NCBI RefSeq assembly: GCF_011745625.1
Contig: NW_027191461.1
Coordinates: forward strand, 186,001-250,000
Length of the DNA: 64,000 nt
Direction of reading: 5' to 3'
DNA from: Cladosporium halotolerans
Taxonomy: Eukaryota
The notes under the pieces: generated by a model
Seen by the model: the letters and a program-made list of their open reading frames with translations, nothing else
Databases searched by the model: none
What the model was told of the DNA's origin: nothing
Program-made: the position numbers and the translations under genes
In this document: piece after piece, positions 1-64,000 of the stretch
Numbering within the stretch: the stretch's first letter is position 1
Layout: every line of letters begins with the position of its first letter

Positions 1-1388
1 CAGTAGTGCGGGCGGCTTTGGCTGTGGACGTTCTTGTGCGAGCTGCGAGGGCGGTCGTCAGTCAGTGTTTGCGGTGGATCTGTCGGTCACGCGGCGTGGG
101 CGGCTTACTTTAGGAGGTATTGCGTTTGGAAGGTCCCCGCGGTGCAATTGGGCACGTCGCATTTGTAGAGGCCTTGGATCATCATTGGAGCGGGTGCCGG
201 GGGCAGTGCGTGCATGCCGGGAGGTGGTGGGAGTAACGGCCGAGGAGCGTTCTCTGATACCTGGCCGACGTCGATGGGAGTTGTGTGATTTGTGCTGTAG
301 CCTTCGGTGCCCGAGCTATGGTATCCTCCGCCGCTTTCGCCGCTTGACGAAGCCGAGTGTAGAGTCGGTATCATCGGAGGCATGCCGTCTGCCATCGATG
401 GCCGGCGGTGACTGTATGGTCCGAATCCCGGGTAAGCTGGCGGCGACGCATAAGCTGGACTCTCGCCGAGCGTGCTCGTCGGAGAGCGTGCCATTACAGG
501 CGGGAAATAGGCTTGGGGCGAAGTCTGGACGCTGGCTGGATACGGGTGGTTGGACAGCACAGGGGACTGGGCGTTGGCAGACCCGAAGGACTGACGGTGA
601 TTATGAGAGAATGCCTGTTGCCGTGGGAGCTCTTGCGTCGCGGCTTCGGCTAGCTCAGTGAGGGTACTTGTCAATTGGTGAATCGAGGGCAACCTTTCGG
701 CTTGTGGAGATGCAGCAGACGGCGACGGAGGCTCGAATGGAGCGAGATTTTGTTCGACCGCTCCGTGGATTGTGTGCTTCGAAAGAGTCGGCGAAGAGCT
801 TATTGACTCTCTCCTTAATCCTGCGGGAGCTGCAGTGCCTGAGTCCGAGGTCTTTAGCTTTAATGGCGAAGCTAAGCCAGAGCGTAGTGGAGATTTTTCT
901 TGAATGGAGGATGAAGCCTCAGCCTGCATGGAGTCCGCCCTCGTCCGCGATGCGAACTGTTTCGATGCGATGATGGGGTCACTTTGAGCCTCTACCGACC
1001 TCAAAGTTTTGGCATGAACAGCTTGCGTGGTGCTTGATTCGCTAGACGCAGCGTCATCATGCGGTTTCGGTGCATCCTGAGCTGTCCGGTGCTCAACAGG
1101 GGCTTCTCCAGCTAGGGGCGGCTCATCTGCTTTGTCCGTCATCATAGGCATGATGCTTGAAGCCGTTTTCTGTGGCTTGGAGGGTGCCTCGACGTTAAAG
1201 CGAAAAATCAGATTCTGCGAGCCAGTGAGGACAGCCAGTCCGGGATCGTATCGAGGATCTTGCGGCGATGAAGATTCCGATGATGAGTAAGACTTTGCTG
1301 AAGGTTCTTGAAGTTCGATTCTGACCTTTACGAGTTCTTCGTTTCTCGGAAGTGCGTGCTGGTCGTCGTAGTACTCGCACTCTGGCAT
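1..1388 (-). CDS. C2H2 zinc-finger transcription factor, 3' end runs off the window
   Basis: Ser/Pro-rich ORF from ATG 1388 (MPECEYYDD). Splicing intron 43-108 (GTAAGC...CTGAC...CAG) gives YKCDVPNCTAGTFQTQYLLNSHKNVHSQSRPHY, a C-x4-C-x12-H-x3-H finger plus linker. Confidence 0.85.
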
Positions 1389-3375
1389 CCAGAGGTCTGG
1401 ATGAGCGTGCTTAGCTACGTTGTCGCTGTCGCGCACAGGGCCTATCCAGACAGCAGGTAATTAAGGGGTGGTAAAATGATTTGACGGCTTTGCGTCTATG
1501 TACTTTGTCAAGAGCCCATATAGGCGTCGGCAGCTGGGTGTATTAAGTCGCACGTGACGAGCTGTGTAAAAGTTGATAGAGTGATTCGGCAGGATACTGT
1601 AGGTTCCTACGTGAATGTCAGTCTGCTAGTATTACGACTATATCACAAGCGTTTCGTAAAGCCGCAAAATAACTATATGCATAGACTAGACGAGATGCGA
1701 TGGCGTGTCATTCGACGCGTGTGCTTGATGCACACCGCTAGCATTGTCCAGCTACTTTCAACGTGAAGAAGGACAAAGGAAGAACGAACGAAGTTCAGGT
1801 ACGGTAGAAGAAATACAAGCATCACAATCGCATGCTCATTGACATAGTAGGACGAGAGACGTACCAGCACATGTCCCACAGCGGGTCCAAACAGCCAGAC
1901 ACGTCCTCCAGTCAAGCTTCGCAAGAGCGCGGGAGCTCTCAGTCGGATGCTGGCACTTTCGAGTGTGGCTCGCAAGAAAGTGGACTGCGCAATGCGTCGC
2001 CGTGTGCAGTAAGGATCCTGTTGTTGTGTGGTGAGCAAGACTGCGATCAACAGCAGCAGCTGCAGAACAGCGGCAACGCAAATGGGCGCTGGTCGCGACG
2101 GTGGCCAGGTGGGCGGCGGCGATCCGCCAGCTTTTCCCCAGAGCCTCTGCCGATCGATGGGCGCACCTCTTTTGTCACGGTGGTGTGACCCCTAAACCTT
2201 CGTCTGTGAACGGCGCAGGGCGAACAGTAGTGCGCAGCAGCCAGACAATGACGTTGTCGCGGTGTTTGCGGTGGCAGCAGTGAGGCTCTCGACGAAGAAC
2301 ACCAAGGCTGGACGGCCTGGGCAGAGCTGGAGGACGGGCGGATCTGGACTCGTGGGGCTTTTGCTTCTGACAGCCCCGACTCCTCATGCTCCCCCGCCTT
2401 CCTGCACGCCCCGATCCTCACACCAGCTCCGTGTAAGCAGCCGAACCTGCGCAGGTTCCCGGTTGGCTGCAGCGATTAGCCTCAATGCGCCCGCCTGAGC
2501 CGCAGCGGCTCTCAGCTCTGCCCTGATCGAGGCTAGACGCCGCAGGGCAGGAGGGAGGGAGATCGCGGCGGGAGCCCTGATCATGGGCACGAAACCCTCA
2601 AGCCACGAAGACATGGCCGGCTGGATTCTTCCGCGCGCACGCAGCACGGCGCGGCAAGTGGAGGTGCGACGATGGTGGGAGGAGCTCTGTGAAGGATGCA
2701 TCCCGCCCGGCAGTCGAGGTGAGCCCTGCATCACGGTCTGGGTGAGCCGCGCCGCTTCACGAACAGCTAGCTACCTTGTAGATTTACCTGACAGGAGCTG
2801 TTTGTTATTGAACCTAGATAGCCTCTCGCACCTCCGGCGGCGCTACCTTTAAGCCTCGTTGCTGAGAGGGCCGGCTTCTCACCGAAGGCTACCTGCGGTC
2901 TAGCCAGCACGGTATGCATGAGGAGCTGTCAGGAATCACCAGCCAACCGGCATTCTGTACCTCCCTTGTTCATCCTCATCCTGTGTCTGGCACAGGCACG
3001 TGAAAGGCCCTGGGCACGCCGGGGCAGACCCTTGGACGCAAGGCTGTCACCAGGATGGCCAGCGTGCTGACGTGCCCAGGTGTACCCACCGGTTTCACAT
3101 GTACCTCAAAAACGTCACTGACGTAGTCTATCAAATCATGGTGCCAGCCTCTAGAGTGGACAGAAGGTTAGGAGGAATTGACGTGTCTTGTACAATCAAA
3201 ATGATTGAACGCCAACAGGAAGCTGGAAGAAATCACGTTGTCACATTGCATTCTCATGCTTCGCTGCCTCAGGACTCTTGTCCGTCTCGAACGCCCAACA
3301 AGCATCGTCTCGAAGCGAACAGCGTCTCGTAGCGTAAGACTATTCGCAACACGAGGTCATCCAAAGGTCACCAAT

Positions 3376-4792
3376 ATGAAGCGCAAAGGGGCGTCGAATG
3401 ACGGTGAATCGCCATCAAAGAAATTCAAATCCCATGTGCCCGAATACCACGAAACACCTTCGTTGAAGGAGGAGGATGGTTCCATCCAATGGCCAGCACC
3501 ACGAGCTCAGATGGAAGCGGCAAGGGACATCATTCTGGAATGGTGTAGTTCGACAACTTTCCTTCTTCGCGGCTCTTGCTAACTAATTCAGCGCTGGAGC
3601 GAACAAGAAGACATTGATCGTACCAGACAAAGACGCCGATGGCCTCTCTTCGGGTGCCATCCTAAGACACACTCTCATCCTCCTCGGCCTGCGTGAAGAG
3701 CTCATCGACGTACATCTTCCGAAGAAAGGAGAAACCGTCCACAGCCCTTCCGAGCGTGCACTGATAGACGCACACCAACCGTCATACATCTTCGTCCTCG
3801 ACCAAGGCAGTCGACACAGCCCTCCCCTCGCCACCAACGACCACACCTGCCTCGTCATCGACCATCACTTCGCAACCCCAACCGACTTCCCCGAATCCTC
3901 CTCGCACGTAACAGCCTGCACATCCCCCCCAGTCGCCACCTCCTCCCTCCTAACCTACCTCCTCTGCCTCCCCCTCCACCCCTCCGTCCGCCCCCTCACC
4001 GCCTGGCTCGCCATAGTCGGCACGCACGGCGACCTCGGCACAGCCCTCAAATGGCTCCCGCCCTTCCCCGACATGACCGAGCCCTTCAAAGCCCACAAGA
4101 AGAAAGCCCTCAACGACGCCGTCTCCCTCGTCAACGCCCCGCGCCGCACGGCAACCTACGACGTGCGCTCCGCCTGGGACGCGCTGGCCACGGCCCCGGG
4201 CCCCGCCAGCCTGCTGGCCAACCCGCGCCTGCGCGCCGCGCGCGCGGAGGTCAACGCCGAGGTCGAGCGCTGCTCGCACGCGGCGCCCAAGTTCTCCGCC
4301 GACGGCGCCGTCGCCGTCTTCCGCATCCGCAGCGCCGCGCAGGTGCACCCCGTCGTCGCGACGCGGTGGGCGGGCCACCTGAAGAGCAGGGCGCTGGAGA
4401 TCGTGCTGGTCGCGAACGAGGGGTATTTGCCGGGGAAGGTGAACTTTTCGTGCCGTGTGGCGAGGTGCGCGAAGGGGAGGGGAGGGGGGGAGGAGGTGGA
4501 TATCATTCGGAGTTTGAAGGGTTATGCGCGGTTGCTCGAGGAGGGCGGGGAGGGGGAGAGGACGCCGCTGATTGAGCGGCTGGGAGACGATTTTGCGAGG
4601 GGCCATGTGCAGGCTTCGGGCGGGATTGTGACGGTGGAGGAGTTTGAGGAGTTGATGCGTTTGATGAAGGTTGGGGTGAAGCCTGCTAAGAAGGAGGGGG
4701 AGGAGAAGGCGAGCCCGGGTAAGAAGAAGGCGGGGATCGATCCAGGGCAGAAGAATACTTTGGCGGGCTATTTTGCGAAAGCTGAGAAGTGA
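3376..4792 (+). CDS. DHH-family (RecJ-like) phosphoesterase
   Basis: Exons 3376-3542 and 3592-4792 (intron GTGTAG...CTAAC...CAG). Motifs PDKDADG, VLDQG, VIDHH, GTHGD and a DHHA1-like RGHVQASGG. Confidence 0.85.
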
Positions 4793-5031
4793 GAACGCGA
4801 TGAGGGGACCGATGGCCTGGTTTCAGGCGACATGTCTGTGGCTTATGCCATCGTGGACCAACTGCAGCAACACAGGGGCAGACGTCGGGATATCTGGAAA
4901 AGATTGCGCTCTTAGCGGTGAGCTTGACAATCATTTGCTAGAATATAGTGGCTTGAAAGGCCCATTAAATTCGATACCACGTGTGGAAAGAGTAATCGAA
5001 TAGTGCTCTTGGTGGATGGATACCATCAATC

Positions 5032-8000
5032 CTATTCAGCTTTTGTCTGCTCATTCGTGTTCAAAGACGAAGCGTCAGAGCTTGTTCCACTGGGGTTGAG
5101 AGCGTGGAAGGAAAAGTCCATTTCGCCGACCAGTTTTCTGACGTGACTATCAAAATACATTAGTATATTGCAGACAGTGGCTGGCGCGTAGAGGACTCAC
5201 TTCACGAGCTTCTCGACATCTGATGTCACACATGTTCCGCAAATCTGTAACACTGCGAAGGCACTGTATTCAGGCTCCACGATGTGTCGCACGCTCAAGA
5301 TATTCTTGTCGATCGACTCCAGTCTCCGCGCGAAGCCGTATTTTTGTGGGAGCTCAAGGTATGGTGGCAATGCCTGGCCGTTCGTGAGGCAAGACGACAG
5401 CAGCGAAAGGATCGAGGTGATTTGGTTTGAAGTCGAGTGGTGGTCTGCCACTAGTCGGCGGAAGTCATTCGACCAGGCTGTATGCTCTGCTGCTGACTTG
5501 TCTGCGAGGGAAAGGCTTTGCGATGCGTATGACAAAAGCGCTTGGTAGTTCAGTATGCGCTGCACGCATTCGATGAGCCTGATCAAATTGATTAGTAACA
5601 GTCTCATACCTTCCCATTGATCTTTGGATGAATGCTGGCTTACCCTTCGTATTCCTCTTTCGGGAATTTGCCACCGACCCTAATCTGGAATTGAGAGAAT
5701 GCCGAATTTGCTCTCATGTTGGTCAAGAGCGCCACTAGTTTGCCAAACACAGTTGTGCGGGCCTTCTCGAGGTTGTAAGCATGAGTGCCTTTCCTGCGCA
5801 CGTCGCCTTCGACGCCTTTGACCCTCGACTGCACTACTTCGTGGATCAAAGATGTCAAGTTCGCAAGCATGTAAAGCGAGGCTCCGAGGTCTTTGCGCAG
5901 CTCCGATGACTCCGAGATAGGGTACGGGAAGATGGTCCAGATCCATGCTACAAAGAGACCCCCAGCGACGGTTGCCAGGCGGTATGGTGCAAGGAGGTAA
6001 GTAGGGTATGCCGGTTGTCCATTGGATTCGGAGACGGCGACACCGAGGACTTGAACTTGGAGTTCGTAGCCGACAATCAAGACCGTGCTTACAACGCTGA
6101 GAATGGCTGAGAAGAGGAAGTCAGACTCCATTAAGAAACTTGAATGCTTTTTGTTCACGTCGCGACAGCGTTTGGAACAGTGACCGGTGCTGCATCAGTG
6201 CATCGGCTAGACTTACCAACGATAACGAATTTGGGAAACTTCAACAAGCCGTAGAATCCTATCATGATCCATAGCCAAAGGAATATGAAAACACCAGCAG
6301 GGTGTCCGACAACAATGTACCAGATGATGTAGGAAGCGATCATGGCCTAAAAATACGTGTACTGTCAGTGGCGAACGTGAATTGGATGATTGAGACTTAC
6401 GATTGCAGTCCCGATTATACGTAAGCTGAATGCCCATGTGCTTTGTCCCGCTAGTCGCGACATCGAAATGGCGATCATGATCATGGCCCAGAGCAACCGG
6501 TGTCTGAGAAAGAATCTTTGGGTATCGTGCAAATAGTTGATGATAGCAACGCTCATGGTTGCACACATGACGCGAAACCCAAACGCTGAGTGTCGGCTCC
6601 TAAAGAAATCAGGTATTAGGCGAATCTTGTTGCCGATTTTTTCCAAAAGGTTTTGAGGAGGGAGATGCTCGGGATCTCGCTTTCGTTCGAACTTCGCACC
6701 CAAAAAGAGGCCTTGCGAAGCACCGTCCTCCATATCTGTGAGGTACTCGCTGTGCCGGGAAAGATCTTCGCGGCCAATTGCTGCTTTGAACCATTTACGC
6801 AAAGTTCGGGCACCGGGGAAAATGAGTTTGTTGCGTTTCAGCTTGCCATCCTGCTTGATCTTGTCGGCGAACAGGGCCATGTCGAGAGTAGCACGTCCAG
6901 CTCTGTACAACTGATACTCCATGTACAAAGCAAAGAATAGCTCGTTCCTCAAGCGATCTGGTACGCTTTCGTCGGCACCCTGTGCCTCCTGTCTAGGGTC
7001 GAAAGACTCGTTGAAGAAGTTGTCCGGAATGCGGATGCCTTTCCTCTGGCACCATTGCTCGAGTGTTGTCTGCTTCGATTGATGAAAGTCATCAATTTTC
7101 GTCTTGAGCCAAGCTGCGAAGGCGGATGAGCCAGGCGCCGGAGGTCTCTCACCGTTGCCTTCCTCATCACTCAACTTCTTTTTGGGAGCTTTGGTGAGCT
7201 CGAGGGTCAGCATTATGTGCTTGAATCCGGCGCTTATGGCGTCTTTCATCTCCGCAAAGGGACCGTGGAGCGTCTTCATCATCATGTGTAGATTCTCAAT
7301 CTGCTCTTTGTTCAATTGAATCTCCTCTGGAGATAGCTCAGAGCTTGCCCAGTGCCGCTGCTCGGCATGTCTTCGTAGAACGTCGATGCTGGAGCTCAGT
7401 CCAAGGATAGGGACGAAGATCAACTGAAGCTGCTTCCACGTATGTGTAATGTCTTTAGAGCTCATCTTGCCGATAGCAAACTCCCGTTTGGCCGGAGTTA
7501 TGTCGCCACCGAGCTTCGTGTGAAGATCCATGAGTTTGAGGAACACGCCCTTCATAGCATCTGCAGCCGGAGTGTGCAATGGCCCTTGAAATTTCTTGGC
7601 TTTCTTGGGATCCGTCTTGATCTCATCCATGTGCCTCTGTTGCAAAGCAACCGGGTCGATAGACTCCATGCTCTCCATGTAAGCAGTCTGGGACTTCAGC
7701 ATGCCTTCAAGACACCTGTAGCGCAGATCACGTTAGCCTGGCTGTGAGTTATGCCCACAGAACTACCGCCATACTTACATGATATACCCCGTCATTTCCT
7801 TGAACACCACCATTCTAGAGCTCACGGGGAAGATAAAGAAGTGAACACCTGTGGCGAGGGCAAATCCCGTCAGGAAGGCCTCAATAAGACGCTCAGTGAA
7901 GCTGATAGCGTATGTCATGTTCGGAAAGCTAGGACCGTAAGACATGCCCACAATGACCAGAATTGAGTAAACGATGGCCGGAAATTGAAATTGAGGCCTC

Positions 8001-8545
8001 GCAGACCGCAGATAGTTGACCAAGTAAATCTGCACCATCAACCAGATGGCACACACGGCGGATGCTGATGAATTGTATGCGGTCGGAGCATCTCCCGGTC
8101 GCGCAGTGTGCAAGCGTGCTTGTGTCGATGTATATAGAGCCAGAAGATTGACAGCGGCTCCAAGACATACTCCAATGACGTTCATGGACATCGTTTGGAT
8201 GAACTTGCCCCGAGGCATGATGGGAAGGCCGAGAATGGACATGATTGCAATCAGGTAGCCCAGCGTCGTGTAATGAGCAGCAACCTTCGGCGACTGGTAC
8301 ATTGCAAGCGCGACAATGGGTGCCACAGAGCCTTTGAACATCATCATGCAGGTGGGCACGTCCAGGCCAACTTTGGCCCACAGCTGCTTGAGCTTCGAGG
8401 GTTGCTTCTCTGCAGTTTTCGCATCCTGGGAGGGTTGCGAACTCGCTCTAGAGCCGCCAGGGACCTTGGACTCCGCATCCTGGCTGTTCGAGGAGTTGGG
8501 GTTCTGTTGCTGGTCCATCTCGCTGCCCGCTGCGGCTGAGTTCAT
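5032..8545 (-). CDS. Multi-pass membrane protein, FUSC / aromatic acid exporter (ArAE_2)-like family
   Basis: Multi-exon gene joining ORFs 7775-8545, 6365-7702, 6155-6343, 5640-6158 and 5197-5607, plus a last exon HVRKLVGEMDFSFH...KAE* (TAG 5032-5034). Two hydrophobic TM clusters and the DPEHLPP motif; canonical GT-AG introns. Confidence 0.8.
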
Positions 8546-9193
8546 GTCGCGTCGTGTGTACTGGGCCGCACTTCAGCCAAAGAAGCCAAAGGCATGTAGG
8601 CACAGGTTTAGCGGAGATCGAATATTAGAGCAAGCCTTGCTAATGGCATATTCAGGTGAAGATCCCGGATGGGTTCGCATGAAATGGACGCGCGGATGGA
8701 AAGGGAATATTAGGTTCAAACGGTGGCGCCGCTAGAGAGCATCAGCCAGACCATGCTCCTCGTCCAGCTGCCGATCCATCGCCTGCATCCTACGGACATC
8801 TGAGAATCCTTCCGTGTACAAGGATGTTCTTCTGTAGATGTCAGTACACGGAAGAGAAATCGCTTACATGCCCTAGCATTTGCTGAGGTTGCGATTCTGC
8901 TCGTGTGAGGCGGTAGGGCTGACGTCACATGCATTAAAACCCCAGTGATCCCACGACATAAAGGGCGTAACGACACACGCAACATTTGCTATCTGTTCCA
9001 CTCCAAAAAAGGACTTCGCTACAATACCCTTGGCACAGCACTAAGCCGTTGAATGAGAGTCGCATCGACTTTAGAAGCTTCGCTATAAGGGGAAAGCAGA
9101 ACAGTGGTCGACGTGTCATTGCATATCAGCTTCGTAGGTTCTCAGATATTCATTGTCTGCATAAAAAGATAACAATAAATTCTGTTCATGCTA

Positions 9194-9637
9194 TCAACTC
9201 TTGCCCCACCCATCGATGTTGACGACACAGGGTTCGCCGCCCGAACGGACAATGCACCAAACGACATCCTCGTTGCTGTCATTAACTTCCTGATGCTCGG
9301 CGAATGCCCTTCAACTTTTCAGCTCATCGTTCGGTCGCTGGAAATCACTCTCATCAACTTACGGTATAAGGGCAAAGTCACCTGGACCTAGGTCTTGCCT
9401 CTTTTTCCCGCCCTCGCTCACGACCGTTCCGTGTCCGGCAAATGAGAAAACCACTGTATCCTGCTCACCATGATGGTGGACAGCGGATGCAGAATGAGGC
9501 TTAGCCACCATCCTGGATGCACAGATGTTCGGAGTGAGCCCGACCAATGCATTTGCCCTCTCCATTCCCTCCGTCTGCCCGCCCGAGACTTGGAGGGAGG
9601 AGCCTTCTCTGACTACGACCGGTTTCTGTTCGGGCAT
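9194..9637 (-). CDS. RmlC-like cupin domain protein
   Basis: ATG 9637, intron 9309-9362, TGA 9194-9196. Cupin motifs SAVHHHGEQDT and GPGDFALIPAFAEHQEVN. Confidence 0.85.
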
Positions 9638-10376
9638 GATGATGTTGAGGTATCCTTTGGATGATAGCCAAGACTGAAGTGCCCGGGTGGTCTCGATAGA
9701 ATCGTTCTCCTGTGATACTGGAAGACGGCATCTTACGAGCTCGACAATCAGTGTCCTATGAGCTACCAAATGAGACGACTGACGTAATGGTCCACCGCTG
9801 GCGCGGATGTCGGCGGCGGCCTGGACGTGTGAAACGAAATGGATTCACATCATGCCCTTACATTTTCCTATCTGCTTTTTTCGCCTAGGGGATGGATGGC
9901 AATGTCGTACACAGCGAATTTGATGGCATGTATCGTGAAAGGCCCTCGGTGGGCGAAACATGTTGGTTCCCCTGGCCTTTCCAAAACACGGCCTTCGTCT
10001 CCACATCGCGTGGCCCAACCCCAGCTTTGCCAAGCGATGCATCTGACAGCGTCCATGGGCCGAGGCATCTCGGACGCCGCAAAGGCTGAGACACGCAAAC
10101 CCAGCCAATAACAGAGTTTGGGTTGGCAATAGCCGCAGTCGTCAGATGACCTTCACGCTGCCGCTCGTACGCGTGAGCTGAGCAGGCCGGTGAGATCATC
10201 CCGCCGTTGCACATGCTCGGCTGCCGAACGGAGCGCTTTCACATGTCAGGACATACGACCGAGCGCGCGAGCGTGACCCCAGGGATTTGTAGTTCTTCCT
10301 TCATACCGCGTTCCCTTTCCTTCCTGCATCTGTCAACACCTTGATACCCCTTCCTTTCTATACAATTTTCATCACG

Positions 10377-12205
10377 ATGTCCAAAACATTTTCCACCAGC
10401 GACGTGGCGTCGCACAACAAGCCTGATAATCTCTACATCATCGTCGACCAGGACGTCTACGACTTGACCAAGTTCCAGGATGAGCACCCTGGAGGAAAGA
10501 AGAGTGAGCGATCTTGTGCAGCTACAAAAGAATGAATAGTCTGACATGCATGCACAGTCCTCCAGCGTGTTGCCGGCAAGGATGCCAGCAAGCAGTTCTG
10601 GAAATACCACAACGAGTCCATCTTGAAGAAGTACCAGAAGCAGCTGCAAGTCGGCTCCCTCGATTCGAAGCCCAAGGCCGCCGCTCCTCCCACGCCGCCT
10701 GCGACTCCGCCCGCGGAGAAGAAAGAGAAGGTCAAGCCACAAGCAGAGCCAGGCGTCGTCGCACCCGCCCCGGGTCCGGCTGCTGAGGAGGAGGCCGAGG
10801 CGATGGATTCATTCGGCGACTTGATCCCTTACGCAGATCCCTCTTGGTACCAAAGCTACCACACTCCTTATTTCAACCAGACCCATGCAGACCTTCGAGC
10901 TGAGATTCGCCAATGGATGGAGGACGAGATCATGCCGAACGTCACCGAGTGGGACGAGGCAAAGAAGGTTCCGGACAGCGTGTACAAGACTATGGGCGAG
11001 CGTGGCTGGTTGGCTGGCCTTCTCGGCGTCCACCCCTACCCCACACATCTCGTGAAGAACCCGCCCAAGAGCGTCCCTGCAGAGAAGTGGGATCTGTTCC
11101 ACGAGCTGCTGATCACCGATGAGCTGTCTCGCTCCGGCTCCGGAGGCTTTGTCTGGAATGTGCTCGGTGGATTCGGAATCGGTTGCCCTCCCGTTTACAA
11201 ACACGGAAAGAAGGCTCTCAAGGACCGCATCCTGCCTGGAATTCTGAGTGGCGACAAGCGCATTTGCCTTGCCATCACTGAGCCTGATGCTGGATCTGAT
11301 GTCGCGAATCTGACTTGCGAGGCCAAGCTCAGTGAGGACGGCAAGCACTACATTGTCAATGGTGAGAAGAAATGGATCACAAACGGCATTTGGTGAGTAC
11401 TTCTCCGCATCTTTTACCACCCCAATTACTCATATATCCCTACAGGTCCGACTATTTCACCACTGCCGTCCGCACAAGCGACAAGGGCATGAACGGCATC
11501 TCCGTCCTGCTGATCGAGCGTAGCTTCGGCGGCGTCAGCACCCGCCGCATGGACTGCCAGGGTGTCTGGTCCAGCGGTACCACCTACATCACCTTCGAAG
11601 ACGTCAAGGTGCCCGTCGAGAACCTGATCGGCAAGGAGAACCAGGGCTTCAAGGTCATCATGACCAACTTCAACCACGAGCGTATCGGCATCATCATCCA
11701 GGCTGTCCGCTTTGCGCGTGTCTGCTACGAGGAGAGCGTCAAGTACGCCAACAAGCGCCGCACTTTCGGCCAGAAGCTCATCAACCACGCTGTGATTCGC
11801 ATGAAGCTTGCGCACATGGCCAGACAGATTGAGGCTTCGTACTCATGGCTTGAAAGCTTGATCTACCAGTGCCAGAAGATGAACGACACCGAGGCCATGC
11901 TGAAGCTGGGCGGTGCGATTGCCGGCTGCAAGGCGCAGGCGACGACCACTTTCGAATTCTGCGCACGCGAGGCGTCCCAGATCTTCGGAGGTCTGAGTTA
12001 CTCTCGCGGTGGCCAGGGTGCTAAGGTCGAGAGGTTGTACCGTGACGTCAGGGCATATGCCATCCCTGGTGGTTCAGAAGTGAGTATCACACCAGTCATT
12101 CATTCTAACAATCGAGCTTAACTAACCAACGCATAGGAAATCATGCTTGACTTGAGCATGAGGCAGGCACTGCGTGTGCACAAGGCGTTGGGCATGAAGC
12201 TATAG
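10377..12205 (+). CDS. Acyl-CoA dehydrogenase with N-terminal cytochrome b5-like heme domain
   Basis: N-terminus VASHNKPDNLYIIVDQDVYDLTKFQDEHPGG...FWKYH (b5 fold, both heme His present). ACAD motifs LAITEPDAGSD, NGEKKWITNG, RDVRAYAIPGGSEEI. Three introns; TAG 12203-12205. Confidence 0.92.
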
Positions 12206-12401
12206 ATGGTCTCGTGAGCGATTCGACAGGGCGAATATAGCATGCCACGTCGCCCCACGGCTTTCGAATAACACAAAGTCTGAAACAAAATGGTGGACAT
12301 CTTACATTTTCATGATGCTGACCGCGGGTGCCTGTCCCACTCGAGCACGTGATCTCAGCCCAACCCCTCCCCCCTCCCTTTTTCCTCCCACAGCAAAAAG
12401 C

Positions 12402-12597
12402 AAAAAGACTCGCCTTACACCGGATTCGAACCCGGCAAAAGAACCACCTCACCTCGTTCGGGGGGTGTCAAGAAAACCACTGGTTAAGGTGATTTTGCTT
12501 TCGGTGGTTGTGCCAGGTCAGCAGTCCTCGATGACTGGCGAGGCCGACCCAGGGGGTCTCCGTCATAGTGCTTTCCACTGCGCCACATGACCGAGTC
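12402..12597 (-). ncRNA. Putative structured RNA polymerase III ncRNA (tRNA-type internal promoter, not a tRNA)
   Basis: A box TGGCGCAGTGG (12585-12575), B box GGTTCGAATCC (12432-12422), terminators TTTTT-GC-TTTTT from 12406. 5' GACTCG pairs with the 3' CGAGTC directly before the T run; several internal helices. Confidence 0.7.
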
Positions 12598-13101
12598 GCC
12601 TACTCATGCTTCTGGTTATGTCATACGCAACTGCACAACAATATATATGTGGAAATTGAGGCATGTGATTGCGTGGGGTCCGTGAGCGGGTGTGGGGCTG
12701 GGCGTGGGGGTGATGTGAGGTTAGTGAAGTGAGGTTAGCGATTCCACCTTACTGCATCTTGCCAGTCACTTCGTCGCCAGATGTATACGTAGTGATAAGG
12801 TCCAATGTATGCCTCTTTTATAACACTATCGTACAAGTTCTATTGGGATGCATCCGGCAATTCATCTTGTCAGACTGATGCTGTATGGCGACCAGGAACA
12901 AATGCTGCAAGGCCAGTCTGTCGGCCACAATCGGGTGATCTGTATGGAGAAGCGCCAGACTGGCACGCTTGCTGTTTCGATGCTTGTCCTCTTGTCGCGT
13001 GTCTCAGAGCTTCCAGCAAGATCGAGACCTGCACAGACTCCCTCCCCAGCCTCAAAAGCGTGTATAGTTCTGTATCTCCCTTACCTCCTACCGTCTCCCT
13101 C

Positions 13102-14704
13102 TCAGGTGAAGATACGACCAATCCTCTCACCCAGTCCCGTCAGCCACGTGCCCAGCCCAAATCCTCCCTTGACCGCGACTCTGCCTGTGCCCGTGGCCCG
13201 GTTCCAGCGCCAGATCCACCACGCCGCCGAGCTCACAAATGGTAACAATGCAGTGCCAACAATCCCACGCAGCAGAATCGTGCTCTGCTTCTGCACCGCC
13301 TCCCGTACCTCCGAATATCGCTGATTGCTAAACGACACCCGCGCATACTGCGTGCGGAAGCCGCTGGAAGGCAGCTTGTCGGACAGAAACTCCTCGACGG
13401 TCTTGCGCGCGAGATACAGCGGCGAGCGCACGCCCGAGTGCATCTCCCAATAGTTGGCGCTGGCGAGGTCGTTGATCGTGTGGGCGTCGGGCACGCGCTC
13501 GGCCGTGTAGGATTCGAGCGCGGCTTGCGGGTCGGCGGCGTTAGCGTCGAGGTGGGAGAAAAGGACGCGCACGTCCTCGAGCCCGGCGTTCATGCCTTGG
13601 CCGTAGAAGGGGAGCATAGCGTGCGCGGCGTCGCCGAGGATCACGCCGCCTCCTGGGCTGTAGATGTGGGGAGAGCATTTGATGGAGATTAAGGGAAGGT
13701 GTGGGTTTGTCGTGAATTGGGAGTGGAGGGCCGAGGGCGAGATCAAGCCGGGAACGACGCCGGGAAAGTTTTCGTTGAAGATCGTCTGGAGTGAGTCTTC
13801 GCTCGACTCAAGCTCCGCGAACGTGGCGGCGGGGGCGAAAAGGGTGCAGGTGAAGGTCTTGTCTGTACTGGGGATGGCGATGAACATCTTATCGTCGCTA
13901 GGCCATATGTGAAGATGGTTGGGCGAAGTGGCGAATCCTTCAGCGGCGGAAGGGGAGGGTTGGCTCGCGTCCTTTGCCGGCGGGATTGTGAATTCGCACC
14001 AGAGAGTGTCGATGTATGTCTGGGCGTAGTCCATCCTGAGGTACTTCATCATGTGGTAACGCACGCTACTGTGGGCTCCATCGCAACCAAGGATGAGTTC
14101 AAAGTTGATCTCGATTTCTTGAGGTCTCGCAGGTGGTTGTTGGTTCTGGTTGGCCTGGGCTCCATCGGCAGTCTGAGGAGAGCCGTTCGTTTTCCGTTCT
14201 AGCCAGGCCTTCTTTACCTTAAAATCAACTCCCGTCAATTTGTGGTGAAAGAAAAGCTTGACGTTTGGAAGCCCTTCCAGCTCGTCGAGAAGGACCTTGT
14301 TCAGGTTGGCACGATCGACAGCACGAATGAAACGTCCGTGGACATCATAAAGCTGAGACTCTTCAGTGACGTTCCCTTTCTTGTCCTGGCTGTGAATCAT
14401 TCGGCCATGCATTGGAATCGTTTCTGAGAGGACGGCATCCACGAGTTTGGGCGAATCGGATTTACGCATGGCATTGATGCCACGTTCGGAGAGTGCCAGA
14501 TTGATCGATTTGGTAAAATTAAGAGGCACTGTCGAGGCATCTCTGAGATCTTTCATTTGGTTAGCACCTAACTTCGCCTCACAACACTCTCGCCCATTAC
14601 TTGCCTCCTCGCAACTCGTATACTTCGACGTCCCAACCACGACGCGCTGCATAAAGCGCGGCCAAGGCCCCGACGGGACCTGCTCCAATTACGACACACT
14701 TCAT
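13102..14704 (-). CDS. BNA4: Kynurenine 3-monooxygenase
   Basis: Exon 1 from ATG 14704 reads [33 protein letters not shown] (FAD GxGxxG). After a GC-AG intron (14550-14604): DLRD...[39 protein letters not shown], and a C-terminal membrane anchor. Confidence 0.95.
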
Positions 14705-15032
14705 CTTGTCGTTGATGGAGACGTCCTGATATCGACCAGCAGGGACAAATTTATTTTATTCCATATCACGCTGATCAATCAAAAGATCTAGAGTCATGAC
14801 GAACTCGTCAAGCCGGCAAACTCCGCGGTGATGCGCATAATTCAGAACGTAAGTGCCCTGTCAGCGTATCATCCAGCATGCACCCATCCTCTCACTAGCA
14901 CCCGATGGAAAGCTTAACCCCAGCCAGACGATCGCGCTGCAGGGAAGCGTCCAAAAAATTGTAGGACCGTCTCCTGCATTGCCATCATCCTCTTTTCCTT
15001 CAACGTTTGTCCTTTAATACACTCGTTTGACA

Positions 15033-17429
15033 ATGCGAGCCACCGCCCTCGCGCGCAACGCCCTGCGCCAGCCTGCTCTGCGAAGCGCCGAGTGGGCGGC
15101 CTGCCGCAGGAGTTTCGCCTCATCCGCCCCCCCATCCATCCGTCCTCAGACTTCATCGAAATTGGCACCTCGCACAGCACAATGGCAAAGCTGCAGGTGG
15201 CAGTCCGCTGCCGCTGCCATCCAGGAGGCTGCTGCCCACGATCCGACCAATCTCACTCAGGATGCGATTGTGGAGAACCTCGACCCTAAGGAGGCGGCTC
15301 GTTTGGACAAAGTCAGGAACATCGGTATTGCCGCGCACATCGACTCCGGCAAGACAACAGCGACGGAGCGTGTTCTATTCTATACTGGACGTATCAAGGA
15401 TATTCACGAAGTTCGTGGCAAGGATGCAGTCGGCGCAAAGATGGACAGCATGGACTTGGAGAGAGAAAAGGGTATTACCATTCAGTCTGCCGCGACTTTC
15501 TGCGATTGGATCAAGAAGACTCCGGACCCTGTCACTGGCGAGCTGAAGGACGAGAAATACCACATCAACTTGATCGACACTCCCGGTCACATTGACTTCA
15601 CCATCGAAGTCGAGCGTGCCCTTCGTGTGCTGGACGGTGCTGTCATGATTCTCTGCGCCGTCTCTGGCGTGCAGAGTCAGACTGTGACTGTCGACAGGCA
15701 GATGAAGCGTTATAACGTACCTCGTATCAGTTTCGTGAACAAGATGGATCGCGCTGGCGCGAACCCTTGGAAGGCTGTCGAGGGCATCAACCAGAAGCTC
15801 AAGATCCCTGCTGCCGCCGTTCAGATTCCGATCGGCGCGGAGAACGAGTTCAAGGGTGTTGTCGATCTGATCAGGATGAAGGCTATCTACTCTGAGGGCG
15901 AGAATGGTGAGATTGTTAGGGAGGATGAGTGCCCTGCCGACCTAAAGAGCTTGGCTGAGGAGAAGAGGGCTCTGCTCATTGAGACCCTGGCCGACGTCGA
16001 CGAGAACATTGCCGAGATCTTCCTTGACGAGCGTACACCTTCTCCTGATGAGATCAAGGCTGCCATTCGCCGCGCCACTATCAGTCTGAAGTTTTCGCCT
16101 GTTCTCATGGGTTCTGCCCTCGCAGACAAGAGCGTCCAGCCCATGCTTGATGCAGTCGTCGACTATCTCCCCAACCCCGCCGAAGTCGAGAACCTCGCCC
16201 TTGACCGCAAGCGTTCCGAGACTCCTGTCAAGCTTGTCTCCTACAACAGCCTTCCATTCGTCGGGCTTGCTTTCAAGCTCGAAGAGTCCAACTTCGGGCA
16301 GCTTACGTACATCCGTGTCTACCAAGGTTCTCTGAAGAAGGGCGCCAACGTCTTCAACGCCCGCACCGGCCAGAAGGTCAAGGTCCCGCGTATTGTACGC
16401 ATGCACTCCAACGAGATGGAGGAGGTTCAGGAGATTGGTGCTGGTGAGATCTGCGCCGTCTTTGGCGTCGACTGCGCTTCCGGTGACACTTTCACCGAGG
16501 GCGGTCTCGGCTACAGCATGAACTCCATGTTCGTGCCCGACGCTGTCATCTCGCTCTCCATTGCTCCCAAGAACACCAAGGATACCCCCAACTTCTCCAA
16601 GGCCATCTCCCGTTTCCAGCGCGAGGACCCGACCTTCCGCGTTCACAACGACTCTGAATCTGGCGAGACCATCATCTCCGGCATGGGTGAGCTCCACCTG
16701 AGCATCTACGTGGAGCGCATGAAGCGCGAATACAAGGTCGAGGTTGTGACTGGTCAGCCCCAGGTCGCCTACCGTGAGACCATCCAGTCCCGCGTTCCTT
16801 TCGACCACACCCTCAAGAAGCAGACTGGTGGTGCTGGTGACTTCGCCCGTGTCGTCGGCTTCATGGAGCCTACTGGCCAGCTTGGCGAGAACGAGTTCGA
16901 GCAGGCCATCACTGGTGGCACCATTTCCGAGAAGTTCCTGCTTGCTTGCGACAAGGGTTTCAACGCTTCGTGTATGAATGGACCTCTGCTCGGTCACAAA
17001 GTCATGGGCACCTACATGCAGATCAACGACGGTGCCACCCACATGACGGATTCGTCCGAACTTGCGTTCAAGAACGCCACCCAGCAGGCTTTCCGCAAGG
17101 CCTTCCTTGCCGCCAGTCCGCAGGTCCTCGAGCCCCTTATGAAGACTGTCATCAACGCGCCCAACGAGTTCCAGGGTAACATTGTCGGCCTCCTCAACAA
17201 GCGCAACGCCACCATCAACGACACCGAGATCGGCGCCGAGGACTTCACCCTCACCGCCGACTGCTCGCTCAACAGCATGTTCGGCTTCTCCAGCCAGCTT
17301 CGTGCCGCTACCCAGGGCAAGGGCGAGTTCTCCATGGAGTTCAGCCACTACGCCCCTGCGCCTATGCAGCTGCAGAAGGAGCTCGTGGCCAAGCACGAGA
17401 AGGAGAGGGCTGAGAAGAACAAGAAGTAA
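15033..17429 (+). CDS. MEF1: Mitochondrial translation elongation factor G1
   Basis: Intronless. Arg/Ala/Ser-rich presequence, then [43 protein letters not shown] and EF-G domains IV/V. Confidence 0.97.
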
Positions 17430-17803
17430 GCGTCCTATGGGGCGAATGAATTAAGGAAGTTCGGCGTTGAAGACGAAGAGAAGCTATTGTATGATATCCG
17501 CGACGGTGCAGCATGATCTCCTGATAGACAGGGCATACATGTAGAAATGTCCGGGCCGCGCGCTCATGCCGGATCCGGATGCACGGGAGCGTTGGGAAAG
17601 CGAGGGCGCAACGAAAGTTCATGTACAGTAGCATCAGCCCTGGTTTGTCGTTTTCCATGTAAAGATACACCATTGAACTTGTTTGGAAATAGATTCGGGA
17701 GAGAAGGGAACGAGACATCTCTACTTCATTCAGATTCACGAATGCTTTCACCGATAACAATTCTGTCGGCCACGTTTCGGCAACACTTGGTATCTCGCTC
17801 AAT

Positions 17804-19322
17804 CTATAGCATGACAACACCAACACCGTCCATCTTCGTCTTGTCGATCTGGTTGTTTTCGTCCACGCCGCCACCCAGCTTCGGCGTCCGCCAGTTGAAA
17901 AGGTAGAAGTTCAGCTTGCCGTCGCCTGGCTCGAACTTCTGGTCCTTCAGGAAGAGAGGGTTGTCGAGCAGGGTCAGCGCGTTGAAGACGTGGAAGTCTT
18001 CCTTCTTCGCGAGCACCAGCGCGTCGTGCACGAGCTCGTCGAGGCGCGATTTGAGGCCCGCTTGCACCTTGTCCGCGGGGCCGGAGGCGAAGGCGCTTTC
18101 CGAGGCGTAGTAGTAGAGGTAGGCGGCGCGGATGGTCTCGGTCGTGGAGGCTTTGAGGACAGTGGACTGGCTAGTGTTAGCATGTGATTCATTGGCCCCA
18201 GCGGAAACCTGAGCGGGTTCAACTTACTTCGAGCAGGTAGTATGAGATGAAGTCCGTGATCTTCCCTTCTTGCTCGACCACGTACGACCATACGACGCCC
18301 TTTGCAGCTGCCGAGCAGAGGAGGTGCTCAATCTCTTCATTGCTAAATTCCTGCTTCAGGTGGAAGCGGTCGAGGTAGCGGACGAGAAGGTCTTTCACTG
18401 CAGGCACGTCTTCAGACTTCATGGGACGGAGACCCTTCGTTGATGTCTTCGACGGAAGGAAGTATTTGCGGATTTGCATAGCTTCCGTAGAACGATGAGG
18501 CAAGTGGCTGAAGCCGGTCTTGTAGAGGTGCTGCCAGTCGAGAGAACGGTGATAGTAGCGACATGTTGTGACGGGTGTGGGAAGGAGAGTTCCAGCGGTG
18601 TAAAGGGCTTGGTAGATTCCGTTGCGATAGCACTGCCGGGTGACTTCCTTGATGAGAACAGGAGCGAGACGCTTTGAACGCAGTTTGCGGTGAATGGTCA
18701 GGAAGTTGATTTCCACAGCGTTGACCTTGCTCTGGCGGACCTTCAGGCTGGCTGGTACTCCGGAGATGAAGGCCACAAGCTTGCCCTTCTTGCTCTCGTC
18801 TGCGGTCTTTGTGCGCACACCGATATGCCATTCCTTCTTCCAACCCGGCGGCTGCAGTGCCCACTTGAGAAATTCAACGGAGTAGTTGAAGCGGAACGAG
18901 CCATCAGTGTCCTCGACATAGTGGTTGTAAAGCAGATCATACAGCTCCTGTAGCTCTGCCTTCTCTTCAAGGTCCAACAGATCCCATACAAAGCCGTCCG
19001 GCAGTTTCGCAGGCTCCGGCTTCGCGCTCGCCTGGCAAATGTGATCCGGCAAAATAGGTCCTTCTTTTGCGCCGCCATCTGTGGTTTGCAAGAGATTGGG
19101 CTCTTGGAATTTCGGCACAGGCTGCGTGTTCCAAAACTTGTAGTCCTCCTGTTTCTTTCCCTCTGGTTTCGGCCCTTGGCTCAGCGCAAGCTGCTGGAGA
19201 AGTGCCTGGAGATCTTTTGCCTGTGTGACATTTGGTGCGCTCCCGGTGTTTGTCTTCGCTACGTCGCCGTCGGTCTGAGGAGCTTTGCCTTTGTCGACAT
19301 TCTTCTGGTCTTGTCCAGACAT
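17804..19322 (-). CDS. NMT1: Glycylpeptide N-myristoyltransferase
   Basis: YKFWNTQPV, NHYVED...FRFNYS, EINFLTIHRKLRSKRLAPVLIKE, DFHVFNAL, KFEPGDGKLNFYLFNW, C-terminal GVVML. Intron 18167-18227. Confidence 0.97.
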
Positions 19323-19820
19323 TTTGAGGCTTTGAAGCTTTTTCGGTGGCTTCAAATTACGGGGTGTGTATGCTGCCGGGGTGTGAAGGTTTGTTGTTTC
19401 TCAGACAAGCTCATCAGTCGCAAGCAAGCAAGCGGGTCCCCGAATCGCTTTGAAGTCCGGCGCTGAAGCGTCACAGCTGGAGAAATTGTGCCCCGCCGCG
19501 GGGCAGATTCGGAAACATCAGACGACTCAATCGCAAACTCAGGAGGAATACATTAATCTTCTTATTGGTTTGACATTCCACTATAATGATTTCCTTTGTC
19601 GAAACAGGGAGGCGCCAAATCATCGATCGACACCGAAATTGGGGGAAAAGATGCTTCAATTAAGACTGCTACGTGCACTGATTGACTGGCTCGTTACGTA
19701 GTCGTCGAAAAAATGGACCAACTTCTGCTCACAGGAATGAAAAAGGCCAAGTCACGAATTTGCTTCAACACTTTATGGTTGCCTTCAACGTCAGCCGATG
19801 TTTCGGGCGCCTTTCTGGCT

Positions 19821-20365
19821 TCACGACGTCTGCGAGGTAGCAGGCATCTCCATTTCTGTCTGCGTCCAGACCTCTCCATCGGCCGTCGAAGTGACCTGGA
19901 AACCTGTATTCGCGTTGCCATAGAAGGCACTTCCATTATACGGAGGCTTGCCGAGACTTTGCAGTTTGTCAGTTGGAAGATTCGCGCCACAGCATTACGC
20001 CCAGGAGAGACTCACCAATCGTCAACGTAGCTCCTGCGAATTTGAAGGTTGCCCGGTTGGTAGAGGAACCTAACTTGGGGATCATTGCATGAATGCCAAC
20101 CTTGAGCTTCTTCGGGCCTCGCTCCAGTCCCTTGCGCCATAGAGACTCCGCAGTCAGTTTCGAACTCAAGTCCTGGGTTCTTGTCGCTGATATGGAAGTG
20201 AATCGGTGAGCCAGTCGGGGCAGTCGGCAGGTTGTTGAGAACCACTACATTCGAAATCTGCCATGGTGAGGCCTCGATGAGGACGTTGCAGGGTTCTTGG
20301 CCTTGCGGAGTAGGCAGCGCAAGGGCAACGGTCAGAAAGACGTGGAGGTAAATCAAGGCATTCAT
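19821..20365 (-). CDS. Small secreted Cys-containing protein, possibly Alt a 1 / AA1-like fold
   Basis: Signal peptide MNALIYLHVFLTVALALP. Intron 19957-20015 (GTGAGT...CTGAC...AAG). About 160 aa with 4 Cys; TGA 19821-19823. Fold assignment is inference. Confidence 0.7.
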
Positions 20366-21105
20366 CTCGCTAGTGGTACTTGTTGTCTTGGCTGGTTGAG
20401 CTGACTGAATATGTGGTTGGTGGATTGAGATCTGGTCAGAGAATTTGTAATGAAGAAGGCTCTGCTCTTATAGCCTTGTCAACAGTGAAGTCTCTCCATT
20501 CATTCACCTTACGCTTTCCGCGTCGCACTACAAACGTGGTGAAGTGGCGTCTTGGCCTGCGAGTGTTGGCATAGCTGAACACACCAATCCAGTTTGCCTT
20601 ATGAGAAAGGCAAAATCGCAATGGCGTGGCTGAACATCTTTGGAAGTTTGCATGGATCATCAGACCTGTACGTGGCCATTTCTATACCACCGAGATAAAG
20701 TAATCGACTTCTATGTGAGTGTTTGCCTTTTTAGCAGCATAATAGTCTTTCGCCACGTGTATGTGGCAAGATACTGGCGGACATAGAGCCATGCCTTTGG
20801 CCCGCTGACTGGCTGCGCTCTCAATCGCCGTCCATCAATGGCCAACGATACGGTAGTACACGGGTCCCGGCATCATCGTCATGCCAAACTTGCAAGTTTT
20901 GGGGTAGTCTCGAGGCTGTGAGTTCGGTGGCACGCTGCACAGCATATTGGGTCTGGAGCTGAGGTGGGAGAATCGCGGTCATCTCGAAGCGGAAGTTGCG
21001 AGATTCAGATCCAAGAACGTCAAGATTCCAGCGTAAACGCAGCAAGTCTTGACGCAAGCCAGACCGCATCCTTTCTATTTTTGTCTACCTTACGTACGTT
21101 TTCCA

Positions 21106-22063
21106 ATGGGTATCAAACGACCTCACGAAGCCATGGAGGACCAAAATAGCCAGGCGCCGCAATCGCCCTTCATGTCCATGTTCGAAAGCTTTCGCGCAGA
21201 ATTGGACGAGCACCACGACCGCAGAGAACGCATCATCAAGGCTTCAAGAGACATCACAGCCGCATCCAAAAAGATGTGAGGATAATCACAGTAACTATAC
21301 AAAAGAACATAAGCTAACAACGATGCCAGCATTTTCACTCTTCAGCGGTATATCCAACCTTCAGTGGCAAACACAACGGCCTGTCAGCCACATTATGGCT
21401 AACCCATATTCTAGCCTTCGTACCATCAACCAGCCTCTACCTCAGCACATCAACAAGTCCAATGCGCAGTATTACACAATTATCAAGACCGCCTATGCCT
21501 CCATCTCCAAGGATGTGCAGAATCTCAACGCTTACCGCTACGCCCGCCAAGTATCCGGCGGCAATCAAGAGTACATTGAAGCCGCCTCCTTCGAGCACTA
21601 CCTGACTACTGCATCTCTTCTCACTTACGAAGAAGCGTGCGCCAAAGTCCGCGCGCTGGACTCGGAAGGCCCGGGCGTGGATCTGGGTTACGAAGACTAC
21701 GTGCTGGGAATCTACGACATGACGGGCGAGCTGATGAGATTTGCCATCACCGCTATGGCGACGAGCGGTGCTTTGCCTGCGCCGTCTTCCAGCGAGAACG
21801 AGAACGACATGGAGGTCGATTCCGCGGCCCAGAAGCGCAACATTCTCACCGATCTGCGCGCTTTGCGCTCCGCTCTCGAGTCGCTCAACACCAACGGCAC
21901 GGGGCCTTTCGGCAAGGAGGCCGACAAGAAAGCCGATGTAATGCGGCAGAGTGTCGAGAAAGTAGAGCGGGCATTGTATGGGCTGACCGTACGTGGCGCC
22001 GAGAGACCTAAAGGTTGGATGCCTGATCTGAGTGAGTCGAGAGCGGTGGAGGTGGAAGGCTGA
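21106..22063 (+). CDS. Translin-associated factor X (Trax)-like translin family protein
   Basis: FRAELDEHHDRRERIIKASRDIT...SKKIIFTLQR (uses an 18-nt micro-exon 21330-21347), GGNQEYIEA, YVLGIYDMTGELMR, SVEKVERALY...VRGAE. Confidence 0.9.
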
Positions 22064-22460
22064 AACGGATGTTCTTCCTGTAGCCCAAGCCGCGATGTTG
22101 AAGAGACGATCAAAACGCAATGACGAGTGCAGCAGAAGGGTAATCCGATTTGAATCTATCTTGATGAATTCACAACTTTCAACGCCTGCGCTAGTATTTC
22201 CTTTTTGGTACAGAACACAAAGAAACTGACAAGTATGAGGGAAGGCAAGTACGGGACCTCGGACAAAGTCTCTCGTCTCCAAAGACGTCCTTGCGTCTCA
22301 GATGGTGGGGAGTAAAACAATAGGCGGGGGACCGTGAGTGGCTAGAAAGTGAATCGGACTGGCCAGGGCCGAAATCCTGGCCCAGTCCCGTGGTATCGCA
22401 GTCGAAAACATAAAAGGGAACCAGTTGTATGGGCAATGACATTGCCTGTAGACGTCAGGC

Positions 22461-23637
22461 TTAAGCGCCAGTGTTTGCGTTGTTATTGCCGCCGCCGCTG
22501 TTCTGTAATATTTGCATTAGTATCTTGTTCTCTTGACGAATTTCAAAGGTCAACTTACGAATTTGCCAGTGACGCCAGCCCAGATGAGAATGATGATGAC
22601 AATGACCAGAATGATAGCCACACAGATACCGAAGCAGATCCACTTCTTTTTGCGGGCAGCTCTCGCGCTCACGATGGCGCGGTCCACCTGCACGTTACCC
22701 TGCTCCAAGTTCTCATGCGTATCCATGGCCTTCTGTTCCACGTTCTGTACCATAGGCTCCTGCTGAATGACGATAGCATCCAGGTCCTGGAACAGCTCCT
22801 GCAGCTCGAGCATGGTCCTTTCAATCTGCTGGATAGCGGCGTGACGCTGGCGAACGTTGGAGAGAGCACTCTGAGCCTGCCCCCTACGGTCGGAGTTCAT
22901 GAGTGCCTGCTGGAAGATCTGAGTATCCGCGCCCTCCGAAGTAGCCTCCCTGATCTCCTCCTCTGTCGCATCCGGGCGCACGATAAGAAATTGCCTGCGC
23001 TGCTGCTCTTGAACATCTTTGCGGAACTGGCTCTCGACCTGCTGGTAGGAGTTGATGGCTTTGCGAATGCGGCGGTCGAGCGCGTCAACCTGGGGCTTGT
23101 TGCGCGGGTCTTGCGATTCGGGGCGCGACTTGATGCGCTTTACGCGATCGGCGAGTCCGCGGTAACCGCTCATGATGTCGGCGCTAAGAGAGTCGACCTC
23201 CTTGTTCGAGCCACCAGAAGACGAGATGAACTGGCGCTGGCTGCGCTGCAGGGCAGCAAGACGTGACTCGAGGTCATCAATTGCACGGCCGACAGCGCGG
23301 CAGTCGTTGAGAATCGCATTGGGGTCGCTGGGTTGCTGAGGTTGGCCGTAGGTATTGTCGGACTGGCCGTGACCCATGTTCTGCATCTCCATGGGTTGCT
23401 GACCTGGTAAGGAGTGAGCAGCCATGTCTGTATTGATAGTTTTAGATCTAACATACCGTATTGAGGCGGGGGCGCGCTGTCGTAGGGGTTGGATTGGCCG
23501 TAGCCGCCGCCGTAGCCATTGTTGTACTGCTCGTCGCAATCTAGTCAGCCATGATGTTCGAAGAGAAGAAGCCGATACCATTGCTGCAGTTGCTGGCTCC
23601 TCGTTTGAAAAGATACATGGAGTATACCCACAGCCAT
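22461..23637 (-). CDS. SSO1: Plasma-membrane syntaxin (Sso1/Sso2-like t-SNARE)
   Basis: Habc and SNARE region (RQFLIVRPDATEEEI, RHAAIQQIERTMLELQELFQDL), KKKWIC followed by a TM helix. Likely 6-nt first exon ATG GCT at 23637 (alternative ATG 23581). Last exon NSGGGNNNANTGA*. Confidence 0.92.
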
Positions 23638-24302
23638 TGTTGCCGCCTCAGAAAGTTGATGCGCTCTGGAAGTCCTGTTTACTCCTGAATCGTATTGTGG
23701 TGGTGTTTCGGTTGGTATGCAAGCAGCAAAGGATGTCCCTGCGCTGTCGAATGCCGTGTAATGAGAAGCTCGTGCGACGTAGTGCCGAGCGGGGTATCTC
23801 TTGCGCAGCGAATACTCGGCGCGAGATTGTATGAAGTAAGAGTTGAGATGCCTGGTCTGGTTCTAGAGAGGCTGGCGCGGCCAGTCCCTTAATTCTCGAA
23901 CCGTTGGCAGCTCCGCCCCCTCGCGCGACGCTGGCGCTAGGCTAGCATAAGCTTAAAAATAGTCCGCGCCGCCTGGCTTCTTCGCCACTGTTGCGCGACA
24001 ACTCAGCTTGTACATGCAAGGCGACAGCTTTTACTTAGCCTCACTACATACGCACACACGTACGCATCTAAGCCGCTCACGCAAGTGCGAAGTGGCGAAT
24101 CACTGCTGCGGCCCCTGCTCGCACAATCGGTAGTTGATCCTGTCGCGTCCGTCTTCAACTTTGATCGTTACGAAGGGTGACATCCATGACACTGACAGAT
24201 GTACATAATTGACTTAGCGGGCCACAGGCGATAGCCTTCAAGATCAGCTGAGACACACGCACTTCAGGGTTATGAGAGACCAATCGGTATATGCATTGTG
24301 CC

Positions 24303-25190
24303 TCAGAAGTCTACCACTTCCACATCCCACCTCTCAGGCTCCGGCCTCTCGTCGGAAACCTCGTCATGACCTCCCTGCTGGTCAAAAAGCACCTCATCGT
24401 GCGATGCTGATCCTAGAAACAACATGGGATCCGGCAAGTCCCCCAAGCGCTCTTCGTAGCCTCCAACAACTCCTCTCAGATTGTCCCTCCATTCCCACAG
24501 CAGCGCATATCCCTTCACCAACTCTTCGAACCCAATACCGAACTCTTCAACACTCGCCGCGACATCTTCGACCAAGTTTTGTCTACGAGTCAACAAGCTG
24601 GCGATGAGGAAACATGACGCCGGCTGCACCATGCCCGAAAGATCCGGGTGCCAGTTTCCGTCGGTCAGAGTCAGCTCAGTCAGGTTCAGTGCTATGATTT
24701 CGGTGTCGATGTCTGAGTCTAGGCCACAGAAGTGGACGAAGGAAAGTAGGTCCCTGCTTGGCGTATATGGCAGCATCGGGGATGTGACTCGGGCAACGAG
24801 CTTCCCGATTTCACAGCCTCTCGCCTGGTCGTGACTTGGCTCCGCGCTCTCATCGACGCTCATCGACTCCGTTGAGATTTCGTGAATTCGCTTCACTCTC
24901 TTCGCGGCTTGCGCTCTCGTCTCGCGCTTTGTCTCTGTAGCTGCTGGAATGCTGGCCTCTTCGGTCTCCGCGTCATGATGGAAGGATCGCTTTTTGGTAT
25001 TGCTCGCTGCGCGCCTCTGTGACGACGGTCTTCCCGCAACTGGCTGCTCGGATAGTTGCGATGTCCCTTCTTCCGTGATATCGCTGAGCATCCTCGTGTG
25101 ATTTTTGCCTGCTTGCGTTCGGCCCCTGTTGCTTCCACGCCCGCGCGACGCGGCGCCCCTCGAACGGCCTACGCCTCGCTTTGGAGGCAT
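24303..25190 (-). CDS. Hypothetical protein with basic RG-rich N-terminus and possible cyclin/TFIIB-like helical domain
   Basis: Single ORF from ATG 25190 (MPPKRGVGRSRGAASRGRG), NLS-like KRVKR, C-terminal amphipathic helices QPASCFLIASLLTRR...EELVKGYALLWEWRDNL. Confidence 0.6.
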   Translation of the reverse strand: MPPKRGVGRSRGAASRGRGSNRGRTQAGKNHTRMLSDITEEGTSQLSEQPVAGRPSSQRRAASNTKKRSFHHDAETEEASIPAATETKRETRAQAAKRVKRIHEISTESMSVDESAEPSHDQARGCEIGKLVARVTSPMLPYTPSRDLLSFVHFCGLDSDIDTEIIALNLTELTLTDGNWHPDLSGMVQPASCFLIASLLTRRQNLVEDVAASVEEFGIGFEELVKGYALLWEWRDNLRGVVGGYEERLGDLPDPMLFLGSASHDEVLFDQQGGHDEVSDERPEPERWDVEVVDF

Positions 25191-25624
25191 TGTGCTTCTT
25201 TTATGACGGGTATCGAGGTTTGGAGGAACACTTCTTGCCAAAACTGTGCCTTTCAATCAGAGTGATCGAGAGTGAGTGTCAGTTCGACGTCTTCGTAACT
25301 TTGGCGCGTAAAAGTCCTTTGTTCCATTGTTACCAATTCCGGCTTACATTCTGCGACGGACCCGGCTAGTCGACATTGGAAAATTCGCAGCGGTTGGACA
25401 AAGGCGAATGCGGCTTCGTGAAACATGGCAGATTCTCCTGCCTTGGCGGTTGGGATTGATCGTGAGGTATGTATTGGAGCATAGTGACCGCATTTTGGAA
25501 GCTGTATAGACCTACGTCCCACCAAGCCATGACTCAGCATTCCACGGGACACAAAGCATTTAACATCGGGACACGGTTTCAACCAAGGTATGTCGCAGTA
25601 TAGTAGTCCTCAGAGCATCTCGCT

Positions 25625-27017
25625 TCAACGAATTGGTGCATAGATCAGCGCGAGCTGATCAATCTCATCTCCTTCCTGCCCCATGAAACCCACAACAGCG
25701 AATCCAGCGTCGGCAGTATAAGTCGTGCAGTCGCTCGTGCGAGTACCAGCTTGCAAGGTCCGGCCCGAGCTAGTAGTAGCTTGAATGTAGAAGTTTCTTG
25801 TGTGGCTATTTTTCTGGCCGGTGCAAAGCACAGTCTTGGTCCAGTTCTCACCAGACGCCAGGGTCAATGAGGCTGCAGTACCGCCCGTACCGCCGTAAGT
25901 AAACTTCTCCCCGCTGGAAAGTTGGACGCTGACCGAGTCGAGTCTTTCGGCTCCTCGGAATGTGATAATGGATGCTTTGGGCGATGCAGGGAGGGAAGGC
26001 AGGCTGTTGAACCATGTGCCGTGCGGACCACCGGAGAAGGCACTCTGACGGTATGAGGGTGAGACGGACCAAGACATGGTGGTGAGGATTGGGTTGTGGT
26101 CGGACAGAACGGCTCCTTTGTGGTCTGGGTTGGTGTTGAGAAAGTTGTTGCCGTCGTACTTGAAATCCGAAGCGGCCAATGTAAGAATGCGCGAGCCACG
26201 GAAGAGGAGCTTGTCAACGATCTCGCAATCGTTGCTCTTCGCAGGGTTGTCGCATAGCAGCGCATCTGATCCGGCGGTCGGATAGACACCGTTGCGTTGC
26301 AGCTGTATCCATGGGTCGGTGAGGCCGTTCTGCGTCTGGAAGCCAGTACGGAGGACAGTGTCTGCAGAACGCGTGTAACGGCAATTTGTGTCACCCATGA
26401 CGATAACAGCATTGCCCTTAGACCATGCATCGATATAATCGGCGACTTGCTGCAAGTTGGAATTACGCGCAACGTGATCCTCGTCCTCGTCGCTGCTTGC
26501 AATCAGCATGTGGGTTCGGGTTGGTAATTCGCCTCAGTATCCTCACTCACCCTGCATCGGCGTGGAGATTATAGACATCGATGTAAACGCCTTCAGACGG
26601 GTTCCAGCGCATGAACGTGAATCCCTTCGGAGTCAGGCAGTCAGCGCCAGAAGCATTGGAACAAGTGTTCCACTTCACGCGAGTGTAATTGATCCAGTTC
26701 TTTGTGGAAATGGAGTTGAGACCGCTGCCGAATGGCACACCTCCGGAAGTTACAGAGCGGAACTGATGGTTGTCGGTCTCATAGATCGCTGCATGGTAGT
26801 TGAAGTCTTCCTGCATGTGGATGATGTCGTAGCCATACTTGGCAAAGTATTGGCCAATCTGTTTCGAGTTGTCTGTCTTATCACCAGGGACATCGTTGCT
26901 CTGCAGGATCTGCGGAAGGCCAGCGACATTGTATGACAGAGCCGTGAATTTACCATTCGTAGCTGCGCCATGAGCCAGTTCCGCCGCAAGAGCGACGAGG
27001 AAAATAGATGCCTTCAT
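25625..27017 (-). CDS. Secreted endonuclease/exonuclease/phosphatase (EEP) protein with C-terminal jacalin-like lectin domain
   Basis: Signal peptide; EEP motifs SYNVAG, MQEDF, NLHADAG, MGDTN, VDK, LSDH. Jacalin-like GGPHG, YGGTGG, GFMGQEGDEIDQL. One intron near 26496-26550. Confidence 0.88.
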
Positions 27018-29287
27018 CGTGGGAGGCGTTTATGGTGATGGCCGTCTGTCGCATTGCTGCGAAGGATTGCTGGACCTTTTATCGCCCATAATCGTTCGCT
27101 TACTCGACCAACAATGGCAGTCGGGAAGCTAGGCTGATGAGGAGTGCGAATGACTTCCTGGTTTCATCTAACGTGCAGGCTAAGCGCTGTAACATGATAG
27201 CTTGCGCGCCCAATGAAATAGCACTTGCTGAGCAACGTGATCGCAAACCCGCTTATCGGCCATGTCGCAGCTGTCGAGAATATATGGGAGCGTCCCAAAG
27301 ACGATATGCTCCGGTCGGGTAGGGTTACACGTGTTCCTTCTTCTCGTGATTTTGGAGTTGCTCGGAGAACCCTTGGAAACCGGGGCTGCGCTAGCACCAT
27401 GGTTTTCCTTAGAAGGCAGGCTAGTGAAAAGAAGATCGCCATCTTCGGTAAGCGAGGTCGGTGGGATGATGGAGTCTATACGCATCGCTAAGATAGTTTG
27501 CCGGCCCCACACGGATATGGCATGGGGCGAGAGTCTTTGCCTAAGTTCCCGGACTGTACTGTTGAACAGCTGGAGCGAGCTTGCGATGCGTTCAGCGTTG
27601 TAGAGGCCAAGAAATATTTCGCCACCCAGGTCAAGGACTGATAGCAACCGAACGAGTATTGCATGCACTCAAGGCTCTTCCCGTCACCGGACACTTGCTC
27701 GAGAAAGCATCAGCTTTAGATTGTTCTATTAGCGACCACCTTCCCGACGCATGCATGAGTGCCAAAGGGCAACGATGAAGTGAGAAAGCATTAATCAATA
27801 GGCAGCCAGGAGCATCGCAAGTAAAACTGTACTTCACTGAAGTGACCAAAACAGCCAGAATGTTGTCGCAAATGGACGTTTTCAGAAGGCAGACTGTCTG
27901 CCGACGGCAGCAATCGGACGAACAAAACTGTGCGACACCACTCTCAGATAGCTAGGTGGCGGCGCGTAGCCAGAGCACACTTCCACATCGAGGTTACGAG
28001 GGCACCTTCGTACCTCCCTTGTGCGTGGTTCTCACGAACAAGTCAGGAGCAAAGCGAAAGCTCGGAGGCCTCGAGCAGGGTTTCTGCCGGGGCGCTCGTG
28101 TCACACAACAATGCATGCGGAGTCAGACCTCAACAAACTTGCATTCGCGACACAGCAACACTTGAGCTCCACTGCAGAATCTGATGCATCCGTGACGCGC
28201 CGAAGATGATGTAAAAGAAAGGCGCTTGACGAGTCGAAGATACTGGATCGATGCCAATTCACGAGACCATCGAAGCCCTCGTCGGCCACCGTGGCGCGTC
28301 GAAAGTCTGGAGGAGCGCCCACAAGGGCATTTGCCTGAGGCGTCGCATGTCAAGAGTATTGAACATCGCCGCAGCGCACGAACCGGAACACGAGCACAAC
28401 ACAAGCGAAGGCAGCTGAGACGGCAAGGAGCTGTCCTAACGTGCGTTTGATGCATCGGTGATCCGATGCGAAAACGCTGGGATCAGCAGCTGGCGATGGA
28501 GGCGGCAAAAAGACGTTGGCACGGAGATTGTGGTTGTTAGCAGACTGGAATGCGTATATATCGCTGGATGCGCTGATGGATTAAGCAGGCTTTCGTGTCA
28601 TGACGGGATGGTGAAAGTTGGGCAAAAGCCATTGCCAAATTTACAACGAGCGATGGGCTTGATGGTGAGAGGTATCGATGACGCGGTCGCGTTTGCGCGC
28701 ATTGCGACAGTACACATGCGCACGAATCGCTTGATGGCAGAGGAGAACGCCATCACACGCTTGCACGGGCGCATCAAGATAGGAGACTCAACGACACGGT
28801 CGCATCGAAGGCAGTACCAAAGACATCAAGAATCATCGAGATACATCAACATTGACATACAGCGCATGCGACACGATTGAAGAACCGAGACGAGTAGTGG
28901 CACAAGCAATAGTATTTGTATTTGAACAACTGTCACAACACGTCAAGTCTAGTTACAATTTGGATTCATCTTGGCCGCCTCCGAAGAGAGCGTTACACCC
29001 TGACACCGCGCTGAGGTGTGAATCCATAGTCAGGGTGGGTTTTTTGCGAGGTTTGCCCGTGCCTCGAGAAGTGATGGTGATGATGATGATTTTTTTGGTG
29101 CCTGGGAGCTGAAGATGCTCACCAGGCGGTTTTTGAGTATTTTGCTGTGAAGCGAAGGTGTACTCAGTCTGCAGTGCCAGTGCAGAAGTGAAGGTGAATG
29201 TCGGTGGTGTGCCGAGATTTTTTTTGGGTTTTGGTTGCTGAGAGTCTTGATGCTCGACCAGCGGGTTTCTTGCTTTGAGTTTGGTGC

Positions 29288-30366
29288 TCAGAAGCGAAGG
29301 TGTTTGAGATTCGTGAAGAAGACATTGCTTTTCGTGAAAGTCGGTGCCTGGTTTTGAAGTCCAGGGCTTGAGCTCTTGAGTGAAGAGAGTGCTGATGGTA
29401 GTGCATCAAGCGGGTGTGAATTGTCGAGAGAAGAGATCGTCGACAAGGTGGATTGGAGTAAAGACAGGCTGATCGGCAAAGCGTTGTCTTCCTCGATTCG
29501 CCAGACCCTCCGCAACACAAGAACCTTCCCCCTCCCCCAAGGGTTCAGGCGTGTGCATCCGGGTTGTTGAATCTTCAGCCGTTGCTTTGTCGTCAAAGGC
29601 TTGTTGCGAACTGCGCACACGTCCATCGGGTCATCACTCCCAATGCGGCAGGTCCAGTTGCGGAAGAGAAGTGGTGATCCCTCTAGTAATCAGAAGGGAA
29701 GAACCGACGACCACCGAGTTGGCGGTCGATCTCTCTGAAGGACTCGTCGATGCGGTCCAGCGCGTCCACTCCTTCGGCATGCTATGTCTCTTGGAAGGAG
29801 CGCCAGACCGCTTGCTCGCGCAAGTCGGCTTCTTGTTGGCGGTACTTGCTTGAAGTGCACCGCCGGGTTGCGCGCATGGCGCGGTTGTATTTGCGACAGA
29901 TGGAGTTTCTGACGCTGCGGCTGTAAATGTGTTGTCAGCATCTTTGGTCGCAGCGCCAGTGTTCATGTGCACCAGTGAGAAAAGAAATGGAATCCCGATG
30001 GCCGCTATTTCGTTAAAGTCCAAATCCCGCTGGCGCCAGAAAGTCGTGGTACAACTTTGAAGTTCCAGGGTCCAGAATTTGAGCGGGACTTTGCCGCAAG
30101 CCCAGCCAAGTCAGAAAGTCTCACGGTCGCAATCTGCGCTGTCGCGCTGCAAGTGCTTGCAGCACCTCCAGAATTGCGCATTGATGAGCAATCCAGCGCC
30201 AGAAAGTCCAGATTTGATGAGAATTTGATGGATTCCGTTAAATCTTGATGGAATTTGATGAAATTTTTCTTTTGGTTTTTTTTTTCCCAGTGGCAGATTG
30301 ATGAAAGTAAAGAAATATATGAGATGGTACTTACAGGAACTGTCTAACTGCGAGAGCGGAAGACAT
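29288..30366 (-). pseudogene. Spliced ORF interrupted by in-frame TAG codons (pseudogene or short peptide gene)
   Basis: ATG 30366 in a CAACATG context; exon 1 30366-30335; donor GTAAGT; branch GCTGAC; acceptor CAG 29923-29921. The frame continues through TAG 29784-29782 and TAG 29685-29683. Confidence 0.4.
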
Positions 30367-30424
30367 GTTGGTGGTGGTGGTGATGTTGTTGTTGTTGTTG
30401 GTGTTGTTGTTGTGATGGTGTTGA
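30367..30424. repeat. Imperfect (GTT/GGT)n trinucleotide tract
   Basis: gttggtggtggtggtgatgttgttgttgttgttggtgttgttgttgtgatggtgttg; CAA/CAC-rich on the minus strand immediately before the ATG at 30366. Confidence 0.8.
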
Positions 30425-31805
30425 TGGAAACTTGATGTTTGCTTGTGCTGCTGTCACTTGCGCTGTTTCCAGAGATGTTTTGTATGGAAAGAAGAGAAAG
30501 AGGAAAGGGAGGAAGAGCAGGGGGAAGGGGGAATTTATAGGACTCGGGGCGTTGAGATTTGATGCGAGAATCGATGGTCTGTTGAGATTGATTGCGCACT
30601 TCGTAATGCGCGATTTACTACCTTCGCCGGTAGAAACACATTCAGTAATGCTTGCAAAGAAAATACGTGAGAGCGTTCTGAGCGCGATTGATGACGAAGT
30701 GCGATGTGGTGCTATCGAACGCTATAAGGTAAGCGGAATAATATGATATGTGTAAGCGGCTCGCTCAACGAGGGCGCGCCGCGTTCGGGCAGCAGTAAAG
30801 AGGACACGTATACACGGGTGCGTCGGGGTCGCGCAGCCGCTATACATGCGCATAGCACTCTGAAACACGTTTGCACAGTGTTGATGGCAGTGGATGAGAT
30901 GGCGACCAGGGCGCGGTTTGAGTTGGTCTATCGGTGGTCGGCGACCATGTAATCATCACTTCCGATAGCAGCACAGCTCTTGTACTCTCGCTTGGTCGCT
31001 TTCAATGTCATGAAATCTTACCTATTTCCAGCGTAAGTGATTGTGTCCTAGGAGGGTGCAGTTCTCAAACCGTTCATCTGGTGTTGTGGTAGGGTCCGCG
31101 CCACCCTTGTTTGGCGTGAAGGCATGTGTCAGTGAGATGCCCAATCAAATCCCCTCTCCAGGAAGTTGCAAGCCTCTGTGCAGCTACCTTTGCCATCAAC
31201 ACATTGCATGTAACGCTGTTCCATCGAGACGTGAGGTCAAGAAAGAAGCTGCAAGGGCAGTAGCCTGCAGGACGGGGCGCGCCGGCCGTTTTCGGTCCGC
31301 ATCTTAGCGTTCCGAGGGCTTCCGGTCTACAGCTTAGGGTTACTAGGGTTAGCCACTACGCCTTTCAAAACACCTATCTCAACACAGACTCGGGACGGCA
31401 AGCTGAAACTGCGCTCAGAGTACTCAAATTGTATCGACATATATTCACGTCCATCTTCATGTCCAATTCCATACCTGGCGGATATTGTTGTGCAAATCGG
31501 TCAATTGCGAAAAGGCTTGCGTGCAGAACACATCTATTGTGTCGACGAAATCGTCGACGCCGACCTTGCACGCCACCACCTCGCCCGATACGCGGTCAAA
31601 AGTCAGGTGTTTGCTAGCGCATCGTTTGCTCGTAACTGATGCATGTCTCACTTCGAAAAAAAGAACGCACCAGAATACTGCCATTTACCGCTTGATAAGA
31701 CCTCCATCTGCCGGAAGCACTCGCGCAATGAGGAGACACGGCATCGACCGACATATCCTCGATGCTCATCAATCGTCTTTATCCCTCAATAACGCCACAC
31801 TCGCT

Positions 31806-33032
31806 CTATACCCACTTTGCAGGCCAAATCCCCTTGACCTCTTCCATCAACCATTTCGCAAGGACAGCGTTCACCTCCTCCGGCTTCTCTTCGGCCACCC
31901 AGTGCGACGCATCCACTCTGGCCTCCTTGAGATTTTTGCACTGTTGGCGCATTCTGGCCATCAGCTTAGGGTTGTCTGTGGCACACACGGTGTCGTAAGT
32001 AGCATGGACCTGTTCAGCGTCAGTAATGGCAAGGTCAAAAGCTGTGCAACGCGCGCTGGAGGTACGCACGAAAAGCACAGGAAACTCCAAATCGCCGCCG
32101 TTCTTCCTCTTCTCAAGTGTGTACGCGCGGTTGCGCTCGTGGTTCATGTACCAAGCGTCGGCGGGCCAGAATCCAGTCTTCTCCATGGCGGCGACGAACT
32201 CGTTGTAAGCGTCCTCAGACTCGTAAACGGTATACTCTAGAGGAATGTGCCTGAACTTGGGATCCGGCTTCTCCGCGCCCCCCATCCAGCCGCCGTCCTT
32301 CACAATATGCGCCAAAGGAGCTGGCTTCCCGACCGCGTTTGGGTTACCCTTGGTGCGAGAAGCCCGCAGGAAAGCAGGGATGTCAGCATCGAAGAAAGCC
32401 GAAGCCTTCTCGAAATCGCTTTCGTAGAACTTCTGGTATGCCCATTGACCGTATGGGTATTCCGCCTCAGGGTAGATGTCACGATCGACGGTCTTGAGGA
32501 GTTCGTCCAGCCCGAACTCGATGGCGCCGTAGGGAACGCACAAACCTGCAGCAGCAATGCAGTGCTCAGGGAAATGTGCGGCGAACGTCCACACGGAGCC
32601 GCAGCCCCAGTCATGACCTGTGAACCTGTTCAGCGCTGCGGTCTAATACCCTCACTTGTCTACCGCAGCGACCTACCGATCCAAATAGCCTTGTCGCGGC
32701 CGGTGTGCTTCAGCAGTTCGAGCATGCCCTTGTTCACGTTCTCCTGTGCATAGTCCTCGGTGACCTTTCTTGCTGTGGACCGACCATAGCCTGAGTGAAC
32801 GTCAGCTTTCGCTCTGCTGTTTCCGGAAATGGCATCTCTCACCCGGCATGTCAGGAGCAACGACTCGGAAGCCGAGCGAGGCAAACGCGTCTAGCTGGGG
32901 CTTCCAGAGCTTTCCTATGGCGGGCCAGCCATGGATGAACATAAGAAGTGGTCCATCGGTAGGACCAGCGGCGAGGTAGAATATCTTCTTGTCGTCCGCG
33001 TATGTGACTTCGTGTTCCTCGAAGGGTGCCAT
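31806..33032 (-). CDS. Alpha/beta hydrolase, epoxide hydrolase-like
   Basis: FIHGWP oxyanion motif, APDMPGYGRS, spliced nucleophile motif IGHDWG, ATYD, DASHWVAEEKPEEVN. Three introns. Confidence 0.9.
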
Positions 33033-34013
33033 TGTGAATGATTTCGGGGTTACGCGGTTTCGGTCTCAGATGTTCAATGTAAGATACGTTTGGAGGCGAT
33101 GGAGAATAACTCAGGATATTTGGCATGTCTTCGAGCTACGTCTGCATACGGCCGTACTTGCCCAATCCGGTGATCCCCGCTCGCCATGTGTTATCATTGA
33201 ATTCTGGGAAGTGAGATTCCGAAGTCCGTCCTGATTAACCTCCAAATAGTTGTGAGTGACGAAGCAGTGACTGCCGACCGCATTCGCGTAATTGTCACCC
33301 AGGATCGCAGCTGTGAATACTTCTGTAATCTTCCCCTCTCCCCAAGCCGAGGCGTTTACCCGTGTTGTAGCACACTTGTGCTCTTGTGCTCCGATTTTGT
33401 ACCGAGGCCCGTTGCGGCGGGTGGGTCACAGCTTCCGCCCAATGCTTTGTGAACCGGTGGACCTGTCCTTGTTCGTCCGAGGATTCTCCATCGTGATACA
33501 CTTGTGTTCTCCAACAAGTCATCCTCTCATCTCTTGCCCGGTTTCCGACCGCGATCCATCTCGTTTGCTGATATACAAGGTTTCAGTTGCCTTAGAGATG
33601 ACACGGCCGGGGCCTGCTGGAGACCGCGATTGCGCGCGTCGTGACACGGCAAGCAATCAAGGGAGTCTGCATAGAGCGTTTGCGTCCGACGACTTGCCTG
33701 TTCTGTGTGTTGTTTTAGTGGTGCTCAATGGCTGCGAGGACTTGAGACAACGACTTTTCGACTTCGAACTGGAGGTCGCTCTTTCCAGTTGCTGAAATTG
33801 CGTGCATGCCGTGACGACGCGCCTTCTTACCCATACATGTATTCCAGGAATCCTCACACGAACCTGCACCTGCAAACACCCAAAGATCCACTTGACCTGC
33901 ACGCTGCTTGCTCCTCAGTTGATTGTCATTGTGGACCTCGTGTGATCTGACTGACGTCCAATAGCTCCAACACGCGACCCATCAAGCGTTGGCCTCACCG
34001 ACGATCTTCCACG

Positions 34014-35556
34014 ATGTTGCTACTGCTACTCCATCTCTTGGTCGCTCATGTGTTGGCCATTCCCACGATCTCAACCAAGGGCTCCAAGTTCTTCACCAGC
34101 GATGGCAACCAGTTCTTCTTGAAAGGTCCGGTATCTCACACGACCGCTACGTTGACAACCCTTCGCTGACAACAGGCAACAGGCGTTGCGTATCAGCTCC
34201 TCCCAGAAGATCCGCTCATCAACAATAACCAATGCACGCTCGACGCTGACCTCATGAAGCACCTCGGTGCTAACTCCATTCGCGTTTACCATGTTGATCC
34301 TCAAGCCAAGCACGATGACTGCATGAAGACCTTCGCAGATGCGGGTATCTACATCTGGCTCGACCTTGACACTTTCGACACGTACATCCAGGGCCCTGGC
34401 ATGGAAAAGCCTCAGTGGAATGAATCACAGTACAAAGCATACCAGCGTGTCATGGATGTTTTCCACAATTACGACAATCTAGGAGGATTCTTCGTTGGCA
34501 ACGAAGTCTTGACCTCGCCGGAGACTGATGTCGCTGCTCCTTACGTCAAGGCTGCCGCGAGCGACATGAAGGCATACCGTGATCGTTGGTCTCGCTTCAC
34601 AGAATCTGCAACTTGGAAACGTACCTTTACTGACGTTGTGCAGACAAGGGCTACAGAAAAATTCCGATCGGATACACAGCAGCAGACGTCGCAGGCCTAC
34701 GACCCATGCTGCAGAATTACCTTGCTTGCGGACACGATCCCGCAGCAGCCGTCAACTTTTACGGTCTCAACGCCTACGAATGGCGGGTCAAGTCCTCCCT
34801 GCTAGTGCCATTGGCCTTCTCTAACATGCTCACAGGTGCGGCGACTCTACTTACGATACGTCAGGCTATGTCTTTCTCCAGAAGAACGCTTCCGAATACA
34901 ACGTTCCCATCTTCTTCTCCGAAACCGGCTGCAATGTACCCACGCCACGCAATTTCGACGACCAAGCCGCCATTTTCGGCGACAAGATGGTGGACACGTG
35001 GTCGGGCGCAATCGTTTACGAGTGGATCCAAGAAACAAATAACTACGGCATTGTGTCCTATGGACCTAGCACTATGACGACGGCTGCAGGCGGAGGCGTG
35101 GAAGAGGGTTTCGGAAGGACGGGCACGCCAATGCCAGTCAGCCCCGACTTTGACAACCTGAGCAAGCATTGGGCCACATTGTCGCCGTCGGGCGTGCGCA
35201 AGGACGACTACAAGCCTTCTCTGAGCGCACCGCCCTGCCCAGCTTTCACCACTGGTGCTTGGGAGGTAGAGGCCGACGCTCCGCTGCTGACTCTTGCGCA
35301 TGGAAGTGGAGGTACGTCTAGCACGTCCAGCAAGACCGCTCATCCGACTGCTTCCGCTTCTGCTACTGGCAAGGCTGCGGCGGACGAGCAAGGATCGGAC
35401 GAGGGCGACTCGGACAAGGCTCAGGACGAGCCGGCTGCTACGTCAAGCAGCGTCGCGCAGAATGTGCCCGCTCCGTCGGGCTTCGGTCTCCGCTCTGGGC
35501 TCTGGCTAGGAGCTTACGTTGCGCTGTGCGGCATTGCCGGCTTTGCGATCCTTTGA
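34014..35556 (+). CDS. GH72 beta-1,3-glucanosyltransferase (Gel/Gas family), GPI-anchored
   Basis: Signal peptide, KGSKFF...QFFLKGVAYQ, NSIRVYHVD, FFVGNEV, NAYEWCG, PIFFSETGCN, WSGAIVYEWIQETNNYG, Ser/Thr-rich tail and hydrophobic GPI signal. Three introns, one GC-AG. Confidence 0.95.
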
Positions 35557-35962
35557 TAATGTGCGATTGGCAGGCGTCCGGGGAGCACTCTCTTGCGGGG
35601 CGCTGCTTTCCGATGAAAATGGATTTCATTTCCGAGTCAAGTGATGGGCTTCATTGCGGCGTACTTGCCCATGCAGATGTAACATATTTTCGGCGTTCCA
35701 GACAGCAGAATGCAATGACATGCTGTAATTCACCCGCGCATGGTCGATGACTTTGACGCGTTACCCTATGCTTGTAGAATGACATTCTCAACCACCATCT
35801 CCTGATAGGCGCATTCGCAAGTACCATCGCGACGTGGCATCGCACCCCCATCCCGTCAAACCTGAAGCCCTCAAAAAACGCCCGAACACCTGCGCTCAAG
35901 ATCAAAAAGCTTCGCAAGTCGTCAAGTGACACACCAGCGTCTCGCAATCAGACCCATATCAA

Positions 35963-36455
35963 TCAGACTATCCACCATCAAATTAGTCAGTGTTCCTTCT
36001 GCTCAACCAAACCAGCGTGAAATCCACGAACCATTGAGATAGTCCGCCGCCATGAGCAGCTCCAGGCACAGCTCGGCCGGCACATCCATGTCCGGCACGT
36101 CCTTGGAGTTCTTGTGCTTCTCGTTGTAGTAGAAGTACTCGCAGACTTTCTCGAGCACCAGGCCGCTGCGGTTGCGGAAGTCAGTCTTCAGACATTGCGT
36201 GCGATGTGGCGTCCGTCGTGCTTACTTGATGTTCTCGAAGCGGCAGGTGTTGGTTTTGGATTCCGCGAAGCCGACTGTGGAAAGAGTGTTCGTTAGCATA
36301 TTTGTAGGAGTCGGGTCTTGAGGAAGAGGTGGGAGCGTACGCGACGGGTCGAGCATGCGGCGGATGGCGGCGCTGATGCAGGCCGATGAGCGCTGGACGA
36401 CGAAGGAGTAGCCGTCGGAGGAGATGAGGGTTACGTAGTCGCTTTCGGCGGACAT
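35963..36455 (-). CDS. ELC1: Elongin C (Skp1/BTB fold)
   Basis: YVTLISSDGYSFVV, GFAESKTN, LVLEKVCEYFYYN, LELLMAADYL. Three introns; the last coding exon is only TC+TGA (35967-35963). Confidence 0.93.
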
Positions 36456-37315
36456 GGTTGGTGATGTTGTAGATTTGACTTTTGGATCGGGAATCGGGAT
36501 GTCTAGAGGCTTGGGGTTGTGACTTGATGTGGCGTTGGATGTTTTGTGCCGCTGGCTGAAGTTGCTTGCGCTGGGTTTCTTAGGGTTCGGGTTGGGGTTC
36601 GCTGGCCGCCAGCTTTCGGTCGACCTATGTTTTCCTACGCGGGTATGGTCCGATTGAATTGAATCACATGATAAGTTGCCAGCAGTGGAATAATACTAGT
36701 CCATTCTGGCTGCTATATTGCGATTTTGGTCGTGTTGTCGTGCGGTGAGACAAAGTTGGTGAGCTTTCTCAACTTGCTGTTGCAACAGGACATGGCAGCA
36801 CATATTTAGGTAACCACTTTCTACCGTAAATACACAGACACCACGGATCGTCGAATCTGCCCGGACTGATGTATTCTCTAATCTTCAACTGTCAATCTAA
36901 CATGCATCTACATCAGGTTTTCCACATGAACCGCAAAGGCAAGGCGTGAAAGCTCGCAGATGACTATACCACGCTTCATGGAACTGCACGCACATGCCAA
37001 CCAAGATCGTGCGGCATTGCGTTGCATTGTTCCCCACCACAACCAGACACACCTCGGGTCGCTAGTACCAATTCATTGCCGACGCAGTACAGTGTCCAAC
37101 CAGAGGCCACAGAAGCAAGCCTCACGACCCGAGCATCCCAATACACCAACGGAAATCAAAACGTCCCAAGTATTCAACAGATCTTACATTTTGTCCGAAA
37201 TATCTCACGTACAGTGGCCCTTCTCCCCTCCACATCTCATGCGCCCCGTCCAGAGGCTCTTTTCCAAAGACTCCCAGCACCGCCCATCTCTCACTCTTAC
37301 TCTCGCTCAAAACCC

Positions 37316-37803
37316 TCAAGGCTTCTTCTTCTCCTCCTGCGCCGCCTGCGCCGTGTCCCGCTGCATCTCGCCGATCGACTTGTTCGCGTCCTTCTGGTCG
37401 CCGCGGTCCGCCTTGACCTGTTCTCGCCGTGTCAGCACTCATATCCCTTCACCGAAACTCCAACCCCCACTCCCCCCCAAACAACAAGGACACATCAGAA
37501 ACCTACCGCGCTCTCACTATCACTCGCCAGCCCCTCGTGCCACTTGCCCTGGCCCTGCTTCTGCTCGCGCAGCTGCTGCTGCTTCAGCGCCTCGGCCTCG
37601 TCCGGGCGGCCCTCGTTGTCTGCGGGGGTTTGTCAGTCAGCTGGGGAGGAAGGAGGGCGCGGGGCGCGGGGCGGGGCGGGGCGGGGGGGCCTACGGAGGG
37701 TGCTCTCTTTGCCGGCGGCGCGGGCGGCGGAGGTCGCGAAGGAGCGCGGGGCGAGCGGGCGGGCTGCGAGGGGGGCGCGGAGGGCGGAGGGGGGGAGGCG
37801 CAT
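37316..37803 (-). CDS. Small mitochondrion-targeted hypothetical protein (~105 aa)
   Basis: Three exons with canonical splice signals give MRLPPSALRAPLAARPLAPRSFATSAARAAGKESTLHNEGRPDEAEALKQQQLREQKQGQGKWHEGLASDSESAVKADRGDQ...EKKKP*. Presequence-like N-terminus. Confidence 0.8.
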
Positions 37804-39552
37804 GGTGGGCATTTTTGGAGGGGGGTGGGTGGGAGGTGAGGTTGGGTGTGGGGGGTGTGGTATGGGTTAATAAGATGGGAATGTAGGTGGAGGTCTGGAA
37901 TTATGATGGGAAAAGGGCAGAGGAAGAGGTAAGAGAAGCGATACAACGACGTAATGGCTCGAAGTCAAAGCGGCTGGAGCTTGCTGGGGATTCCACACCG
38001 GGGACGTCTAGACAGAAGAACGCGACGACAAGGCGCAGATCGGGCGAGCTTGGGCAGCTGGCACCTCGGCAATGGGCGACTTTGCTCCAATGGCTTCCAG
38101 AGCCCGTTAGTGCTTTCGCCGGCGCACGGGAAGACGGCTGGGCCTGCGCTGGTGATACCTGATGGAGACTCCCAAACGCGAGAAACACTACGTCACCACG
38201 TCTGCCGAGGCGTGCGAGCGGATTGGGGAGCGCATCGGAGAGTGTATACATCAGCAGCAGAGTCAACGTGGTAGCAACGTGGAGGCATGCGCATTGACAC
38301 TGCCATGCAGAGAGCTTAAAGTCAGGCAGACTGCAAGATGCGACATTTATTACTGAGGAACTGCTCGAAGCTCAAGACGAAGGCTTGATAGTCAGCGACT
38401 CCGGATGCATGCCATTGGTCAGAAGTCGCCGCATGAGCTTGCGCCTGAAAACACACGCTGCTTCGGCAGAGGCGTCATCGTACAAGTGCACGGCGCTGTA
38501 CAAGGGACGCCCTTTCGTGACCTACCTGATCTCGCTACACTCACAAGCCGATGCGCGGATGATCCGATGACTGTACAGCGAGGAACTTACAGTGAGACAC
38601 AAGATCAAAGTAGCAAAGTAGATTCCATTTTCGTCACGAAGACGGCCGGGTAGACGACCGCCGACGTATCTAACGAGAGCAGGTGATGTAAAAGAGACAG
38701 AGAACCAAGCGCGCAAGAGATCCCCAACCATAGATGTTTCAAAAAATCCACTCCGCCCGATCCTGTGTTTGCCACATGTGGCCCCAGACAATAGAAAGGT
38801 CAAAAGAGGCTCCGCCGCAGAAAAGCAAGGGCTGAGAAAGAAGCAAAAGTGGTATCGACCAAATGTCATCCCCGCAACCTCCCCGTCAAAACACCACTGC
38901 CGACGTGCGGCTGTCGCCAGCACATCGAGCAGATTGAGATAAAAACAAGATCAAACCAATGTACGCTCATACCAGCCAAAGGCAAGAACACCTTTCGCTG
39001 TATTCGAAAATAGCCCAGCAGTACAATAAACACCAAGGCCGTTAAGGCTTTCTCCAGATTCGTGTCGCGCTTCGTGAGGTAGATTGTCGCAAAAAGAGAT
39101 GTCCTTTTTTTTGCCATAAGATTTCGCCGCCGTTGATTGATCCAGGGGATCGTGAGATAAATCCAAACTCCGTGCGCAATGCGCAAGAGGAAATGAAAGA
39201 TCCAGATATGCTGTCGCAAGTCGTTTATACTTTCGCCATTGTTGCCATCAAAATGCTCGCTCGCAAGAAAAGCAAAAGTCGTGACACGTGCTGCCTGCTG
39301 CTGATGCTGATGTGAACGCCGTCGTCCCAAAGGTACTGTGAGGCCGAAGGTTCCGGGTATCAAGAAGGTTAAGAGTGATTTTTGGTTTTTCGTGATGAAA
39401 GAATTTGTACAGCGCAAAAAAAGCTCTTGAGTGAGAGGAATCCGCTTGACCCGAGAAGGGACGGTATCAAGCGGGTGTGAGAGCGCCTCGCCAGACCGAC
39501 GACGTGGAGCGCCAAGCAATCAGCATTACAGTACAGGCAGCACACGCTGGAT

Positions 39553-40134
39553 TTACCAGCGGCGCTGCATGTGGTGGTGCTGCATCTGGCGGGCCGGCGA
39601 GACGCTGAGAGGAGGGCTTGCGACGGAGCGGGTCGACGGGTCGACGATAGGGATGGCGTTACGGGTGCGCTGCGCCATGGGCTGGTGCAGCTTCATGTTG
39701 TGCTGGTAGCCGGCGGGGGCCGGGTTGAACGTATTCGGAGCGGAGGAGAGGAGGAAGGAAGGAGTTGGCTGGACCTGCTGCTGGAGCGGAGAGCTCTCGG
39801 GAGAGCCAGATGACAGCGATCCGCGGTCGGAAGCGGAGGAGGAGTGGATGGACTGCAGGTCGTCCTCGGTCAGGAGGTGGAAGGGGCAGAAGAGCTCGTC
39901 GTCGTCGAACTCGAAGCTCTTGGCGGCCTCCATGCGCTGCAGGTACTCGGAGTACGCGGGCGGCTCAGGGACGATCTCCTTGACGCTGCGCTGAGCCTTG
40001 AACTGGCGGTTCGCATTCTGCGACGCAACTCTCGGGCCCCTCCGGCTGCGACCGTGGTGGCCGTGGGAGTTGTGCGGCGCATGGGAGGGGATGGAAGGGT
40101 AGTGAGGCACCCCGTAATGATACTGGTTAGACAT
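39553..40134 (-). CDS. Conserved-looking fungal hypothetical protein (His/Ser/Pro-rich)
   Basis: ATG 40134 (MSNQYHYG); strong C/G third-position bias; motifs EAAKSFEFDDDELFCP and RTRNAIPIVDP. Confidence 0.75.
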   Translation of the reverse strand: MSNQYHYGVPHYPSIPSHAPHNSHGHHGRSRRGPRVASQNANRQFKAQRSVKEIVPEPPAYSEYLQRMEAAKSFEFDDDELFCPFHLLTEDDLQSIHSSSASDRGSLSSGSPESSPLQQQVQPTPSFLLSSAPNTFNPAPAGYQHNMKLHQPMAQRTRNAIPIVDPSTRSVASPPLSVSPARQMQHHHMQRRW

Positions 40135-40198
40135 TGTTGCGATGGAAGTCGGTGGTTGTGATGGCGGAGGAGGGCGGTATTGTGCGGTGAGTGTGGGC

Positions 40199-40218
40199 TG
40201 TGTGTGTGTGTGTGTGTG
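40199..40218. repeat. (TG)10 microsatellite
   Basis: Direct read; lies upstream of the 39553-40134 gene. Confidence 0.9.
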
Positions 40219-42764
40219 GGAGGAGCAGCACGGGCGGAAATGAGCCAACAACAACGCTAGCTAGCGGTTGTTCCCGAAGACGGTGGCGAGCGGCGGTGTG
40301 GAAGCGGTCGAGGGGTTGTGCGTCTCGTGAGACGACGGGTGTAGATGGCGCTGTGTGTAGAAGGAGATTGATGCGAAGTGCTGCGAAGCTGGTGGAAGAG
40401 TGAAGTTGCACGGGACGGGCGGGTGGTGTCGAGAGGAGAGTGAATGGTGGTGGTGGGAAGGGGAGCGAGGGAGGGAGCGACAGGCTGGGGCGGCTGTGCG
40501 GTCTGATTGGCCGGGCGCGCCCTAGGCCGGAAACGGCATAGCGCCACGGGGGTCCAAAGCTACAAGACGTCAGAAGCTAGACGCGGACGGCAAGAACGAG
40601 GGCGATCGCGCCGGCGCATGCGGCACTGCCGTTCCAGAACAGCAGATGGGCGGGCGGCAGCCTGAGGTGCCGCGAGCCTGAGACCGGCCATCATTGTGTC
40701 TCGATTGCCGCGCCCGTTGCTCTGCGCACCGCCGTACCGTGGACGTTGGTATGCTAAGATACCGTAGCCACCACGGCCGCTATTTTGGTGAGGCGGGCTC
40801 GCAAGGCCACTGCGCCCTGGGGGGATGGACTGGCGGAAGCGCGCGGTGGTCGGTGGCGAACGACGAGCCTCACGCCTCCACCACCACCCCCTCGACTGCT
40901 AGTGAATGAACTGCACGCAGACACGCAGACGCCGTCCTGCATTCCGTCGCCTTGGCCTGCAGCAGCTTGCAGAAGTACAAGCCTCAGACCCGCCCGTCCA
41001 CGCCATCCTGCAGTGCCTGCCTCGCCGTGCCCGCCCTGCGCTCGTCCGCTTCCGTCGCCCGGGCGCTTGCGAGAGAGCTGCAGCCGTGCGTGCCTCAGCC
41101 CTCAGGGCTCGGGGCGCTGGCGTGGCTGGCTCGCTTGCGTTGCTCAGGCTGCACTGCGCCTCTTGCCCACGTGCCCACAGACCGCTCTTTGCGGCTCAGC
41201 TGCTGTCAAATCACAAACAATAATGCAGCGCTTCACCCCGCCTCCACACTGCTCGCTGCCATCCGTGCCCGCAGCCCTCCTCAGGAGTCAGGCTGTCAGG
41301 ATGCCTCAGGAGTCAGGATACGCGCAGCAGCACGCCGCCGCACAAGGCGACACGCCCATGGCGGGAGCGCCGGCGCGTGACAGCACGGCACAGGGCAGAG
41401 GCAGCCGAGCAAGCCTCCTCCACCGCAGCGCAGCACACCTTCGAGCTTCTGCCGGTAGCGGTCGCAGGTCGCTCCACTCTGGCGGCAACAGCGCTTGAGC
41501 CTGCTTTGCCAGCAATGCGTTGCTACCTACCACTAGGCCTGCTGTAGCCCGGCCGGACGCAGATCTCGTTGGCAGGTACTAAAGTAAGATGCCTTTGTGG
41601 GGTGCGTGGCGGCCAGGCGACTGTCTCATCTCTCGGTCGGCCTCACGTCAGCCCTAGTGTTCCACGCGGAGGGTCTCTGTTTCTGTCTCTGTCTGCTGCT
41701 GCTCGGTAACAGTTAGAGCACCTTGGTCGGTGACTGCTGGCCTGGCCTCTAGGCCTGTGACGACTCCTTGCAACTTCAAGCCGCCTAGTTGATGTGCAGT
41801 GAATAAATAATACTCTCCTGAGCGACAAGCTATGCCACACGTAATCGCATCCCGGCTGCGTGGCTGTTCCTGTAAATTTAGACCTCCCTTGCTCTACATA
41901 AACGATGATGAGGCTCTGTGCACTTCCCGTCGATGGCGACTTGATGGACCCCGCTCGTGCTTTGCGTCCCAGCATCAACTGCCGCCGTTTCACCTGTGGA
42001 GATCACTGCACATCCTTTTTTGACTCCTGACAGGCGAATTGGTGGAAATGAGGGTCACTTGACGCATATGTGGCTTGAGTAGGCTGTCGTATTCCCGTCC
42101 GTCCCGGTGAAGTATGGTTTATCCCACGAGCTCGACGCATCTGGATTGCTATGGAGTAGTGATGGCACGGAGGCTTCTCACTCGTATAAAAGTCGGCTGC
42201 AACACCTGCAGGGTCTATAGACCTTTAATTCCCGGTGGTCTCACGAATGCTTGTTCAACGAGACCATGCTCATATAATTCGGCCTGATGCTTTTCAATCT
42301 ACACATGTGCCTCGCCGCCATCAACTCGTGTCGTGAAGTATGTTTCCTCCGAGGCGAACGCAAGGCAAGAAATCGAGTGGTTGCCGCCTATGATCATTAG
42401 AATACCTCCTGCTTTGAAAAAATGATGTGGCGCTCGTTCATAGGTGTTCTGGAGCAACACTTGTCTCGCCAGCAAGCTTCACTTCACACGGCCCATACTC
42501 TGGTAGAAGCGGGTGGTTGTCCAGGAAGCTGCTTGGTCTTGTAGACCTCTGCTCACTTTTTTCGTGGTCTCTTCCCTTCAACCCGTCGTGCAACGGACTG
42601 TGGATAGCCAGTCTCGTCGTCGTCTTTTGTCTTCCCCTGGAGCCAGTGCCTGTGGTCTTGTGCAAGTCAATACTCGAAGGTCGCGAATATTCACGTCATC
42701 CCGTTATAATCCTCTTCCAAAGGACCCAGTCGTTCAGCTCCCACAGCACCACCAAGCCTTCCCA

Positions 42765-43709
42765 TCACTTCGCCGCGTCCCTCACGAACCGAGAAATCGC
42801 CTCCTTGCACGCCCGCTCATTGTAACTCTCCCAGCACTCATACAAACTGACCATCTCCTGCGTCGCGTCCACCACAGCCTCCATATCAACCTTGCTCTCC
42901 GCAAGCCAATCCACCAACTTCCCCATCCGCTGCGGACTCTGCCTGAACCCAAACCCAGCCAACGCCCCCCCAGCAACAGCCCCCTGCACCGCCGCCGCAC
43001 TCATCGCCGGCCCTCCCGCCGCCGCCGCAGCAGCAGCAGCAGCAGCAGCACTCGAGCTATGCGCCTGCAGCCCCGCCGGATGCGCCGGCCGCAGCACGAC
43101 CGCGAGGAAAACCGCCGCCACCGCGATCACCGTCGGCGGATACAGCAGCGCGAGGTCCGTGACGAAGCTGTCGTTCAGCACAGCGTGCGCGAGCGCGGCC
43201 TCGTCGGCGCCCAGCGCCAGCGGGCCCTGCAGGTCCGCCAGCGCGCGGTACGGGTGGTGCACGATCAGGCGGCTGCTGAGCGTGCTGATCAGCGCGAACT
43301 CGCACTCGCCGATGCGCCCGGTGTCCTGCGCGCCGAGCTCCGGCCACTGCCGCGCGGCTTCGTTCAGCAGCAGCCGGATGTGCTGCGGCGTCTCCTCCAT
43401 CTTGCACGCGAGGTAGGTCGCGGTCGCGAGGATGAGGTAGGGGTTTGTGCGCCGGGGTTCGACGTGCAGGTAGAAGCGCTTGAGGTAGATTTGCGCGGTG
43501 GCGAGCGCTTGCTGGCGGAGGGACATGCGCTTGGCGAGTTTGGTTAGTTGGGTTTGCAGGTAGATGTTGATGTGGCGGGGGTCCGGGAGGGGGTATTTGG
43601 TGTGCAGGGCGGCGTGTTGTTTGGCGAGGGTGGTGCGGTGGGCGAGGAGTTCGGGGCGCGTGAAGGTCCAGTATTTGGCTTGCGTGGAGTCGTAGTAGTT
43701 TGCTGCCAT
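42765..43709 (-). CDS. SSN8: Cyclin C (Mediator CDK8 module)
   Basis: MAANYYDSTQAKYWTFT, LRQQALATAQIYLKRFY, YLACKMEETPQHIR, ECEFALISTLSSRLIVHHPYR, TDLALLYPPTVIA. Confidence 0.95.
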   Translation of the reverse strand: MAANYYDSTQAKYWTFTRPELLAHRTTLAKQHAALHTKYPLPDPRHINIYLQTQLTKLAKRMSLRQQALATAQIYLKRFYLHVEPRRTNPYLILATATYLACKMEETPQHIRLLLNEAARQWPELGAQDTGRIGECEFALISTLSSRLIVHHPYRALADLQGPLALGADEAALAHAVLNDSFVTDLALLYPPTVIAVAAVFLAVVLRPAHPAGLQAHSSSAAAAAAAAAAAGGPAMSAAAVQGAVAGGALAGFGFRQSPQRMGKLVDWLAESKVDMEAVVDATQEMVSLYECWESYNERACKEAISRFVRDAAK

Positions 43710-44411
43710 GGTGAATGGTGGTTGACAGGTTGTATTCCTCTTGGTCAAAGTCGAATATGGGCTTGCGTAGGTCCAGAGAACGATTTGGCGGACTGTAAGT
43801 CCAGATCTCGATCAATCAGGATCTCTTCAAGAGGGCCCCGTCAGTCTTTCCAGGCACTTGCAGTGATTGTCCTTACTGATGTGCTGTGCGTTGTGCACTT
43901 GATCATTATTGCCAGATTCGATGCTGGTTGTGTCAATCAACATTCACACTGGGAAAAATGAGGAACCATTGCGGATCTGTTTTGTGACTGCCTTTACATG
44001 TACCTGGAATGATATCTGATCTTCGAAACAAGTCAAAGCCAAAGCCAAACTGCGAAGTGAGGTGCTACCGACGCGACCCGTGCGCCAGGTCAAGTTGCTG
44101 ACCAGGGAGAGGGCCCGCCCGGATTATTGCCGCCAGCCGGCCGCCCGCACCGCAGGAAGCTTTGAGTCCAATGCTTGCAGGGCCAACGTCAGAGGCACGC
44201 GCGCTGGATAGGGAACGAGCGCCTCGCATATTCACGGCAATACCACATCTCCACTCACCACTCGAAAAAAATCACCCTCCCTGGGCACCGCACACCTCTG
44301 CGACAGCTCCTATCGCGGCGCCCCTGGAGACCTTGCGAAAACAGGTCCCTGAAATTGCAGCTGCCGCCCCGGCTAGCCATGAAACCAAGATAGCAACAGC
44401 AACATACGGCT

Positions 44412-46510
44412 ATGGATGGCGAGTCCCGAGAGGAGCGGGATGCCAGGATCAGGGCGCTGTGGGAGCAGCTGGATACCAAGCGGAAGGGCAACGTCGACCT
44501 GCCCGCCCTCAAAAATGGCCTGACAAAGATGAACCACCGTGAGTGTGCTAGGCATAGCTCTGCAAGGGGAAGGGCTAACGCTAAGTTCCCTCACAGCGCT
44601 CAAGGATGCGGACCATTTGATAAAAGATATCCTACACGCGGCCGACATCAATCACGACGGCAAGATCTCTTTCGAGGGTCCGTTTTGTGTTACTCTACCG
44701 AGACCGAAAAGCGCAGTGTGAGCTGACAATGTTTTGCAAGAGTTTTGCAAGTTTTGCCAGGAGACCGAGAAAGAGCTCTGGAAACTTTTCAAGACAATCG
44801 ATAAGGATCAGAATGGCCGTCTGGACAAAGGCGAGCTCGCGGCGGCATTTGAGCGCTCCGGTGTGGGTGTTTCGAACGCGCGACTGGAACGCTTCTTCTC
44901 CTATATCGACAAAGACCGTGATGGTTCGATCGACTACAACGAGTGGAGAGGTACGTGGGATTGACTCAAGTCACGACAGAACGCCGAAGAAGCTGACACA
45001 GAAGTCCCAGATTTCCTTCTCTTCATCCCAACCCAGGCGCCCGGCCTCAAAGCGGTCCTTTCCTACTATCAGTCCGCCGCGCAGGTAACGCCGGAGGGAG
45101 ATGTTCACATAAGCGATGAGTCGCTTCAGGGCCTTGGTACGACCCTCGATTTTCTTAAGACCTCAACGTTCGGCGCAATCACATCTCTCGTCCGTCCGTC
45201 AAAACCCTCTCACCAGCAGCTTCCTCCGGCGGCCGCGGTCAGTCATGCAACAGCCGAAGCGTCACAAGCGACTCAGCTAGCATCGGCGGGCTTCTACGAT
45301 GCCGAAGACGAGGAAGTCCGCGTGGAGGAGGAGGACCCGTACATCCCGATTAAGCCTGCGCGACGGAAGCTCAAACTGACGGATCTTGTGCCCGATGTAG
45401 GCTACTTCGTCGCGGGTGGATTGAGTGGAATCACGTCGCGCACAGTAACGGCGCCGTTGGATCGCCTCAAAGTGTACCTCATCGCGCAGACCACCAACGC
45501 GCAAGACGCAGTTCAGGCCGCGAAGAGTGGCTCGCCTGTGAAGGCGGGTCGCCAGGGTGTAAGAACCTTGGTCAACGCTTGCAAGGAACTGTGGGCTGCC
45601 GGCGGTATCAGGAGTTTGTTTGCAGGTAAGACTAGCATTGCATTCAGGTCGAGAATGTTGTCTGACGACTTCACAGGCAACGGCATCAACGTTGTCAAAG
45701 TCATGCCGGAATCCGCCGTCAAGTTCGGTTCTTACGAGGTTCGCCATACTTCCCAGCATCCTCCACGCAGCTACTGACTTCAGCAGGCCTCAAAACGTGC
45801 TGTCGCCAGATTCGAAGGACACAGTGACCCTAAGAACATCTCTGCGCCCTCGCAATTCATCGCAGGTGGTATGGCTGGCATGATCAGTCAAGCTGTCGTC
45901 TATCCTCTTGATACGCTCAAATTCCGCATGCAATGTGAGACCGTCGTCGGCGGCGAGCGTGGCAACAAACTTATCTGGCACACGGCACAAAAGATGTGGG
46001 CGCGCAATGGACTCGCTTCTTTCTACCGCGGTCTTCCAATGGGCTTGATGGGCATGTTCCCGTACGCCGCGATCGACCTGTTCATGTTCGAAACCCTCAA
46101 GAAGACTATGATCGCTCGCAACGCCAAGAAGAAGGGCGTCAAGTTCGACGAGGATGCTCTTCCCGGAAACTTCACTCTGGCGCTCATGGGAGGCTTTAGT
46201 GGTGCATTCGGCGCCAGTATAGTATACCCTTTGAACCTGTTGCGCACCAGGTTGCAAAGTCAGGGTACGGCGGGCCATCCCAGGACATACACTGGTATCA
46301 TGGATGTCACGAGGCAGACCCTGAAGCACGAAGGACCCCGCGGACTGTTCAAGGGCTTGACACCGAACTTGCTCAAGGTCGTTCCGGCCGTGTCGATTGT
46401 AAGTGTCTTTCCTCGCATCTTCGATCTCGTGTTTGGATATGACTTACTGACTCTCCCTCCAGACATACGTTGTGTACGAGAACACAAAGAAGGCGCTGCA
46501 TCTGCATTAG
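44412..46510 (+). CDS. SAL1: Calcium-binding mitochondrial ATP-Mg/Pi carrier
   Basis: Four EF-hand-like loops (DTKRKGNVD, DINHDGKIS, DKDQNGRLD, DKDRDGSID) and carrier signatures APLDRLK, YPLDTLK, YPLNLLR. Six introns; TAG 46508-46510. Confidence 0.93.
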
Positions 46511-46799
46511 TAGGACACTGGTGGCCCTGGTTGAGCGTCGGAATATTTGTGCTTCATCGCGAGGCGTTGGGCGTTAGCTGCATAGAGCTGAGGAGCATAG
46601 GGTGCCAAATGATGGACCTGAGGTTGTGTGCTTCCATTGTGTTTTGGGATACAGGGTACCATTCTAGTCGTACAAGCCTCTTGTATAAAGCCTCGACCCA
46701 ATATCCTCGTCTACTAGAGTCTATCTCGGCCGTGGAAATCTATCCGTATATGCAGACATGCAATCCTGCTCCCTAAATTATCTTACATTCTTCCTCTTC

Positions 46800-47692
46800 T
46801 CATATCGAGCCACCCATGGTATTGCTCGCCCACTGATAGCTGCCCAGGAACACAGCTCCGCCAATGCTGATCCACATCGTCCTCGGGCCCAGCCCACTGA
46901 AGAACGCCCTGGGCCCTTCCTCCCTCCATATCCGTCTCGTAACACTCACCGCGCTCTCTTTCGTCGTCGCAAGCATCAGCCGTGTCTTCAACACATCTAA
47001 CGGCGTCGTCGCGGCAGCCGCCACACCTCCGCTCACGCTACCAAACACCGCGCTCTCCATCGCCGTCGCATCCGTTCCGCCCCTCCGCGCCGCCGCCCAA
47101 CCCTTCATCCTCTCCCACAGCGGGAACTGAATCACCGTAAACGGCACCTCCCTCATAACCGTCACGCCCCAACCCCTGTACAGCTCCGCCCACACCCTCC
47201 TCAGCCCCTCCGTCTTCGCCAGCCCCAATATCCCACCCAACGCCGCCCGCGAAGAAGGATACTGCCCGGCCTGCGCGCGCTGCTTGACGACCTCCGTCGG
47301 CACGCGCACCGCGCACGCGGCCACCTCGCCCAAGCTCGCGGCCAGCACGTGCGCGCCGGGCCTGCGCGGGTCCGCGAACTGCGCCTTGACGCCCTCGTAC
47401 GTGACGAAGAAGAGCGCGGCGCCCGGCGCGCTGCCCGCCGCCGCGCTGCCGATGCCCTTGTAGATGCCGCGGAAGCCGCCGGCGGCCCAGAAGCCGGCGG
47501 AGGACTGCAGGCGGGTCTTGAGCGTGTCGAGGGGGAAGAGCGAGGTGTCGACTGTTGTGCCTGCTAGGGCGCCTGCCTGGGATTGTTAGAGGGTGGGGGT
47601 TTGGGGAGTTGGGAGGGAGGTGGGGGGCTTACGAGGAGGGAGCGCAGGTAGGGCGATTCGACGAGCGTGGTGGGGCGGGTTGTTGTGTCCAT
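46800..47692 (-). CDS. PET8: Mitochondrial S-adenosylmethionine carrier
   Basis: [92 protein letters not shown]. One intron. Confidence 0.93.
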
Positions 47693-48218
47693 TTTTGCTG
47701 AACAGCTAGCTGGAGCTGCTAGCTGCTGTGGAGGATAGAGGGAGGTTAAGGGCGGGAGGTGTGAAGGAGTGATGCTGTTGCCATTGGGCGTTGGTCGCGT
47801 GCACTGGCTTGACGTTTGGACTCAGCGCATGATGTCGTCCCCAAAAAAGTCCCGGCGGCCGAAGCGATGTCGGCTGACTGGCCGAGAGCTGTCATTGCGC
47901 CGAGGGTCCATCAATTCATTCCATGGATATATTTAATTGTGACGTTCTTTTCATTTCTACACAAACCGAATGCTTTGCAGGATGTTGTTCCAGGAATCCA
48001 CGCTGTTTGATTGATCGATCCTCGTGGAAAGCTCATCAAGCTCTAGGTCGCCAGTGTCCAAATGCCAGCACCAGGCTACCAGTTGAACAAAAACACCATT
48101 ATTACTCCTTGCTATATGAATGAGACAATTTTACGATTATTGTCATGTACTAATAGCTCGCCGATGTCTAGATCACAGTGATAATCCGCCAGAAAACATT
48201 CCCCTCCCCATCCAACCC

Positions 48219-49179
48219 TCAAGACCTCCTCCCCTCATCACCCTCCAACTCCGCCACAGCTCCATCATTCGACGCCTCGACCGGGCGCGAAACACCCGAC
48301 ACCTCTACCACATTCTTGCCCTCCATTTCCGGCTTGTCCATTGCTTGTTCGGAGCGAAACACCTCGCCCACAAAACCCGACTTGCCATCGCCCATCGCAC
48401 CCTCCCCACCCGCCGCCAAATCATCCCGCCGCTCCCCCTTCCAATCAACCAAAGGCTCGCCCGTCTGGCTCGCGCCTTCCTCCCTCGCCTTCCGCCTCTT
48501 CCTTACACACACCCACGTCGCGAGAGCCGTAGCGAGCACGAGCAGCGGTATGCCCAGGCCCAGGCCGAGGCCTAGCCCGAGGCGCAGACTGCTCGAGTCG
48601 GAGCCTGGACCCGAGCTAGAGCCAGAGTCAGAGTCGATGCCAGAGTCAGGCGCGGAGCTGGAGTCCGGCCCTGGGGCCGGCGTGGCGGTCGCGGAGCCGT
48701 CGACGATCTGGAACTCGCTGCTGTTCGAGTGGCAGCGGTTGCACTCCGGGTTGTCGGGGTATAACAGCCTCAGGTGGAAGGGGTCGCTGCGTCCCATGCC
48801 GGGCAGCACGTCCGCGGTCCATGGCAGGATGGTCGTGGCGTTGGAGACGTTGGCTTTAGCGAGAGCGTGTCAATGAGGAAATCGCGTGGCGGCTGCTTTC
48901 TCAATGCTCGGCGGACCTACTCAGCAGCTTAAACATCTCCCAGTGCCCGTCGGCCCGGGGCCCTTGGTACAGCTCGAGGGAGACGATGGGGAAGGTGGAG
49001 TTCCATCTGAAGACGACTTGTTCCTCGGGCTTGAAGAAGATCTTCGGCTCGTTGGCGCGGACGCGTGGGGGATACACGAGGGCTACTGTGCGGTACTGCG
49101 CGAGTGACAGAGACGCCAATTGTAGGATGAGCACTGCGACTCGGAGCAGCCGAAACTTTACAGCAGTGAGATGAGCCAT
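48219..49179 (-). CDS. Single-pass cell-surface protein (signal peptide, small extracellular domain, Ser-rich stalk, TM, cytoplasmic tail; Mid2-like architecture)
   Basis: Signal RLLRVAVLILQLASLSLA; intron near 48855-48920; GLGLGLGLGIPLLVLATALATWVCV-RKRRK; tail motifs VVEVSG and VAELEG. Confidence 0.75.
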
Positions 49180-52100
49180 GGTGGTGAGGTCGGTGGGCGG
49201 GGAGGAGACGAGAGAGGGTGCGGCCGCATTGTGCTTTACTTCGTTCCTGGTGGATGGGTGAAGGGGCTGAATCGGGTAAATCTGCACGATAGATTGTGGC
49301 ATCGAGCTTCACCGGTTTCGTTCAGCCGCAGCTGTGGCTGAGCCTCGTGCGGCGGGAAGATTTGATTTGCTCAGTAATTCCATGTGCCATGCAGACATGC
49401 AGGCATGGCTGATGTACAGCTCTTGAGGTGGTAGCCATGTTTGCCATGTAGTTTTCGCAGCTTCCGACGATATAGTATCCTGAGCAAGTGCAACTCTTGC
49501 TGTGTGGTGCGGACCGTTAGATGTCAGCGAGAGGAAGTCTTCGCCCTCCATTTCCATCGACGCAATTAAATGTTGAACGCGGCATCGAGTTCAGGTCAAG
49601 ACCAAACGCAAGATAGATGAAAAGTGGTACTTGACCTTTGCCAGCGTATACGATCAAGGAATCTTCCTTACCTGAGCTGATATGCAGCAGCCTGACATTT
49701 CTACTGTACGCGCAGTGCACCTTGCAATTTGGATGGGCAGCAAATCTGCAGACGAGTTGCTCGGCGAAAGAAAAGGAAAACATCTAAGATGCCGAAAGAT
49801 GCATATACATGACAGTAGTGAGACCTGCAAACGGACGGACAATAAGCAGGGACGTACGCCCGGACGTGACGTCGGCTTTAAGCAAAGACCAGCCACAATA
49901 AGCTTATTACCTTGCATCGACTGCCAATCATCGGGAGACCGATCAATTGTGTATACGTCGATTGCGTCGTCCTCTGCGCCGAGGACTCACATTACGCATT
50001 GATGACTACCGCGGCTGTTGAACGTGATCTTGTTCTTGCAAGCGCGACTCTTCAGCAGACGTGCGCGGACACACCGAAACTTCGACACGTTTACCGCCAC
50101 CAACCAGACCGAACGCGCGGCCAGACAGATCTACTCGTATCTTTCCCAATACCAAGGGTTTTCGCCAAGGAGGCAGAAAACTTTACGTGTGAGTCTTGAC
50201 AACGCGTCAAGGTTGGAGGCGCATACCGTCCAGACCATGTGACAGGGAATTTCAGACGCAAGGCGTGTCGCGGTATGCGTGGCAGGGCACACCGAGACGA
50301 GACTATTCAGATGGCGAGAAGTACGTATGTAGGTAGGTCGCACGGATCCTGTTGCCGAACCGGGGAAACGATCGTGTCCATACTGTACGTGGAGGAAGTC
50401 CACATCCCGAGACCGAGATAGGGCAGTCATCGACAGCCGTCGCGTTCAATGTAACAGGCCGCGTCGACATAGAGCGCTGATGAAACGTCGACGTTGAAGT
50501 CCTGCAGAACTCGCAAGCGACAACACATCAGCAGGTGGTTTTCATCATATTTGCTTCTTCATAATCGGACAAGAGATTCCGTAAGACAGAGATAAGCTGG
50601 ATAAAGGATGATCTGCCAAAGCGTCGTTCGTGACAACAGCAAGTCGTCAGTAAGGGCCATCATTGCCGACGTGGCAGGACCGTGGCGTCAGTTTCGTGCC
50701 GATACCTGCCCGCGATGAATAGGCGCGCCTGGGTGCAGCCTGGGGTAGAGGGGTGATCGCTGGCTGGGATCGCGATAGAGATGTGGCTGCGACCCCTGAC
50801 CGTTGGAGCTACTTGTTGCCCGACGAAACGGCCAACCTCGCCGGATGTCTGGAGAAGGGATCCTACGTGAATTTTCTTGAAGATCAGGCCTTACAGGATT
50901 TGCGGTGGAGTTTGGTAATTTGTAGGATACGGTGGACCAGAGAGTTCAGAGAGCGGCGCGTGGGTACAATGAAACATGGATTATGTGTTCGATCGGACGT
51001 CGGTTCGGTCGCGTCCTATCGATTCGTGATTTTGCAGTGTTGGGCTCCATGTTGAGTCAGAAGACGATCAGGGAGACAGCGCAACGCTCGTCGCACACTG
51101 GATGAGCGTCCATTCGGAACGGCGGCACCGAGGCGACGAGGCAGAGATCAGGACGCGTGATGTCGGCGCGAGCGCGGTGCGTGGAGGGGTTATGTGGCAG
51201 GTTACATAAGGCAGCAATATTTGATCGAAAAAGGGCCTGGCGAGACCCACAGCTCGTCAGGCCATCCCGTCCGAGCATGCGCGCAGACCAGCTGGACCGG
51301 GATGCGCGTTCACCATCGCGTGTGGGGAAGCACGCAGCGGTTTGGGTGGGCCCGGGGGAACAGTTTCGAAGGCTTTTGCAGAGGCAGTAATTAAAAAATC
51401 GATAGTCGAATGGAGCGCGGGCAGGGTTCGGGGAATAACAGAGAGCGGCGGGCTGGGCTGCGGTGGACACGGCCAGGCTCGCCGCCCGCCAGCCGGCCGC
51501 TGCTCATCTCCCAGGCGCCGGACGCGTGCGGTCGCGTGTCGCCAAGCCCTCGGAGCGTGCAAAGGCGTGTCTTGCGACGAGGGATGGCGTAATGGAGCAT
51601 GCGCGGGCGAGCAGCAGCAGCAGTGAGGCCTCCCAGGTCGCGAGACAGGCGCGGATGAGGCAGGCCGGCCGCGACACACGTGATGCGTCGGGCGTGCGTG
51701 TGCAGCGGCGGTGGAGGAGGAGGAGAGAACAGGTGCGTGTGCGCGTGGGCGACGAGGGTCGGCGGACGGCGAGCACGCAGCAGCACCTGGGCGTCTGGAC
51801 GGAGGCATGGGAGGAGGGAGGGTGATGGGACTGATGGAACAGACGGGAGTGCGCGGCGCGGGTGGGTGGGCGTGCTTGAGCCAGCCCAGCACCGCAGCAA
51901 ATCGACGGCTCGCCCGCTGAGGGAGGCGCCGCGCTAGCGCGCCGGGCTGCTTGCGCGGCTGCCCTGACACGCGGCAAGCAATTGCGTGTACAGCAGGACG
52001 GCCAGCCGCACTACCTACCTAAGCCTTCGACCTCGCCCGACTCCCTTCGCCGCCGCCCGCGTCTCACCTTGCGAGACCGACTGACCGACCGACCGACCGA

Positions 52101-52380
52101 CGCAGCCTCTGCACCACGCTTGATCACGACCACAGCGACTGCTACGACCGCGACGCATCCGAAGGATAAATTGCAGACGCAGACCGGCGCGCATCTTCTC
52201 AGGGTCGAAAGCAGAGGCTGAGCGAGCGATCGGCGCCGAAGGGCTGTGGGCTGTGCACGTCAGCGGGCGCAACTCCTCGACTCTCTCACGCCTCCACACT
52301 CTCTCTCTCGCTCCCGACACCACAACGCGCGCCTGCGCTCATCACCACCTCTCCCTCACCACACTCCCGTCGACCCAGCC

Positions 52381-53820
52381 ATGGACAACCGGAGTGGCAT
52401 GCCTCGGCGCAAGCCTGTGCCCCAGCCTCAGCAGCAGCTGTCGGAAAACTGGGCTCAGGACTTGACGGCACAGTTCAGACGGACCCTATCCACCAAGCGG
52501 ATGAACGACCTCAGCAGAAGGCCTGCCTCTCAACGTCGTGCGCCCTCGAGCCTGGCCACCGAGTTTTTCGTCGACCGCTCCGCCAGTGCACAAACTCCTC
52601 CTGCACCTTCGAGACAGGCACCACCCGTGCCCGGCGTCCCACACCTCGAGGCACAGACGCCAATGACACCACCGCCCAGCTACAACGCATCGCTCAAGAA
52701 CATCCCTATCGTTCCTACTGCGCCCACAGACAGCAGATCGCTGCGATTCCGCAGCATGCTCATGTCTCTTTCGAACACTCCCTGCAAGTGGGAGAACCCC
52801 GGTCTACTGGACGAAGCGCTCGGTGTCATTCCACTCGAGCGCATCTACAACGCAGCTCAGGAGGAGAGCGACCTTTTCGAGGCTGAGGCCGCATCTCTAG
52901 GCAAGAAGCCGGCGTGGGGTTACCAAGACTGCGTCATCAGAGCCCTCATGAAGTGGTTCAGACGCGAGTTCTTCGAATGGGTCAACAACCCCAAATGCAC
53001 GGCTTGCCATGCGCCCACAGTCGCAAAGGGCATGGCTGCCCCTCTCTCCGATGAATCAGCCCGTGGCGCCAGCAGAGTCGAGCTTTACCAATGCAGCAAC
53101 CAGTACTGTCAATCATACGAGCGCTTCCCTAGATACAACGATGCCTTCGTTCTGCTCCAAACCAGACGTGGCCGCGTTGGCGAGTGGGCTAACTGCTTTA
53201 CCATGCTCTGCCGTGCAATCGGCAGCCGAGTGAGATGGGTCTGGAACGCCGAGGACCACGTCTGGACCGAAGTCTACAGTGTACACCGCAAGCGTTGGGT
53301 GCACGTTGACTGCTGTGAAGAGGCTTGGGATGCTCCCTTGCTCTACACACAAGGTATGTTGCAACCCACAGTTATGCAGTAGGAAAACTAGGAGCTAACA
53401 TCACCTTCAGGGTGGCGCAAAAAGCTTAGCTACTGCATTGCCTTCTCTGCCGACGGTTGTGCTGATGTCACTCGACGTTACGTGCGTGACAGCAATTGTG
53501 CGGTCCGCCGCAACAAGTGCTCTGAGGGCGACCTTATTCACATCCTCCGCGAAATCAAAGCTATGCGCCGCAAGGACATGGACAAGAAAGAGAAATTCCG
53601 CCTGATGTCCGAAGACACTCGCGAAGACGAAGAGTTCCGACGCAACGTCATCGAAAGTCTCGCCCTCACCATCAGCCGCATACTTCCAGGCGGGGACGCC
53701 GCTACCAAGGGATCACAACGATCGGATCCAGATGCGCAGAAGGCCGCCGAAGCACGCCAGGAAGCCGAACTTCTTCGTGCTCGCGGTGTCCGCGGAGCAC
53801 CTAATCAGAGGCAACAATGA
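52381..53820 (+). CDS. PNG1: Peptide:N-glycanase ortholog (catalytic Cys replaced)
   Basis: [14 protein letters not shown], zinc Cys pairs CTAC and [61 protein letters not shown]. One intron. Confidence 0.93.
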
Positions 53821-56189
53821 AACCCTGACGTATCTTGATTCTTTTGCGTATTCTGCATGGCGTTATAACGGCGAGACGATTCACCTTTTTGCTTTTACTG
53901 CGGACACCTTGGAGTCAACTCATCTATGAAGCGATCTAGCACAGGCGTTCACTCTGGATATTCGGGCTCTACTTCACTTCTTTCGGAGAAAACACTCCAC
54001 ATTATACCACCGGTTCTGGGACTATTAGGGACTGGACGACTTTATTTCACCACCATGCTCGTTTTCTACAATGTCTAGTACCATCGTTGCAGGGACGGAA
54101 CGCTCTTGGAGTTTCATTTGTTTTTCATTATCATGGTCACGGCCAGACGTGCGGACTGGTCGGGATTGGGTTCACGGCATCTACGCAGCGCAGCGGCTGT
54201 CGGGAGGGTTTAAATGAGAAAAGGCTTGGGTTGGCATGCGAAAATCTTTCATCGCGATGCATCGACCGGAACAGAAAAGGGCTCACTCACTTTTGCTCAC
54301 GAGGAATGCGCGGAACCAGTCAAGAGAGGGAGACGTTTCATTATCATGTGTTCATTTCATTGATCCCACCTGGGTTTTCCCTTATCTTTTCCTATTACGA
54401 TCGAGGGCTGGCGACGGTTTTGTGGTCTCTTTCCGTCATAACAGTAAGAGGAAAGACAGAGCCCAGACGAAGGTAGCCTCTTCGTTTTTTCTCAGCTAGT
54501 GTCTACCTAGAGATCCTCGGCATGCTTCTCGCACCATGCAAACTCCTGCATCGTCGCGAGCGATTGATTTGAAATGAAGCCTCGGAATTGCAAACCATCC
54601 GTTCGGTCCTTCCTGCATCACTCTCCTCCGAATCTCACGTGCGTCGCCTCGCTTCAGCGGTCAGCTCCAGGGCGCCCGAGTACGCGGCCCTCACGCATAT
54701 GTATAACTACCAACACCTGCGCACGCACACGTGCCATACGGCGATTAGACGGCCTGACGTGCAATCTCTTCCCACGCCCGCTGACTGCTTTACCGACGTG
54801 AATAATCATCCGCTATTCCACGTGGCAGGCCTCGCGACTGCGTGACTCCGCGCGCATTCTTGCCTTCCTCGCACCGTGCACGCAAAAACCTCACACCCAT
54901 GTCCGCGCACCCCCAGCACAGCGCACAGCACAGCACGTCTTCACCGACTGCTGCGACGCGCACTCACATCGGTACACAACACTACTACCAACCCACCGAC
55001 CGACGACGCAACAACCCACCCAGGCAAAAGCGACGAACGAAGACACCGCCCGAACCTCCCCCGCCCGCCTCGCGCTCCGAAATGAGCCCAGGGTGAGACG
55101 TACGCCGGGGTTGGGTTGGCATGCGCTGTGCGCCGCTGTGAGTGATGAGCTATTGTTAGATCCTGGACTTTGTTCAGCCCCGGGCCCCGGCCCTTCGTTA
55201 GGCTTTCGAGGCCCTGCGTTTTGGCCCCGCGCGTGGCTGGCGGGCTGGGCGGGGACGCGAGGGCCTTTTTGGCAAGGCCTCGTCACTGGTGCTTGGTGGC
55301 GCTGAGGGGGGCGGGAGGGGATTGCGTGTGCGTGTTGGTTGTGGTTGCTTTTTGGGCGGGTGAGGCGTTGTGGGTGGGTGATGGGTGGGTGGGGTTCGGG
55401 GGTGGTACGTATGGGATGGTATGGTATGTACGTAGAGGGTCTGTGGATGGTGGTGGTGAAGGCGGGTTTTGGGGCTTGGGGATGTTTGAGGGTTCGTTGG
55501 CGAGGCGAGATGAGGGTCAAGCCGTGAGAGTGTGAGCGTGTTTGAGGATGAGTGAGATAGATGACTTCTGTGCGTAAGGCTGTCTACGTGATCGAGGGCG
55601 CAACCGTTTGGTCGGTCCGTGGCTGGGACGGGTAGGGCGGTAGCGGTATGATGATGGCGTGTTAGGCCTGCTGCCTGCTGGGTGGTGACAACTGCGTCTG
55701 TTCGCTCGCGTGGCTATAGCGACTAGCTCCACGACTTCTGAGGACACTTTTAGCTGAAGGAAACGCACTCTGGCCGCAGCAGAGGGTGTGCATTTTGGTA
55801 GAGGCGTAAGCGGGCGCAGGCGCAGGGCTGTATCGTCACCCCACGCAACGTTACAGCCACTGCGGCGTCACTAGCAGCAGTACTGCTCAGCCCGCCTTGC
55901 GTACACCACGAGCCAGAGAGCCCTTGGCAGATGCTCTAGTGAAGCCGTCGTGCCCGTCCCGCGAGGCTGTGATCGCCGCATCTGAGTGAAACACATGCGA
56001 TCGGCAGGGAGCTACATGTGAGCCCGCCTCTCCTTTCTTCAAGCCGGTACTTCGTTACAGGTCGCGTCGCATCAACCTACTCCTACCGATCCGCACGCGT
56101 CGCTTGCTTACTCCGGGCATACCATCACCTCCATCACCACCTACGTCGACTTTACGACTGCCAACACGCTTCGAATAGAGACCGCAATC

Positions 56190-57353
56190 ATGGGTAAAGC
56201 CGGTCGCATCGCGTGTATAACCACGCCTATGGTCCTCACCATAGCTTCGTTGGTCGCCATCGCCTTCCTCGAAGTCTCTGGCTGGAAGCCCAGCTCCTCA
56301 CTCAACAACAACTATCTCATGTCGGCGGACTTCAGCAATTTCACCACCGCCAATGCAGGAGGTCTTACAGACAGCACCGAGCTCACCGCAGCCCTGACCC
56401 TTGCCGAAAGCTCTGGTCAATTGAAAGAGACGTACCGCATCTATCTCTGGAACTACTGCACCGCCAACCAGACCGCCGGCAAGATCGATTGGTGCAGCGA
56501 CAGACACTCGAGCTTCGTCTTCGATCCTGTGGAGGAGTTCGGCCTGAATGCCACTACCACGACAGACCAGTCTACTGGCTCGACTGAGGCGGACAACGCG
56601 ATCGCGAGCGCGATCAACAACGCAAAGGATAATGCAGAGGAGTTCGAGGACAAGATTCTAGGAGACAGCGCTGCGGGAGCCATGAAGGTCTACAGGCGCG
56701 TCGCTAAGTGGAACTTCATCGCGTACCAGGTCTCCTTCTGGACGACTTTGATCACCATTGTGGTCGGTCTGTTGGCCATCTGCAGTCGCTGGGGAAGCTT
56801 GTGCACTTGGATCATGGCTATCGTGAGTTTCTCCCAAAATCCCTCAACAATAGGCCCCATTGCTAACCCATCCTCACAGATTTCCACAATCTTCACCTTC
56901 CTCGCCGCCCTCACAACCACGATCCTCTTCTCCACACTGACCGGCGCCCTGCACACCCTCCTCGACCCATACAACATCAAGGTCTCGGTCGGCACTCGCG
57001 CGCTCGCCATCGCCTGGATCGCCACTGCCCTCTCGATCGTCGCGACCCTCTTCTGGCTCTTCTCCATCTGCTGCTGCTCCGGCCGCAGCAACCCGCATCA
57101 CAAGTCGAACAAGGGTGCTCTCTGGAATGCAGAACCCAAGGGCGGTAACGGGAGGCGTTCCGTCATGAGCCTCGGAAAGACCGGCTCTGGTTACGAGCGC
57201 GTCGAGAGCCCATACGTCGGCGCCGACAGGGTCCCGCTTAGGGACTACCCTCAGCAGCCCACTACCTACCAGTCACCTCAGCCTTACGGTGGCGGCTACG
57301 CGCAGCCGAATGCTTACGAGCCCTACAGGCAGCAGCAGCAGGCGCGGTGGTGA
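56190..57353 (+). CDS. SUR7/PalI-family tetraspan membrane protein
   Basis: N-terminal TM, loop motif YRIYLWNYC...WC, three further TMs, ICCC and a Tyr/Pro/Gln tail. In-frame intron 56823-56879. Confidence 0.88.
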   Translation: MGKAGRIACITTPMVLTIASLVAIAFLEVSGWKPSSSLNNNYLMSADFSNFTTANAGGLTDSTELTAALTLAESSGQLKETYRIYLWNYCTANQTAGKIDWCSDRHSSFVFDPVEEFGLNATTTTDQSTGSTEADNAIASAINNAKDNAEEFEDKILGDSAAGAMKVYRRVAKWNFIAYQVSFWTTLITIVVGLLAICSRWGSLCTWIMAIVSFSQNPSTIGPIANPSSQISTIFTFLAALTTTILFSTLTGALHTLLDPYNIKVSVGTRALAIAWIATALSIVATLFWLFSICCCSGRSNPHHKSNKGALWNAEPKGGNGRRSVMSLGKTGSGYERVESPYVGADRVPLRDYPQQPTTYQSPQPYGGGYAQPNAYEPYRQQQQARW

Positions 57354-57606
57354 ACGAGCGCCTGAGCAGCGAGTATTTCTACCATTTACAGAGGCATAGC
57401 GCAGGCGTTTGTGTACAGTTTGGGCTTTCAGAAATTTGGCTTGCACAGACCCATTGGACCAGGCTTGCTCTACTTCCTCTTGCTTTCTTTTGCTTGTTAT
57501 ATCTGTTGGTCTGCGTTCCCAGACTTCACGAGCGATGATACCACGATTCTGCCCTCGATCGATAGTTCACGGCCGCATTAGCCGTATGTATATACACAAT
57601 ACGAAT

Positions 57607-57651
<45 letters not shown>
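57607..57651. repeat. (ATC)15 microsatellite
   Basis: Perfect repeat between two convergent genes. Confidence 0.95.
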
Positions 57652-57652
<1 letters not shown>

Positions 57653-57671
57653 CATAATTACACTCCACAGC

Positions 57672-58566
57672 TCAGCAAGTGTGAATGCCAAACTCCGCCC
57701 ACCAATTCTTCGCCGGCGGCTTGTGCGCCAGCCCCCATTTTTGCAACTCCTCAGTCCGACCGACTTCCATTTCGGGCGAGAAGGGCTCCCAGAGCTCGAA
57801 GTCCACCAGGCCGCTGCTTTGATTAGCAGGGTTGATCTCGTAGGGATGAGAAAAGCGTAATGGCCGCGACCTCACTTACCACCGTTCGCTCTCCGCGTCC
57901 CACATCACGTTCCGCAGCCCTTTGTCGCCGGGCTCGACCCCTAACTCTCGTACCGCGCTACATTGGTACCATCAGCTAGATCTCTCCTACCCGTAGACTA
58001 GAGATCGAGAGGTCAGATTCAGTTACGACTCACCTCAGCGCTTGCCCGAACGCTTCCCGGACCTCTTCCCGCTCCTCCTCCTCCAGGCTCCAGTACCCCA
58101 GCTCGAACAGCGACTTCCCCGGCAGGACGCTCATGACTGTGCAGTTGACGTACCCGCCGGGCAGTAATCCCTCAGCCGGTTGCGGGAAGTTTTCGAAAGC
58201 GACCAGATTGGGACCTGCAGGCGTTTGGGCGTCGGCGAAGAGGCGGAGGGCGTCCAATTCATGGGACGTGGTTGGACTGGGACCGGGCTGCGGAACAGAC
58301 GGGTTGGAGGTCGTTGTGTCGGAGATCTGGACTTTCAACTTGAGGATGAAGGGTTGGCTTGCGGGAGATGTTGGAGGGTTGGTGTGGCGGCAGCGGTAGA
58401 GGATGCGGCTTTCGGCTGGCTCGGTGCCGTGGCATTGGCGGAAGTCGGTTATGGGGTTTTGAAGTTCGTAGGAAGAGCCATCTGAGAAGACGATAGGGTT
58501 GGGAAGGAAGGAGAGGGCGTCCATTGGCGTTGTGGTAGCTGGTTTTGGTAATCCGTTGGCGACCAT
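57672..58566 (-). CDS. Small atypical protein-kinase-like fold protein
   Basis: Exons 58566-58034, 57957-57880 and 57813-57672 with canonical sites. FILKLK, SHELDAL, GVEPGDKGLRNVMW, GLVDFE. Confidence 0.7.
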
Positions 58567-59061
58567 ACGGTCTGTCAATAGAAACTATCAATGTGGACGA
58601 TCGTTGGAGTACCAGCAATTCTATCAATGTTGTATTCTTAAGTTTGTATATCGAAAATGTACCCGATGAGTGGAAGTGTGGATGTTGTCGTCTGGTCGAT
58701 GATAGAGGTGATGATGGAACGACGCGCCAAGCCAGAAGATACTTGCCCGTCTCTCCTTTCATCCGGATACACTCTCATTGGAGACGCCACACAAGTACAC
58801 AACGCATTAAAGTATCAGCCAAAGCCGCATGAGTGCTACTTCCCGCAAATGTTTGGCACTTGTTCCTTTGTCCGATCAGGAACATGCCGTGGCCTCGCTG
58901 AAGCTTCGATGTGCCGAGGTTGGACATCACCCTTCATCAATCGGACGACATATGCACCGGTAAAGAGGCACCCTACCCACCGCATCAGCCCTTTCACCAC
59001 TACATCAAGACTCCTAGAAAATCAAATAAAAGAAAAACCAACGGGAGAATCGTTGCCACCA

Positions 59062-60099
59062 ATGAAAGCAATCCTGGTCCCCGAGTTCCTCACCGACCCC
59101 TCAACCCTGACACCAACAACGACGCCCGCTCCAAAACCCAAGCCAGACGAATATCTCATCCGCGTCACCCACTGCAGCCCACAGCATGCCGACATCCTGC
59201 ACGCGCAAGGGAAGCACCAGAACACTCACCCGAAAAAGGGCCACGTGCACCCGCCTTTCATCCTTGGGTACGACTTCGCCGGCGTCGTGGAGCAGACGCC
59301 GAGTGGCGACAACAGCGGAGAGCTGAGTAAAGGCGAGCGCGTCTTCGGCGCCTCCATCGGCGCATTCGCAGAGTACGTCGCGATCAAACCGCACATGCTG
59401 CGCCGGATCCCGGACGGCTTGAGCAGCGAGACAGCTTGCGCGGCCAGCGGCCAGGCCGTGTCGTTTGCGGCGGCGGCGTACGTTGCGAATGTGCGGGCCG
59501 GCGACGTGGTGCTCGTCAGCGGGGCCAGTGGCGGGCTGGGAAGCGCGTGCTGTTCGGCGGTGAAAGCCCTGGGAGCGAGAGTTATTGCGCTGGTGGGCGA
59601 CAAAGGTAAGGCGGAGGCGATGCGACGGGATATGGACGTCGACGAGGCCTTGGTGATGGAGGGAGAGGAGTGGGTTGATCGGGTACGAGAAATTACGGAT
59701 GGCAGGGGCGTCGATGTTGTGCTCGACAATACGGGAATGGTAACGGAAGCAACTCGGTGTGTGGCGTACGGGGGCACGATTGTGATTCTCGGGTTCGCTG
59801 CGAGAAAGGGTGAGATGGAGGAGGTGAAGATGAACAGGCTACTTCTTAAGTCTATTACACTCATCGGGTACAGGTTCGGAGAAGATGGGAGGAGGTACCC
59901 TGCAAAGCTCGAGGAAATCTGGGATCGGTATCTGAGATTGTTGACGCACGGGCAGCTGAAGCCATTTATCTATGGCCAATACAATGGCCTCGGCGACGTG
60001 GGTCGAGCATTGAAGGATCTCGCAGAGAGGAAGGTGTACGGAAGGATCGTGGTTTCTCTAGACACAACCGATGCAAGTGCAGAGAAGGCGAAACTATGA
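59062..60099 (+). CDS. MDR-superfamily NADPH:quinone oxidoreductase (zeta-crystallin-like)
   Basis: ATG 59062 (MKAILV); PFILGYDFAGVV, GAFAEY, VLVSGASGGLGS, TDGRGVDVVLD, ERKVYGRIVV. Confidence 0.9.
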   Translation: MKAILVPEFLTDPSTLTPTTTPAPKPKPDEYLIRVTHCSPQHADILHAQGKHQNTHPKKGHVHPPFILGYDFAGVVEQTPSGDNSGELSKGERVFGASIGAFAEYVAIKPHMLRRIPDGLSSETACAASGQAVSFAAAAYVANVRAGDVVLVSGASGGLGSACCSAVKALGARVIALVGDKGKAEAMRRDMDVDEALVMEGEEWVDRVREITDGRGVDVVLDNTGMVTEATRCVAYGGTIVILGFAARKGEMEEVKMNRLLLKSITLIGYRFGEDGRRYPAKLEEIWDRYLRLLTHGQLKPFIYGQYNGLGDVGRALKDLAERKVYGRIVVSLDTTDASAEKAKL

Positions 60100-60279
60100 G
60101 CGCTGCGGCATGAGTTGAAAGGACATGTGCTGTGCTTAGATAAGGACTGGAAGGCGGCTGCATGACCCTCGCACTTGAAGGGGTTGACCGGCTATTACCC
60201 AACTAATCTATACTTTCTCTCACATGCTAATAAATACAAACATACATGTGTAGTGGGAAGTGGACCTCTATGTCAATTT

Positions 60280-62982
60280 TCAACGTCTCTGGCCACCACG
60301 GCCACGGCTCTCGTCTGCGGGTCTCTCCACAATAACGACCTCCAAAACATCTCCCGCCTTGCCGCTCTCGTCTGCTAAAGGTACCATACCGAGAATGGGT
60401 CTGTACTTGAACGTACCCCAAAACTTCCTTTCATACGGTCCTTGCGGTGCAGCCGCGGCGTCTTCGCTCCGCAAGCGTGTCAGTTGTAATCCTTGAGACT
60501 CATTGTCGTCGTCTTCCATATCAACGTCTCCACTCTCATCAAGGTTTCGGACGACGACCGCCTCATCCTCACCATTCTGAGTGGTGAGCTTAATAGTCCC
60601 GGCGTGGCCAGGTGTGCGTTGCGACGCAGGTAATCTGCTACCAGCACCGCTGCTACCGCCTTTAATACGCTTCGGTGTCATTGCGGAGTCTTCCTCGTAT
60701 CCGCTTGGGCGGCGTTTCTTGCTGTGCGGCGTACCCAGACCATCATCAAGGTTCTGACCAACATTGAGCATGAAAACCCATGTGCTACCATGAAGCCAGA
60801 TGCGCTCGCGCTGGGCAGAGGTGTCCCAAACGGCACCAACAGCGCGATCACGGATCTTCGTGAAGTCCTCTGGTAGAACAGAGGTCGGGTTGCGTCGGCT
60901 CCAGTCGCTGAGCTTTCCTGCGAGAATATCGAGCTCGTACATCTGATGCCTTGCTGTCATGACGAAAAGTCTGTGTTGACCTTGCGGGAGAGTATGGGCG
61001 TGTGCATGGGGGTTAGAGCGGGTTGAGTGAACGCCGGGATTGCCATTGACCGCATCGATAGCGGCTGTCGTAACAGCTTGAGGTCTGAAGGTAAGGACCA
61101 GGGGTGTCGAGTCCAGCTTGGGGAGAAGATGGCCGTTAGGATTGTCGGACCAATGCTGCCCGTAGAAGATGGCGAGGGCATCGTCGTCGTCATCAGAGTC
61201 TGAGTCGGAATCAGAGCCATCGTCAGACCCCTTTTCAGAATCGTGCTTCGCGAGATCCAGAGCGGGTGCAGTAAGATCCTCGTGACCCTCAAGAACCCAA
61301 GAGTCGAGGTAGCCAGACAAATCACCAGTCACGAGCACAGAGCTTTCATCGTTGAACGCCATACGTGTGATTGCGTGGTCATACTTGTTGTAGCCTGACA
61401 AACGCTGAGTCTTGCGGCGAGGGCGGTCGAGATCGACGACCCGATCAATGATCTTGTAATGTTTTGGCTTCTCAGAATCAAGAACGAAGCGCACCACTTG
61501 GACTTCGTTCTCGGGTGTAGCGGCCGCCAGCCATTTACTGTCGGGAGAGAAGTTAACAAGGCGAGCGCCGGAGTCCGCGAGGTCTTCAGGAACATCAAGT
61601 CTTCGGATTGCGAGACCATCAGAATCAACCCGCTTTCGCAGCTGGAAAGCCTTGACCTCGGAGTTAGTCGATGCGGCGAGTAGCTTGCCATCCGGCGAAA
61701 TCGTTACGCTCGTCAATGGTTCCGTGCTGTCCAGGCCAATCTTTGCAACGAGCTTCCGCGGTCGCTGCTGCTCGGGAAGAGCTTCCAGCGTGTTCTGCCT
61801 AGCAATCCGCCAGATGTAGATTTCTTGGTCCCACCAGCTGACCAAGAGCCTTGCCTTGGGTGCGCTCGTTACGGGCGGCTGCGAAGGGAGGCTAGGCAGA
61901 CCACGCAGGTGCTCCTTGCCGTACTCGCGGAGCGGAGTTACCATGGGTGTAATGTCGTTTCCACCAGAGACCACAACACTGAGCTGCTTGCTGTCGAAAG
62001 AACCCATAGCCTTCACTTCTCCGTGGTGAACGCGCCTGTGGGCACCCTTTGCCCAGCTCTTACGACCATTCTGCTGCACTGATTGCCTGTAGACTGCAAT
62101 CCTGCCATCGAGACCACCCGAAAATACGGTCTTCCCGTCGTTGCTCACAATGAGATCCAGACAATCGGCATCGTGACCCGTCAGACGCTGAGAAAGAGAA
62201 TATGACTTTCCGTCCCAGAATCGTACTTCGCCGTTCGAGTCCGCAGACACGATGTCCCCGTTGGGCAAGCATTTCACTTGCCAAACCATAGCGTTCTTCG
62301 GCGCACCAGGAATACCAACGCCCAAGCTCATGTTACGCAGCAGGGATCCATTTCTCGTATCGAAAATTCTGATCATGCTGTCGGCAAATCCTGCAACCAC
62401 AATGTCCTGATCCTTGTAGGCAACCGACATGCAGCGCGCGCGCTTCCCACTGACTCGAGCCAGAAAGCGCTTGAACTGAAGGTCATCGTCCTTCGTTGTG
62501 AGCAGAACCAATGCACCGTCTCCACATCCTCCAACAATCTCTTGCGACTTTGGCTCTTCCTGGGAGTTCTTCGACGGCTTCGGCTTTGGCTGGGCAGCAA
62601 TGCACCAGACCTCGCTGAAGTTTCCCGTCGATTTGCGCTTCGGCTGCCCCGTTGCAAGATCCCACTCGGTCACTGCGGGCGAAGAGGCGATACTGAAAAG
62701 CCTCTGCTGGCCAACAATCACGTTTCCATCGTGGTCTTTCTCGTCCGGATCCTGTGTCCAGACCAAAGCATCGACGCTCTGCTTCTCGCCTGCAAATACA
62801 ACTTCTTGATTCCACAACCCCTTTTGAGGGTCCCAGATTTCTATGCTTCCATTCTCGCGGCCGATGGCGAGCTTTAGCGCTGGGACGGGTCCAGAATAAC
62901 CGCTGTCACTATTTCTCGAGAAGGCGACTGCGCTGATCGGAGAGGTGGGATATGGAACGAATCGCGAACGGTGGACGTCCAT
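60280..62982 (-). CDS. UTP4: U3 snoRNP / SSU processome WD40 protein Utp4
   Basis: 900-aa intronless ORF. MDVHRSRFVPYP...LAIGRENGSIEIW N-terminus, WD40 repeats (VSADSNGEVRFWD), C-terminal KYRPIL...VVIVERP. Confidence 0.93.
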   Translation of the reverse strand: MDVHRSRFVPYPTSPISAVAFSRNSDSGYSGPVPALKLAIGRENGSIEIWDPQKGLWNQEVVFAGEKQSVDALVWTQDPDEKDHDGNVIVGQQRLFSIASSPAVTEWDLATGQPKRKSTGNFSEVWCIAAQPKPKPSKNSQEEPKSQEIVGGCGDGALVLLTTKDDDLQFKRFLARVSGKRARCMSVAYKDQDIVVAGFADSMIRIFDTRNGSLLRNMSLGVGIPGAPKNAMVWQVKCLPNGDIVSADSNGEVRFWDGKSYSLSQRLTGHDADCLDLIVSNDGKTVFSGGLDGRIAVYRQSVQQNGRKSWAKGAHRRVHHGEVKAMGSFDSKQLSVVVSGGNDITPMVTPLREYGKEHLRGLPSLPSQPPVTSAPKARLLVSWWDQEIYIWRIARQNTLEALPEQQRPRKLVAKIGLDSTEPLTSVTISPDGKLLAASTNSEVKAFQLRKRVDSDGLAIRRLDVPEDLADSGARLVNFSPDSKWLAAATPENEVQVVRFVLDSEKPKHYKIIDRVVDLDRPRRKTQRLSGYNKYDHAITRMAFNDESSVLVTGDLSGYLDSWVLEGHEDLTAPALDLAKHDSEKGSDDGSDSDSDSDDDDDALAIFYGQHWSDNPNGHLLPKLDSTPLVLTFRPQAVTTAAIDAVNGNPGVHSTRSNPHAHAHTLPQGQHRLFVMTARHQMYELDILAGKLSDWSRRNPTSVLPEDFTKIRDRAVGAVWDTSAQRERIWLHGSTWVFMLNVGQNLDDGLGTPHSKKRRPSGYEEDSAMTPKRIKGGSSGAGSRLPASQRTPGHAGTIKLTTQNGEDEAVVVRNLDESGDVDMEDDDNESQGLQLTRLRSEDAAAAPQGPYERKFWGTFKYRPILGMVPLADESGKAGDVLEVVIVERPADESRGRGGQRR

Positions 62983-63613
62983 GGTGCTGAGAAGAAAGTG
63001 TGTGTCGCTGAATCAACAGGCCGCCATCGCCTGTGTGTGTTGCGAAGGGTTGTGCAGACTGCTTCGCGCAGTCGAATGCTCGCCGAAAGCTGGGTTGCGC
63101 GCCTTGGGAAATAAATTTTGGTAGCCGTCGGCTTCACAGCGAGACGGCGCTAAGCCAGCATTGCGGACCGAAGCGCATGCTTGACCCACATCAAGGGACA
63201 GGGCGCCGTGAGCGTGTACCCTAATGAATTTACCCTTGCTACCCTGAGTTACCCTAACATGTCCGCTGAGCATTAGAAGGAACATTCACAATCATGACCT
63301 CGCAGGCTCAGCCGCCTTGACGCCAACATTATCTTGGATATTGTTCGTGCCAATAGCAATATTCTTGTCATGCAGACATCATTTGTCCCCGACGTCCTCA
63401 ATGAGACCGCCAAACGGGGTGTGTCGCCATTCCGGCCTATCACCATCATTTCGAACACGCTGGGTAAGCAGGTTGCTATAACCCAAATACAATGAGACCA
63501 TAAAGGTGAATAGAGACCGCTCGCTGTCCAGCCTATTTTCTTAGGATACTCGACATGCATAATAAGTGTCAGGTCTTGACCCGATCAAAACATCTTCCGC
63601 AATACCCCCCACT

Positions 63614-64000
63614 ATGGCGCACAACATGGCTTACACACTCGGACAGTCAAGTAAGCTCGAGGATCTACCAACTGAGATGCTATGGGCCATAAGTCAGCAC
63701 CTGGACTCTTTCGGGATGCTGAATATACGCTGCACTAACAATTTCTTCCGGGAGTTGTTCGATGACAACTACCTCCGGCGTTATCCACGTCATCCATCAG
63801 ACGCTTTTTGCGAAGACCCAGCTCACCTCACTCGCCTTCTCTGCCACCTCAAGTCCCCCCTCCCAAGAGACAACGTGACGGACCTGGCGCTCGTCTCAGC
63901 ATCTAGCAGTCTCGCGGTGTACAGCACATCTTCGTCTCCACTGGACTTCAAATTGTCAAGTTTGACGTCGTTGACTCTTATCCAAGTCAGTCTCGAGGGC
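63614..64000 (+). CDS. F-box protein, truncated by the window end
   Basis: Open frame from ATG 63614: MAHNMAYTLGQSSKLEDLPTEMLWAISQHLDSFGMLNIRCTNNFFRELF (F-box LP-E...I...L...L.C pattern), ending in LRR-like LSSLTSLTLIQVSL. Absent from the ORF track because there is no stop in the window. Confidence 0.75.
   Translation, partial: MAHNMAYTLGQSSKLEDLPTEMLWAISQHLDSFGMLNIRCTNNFFRELFDDNYLRRYPRHPSDAFCEDPAHLTRLLCHLKSPLPRDNVTDLALVSASSSLAVYSTSSSPLDFKLSSLTSLTLIQVSLEG

What the first reader, a model, noticed from the sequence alone, without database searches (positions are those of the whole stretch)
12402..12597. Candidate unannotated structured Pol III ncRNA with tRNA-like D- and T-loops but no tRNA cloverleaf
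Seen on the minus strand, between the convergent ACAD and BNA4 genes: a consensus A box TGGCGCAGTGG (12585-12575), a consensus B box GGTTCGAATCC (12432-12422) about 140 nt downstream, and tandem T5 terminators (TTTTT GC TTTTT). The ends pair (GACTCG 12597-12592 with CGAGTC 12412-12407) immediately before the T run. Inside are four elements. (i) A GTCAT-GTG / CAC-T-ATGAC hairpin carrying the A box at its apex. (ii) A 10-bp helix CTGGGTCGGC (12552-12543) / GCTGACCTGG (12522-12513). (iii) A three-way junction closed by AACCACC (12509-12503) / GGTGGTT (12448-12442), containing AAAATCAC/GTGGTTTT and CACC/GGTG hairpins. (iv) A GCCGG/CCGGT hairpin with the T-loop-like GTTCGAAT. The would-be acceptor strands (GGTCATG vs GTAAGGC) do not pair and no anticodon arm forms, so this is not an intron-containing tRNA. 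I see no SRP, RNase P/MRP, U6 or 5S signature. Inference: a ~195-nt Pol III RNA organised like vault/VA RNAs (terminal stem, internal A/B boxes), possibly mimicking the tRNA elbow. I cannot match it to a fungal family I know.
Basis: partly seen in the sequence, partly recalled or inferred. Interest (0 to 1): 0.82.

Follow-up and report, generated by a model that had tools for sequence, protein, structure and literature searches.

The report
Fungal Pol III gene, not tRNA
Between two convergent fungal genes lies what looks like a small RNA gene read by RNA polymerase III. It carries tRNA-style promoter boxes, is not a tRNA, and matches no catalogued RNA family; its fold and its function remain unproven.

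Summary
All the stated motifs are present on the minus strand. There is an exact A box (12585-12575), an exact B box (12432-12422) 142 nt downstream, and T5-GC-T5 (12406-12395). Each box occurs exactly once in the 64 kb. ARAGORN finds no tRNA, even with introns allowed. Its one low-threshold call is chance: 272 of 300 shuffles give one too. Rfam 15 gives no relevant hit.

Contigs from RNA libraries show a syntenic orthologue about 87% identical. One 211-nt contig covers 12390-12600, almost exactly the predicted unit. Other contigs run across both predicted ends, so transcription as a discrete RNA is not shown.

The proposed architecture holds only in part. The fold is no more stable than shuffles (z -1.35 and -1.14). 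In the orthologue, every changed pair in the short local hairpins, T arm included, keeps pairing. Every changed pair in the terminal stem, helix ii and the junction-closing helix breaks.

The D-loop and T-loop likeness is what a type-2 promoter looks like. It is not evidence of elbow mimicry.

Best reading: a conserved Pol III gene for a roughly 200-nt non-tRNA RNA, single copy as far as seen, probably of tRNA ancestry, function unknown. Copy number and wider phylogeny could not be tested. Interest is moderate.

The parts
12395..12605 (-). Whole predicted Pol III transcription unit, about 200-207 nt. Start is predicted near 12601-12605; the end lies in T5 at 12406-12402 or in the backup T5 at 12399-12395.
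   Evidence: Sequence. One RNA-library contig of 211 nt lies at 12390-12600 (X17 record 8). The start site is inferred from the usual distance of about 18-20 nt upstream of the A box in yeast tRNA genes (recalled).
12641..12648 (-). ATATATAT, a TATA-like stretch about 40-47 nt upstream of the predicted start. A second AT-rich stretch, TATGACATAA, lies at 12626-12617. Both are candidate TFIIIB sites (inferred).
   Evidence: The close relative X15 record 4 shows no listed difference between 12622 and 12651. Its listed differences are at 12621, 12652, 12671, 12672 and 12677.
12575..12585 (-). A box TGGCGCAGTGG, an exact match to the tRNA-type consensus.
   Evidence: Only exact copy in the window. 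In the orthologue X16 record 7 the second base changes and one base is inserted just upstream, while GCGCAGTGG is kept.
12562..12591 (-). Hairpin i: lower stem GUCAU(G)/(U)AUGAC, with the A box in its apical part.
   Evidence: Two changed pairs in the orthologue keep pairing: U-A to U-G at 12590:12563, and G-U to G-C at 12586:12567. The top GUG/CAC loses one pair.
12513..12552 (-). The inner 26 nt (12544-12519) are unchanged in the orthologue; the outer helix is not kept.
   Evidence: 4 changed pairs in helix ii all break. A 26-nt run without change is within expectation for about 23 differences in 250 nt (my arithmetic).
12473..12496 (-). Central hairpin 1: AAAAUCAC / GUGGUUUU, 8 bp.
   Evidence: One changed pair keeps pairing (A-U to G-U at 12490:12479). 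A 3-nt deletion falls in the loop.
12450..12467 (-). Central hairpin 2: CACC / GGUG, 4 bp.
   Evidence: One changed pair keeps pairing (C-G to U-G at 12465:12452).
12419..12436 (-). T-arm-like hairpin GCCGG / CCGGU around the B box GGTTCGAATCC (12432-12422).
   Evidence: Only exact B box in the window. Two changed pairs in the orthologue both keep pairing as G-U. One of them is the second-last C of the B box.
12395..12406 (-). Tandem terminators TTTTT GC TTTTT.
   Evidence: Unchanged in the orthologue (0 listed differences in 12370-12406). UUUUGCUUU (12405-12397) is also exactly complementary to AAAGCAAAA (12501-12493) (pair I5).

Best explanation
This is a conserved gene of the RNA polymerase III type-2 (tRNA-like internal promoter) class. 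As far as could be seen it is single-copy. It makes an RNA of about 200 nt that is not a tRNA and belongs to no catalogued family.

How it most likely works:
- TFIIIC binds the A box (12585-12575) and the B box (12432-12422), which lie 142 bp apart.
- TFIIIC places TFIIIB on the AT-rich DNA upstream.
- Pol III starts near 12601-12605 and stops in the first T5 (12406-12402) or the backup T5 (12399-12395).
- The transcript carries a 3' oligo-U and a set of short local hairpins. One bears the A-box sequence, two are central, and one is T-arm-like.

The gene most likely arose from a tRNA gene that lost its cloverleaf and gained about 120 nt between the boxes.

What is shown: the promoter and terminator anatomy, the absence of a tRNA fold, the absence of any known family, a syntenic orthologue, and presence in RNA libraries.

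What is inferred: transcription by Pol III, the ends of the RNA, its stability, and any function. My working guess is a stable small RNP that first binds La and uses its T arm as a handle for tRNA-binding proteins. A side effect would be a TFIIIC/TFIIIB block standing between the two convergent Pol II genes.
For: 1. Promoter and terminator.
- Exact A and B boxes, each unique in 64 kb, in the right order and strand, followed 17 nt later by T5-GC-T5.

2. Not a tRNA.
- ARAGORN finds 0 genes in the window by default and 0 with introns up to 200 nt.
- The single -ps80 call is chance: 272 of 300 shuffles with the T arm kept also give a call at -ps80. The real element gives none at -ps85, -ps90 or -ps95.

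3. No known family.
- Rfam gathering search of the whole window: 0 matches.
- E-value mode up to 10 gave 2 irrelevant matches and 3 irrelevant matches.

4. Conservation in place.
- X16 record 7 aligns over 12370-12620 with 27 other letters and 7 gap letters in 251 positions. Its continuation beyond 12370 is recognisably the same flank, by my reading of the loose-end letters. It is therefore an orthologue and not a dispersed copy.
- In the close relative X15 record 4, 2 differences fall in the 159 nt inside the unit, against 5 listed in the 111 nt upstream (Fisher p 0.07-0.13).
- A contig of similar depth in the same run (X16 record 5) differs by 12 of 71 in the last ACAD exon, against 27 of 251 for the element. 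This is not significant (p 0.21).

5. RNA libraries.
- The libraries hold real RNA of these fungi: the ACAD last intron is spliced out in contigs of X15 and X16.
- One 211-nt contig (X17 record 8) lies at 12390-12600, within 1-5 nt of the predicted start and 5 nt past the second T5.

6. Local hairpins.
- 5 changed pairs in lower hairpin i, the two central hairpins and the T arm all keep pairing, through changes that give G-U. A sixth, G-U to G-C, also keeps pairing but depends on an alternative closing pair. These changes would be mismatches on the plus strand.
- The two-sequence conservation index is higher on the minus strand (0.73-0.79) than on the plus strand (0.62-0.66).
Against: 1. The fold is no more stable than shuffles: z -1.35 and -1.14.

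2. Column shuffles of the two-sequence alignment reach the observed conservation index in 26.5% of 200 trials.

3. Random substitutions of the same types preserve the predicted structure as well as the observed ones do. The fraction of random sets at or below the observed value is 0.5-0.6 on four measures.

4. All 8 changed pairs in the long-range or upper helices break: terminal stem 2, helix ii 4, junction-closing helix 1, top of hairpin i 1. One caveat applies: the 5' strand of the terminal stem lies in the part of X16 record 7 where differences were apparently not listed.

5. The promoter boxes are no better conserved than the body. One substitution falls in each box in the orthologue, and the 5' part (12545-12590) is the most diverged at 19.6%, against 6.5% for the centre.

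6. RNA-library contigs run across both predicted ends. X15 record 4 spans 12439-12708, across the predicted start. X16 record 7 runs through both T runs and 113 nt further.

7. The contigs carry no strand information, and the ACAD 3' UTR on the other strand reaches at least 12391-12435 (X16 record 6, X20 record 9). Nothing therefore shows a discrete minus-strand RNA.

8. T5 may be a weak terminator in fungi, and two internal T4 runs (12476-12473, 12440-12437) lie in the body. The terminator lengths are recalled.

9. Copy number in the genome could not be measured, because no genome is held.
Confidence: 0.6

Rival explanations
1. A tRNA-gene relic or extra TFIIIC/Pol III site whose value lies at the DNA level. 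The bound TFIIIC/TFIIIB complex separates the convergent ACAD and monooxygenase genes, for example by stopping Pol II read-through. Any RNA made is an unstable by-product.
For: - It lies between the 3' ends of two convergent genes, 197 nt from the ACAD stop codon and about 500 nt from the other stop.
- The ACAD 3' UTR contigs end at or just inside the unit's terminator and T arm (12391, 12435).
- There is no statistical support for a conserved global RNA fold.
- Pol II roadblocks at tRNA genes are known in budding yeast (recalled).
Against: - A pure DNA-level site should conserve the two boxes and let the 142 nt between them drift. Here the centre is the best conserved part (6.5% events) and each box carries a change.
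- Changed pairs in the local hairpins keep pairing through G-U, which is specific to the minus strand.
- A 211-nt RNA-library contig matches the unit.
Confidence: 0.2
2. A tRNA-derived SINE, or a single domesticated copy of one.
For: - An A box plus a B box and a non-tRNA body are what tRNA-derived SINEs carry.
- Such SINEs are described in Aspergillus fumigatus (PMC5063351; search listing and abstract only).
- Genome copy number could not be measured.
Against: - It occurs once in 64 kb.
- No direct repeats flank the unit. One search found 7 short direct-repeat families and none brackets 12395-12605.
- The T run follows the body directly, with no A-rich or simple-repeat tail.
- The orthologue sits in the same flank.
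- The 4 runs laid gave at most 1 contig each over the element, all with this locus's flanks.
Confidence: 0.07
3. A Pol III-transcribed precursor of small RNAs (milRNA-like), as at Neurospora milR loci. Tracts within the transcript would be cut out by RNase Z and Dicer.
For: - Pol III makes the main Neurospora milRNAs.
- milR-4 comes from a transcript that contains tRNAs and needs RNase Z (PMC3547838; abstract and passages read).
- The unit has a T arm and several hairpins.
Against: - The longest local helices are 8-10 bp, too short for a Dicer substrate.
- No acceptor-like stem next to the T arm is supported.
- No small-RNA data were available.
Confidence: 0.05
4. A known RNA (SRP, RNase P/MRP, U6, vault, Y RNA, snoRNA or an odd tRNA) too diverged for the models. 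Alternatively, only a conserved 3' UTR element of the ACAD mRNA on the plus strand, with the boxes there by chance.
For: - Rfam models can miss diverged fungal RNAs.
- RNA contigs tile 12137-12708 and could all come from plus-strand transcripts.
- The 37 nt downstream of the unit (12370-12406) show no listed difference in the orthologue.
Against: - No Rfam match came even at E up to 10 with lax filters.
- I see no ACAGAGA, Sm site, C/D or H/ACA box arrangement, or SRP helix-8 motif by eye (motifs recalled).
- Two exact 11-mers plus a terminator by chance is negligible.
- The G-U-keeping changes favour the minus strand.
Confidence: 0.05

Closest known systems
tRNA genes (Pol III type-2 promoter; Rfam RF00005)
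   Same: Exact A box and B box, a T-arm hairpin around the B box, and a T-run terminator shortly after. The sequence around the A box resembles a D arm (GCGC/GCAC).
   Different: No cloverleaf: no acceptor stem and no anticodon arm. The boxes are 142 nt apart rather than about 30-60 (typical range recalled). ARAGORN and the Rfam tRNA model do not call it.
Non-tRNA Pol III RNAs with internal A/B boxes: vault RNA, adenovirus VA RNA, EBER; rodent BC1 and 4.5SI, which derive from tRNA (recalled)
   Same: A small RNA gene with internal A and B boxes and an oligo-T terminator. A tRNA-derived origin is plausible. The two ends can pair in the reference sequence.
   Different: No sequence or model match. 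It is about twice the length of vault RNA. The terminal stem is not kept in the orthologue as far as visible. Vault proteins are not known in fungi (recalled, not tested).
Budding-yeast non-tRNA Pol III units with A/B boxes: SCR1, the RPR1 leader, SNR52, ZOD1, RNA170 (recalled)
   Same: Fungal Pol III genes that use tRNA-type boxes outside a tRNA.
   Different: No homology detected. The Rfam SRP, RNase P and snoRNA models do not hit. Here the boxes sit at the two ends of the RNA rather than in a leader.
Bacterial YrlA Y RNAs (tRNA mimics bound by Ro60; PMC4201824 and bioRxiv 10.1101/312249, search listing and abstracts only)
   Same: A non-tRNA RNA that carries D-loop-like and T-loop-like modules between paired ends.
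   Different: YrlA is bacterial and not made by Pol III. No Rfam match here. No Ro60-binding helix was identified. Here the D/T likeness is already explained by the promoter.
Neurospora Pol III-transcribed milRNA precursors (PMC3547838, passages read)
   Same: Filamentous-fungus Pol III units other than plain tRNA genes. A tRNA-type moiety is part of the transcript at milR-4.
   Different: milR-1 has no A or B box. milR-4 lies between real tRNA-Ala genes. Here there is no real tRNA and no long hairpin.
tRNA-derived SINEs of fungi (AfuSINE2; PMC5063351, listing and abstract only)
   Same: A tRNA-related head with A and B boxes and a non-tRNA body.
   Different: No target-site duplication, a terminator directly at the end, a syntenic orthologue, and one copy in the window.

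Membership tests
Pol III type-2 (tRNA-like internal promoter) gene | A box matching TRGCNNAGTGG | tested here: met
   TGGCGCAGTGG at 12585-12575, the only exact copy in 64 kb.
Pol III type-2 (tRNA-like internal promoter) gene | B box matching GGTTCGANTCC downstream on the same strand | tested here: met
   GGTTCGAATCC at 12432-12422, the only exact copy. It lies 142 nt after the A box, longer than in tRNA genes but within what TFIIIC is reported to tolerate (recalled).
Pol III type-2 (tRNA-like internal promoter) gene | Oligo-T terminator shortly after the B box | tested here: met
   T5-GC-T5 at 12406-12395, 17 nt after the B box. It is kept in the orthologue.
Pol III type-2 (tRNA-like internal promoter) gene | Occupancy by TFIIIC and Pol III, and a Pol III-dependent transcript with defined ends | not testable with these tools
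   Only unstranded contigs from RNA libraries were available. One covers 12390-12600; others bridge both predicted ends.
tRNA (RF00005) | Cloverleaf with acceptor stem and anticodon arm, with or without a canonical intron | tested here: not met
   ARAGORN gives 0 by default and 0 with introns. There is no Rfam tRNA hit at E up to 10. The -ps80 call is matched by 272 of 300 shuffles.
tRNA-derived SINE | Many dispersed copies | not testable with these tools
   No genome is held. There is one copy in the window. The 4 runs laid showed only this locus.
tRNA-derived SINE | Target-site duplications and an A-rich or repeat tail | tested here: not met
   No flanking direct repeat among the 7 families found. 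The body ends directly in the T run.
Vault RNA, Y RNA/YrlA, SRP, RNase P/MRP, U6, 5S, snoRNAs (Rfam families) | A match to the family's covariance model | tested here: not met
   0 matches at gathering score in the window. Only 2 and 3 irrelevant weak matches came at E up to 10.
tRNA-elbow mimic (YrlA-like) | D-loop/T-loop tertiary pairing on a scaffold that brings the two loops together | not testable with these tools
   The GG of the A-box loop and the T loop are kept in the orthologue, but they are promoter elements. The long-range helices that would bring them together are not kept.
Pol III milRNA precursor | A long hairpin giving discrete small RNAs of about 19-25 nt | tested here: not met
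   The longest local helices are 8-10 bp. The small-RNA half of the feature could not be tested.

The most novel reading that the evidence does not exclude
A previously undescribed class of stable Pol III RNA in filamentous ascomycetes. It would be a non-tRNA scaffold that keeps a working tRNA elbow (D-loop-like plus T-loop) and uses it to bind or titrate tRNA-binding proteins. That would make it a eukaryotic counterpart of the bacterial tRNA-mimicking Y RNA YrlA, conserved in place between an acyl-CoA dehydrogenase gene and the neighbouring monooxygenase gene.
Probability: 0.1. Interest if true: 0.8.

Novelty: new variant of a known kind. Interest (0 to 1): 0.5.

Why it matters
My six literature searches found no survey of the Pol III transcriptome of filamentous fungi (sequence strings). 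The known fungal non-tRNA Pol III RNAs are the housekeeping ones, a few budding-yeast oddities, and the Neurospora milRNA loci.

A conserved, single-copy, tRNA-derived Pol III gene with a body of about 200 nt would add a new RNA family to fungi. It would also be a clean natural case of a tRNA gene turned into something else while keeping its promoter. The promoter boxes give an easy handle for knocking it out by point mutation.

If instead it works at the DNA level, it is a natural example of a Pol III unit placed between convergent Pol II genes.

Either way it is a modest advance, not a paradigm change.

Tried and rejected
- Whole genome. None is held, so there is no copy count.

- Homologue searches.
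  - The metagenome scan with A box - N120-150 - B box - N10-30 - T5 gave 47 loci. None shares the body. By my reading of the 47 printed sequences, most are adjacent tRNA genes or chance matches.
  - The best candidates were L011, L012, L013 and L023. Their middle region has no similarity to the element beyond shuffles: global z 0.43, local z -0.71 (alignment).
  - A more specific pattern found 0 matches in genome contigs and 0 in viral contigs.
  - Earlier findings of this scan returned nothing relevant.
  - Sequence strings in papers: 0 papers.

- tRNA with an intron. Rejected. The alternative acceptor GCCUCGC/GUAAGGC (6 of 7 pairs) is at chance level by my arithmetic, about 1.7 such matches expected, and by the shuffle control.

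- Constrained folds. A tRNA-like acceptor plus T arm costs 9.5. Neither result is decisive.

- Strand and structure tests on two sequences. Not significant.

- Absence of cover. In X17 only 12390-12600 of the 1001 nt laid has cover, and 12709-13100 has no cover in any of the 4 runs.

- Loop-tail pairing CCUUA/UAAGG. Rejected, because the loop letters are deleted in the orthologue.

- By eye I found no C/D, H/ACA, Sm-site, U6, SRP or RNase P signatures.

- The paper on 15 fungal RNA motifs (PMC5640933, 'find' passages only) has nothing on Pol III units.
Full report
**Setting**

The window is fungal in character, with short introns and typical fungal genes.
- On the plus strand a cytochrome-b5/acyl-CoA dehydrogenase fusion gene runs from about 10293. 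It has Pfam Cyt-b5, Acyl-CoA_dh_N, _M and _1 domains.
- Its last intron, about 12083-12136, is spliced out in RNA-library contigs. Its stop codon is at 12203-12205.
- On the minus strand an FAD-dependent monooxygenase runs 14688-13102 (Pfam FAD_binding_3).
- A mitochondrial-type EF-G gene follows on the plus strand.
- The element lies on the minus strand in the roughly 900-nt gap between the two convergent genes. Its end is 197 nt from the ACAD stop, and its start is about 500 nt downstream of the other stop.

**The observation**

- The A box TGGCGCAGTGG (12585-12575) and the B box GGTTCGAATCC (12432-12422) are each the only exact copy in 64 kb.
- With one mismatch allowed, each pattern gives 2 matches, against 1.86 and 1.07 expected from shuffles. 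It is the exactness, the order, the shared strand and the T5-GC-T5 17 nt after the B box that put the set beyond chance.
- By my arithmetic an exact 11-mer is expected about 0.03 times per window.
- Upstream lie AT-rich stretches: ATATATAT at 12648-12641 and TATGACATAA at 12626-12617. They could seat TFIIIB.
- From the usual spacing in yeast tRNA genes (recalled), the start should fall near 12601-12605.

**Not a tRNA, not a known family**

- ARAGORN finds nothing in the window, and nothing with introns of up to 200 nt allowed.
- At a lowered threshold (-ps80) it draws a 'tRNA-Ala' from 12544 to 12411 with a 57-nt intron.
- This call is empty. With the T arm kept and the rest shuffled, 272 of 300 sequences also give a call at -ps80, 27 of 300 at -ps90, and 0 of 300 at the default. 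The real element gives none at -ps85, -ps90 or -ps95.
- Rfam 15 gives 0 matches at gathering score in the window.
- At E up to 10 it gives only weak, irrelevant matches. One search gave HOTTIP_1 on a G-rich stretch outside the element, and Guanidine-III. One search gave mir-342, Guanidine-III and alpha_tmRNA.

**Relatives and RNA libraries**

No genome is held for the window.

A search of public runs found 20 rows holding part of a 1001-nt stretch around the element. Nine held half or more of its words, and six were RNA libraries with small shares. I laid four RNA runs.
- X17 record 8 is a 211-nt contig that lies at 12390-12600 with 2 differences. This is within a few bases of the predicted unit.
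- X16 record 7 is a 359-nt contig. It aligns over 12370-12620 with 27 other letters and 7 gap letters, then goes on for 113 nt that fall below the likeness threshold.
- The first 30 of those letters are still recognisably the window's own flank, by my reading. This is therefore a syntenic orthologue of about 87% identity and not a dispersed repeat.
- X15 record 4 covers 12439-12708.
- X16 record 6 covers 12137-12391 and X20 record 9 covers 12231-12435. These cover the ACAD 3' UTR and reach the element's terminator and T arm.

Contigs carry no strand and no reliable ends. X15 record 4 bridges the predicted start, and X16 record 7 bridges both T runs. The libraries show the region is present in RNA preparations, and one contig fits the unit. 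They do not show a discrete minus-strand RNA.

**Conservation**

In the orthologue, events (listed substitutions plus indels) are distributed as follows:

| Segment | Events | Length (nt) | Percent |
|---|---|---|---|
| Downstream flank, 12370-12406 | 0 | 37 | 0 |
| 3' tail, 12407-12418 | 2 | 12 | 16.7 |
| T arm, 12419-12436 | 2 | 18 | 11.1 |
| Centre, 12437-12544 | 7 | 108 | 6.5 |
| 5' part, 12545-12590 | 9 | 46 | 19.6 |

- The 5' part is more diverged than 12411-12544 (9 of 46 against 9 of 134, p 0.02).
- Each promoter box carries one substitution, so the boxes are no better kept than the body.
- In the closer relative X15 record 4, 2 differences fall in the 159 nt inside the unit, against 5 listed in the 111 nt upstream (p 0.07-0.13).
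- A contig of similar depth in X16 differs by 12 of 71 in the last ACAD exon, against 27 of 251 for the element (p 0.21).
- Taken together, the element looks 2-4 times better kept than its flanks. The samples are small and no single comparison is significant.

**Structure**

- The fold is no more stable than dinucleotide shuffles. For 196 nt, z is -1.35 and 19 of 200 shuffles fold at least as well. For 210 nt, z is -1.14 and 28 of 200 do so.
- The conservation index for reference plus orthologue is 0.73-0.79 on the minus strand and 0.62-0.66 on the plus strand. This is a mild strand signal, but column shuffles reach the minus-strand value in 26.5% of 200 trials.
- Random substitutions of the same types do as little harm to the predicted structure as the observed ones do (fractions 0.5-0.6 on four measures).

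Helix by helix:
- The short local hairpins do well. Lower hairpin i, central hairpin 1, central hairpin 2 and the T arm contain 5 changed pairs, or 6 if the alternative closing pair 12586:12567 is counted. All keep pairing, mostly by turning into G-U.
- A seventh such change lies in a 9-bp complementarity between AAAGCAAAA (12501-12493) and the terminator's UUUUGCUUU (12405-12397).
- The long-range and upper helices do badly. The counts of changed pairs are terminal stem 2, helix ii 4 (two of them by deletion), junction-closing helix 1, and top of hairpin i 1. All 8 break.
- One caveat: the 5' strand of the terminal stem lies within about 30 nt of the contig's end. Differences there seem not to be listed (27 counted, 16 listed), so compensating changes cannot be excluded.

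Several CUCG/CGAG words in the RNA allow alternative pairings of similar energy. The fold cannot be settled from two sequences.

**What it is**

The best reading is a Pol III type-2 gene for a non-tRNA RNA of about 200 nt, kept in place in related fungi and probably descended from a tRNA gene. Three features point to that descent. The stretch around the A box still resembles a D arm. The T arm is intact. The boxes are the tRNA consensus.

By itself it says nothing about mimicry of the tRNA elbow.

Function is unknown. I lean to a stable small RNP, because the centre of the RNA is better kept than the boxes and the local hairpins tolerate only pair-keeping changes. A DNA-level role is the main rival, at about 0.2. 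In that role a TFIIIC/TFIIIB complex would stand between the ends of two convergent Pol II genes, with the ACAD 3' UTR ending right at the unit. The two roles are not exclusive.

A SINE, a small-RNA precursor, and a diverged known family are each unlikely for the reasons given under the rivals.

**Comparison with the known**

- It works like other non-tRNA Pol III genes with internal boxes: vault, VA, EBER, BC1, 4.5SI, and the yeast units SCR1, SNR52, ZOD1 and RNA170 (recalled). It is a member of none by the model searches.
- In filamentous fungi, the nearest described things are the Pol III-transcribed milRNA loci of Neurospora (PMC3547838, passages read) and the tRNA-derived SINEs of Aspergillus fumigatus (PMC5063351, abstract only).
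- The bacterial tRNA-mimicking Y RNA YrlA (PMC4201824, abstract only) is the closest analogue to the boldest reading.
- My six literature searches found no description of this RNA. They also found no survey of Pol III genes in filamentous fungi. Subscription-journal papers are not in that library.

**Verdict**

This is a real and well-formed Pol III-type unit, new as a family, and of moderate interest. The claims of a defined global architecture and of elbow mimicry are not supported by what could be tested. Transcription, copy number and phylogenetic spread remain open. They need fungal genome databases and bench work that these tools do not offer.

Noticed in passing
L023:2980-3190 (+); the same locus in L011, L012 and L013: Four related metagenome contigs hold a unit of about 185 nt with a similar build. 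Their ORFs look fungal by eye; this was not tested. An A box sits in a weak tRNA-Ile(GAT)-like part (ARAGORN; Rfam tRNA 34.7 bits, mismatched acceptor). It is followed directly by a second tRNA-like part that has its own B box but no A box. A T run comes only after the second part. The ends GGTCT/AGACT can pair. The middle is not homologous to the window element. It may be a dimeric tRNA-like Pol III unit.
   Followed up: partly
window 12397-12405 and 12493-12501: The terminator region UUUUGCUUU is exactly complementary, over 9 nt, to the internal AAAGCAAAA. The one orthologue change there (12497) keeps pairing as G-U. If the RNA ends in the second T5, its U-rich tail could fold back on this A-rich tract. 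This pairing competes with central hairpin 1.
   Followed up: partly
window 12370-12406: The 37 nt from the T runs into the G/A-rich stretch downstream show no listed difference in the ~87% orthologue. Beyond 12370 likeness drops below 80%. This could be the poly(A)-site region of the ACAD mRNA on the other strand.
   Followed up: no
window 12083-12205 (+): The last intron of the cytochrome-b5/acyl-CoA dehydrogenase gene (about 12083-12136) is spliced out in RNA contigs of two runs. The final exon encodes 22 residues ending at the stop codon 12203-12205. The 3' UTR contigs reach 12391 and 12435, antisense to the element's 3' end.
   Followed up: yes
window 12532-12542 and 12758-12768: The unchanged apical loop region of helix ii (CUCGCCAGUCA) is complementary in 10 of 11 positions to a stretch 215 nt upstream on the same strand, downstream of the monooxygenase stop. 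It is probably chance: it is one of 9 short inverted pairs found in 751 nt.
   Followed up: no
window 12489-12502 and 12562-12575: An internal direct repeat, 79% identical over 14 nt: GAAAGCAAAAUCAC and GAAAGCACUAUGAC on the minus strand. This hints at a small duplication inside the element.
   Followed up: no
window 12318-12378 (-): A weak Rfam match to HOTTIP_1 (21.2 bits, E 0.022, gathering score 50) falls on a G-rich low-complexity stretch. It is an unstructured model match and not meaningful.
   Followed up: yes
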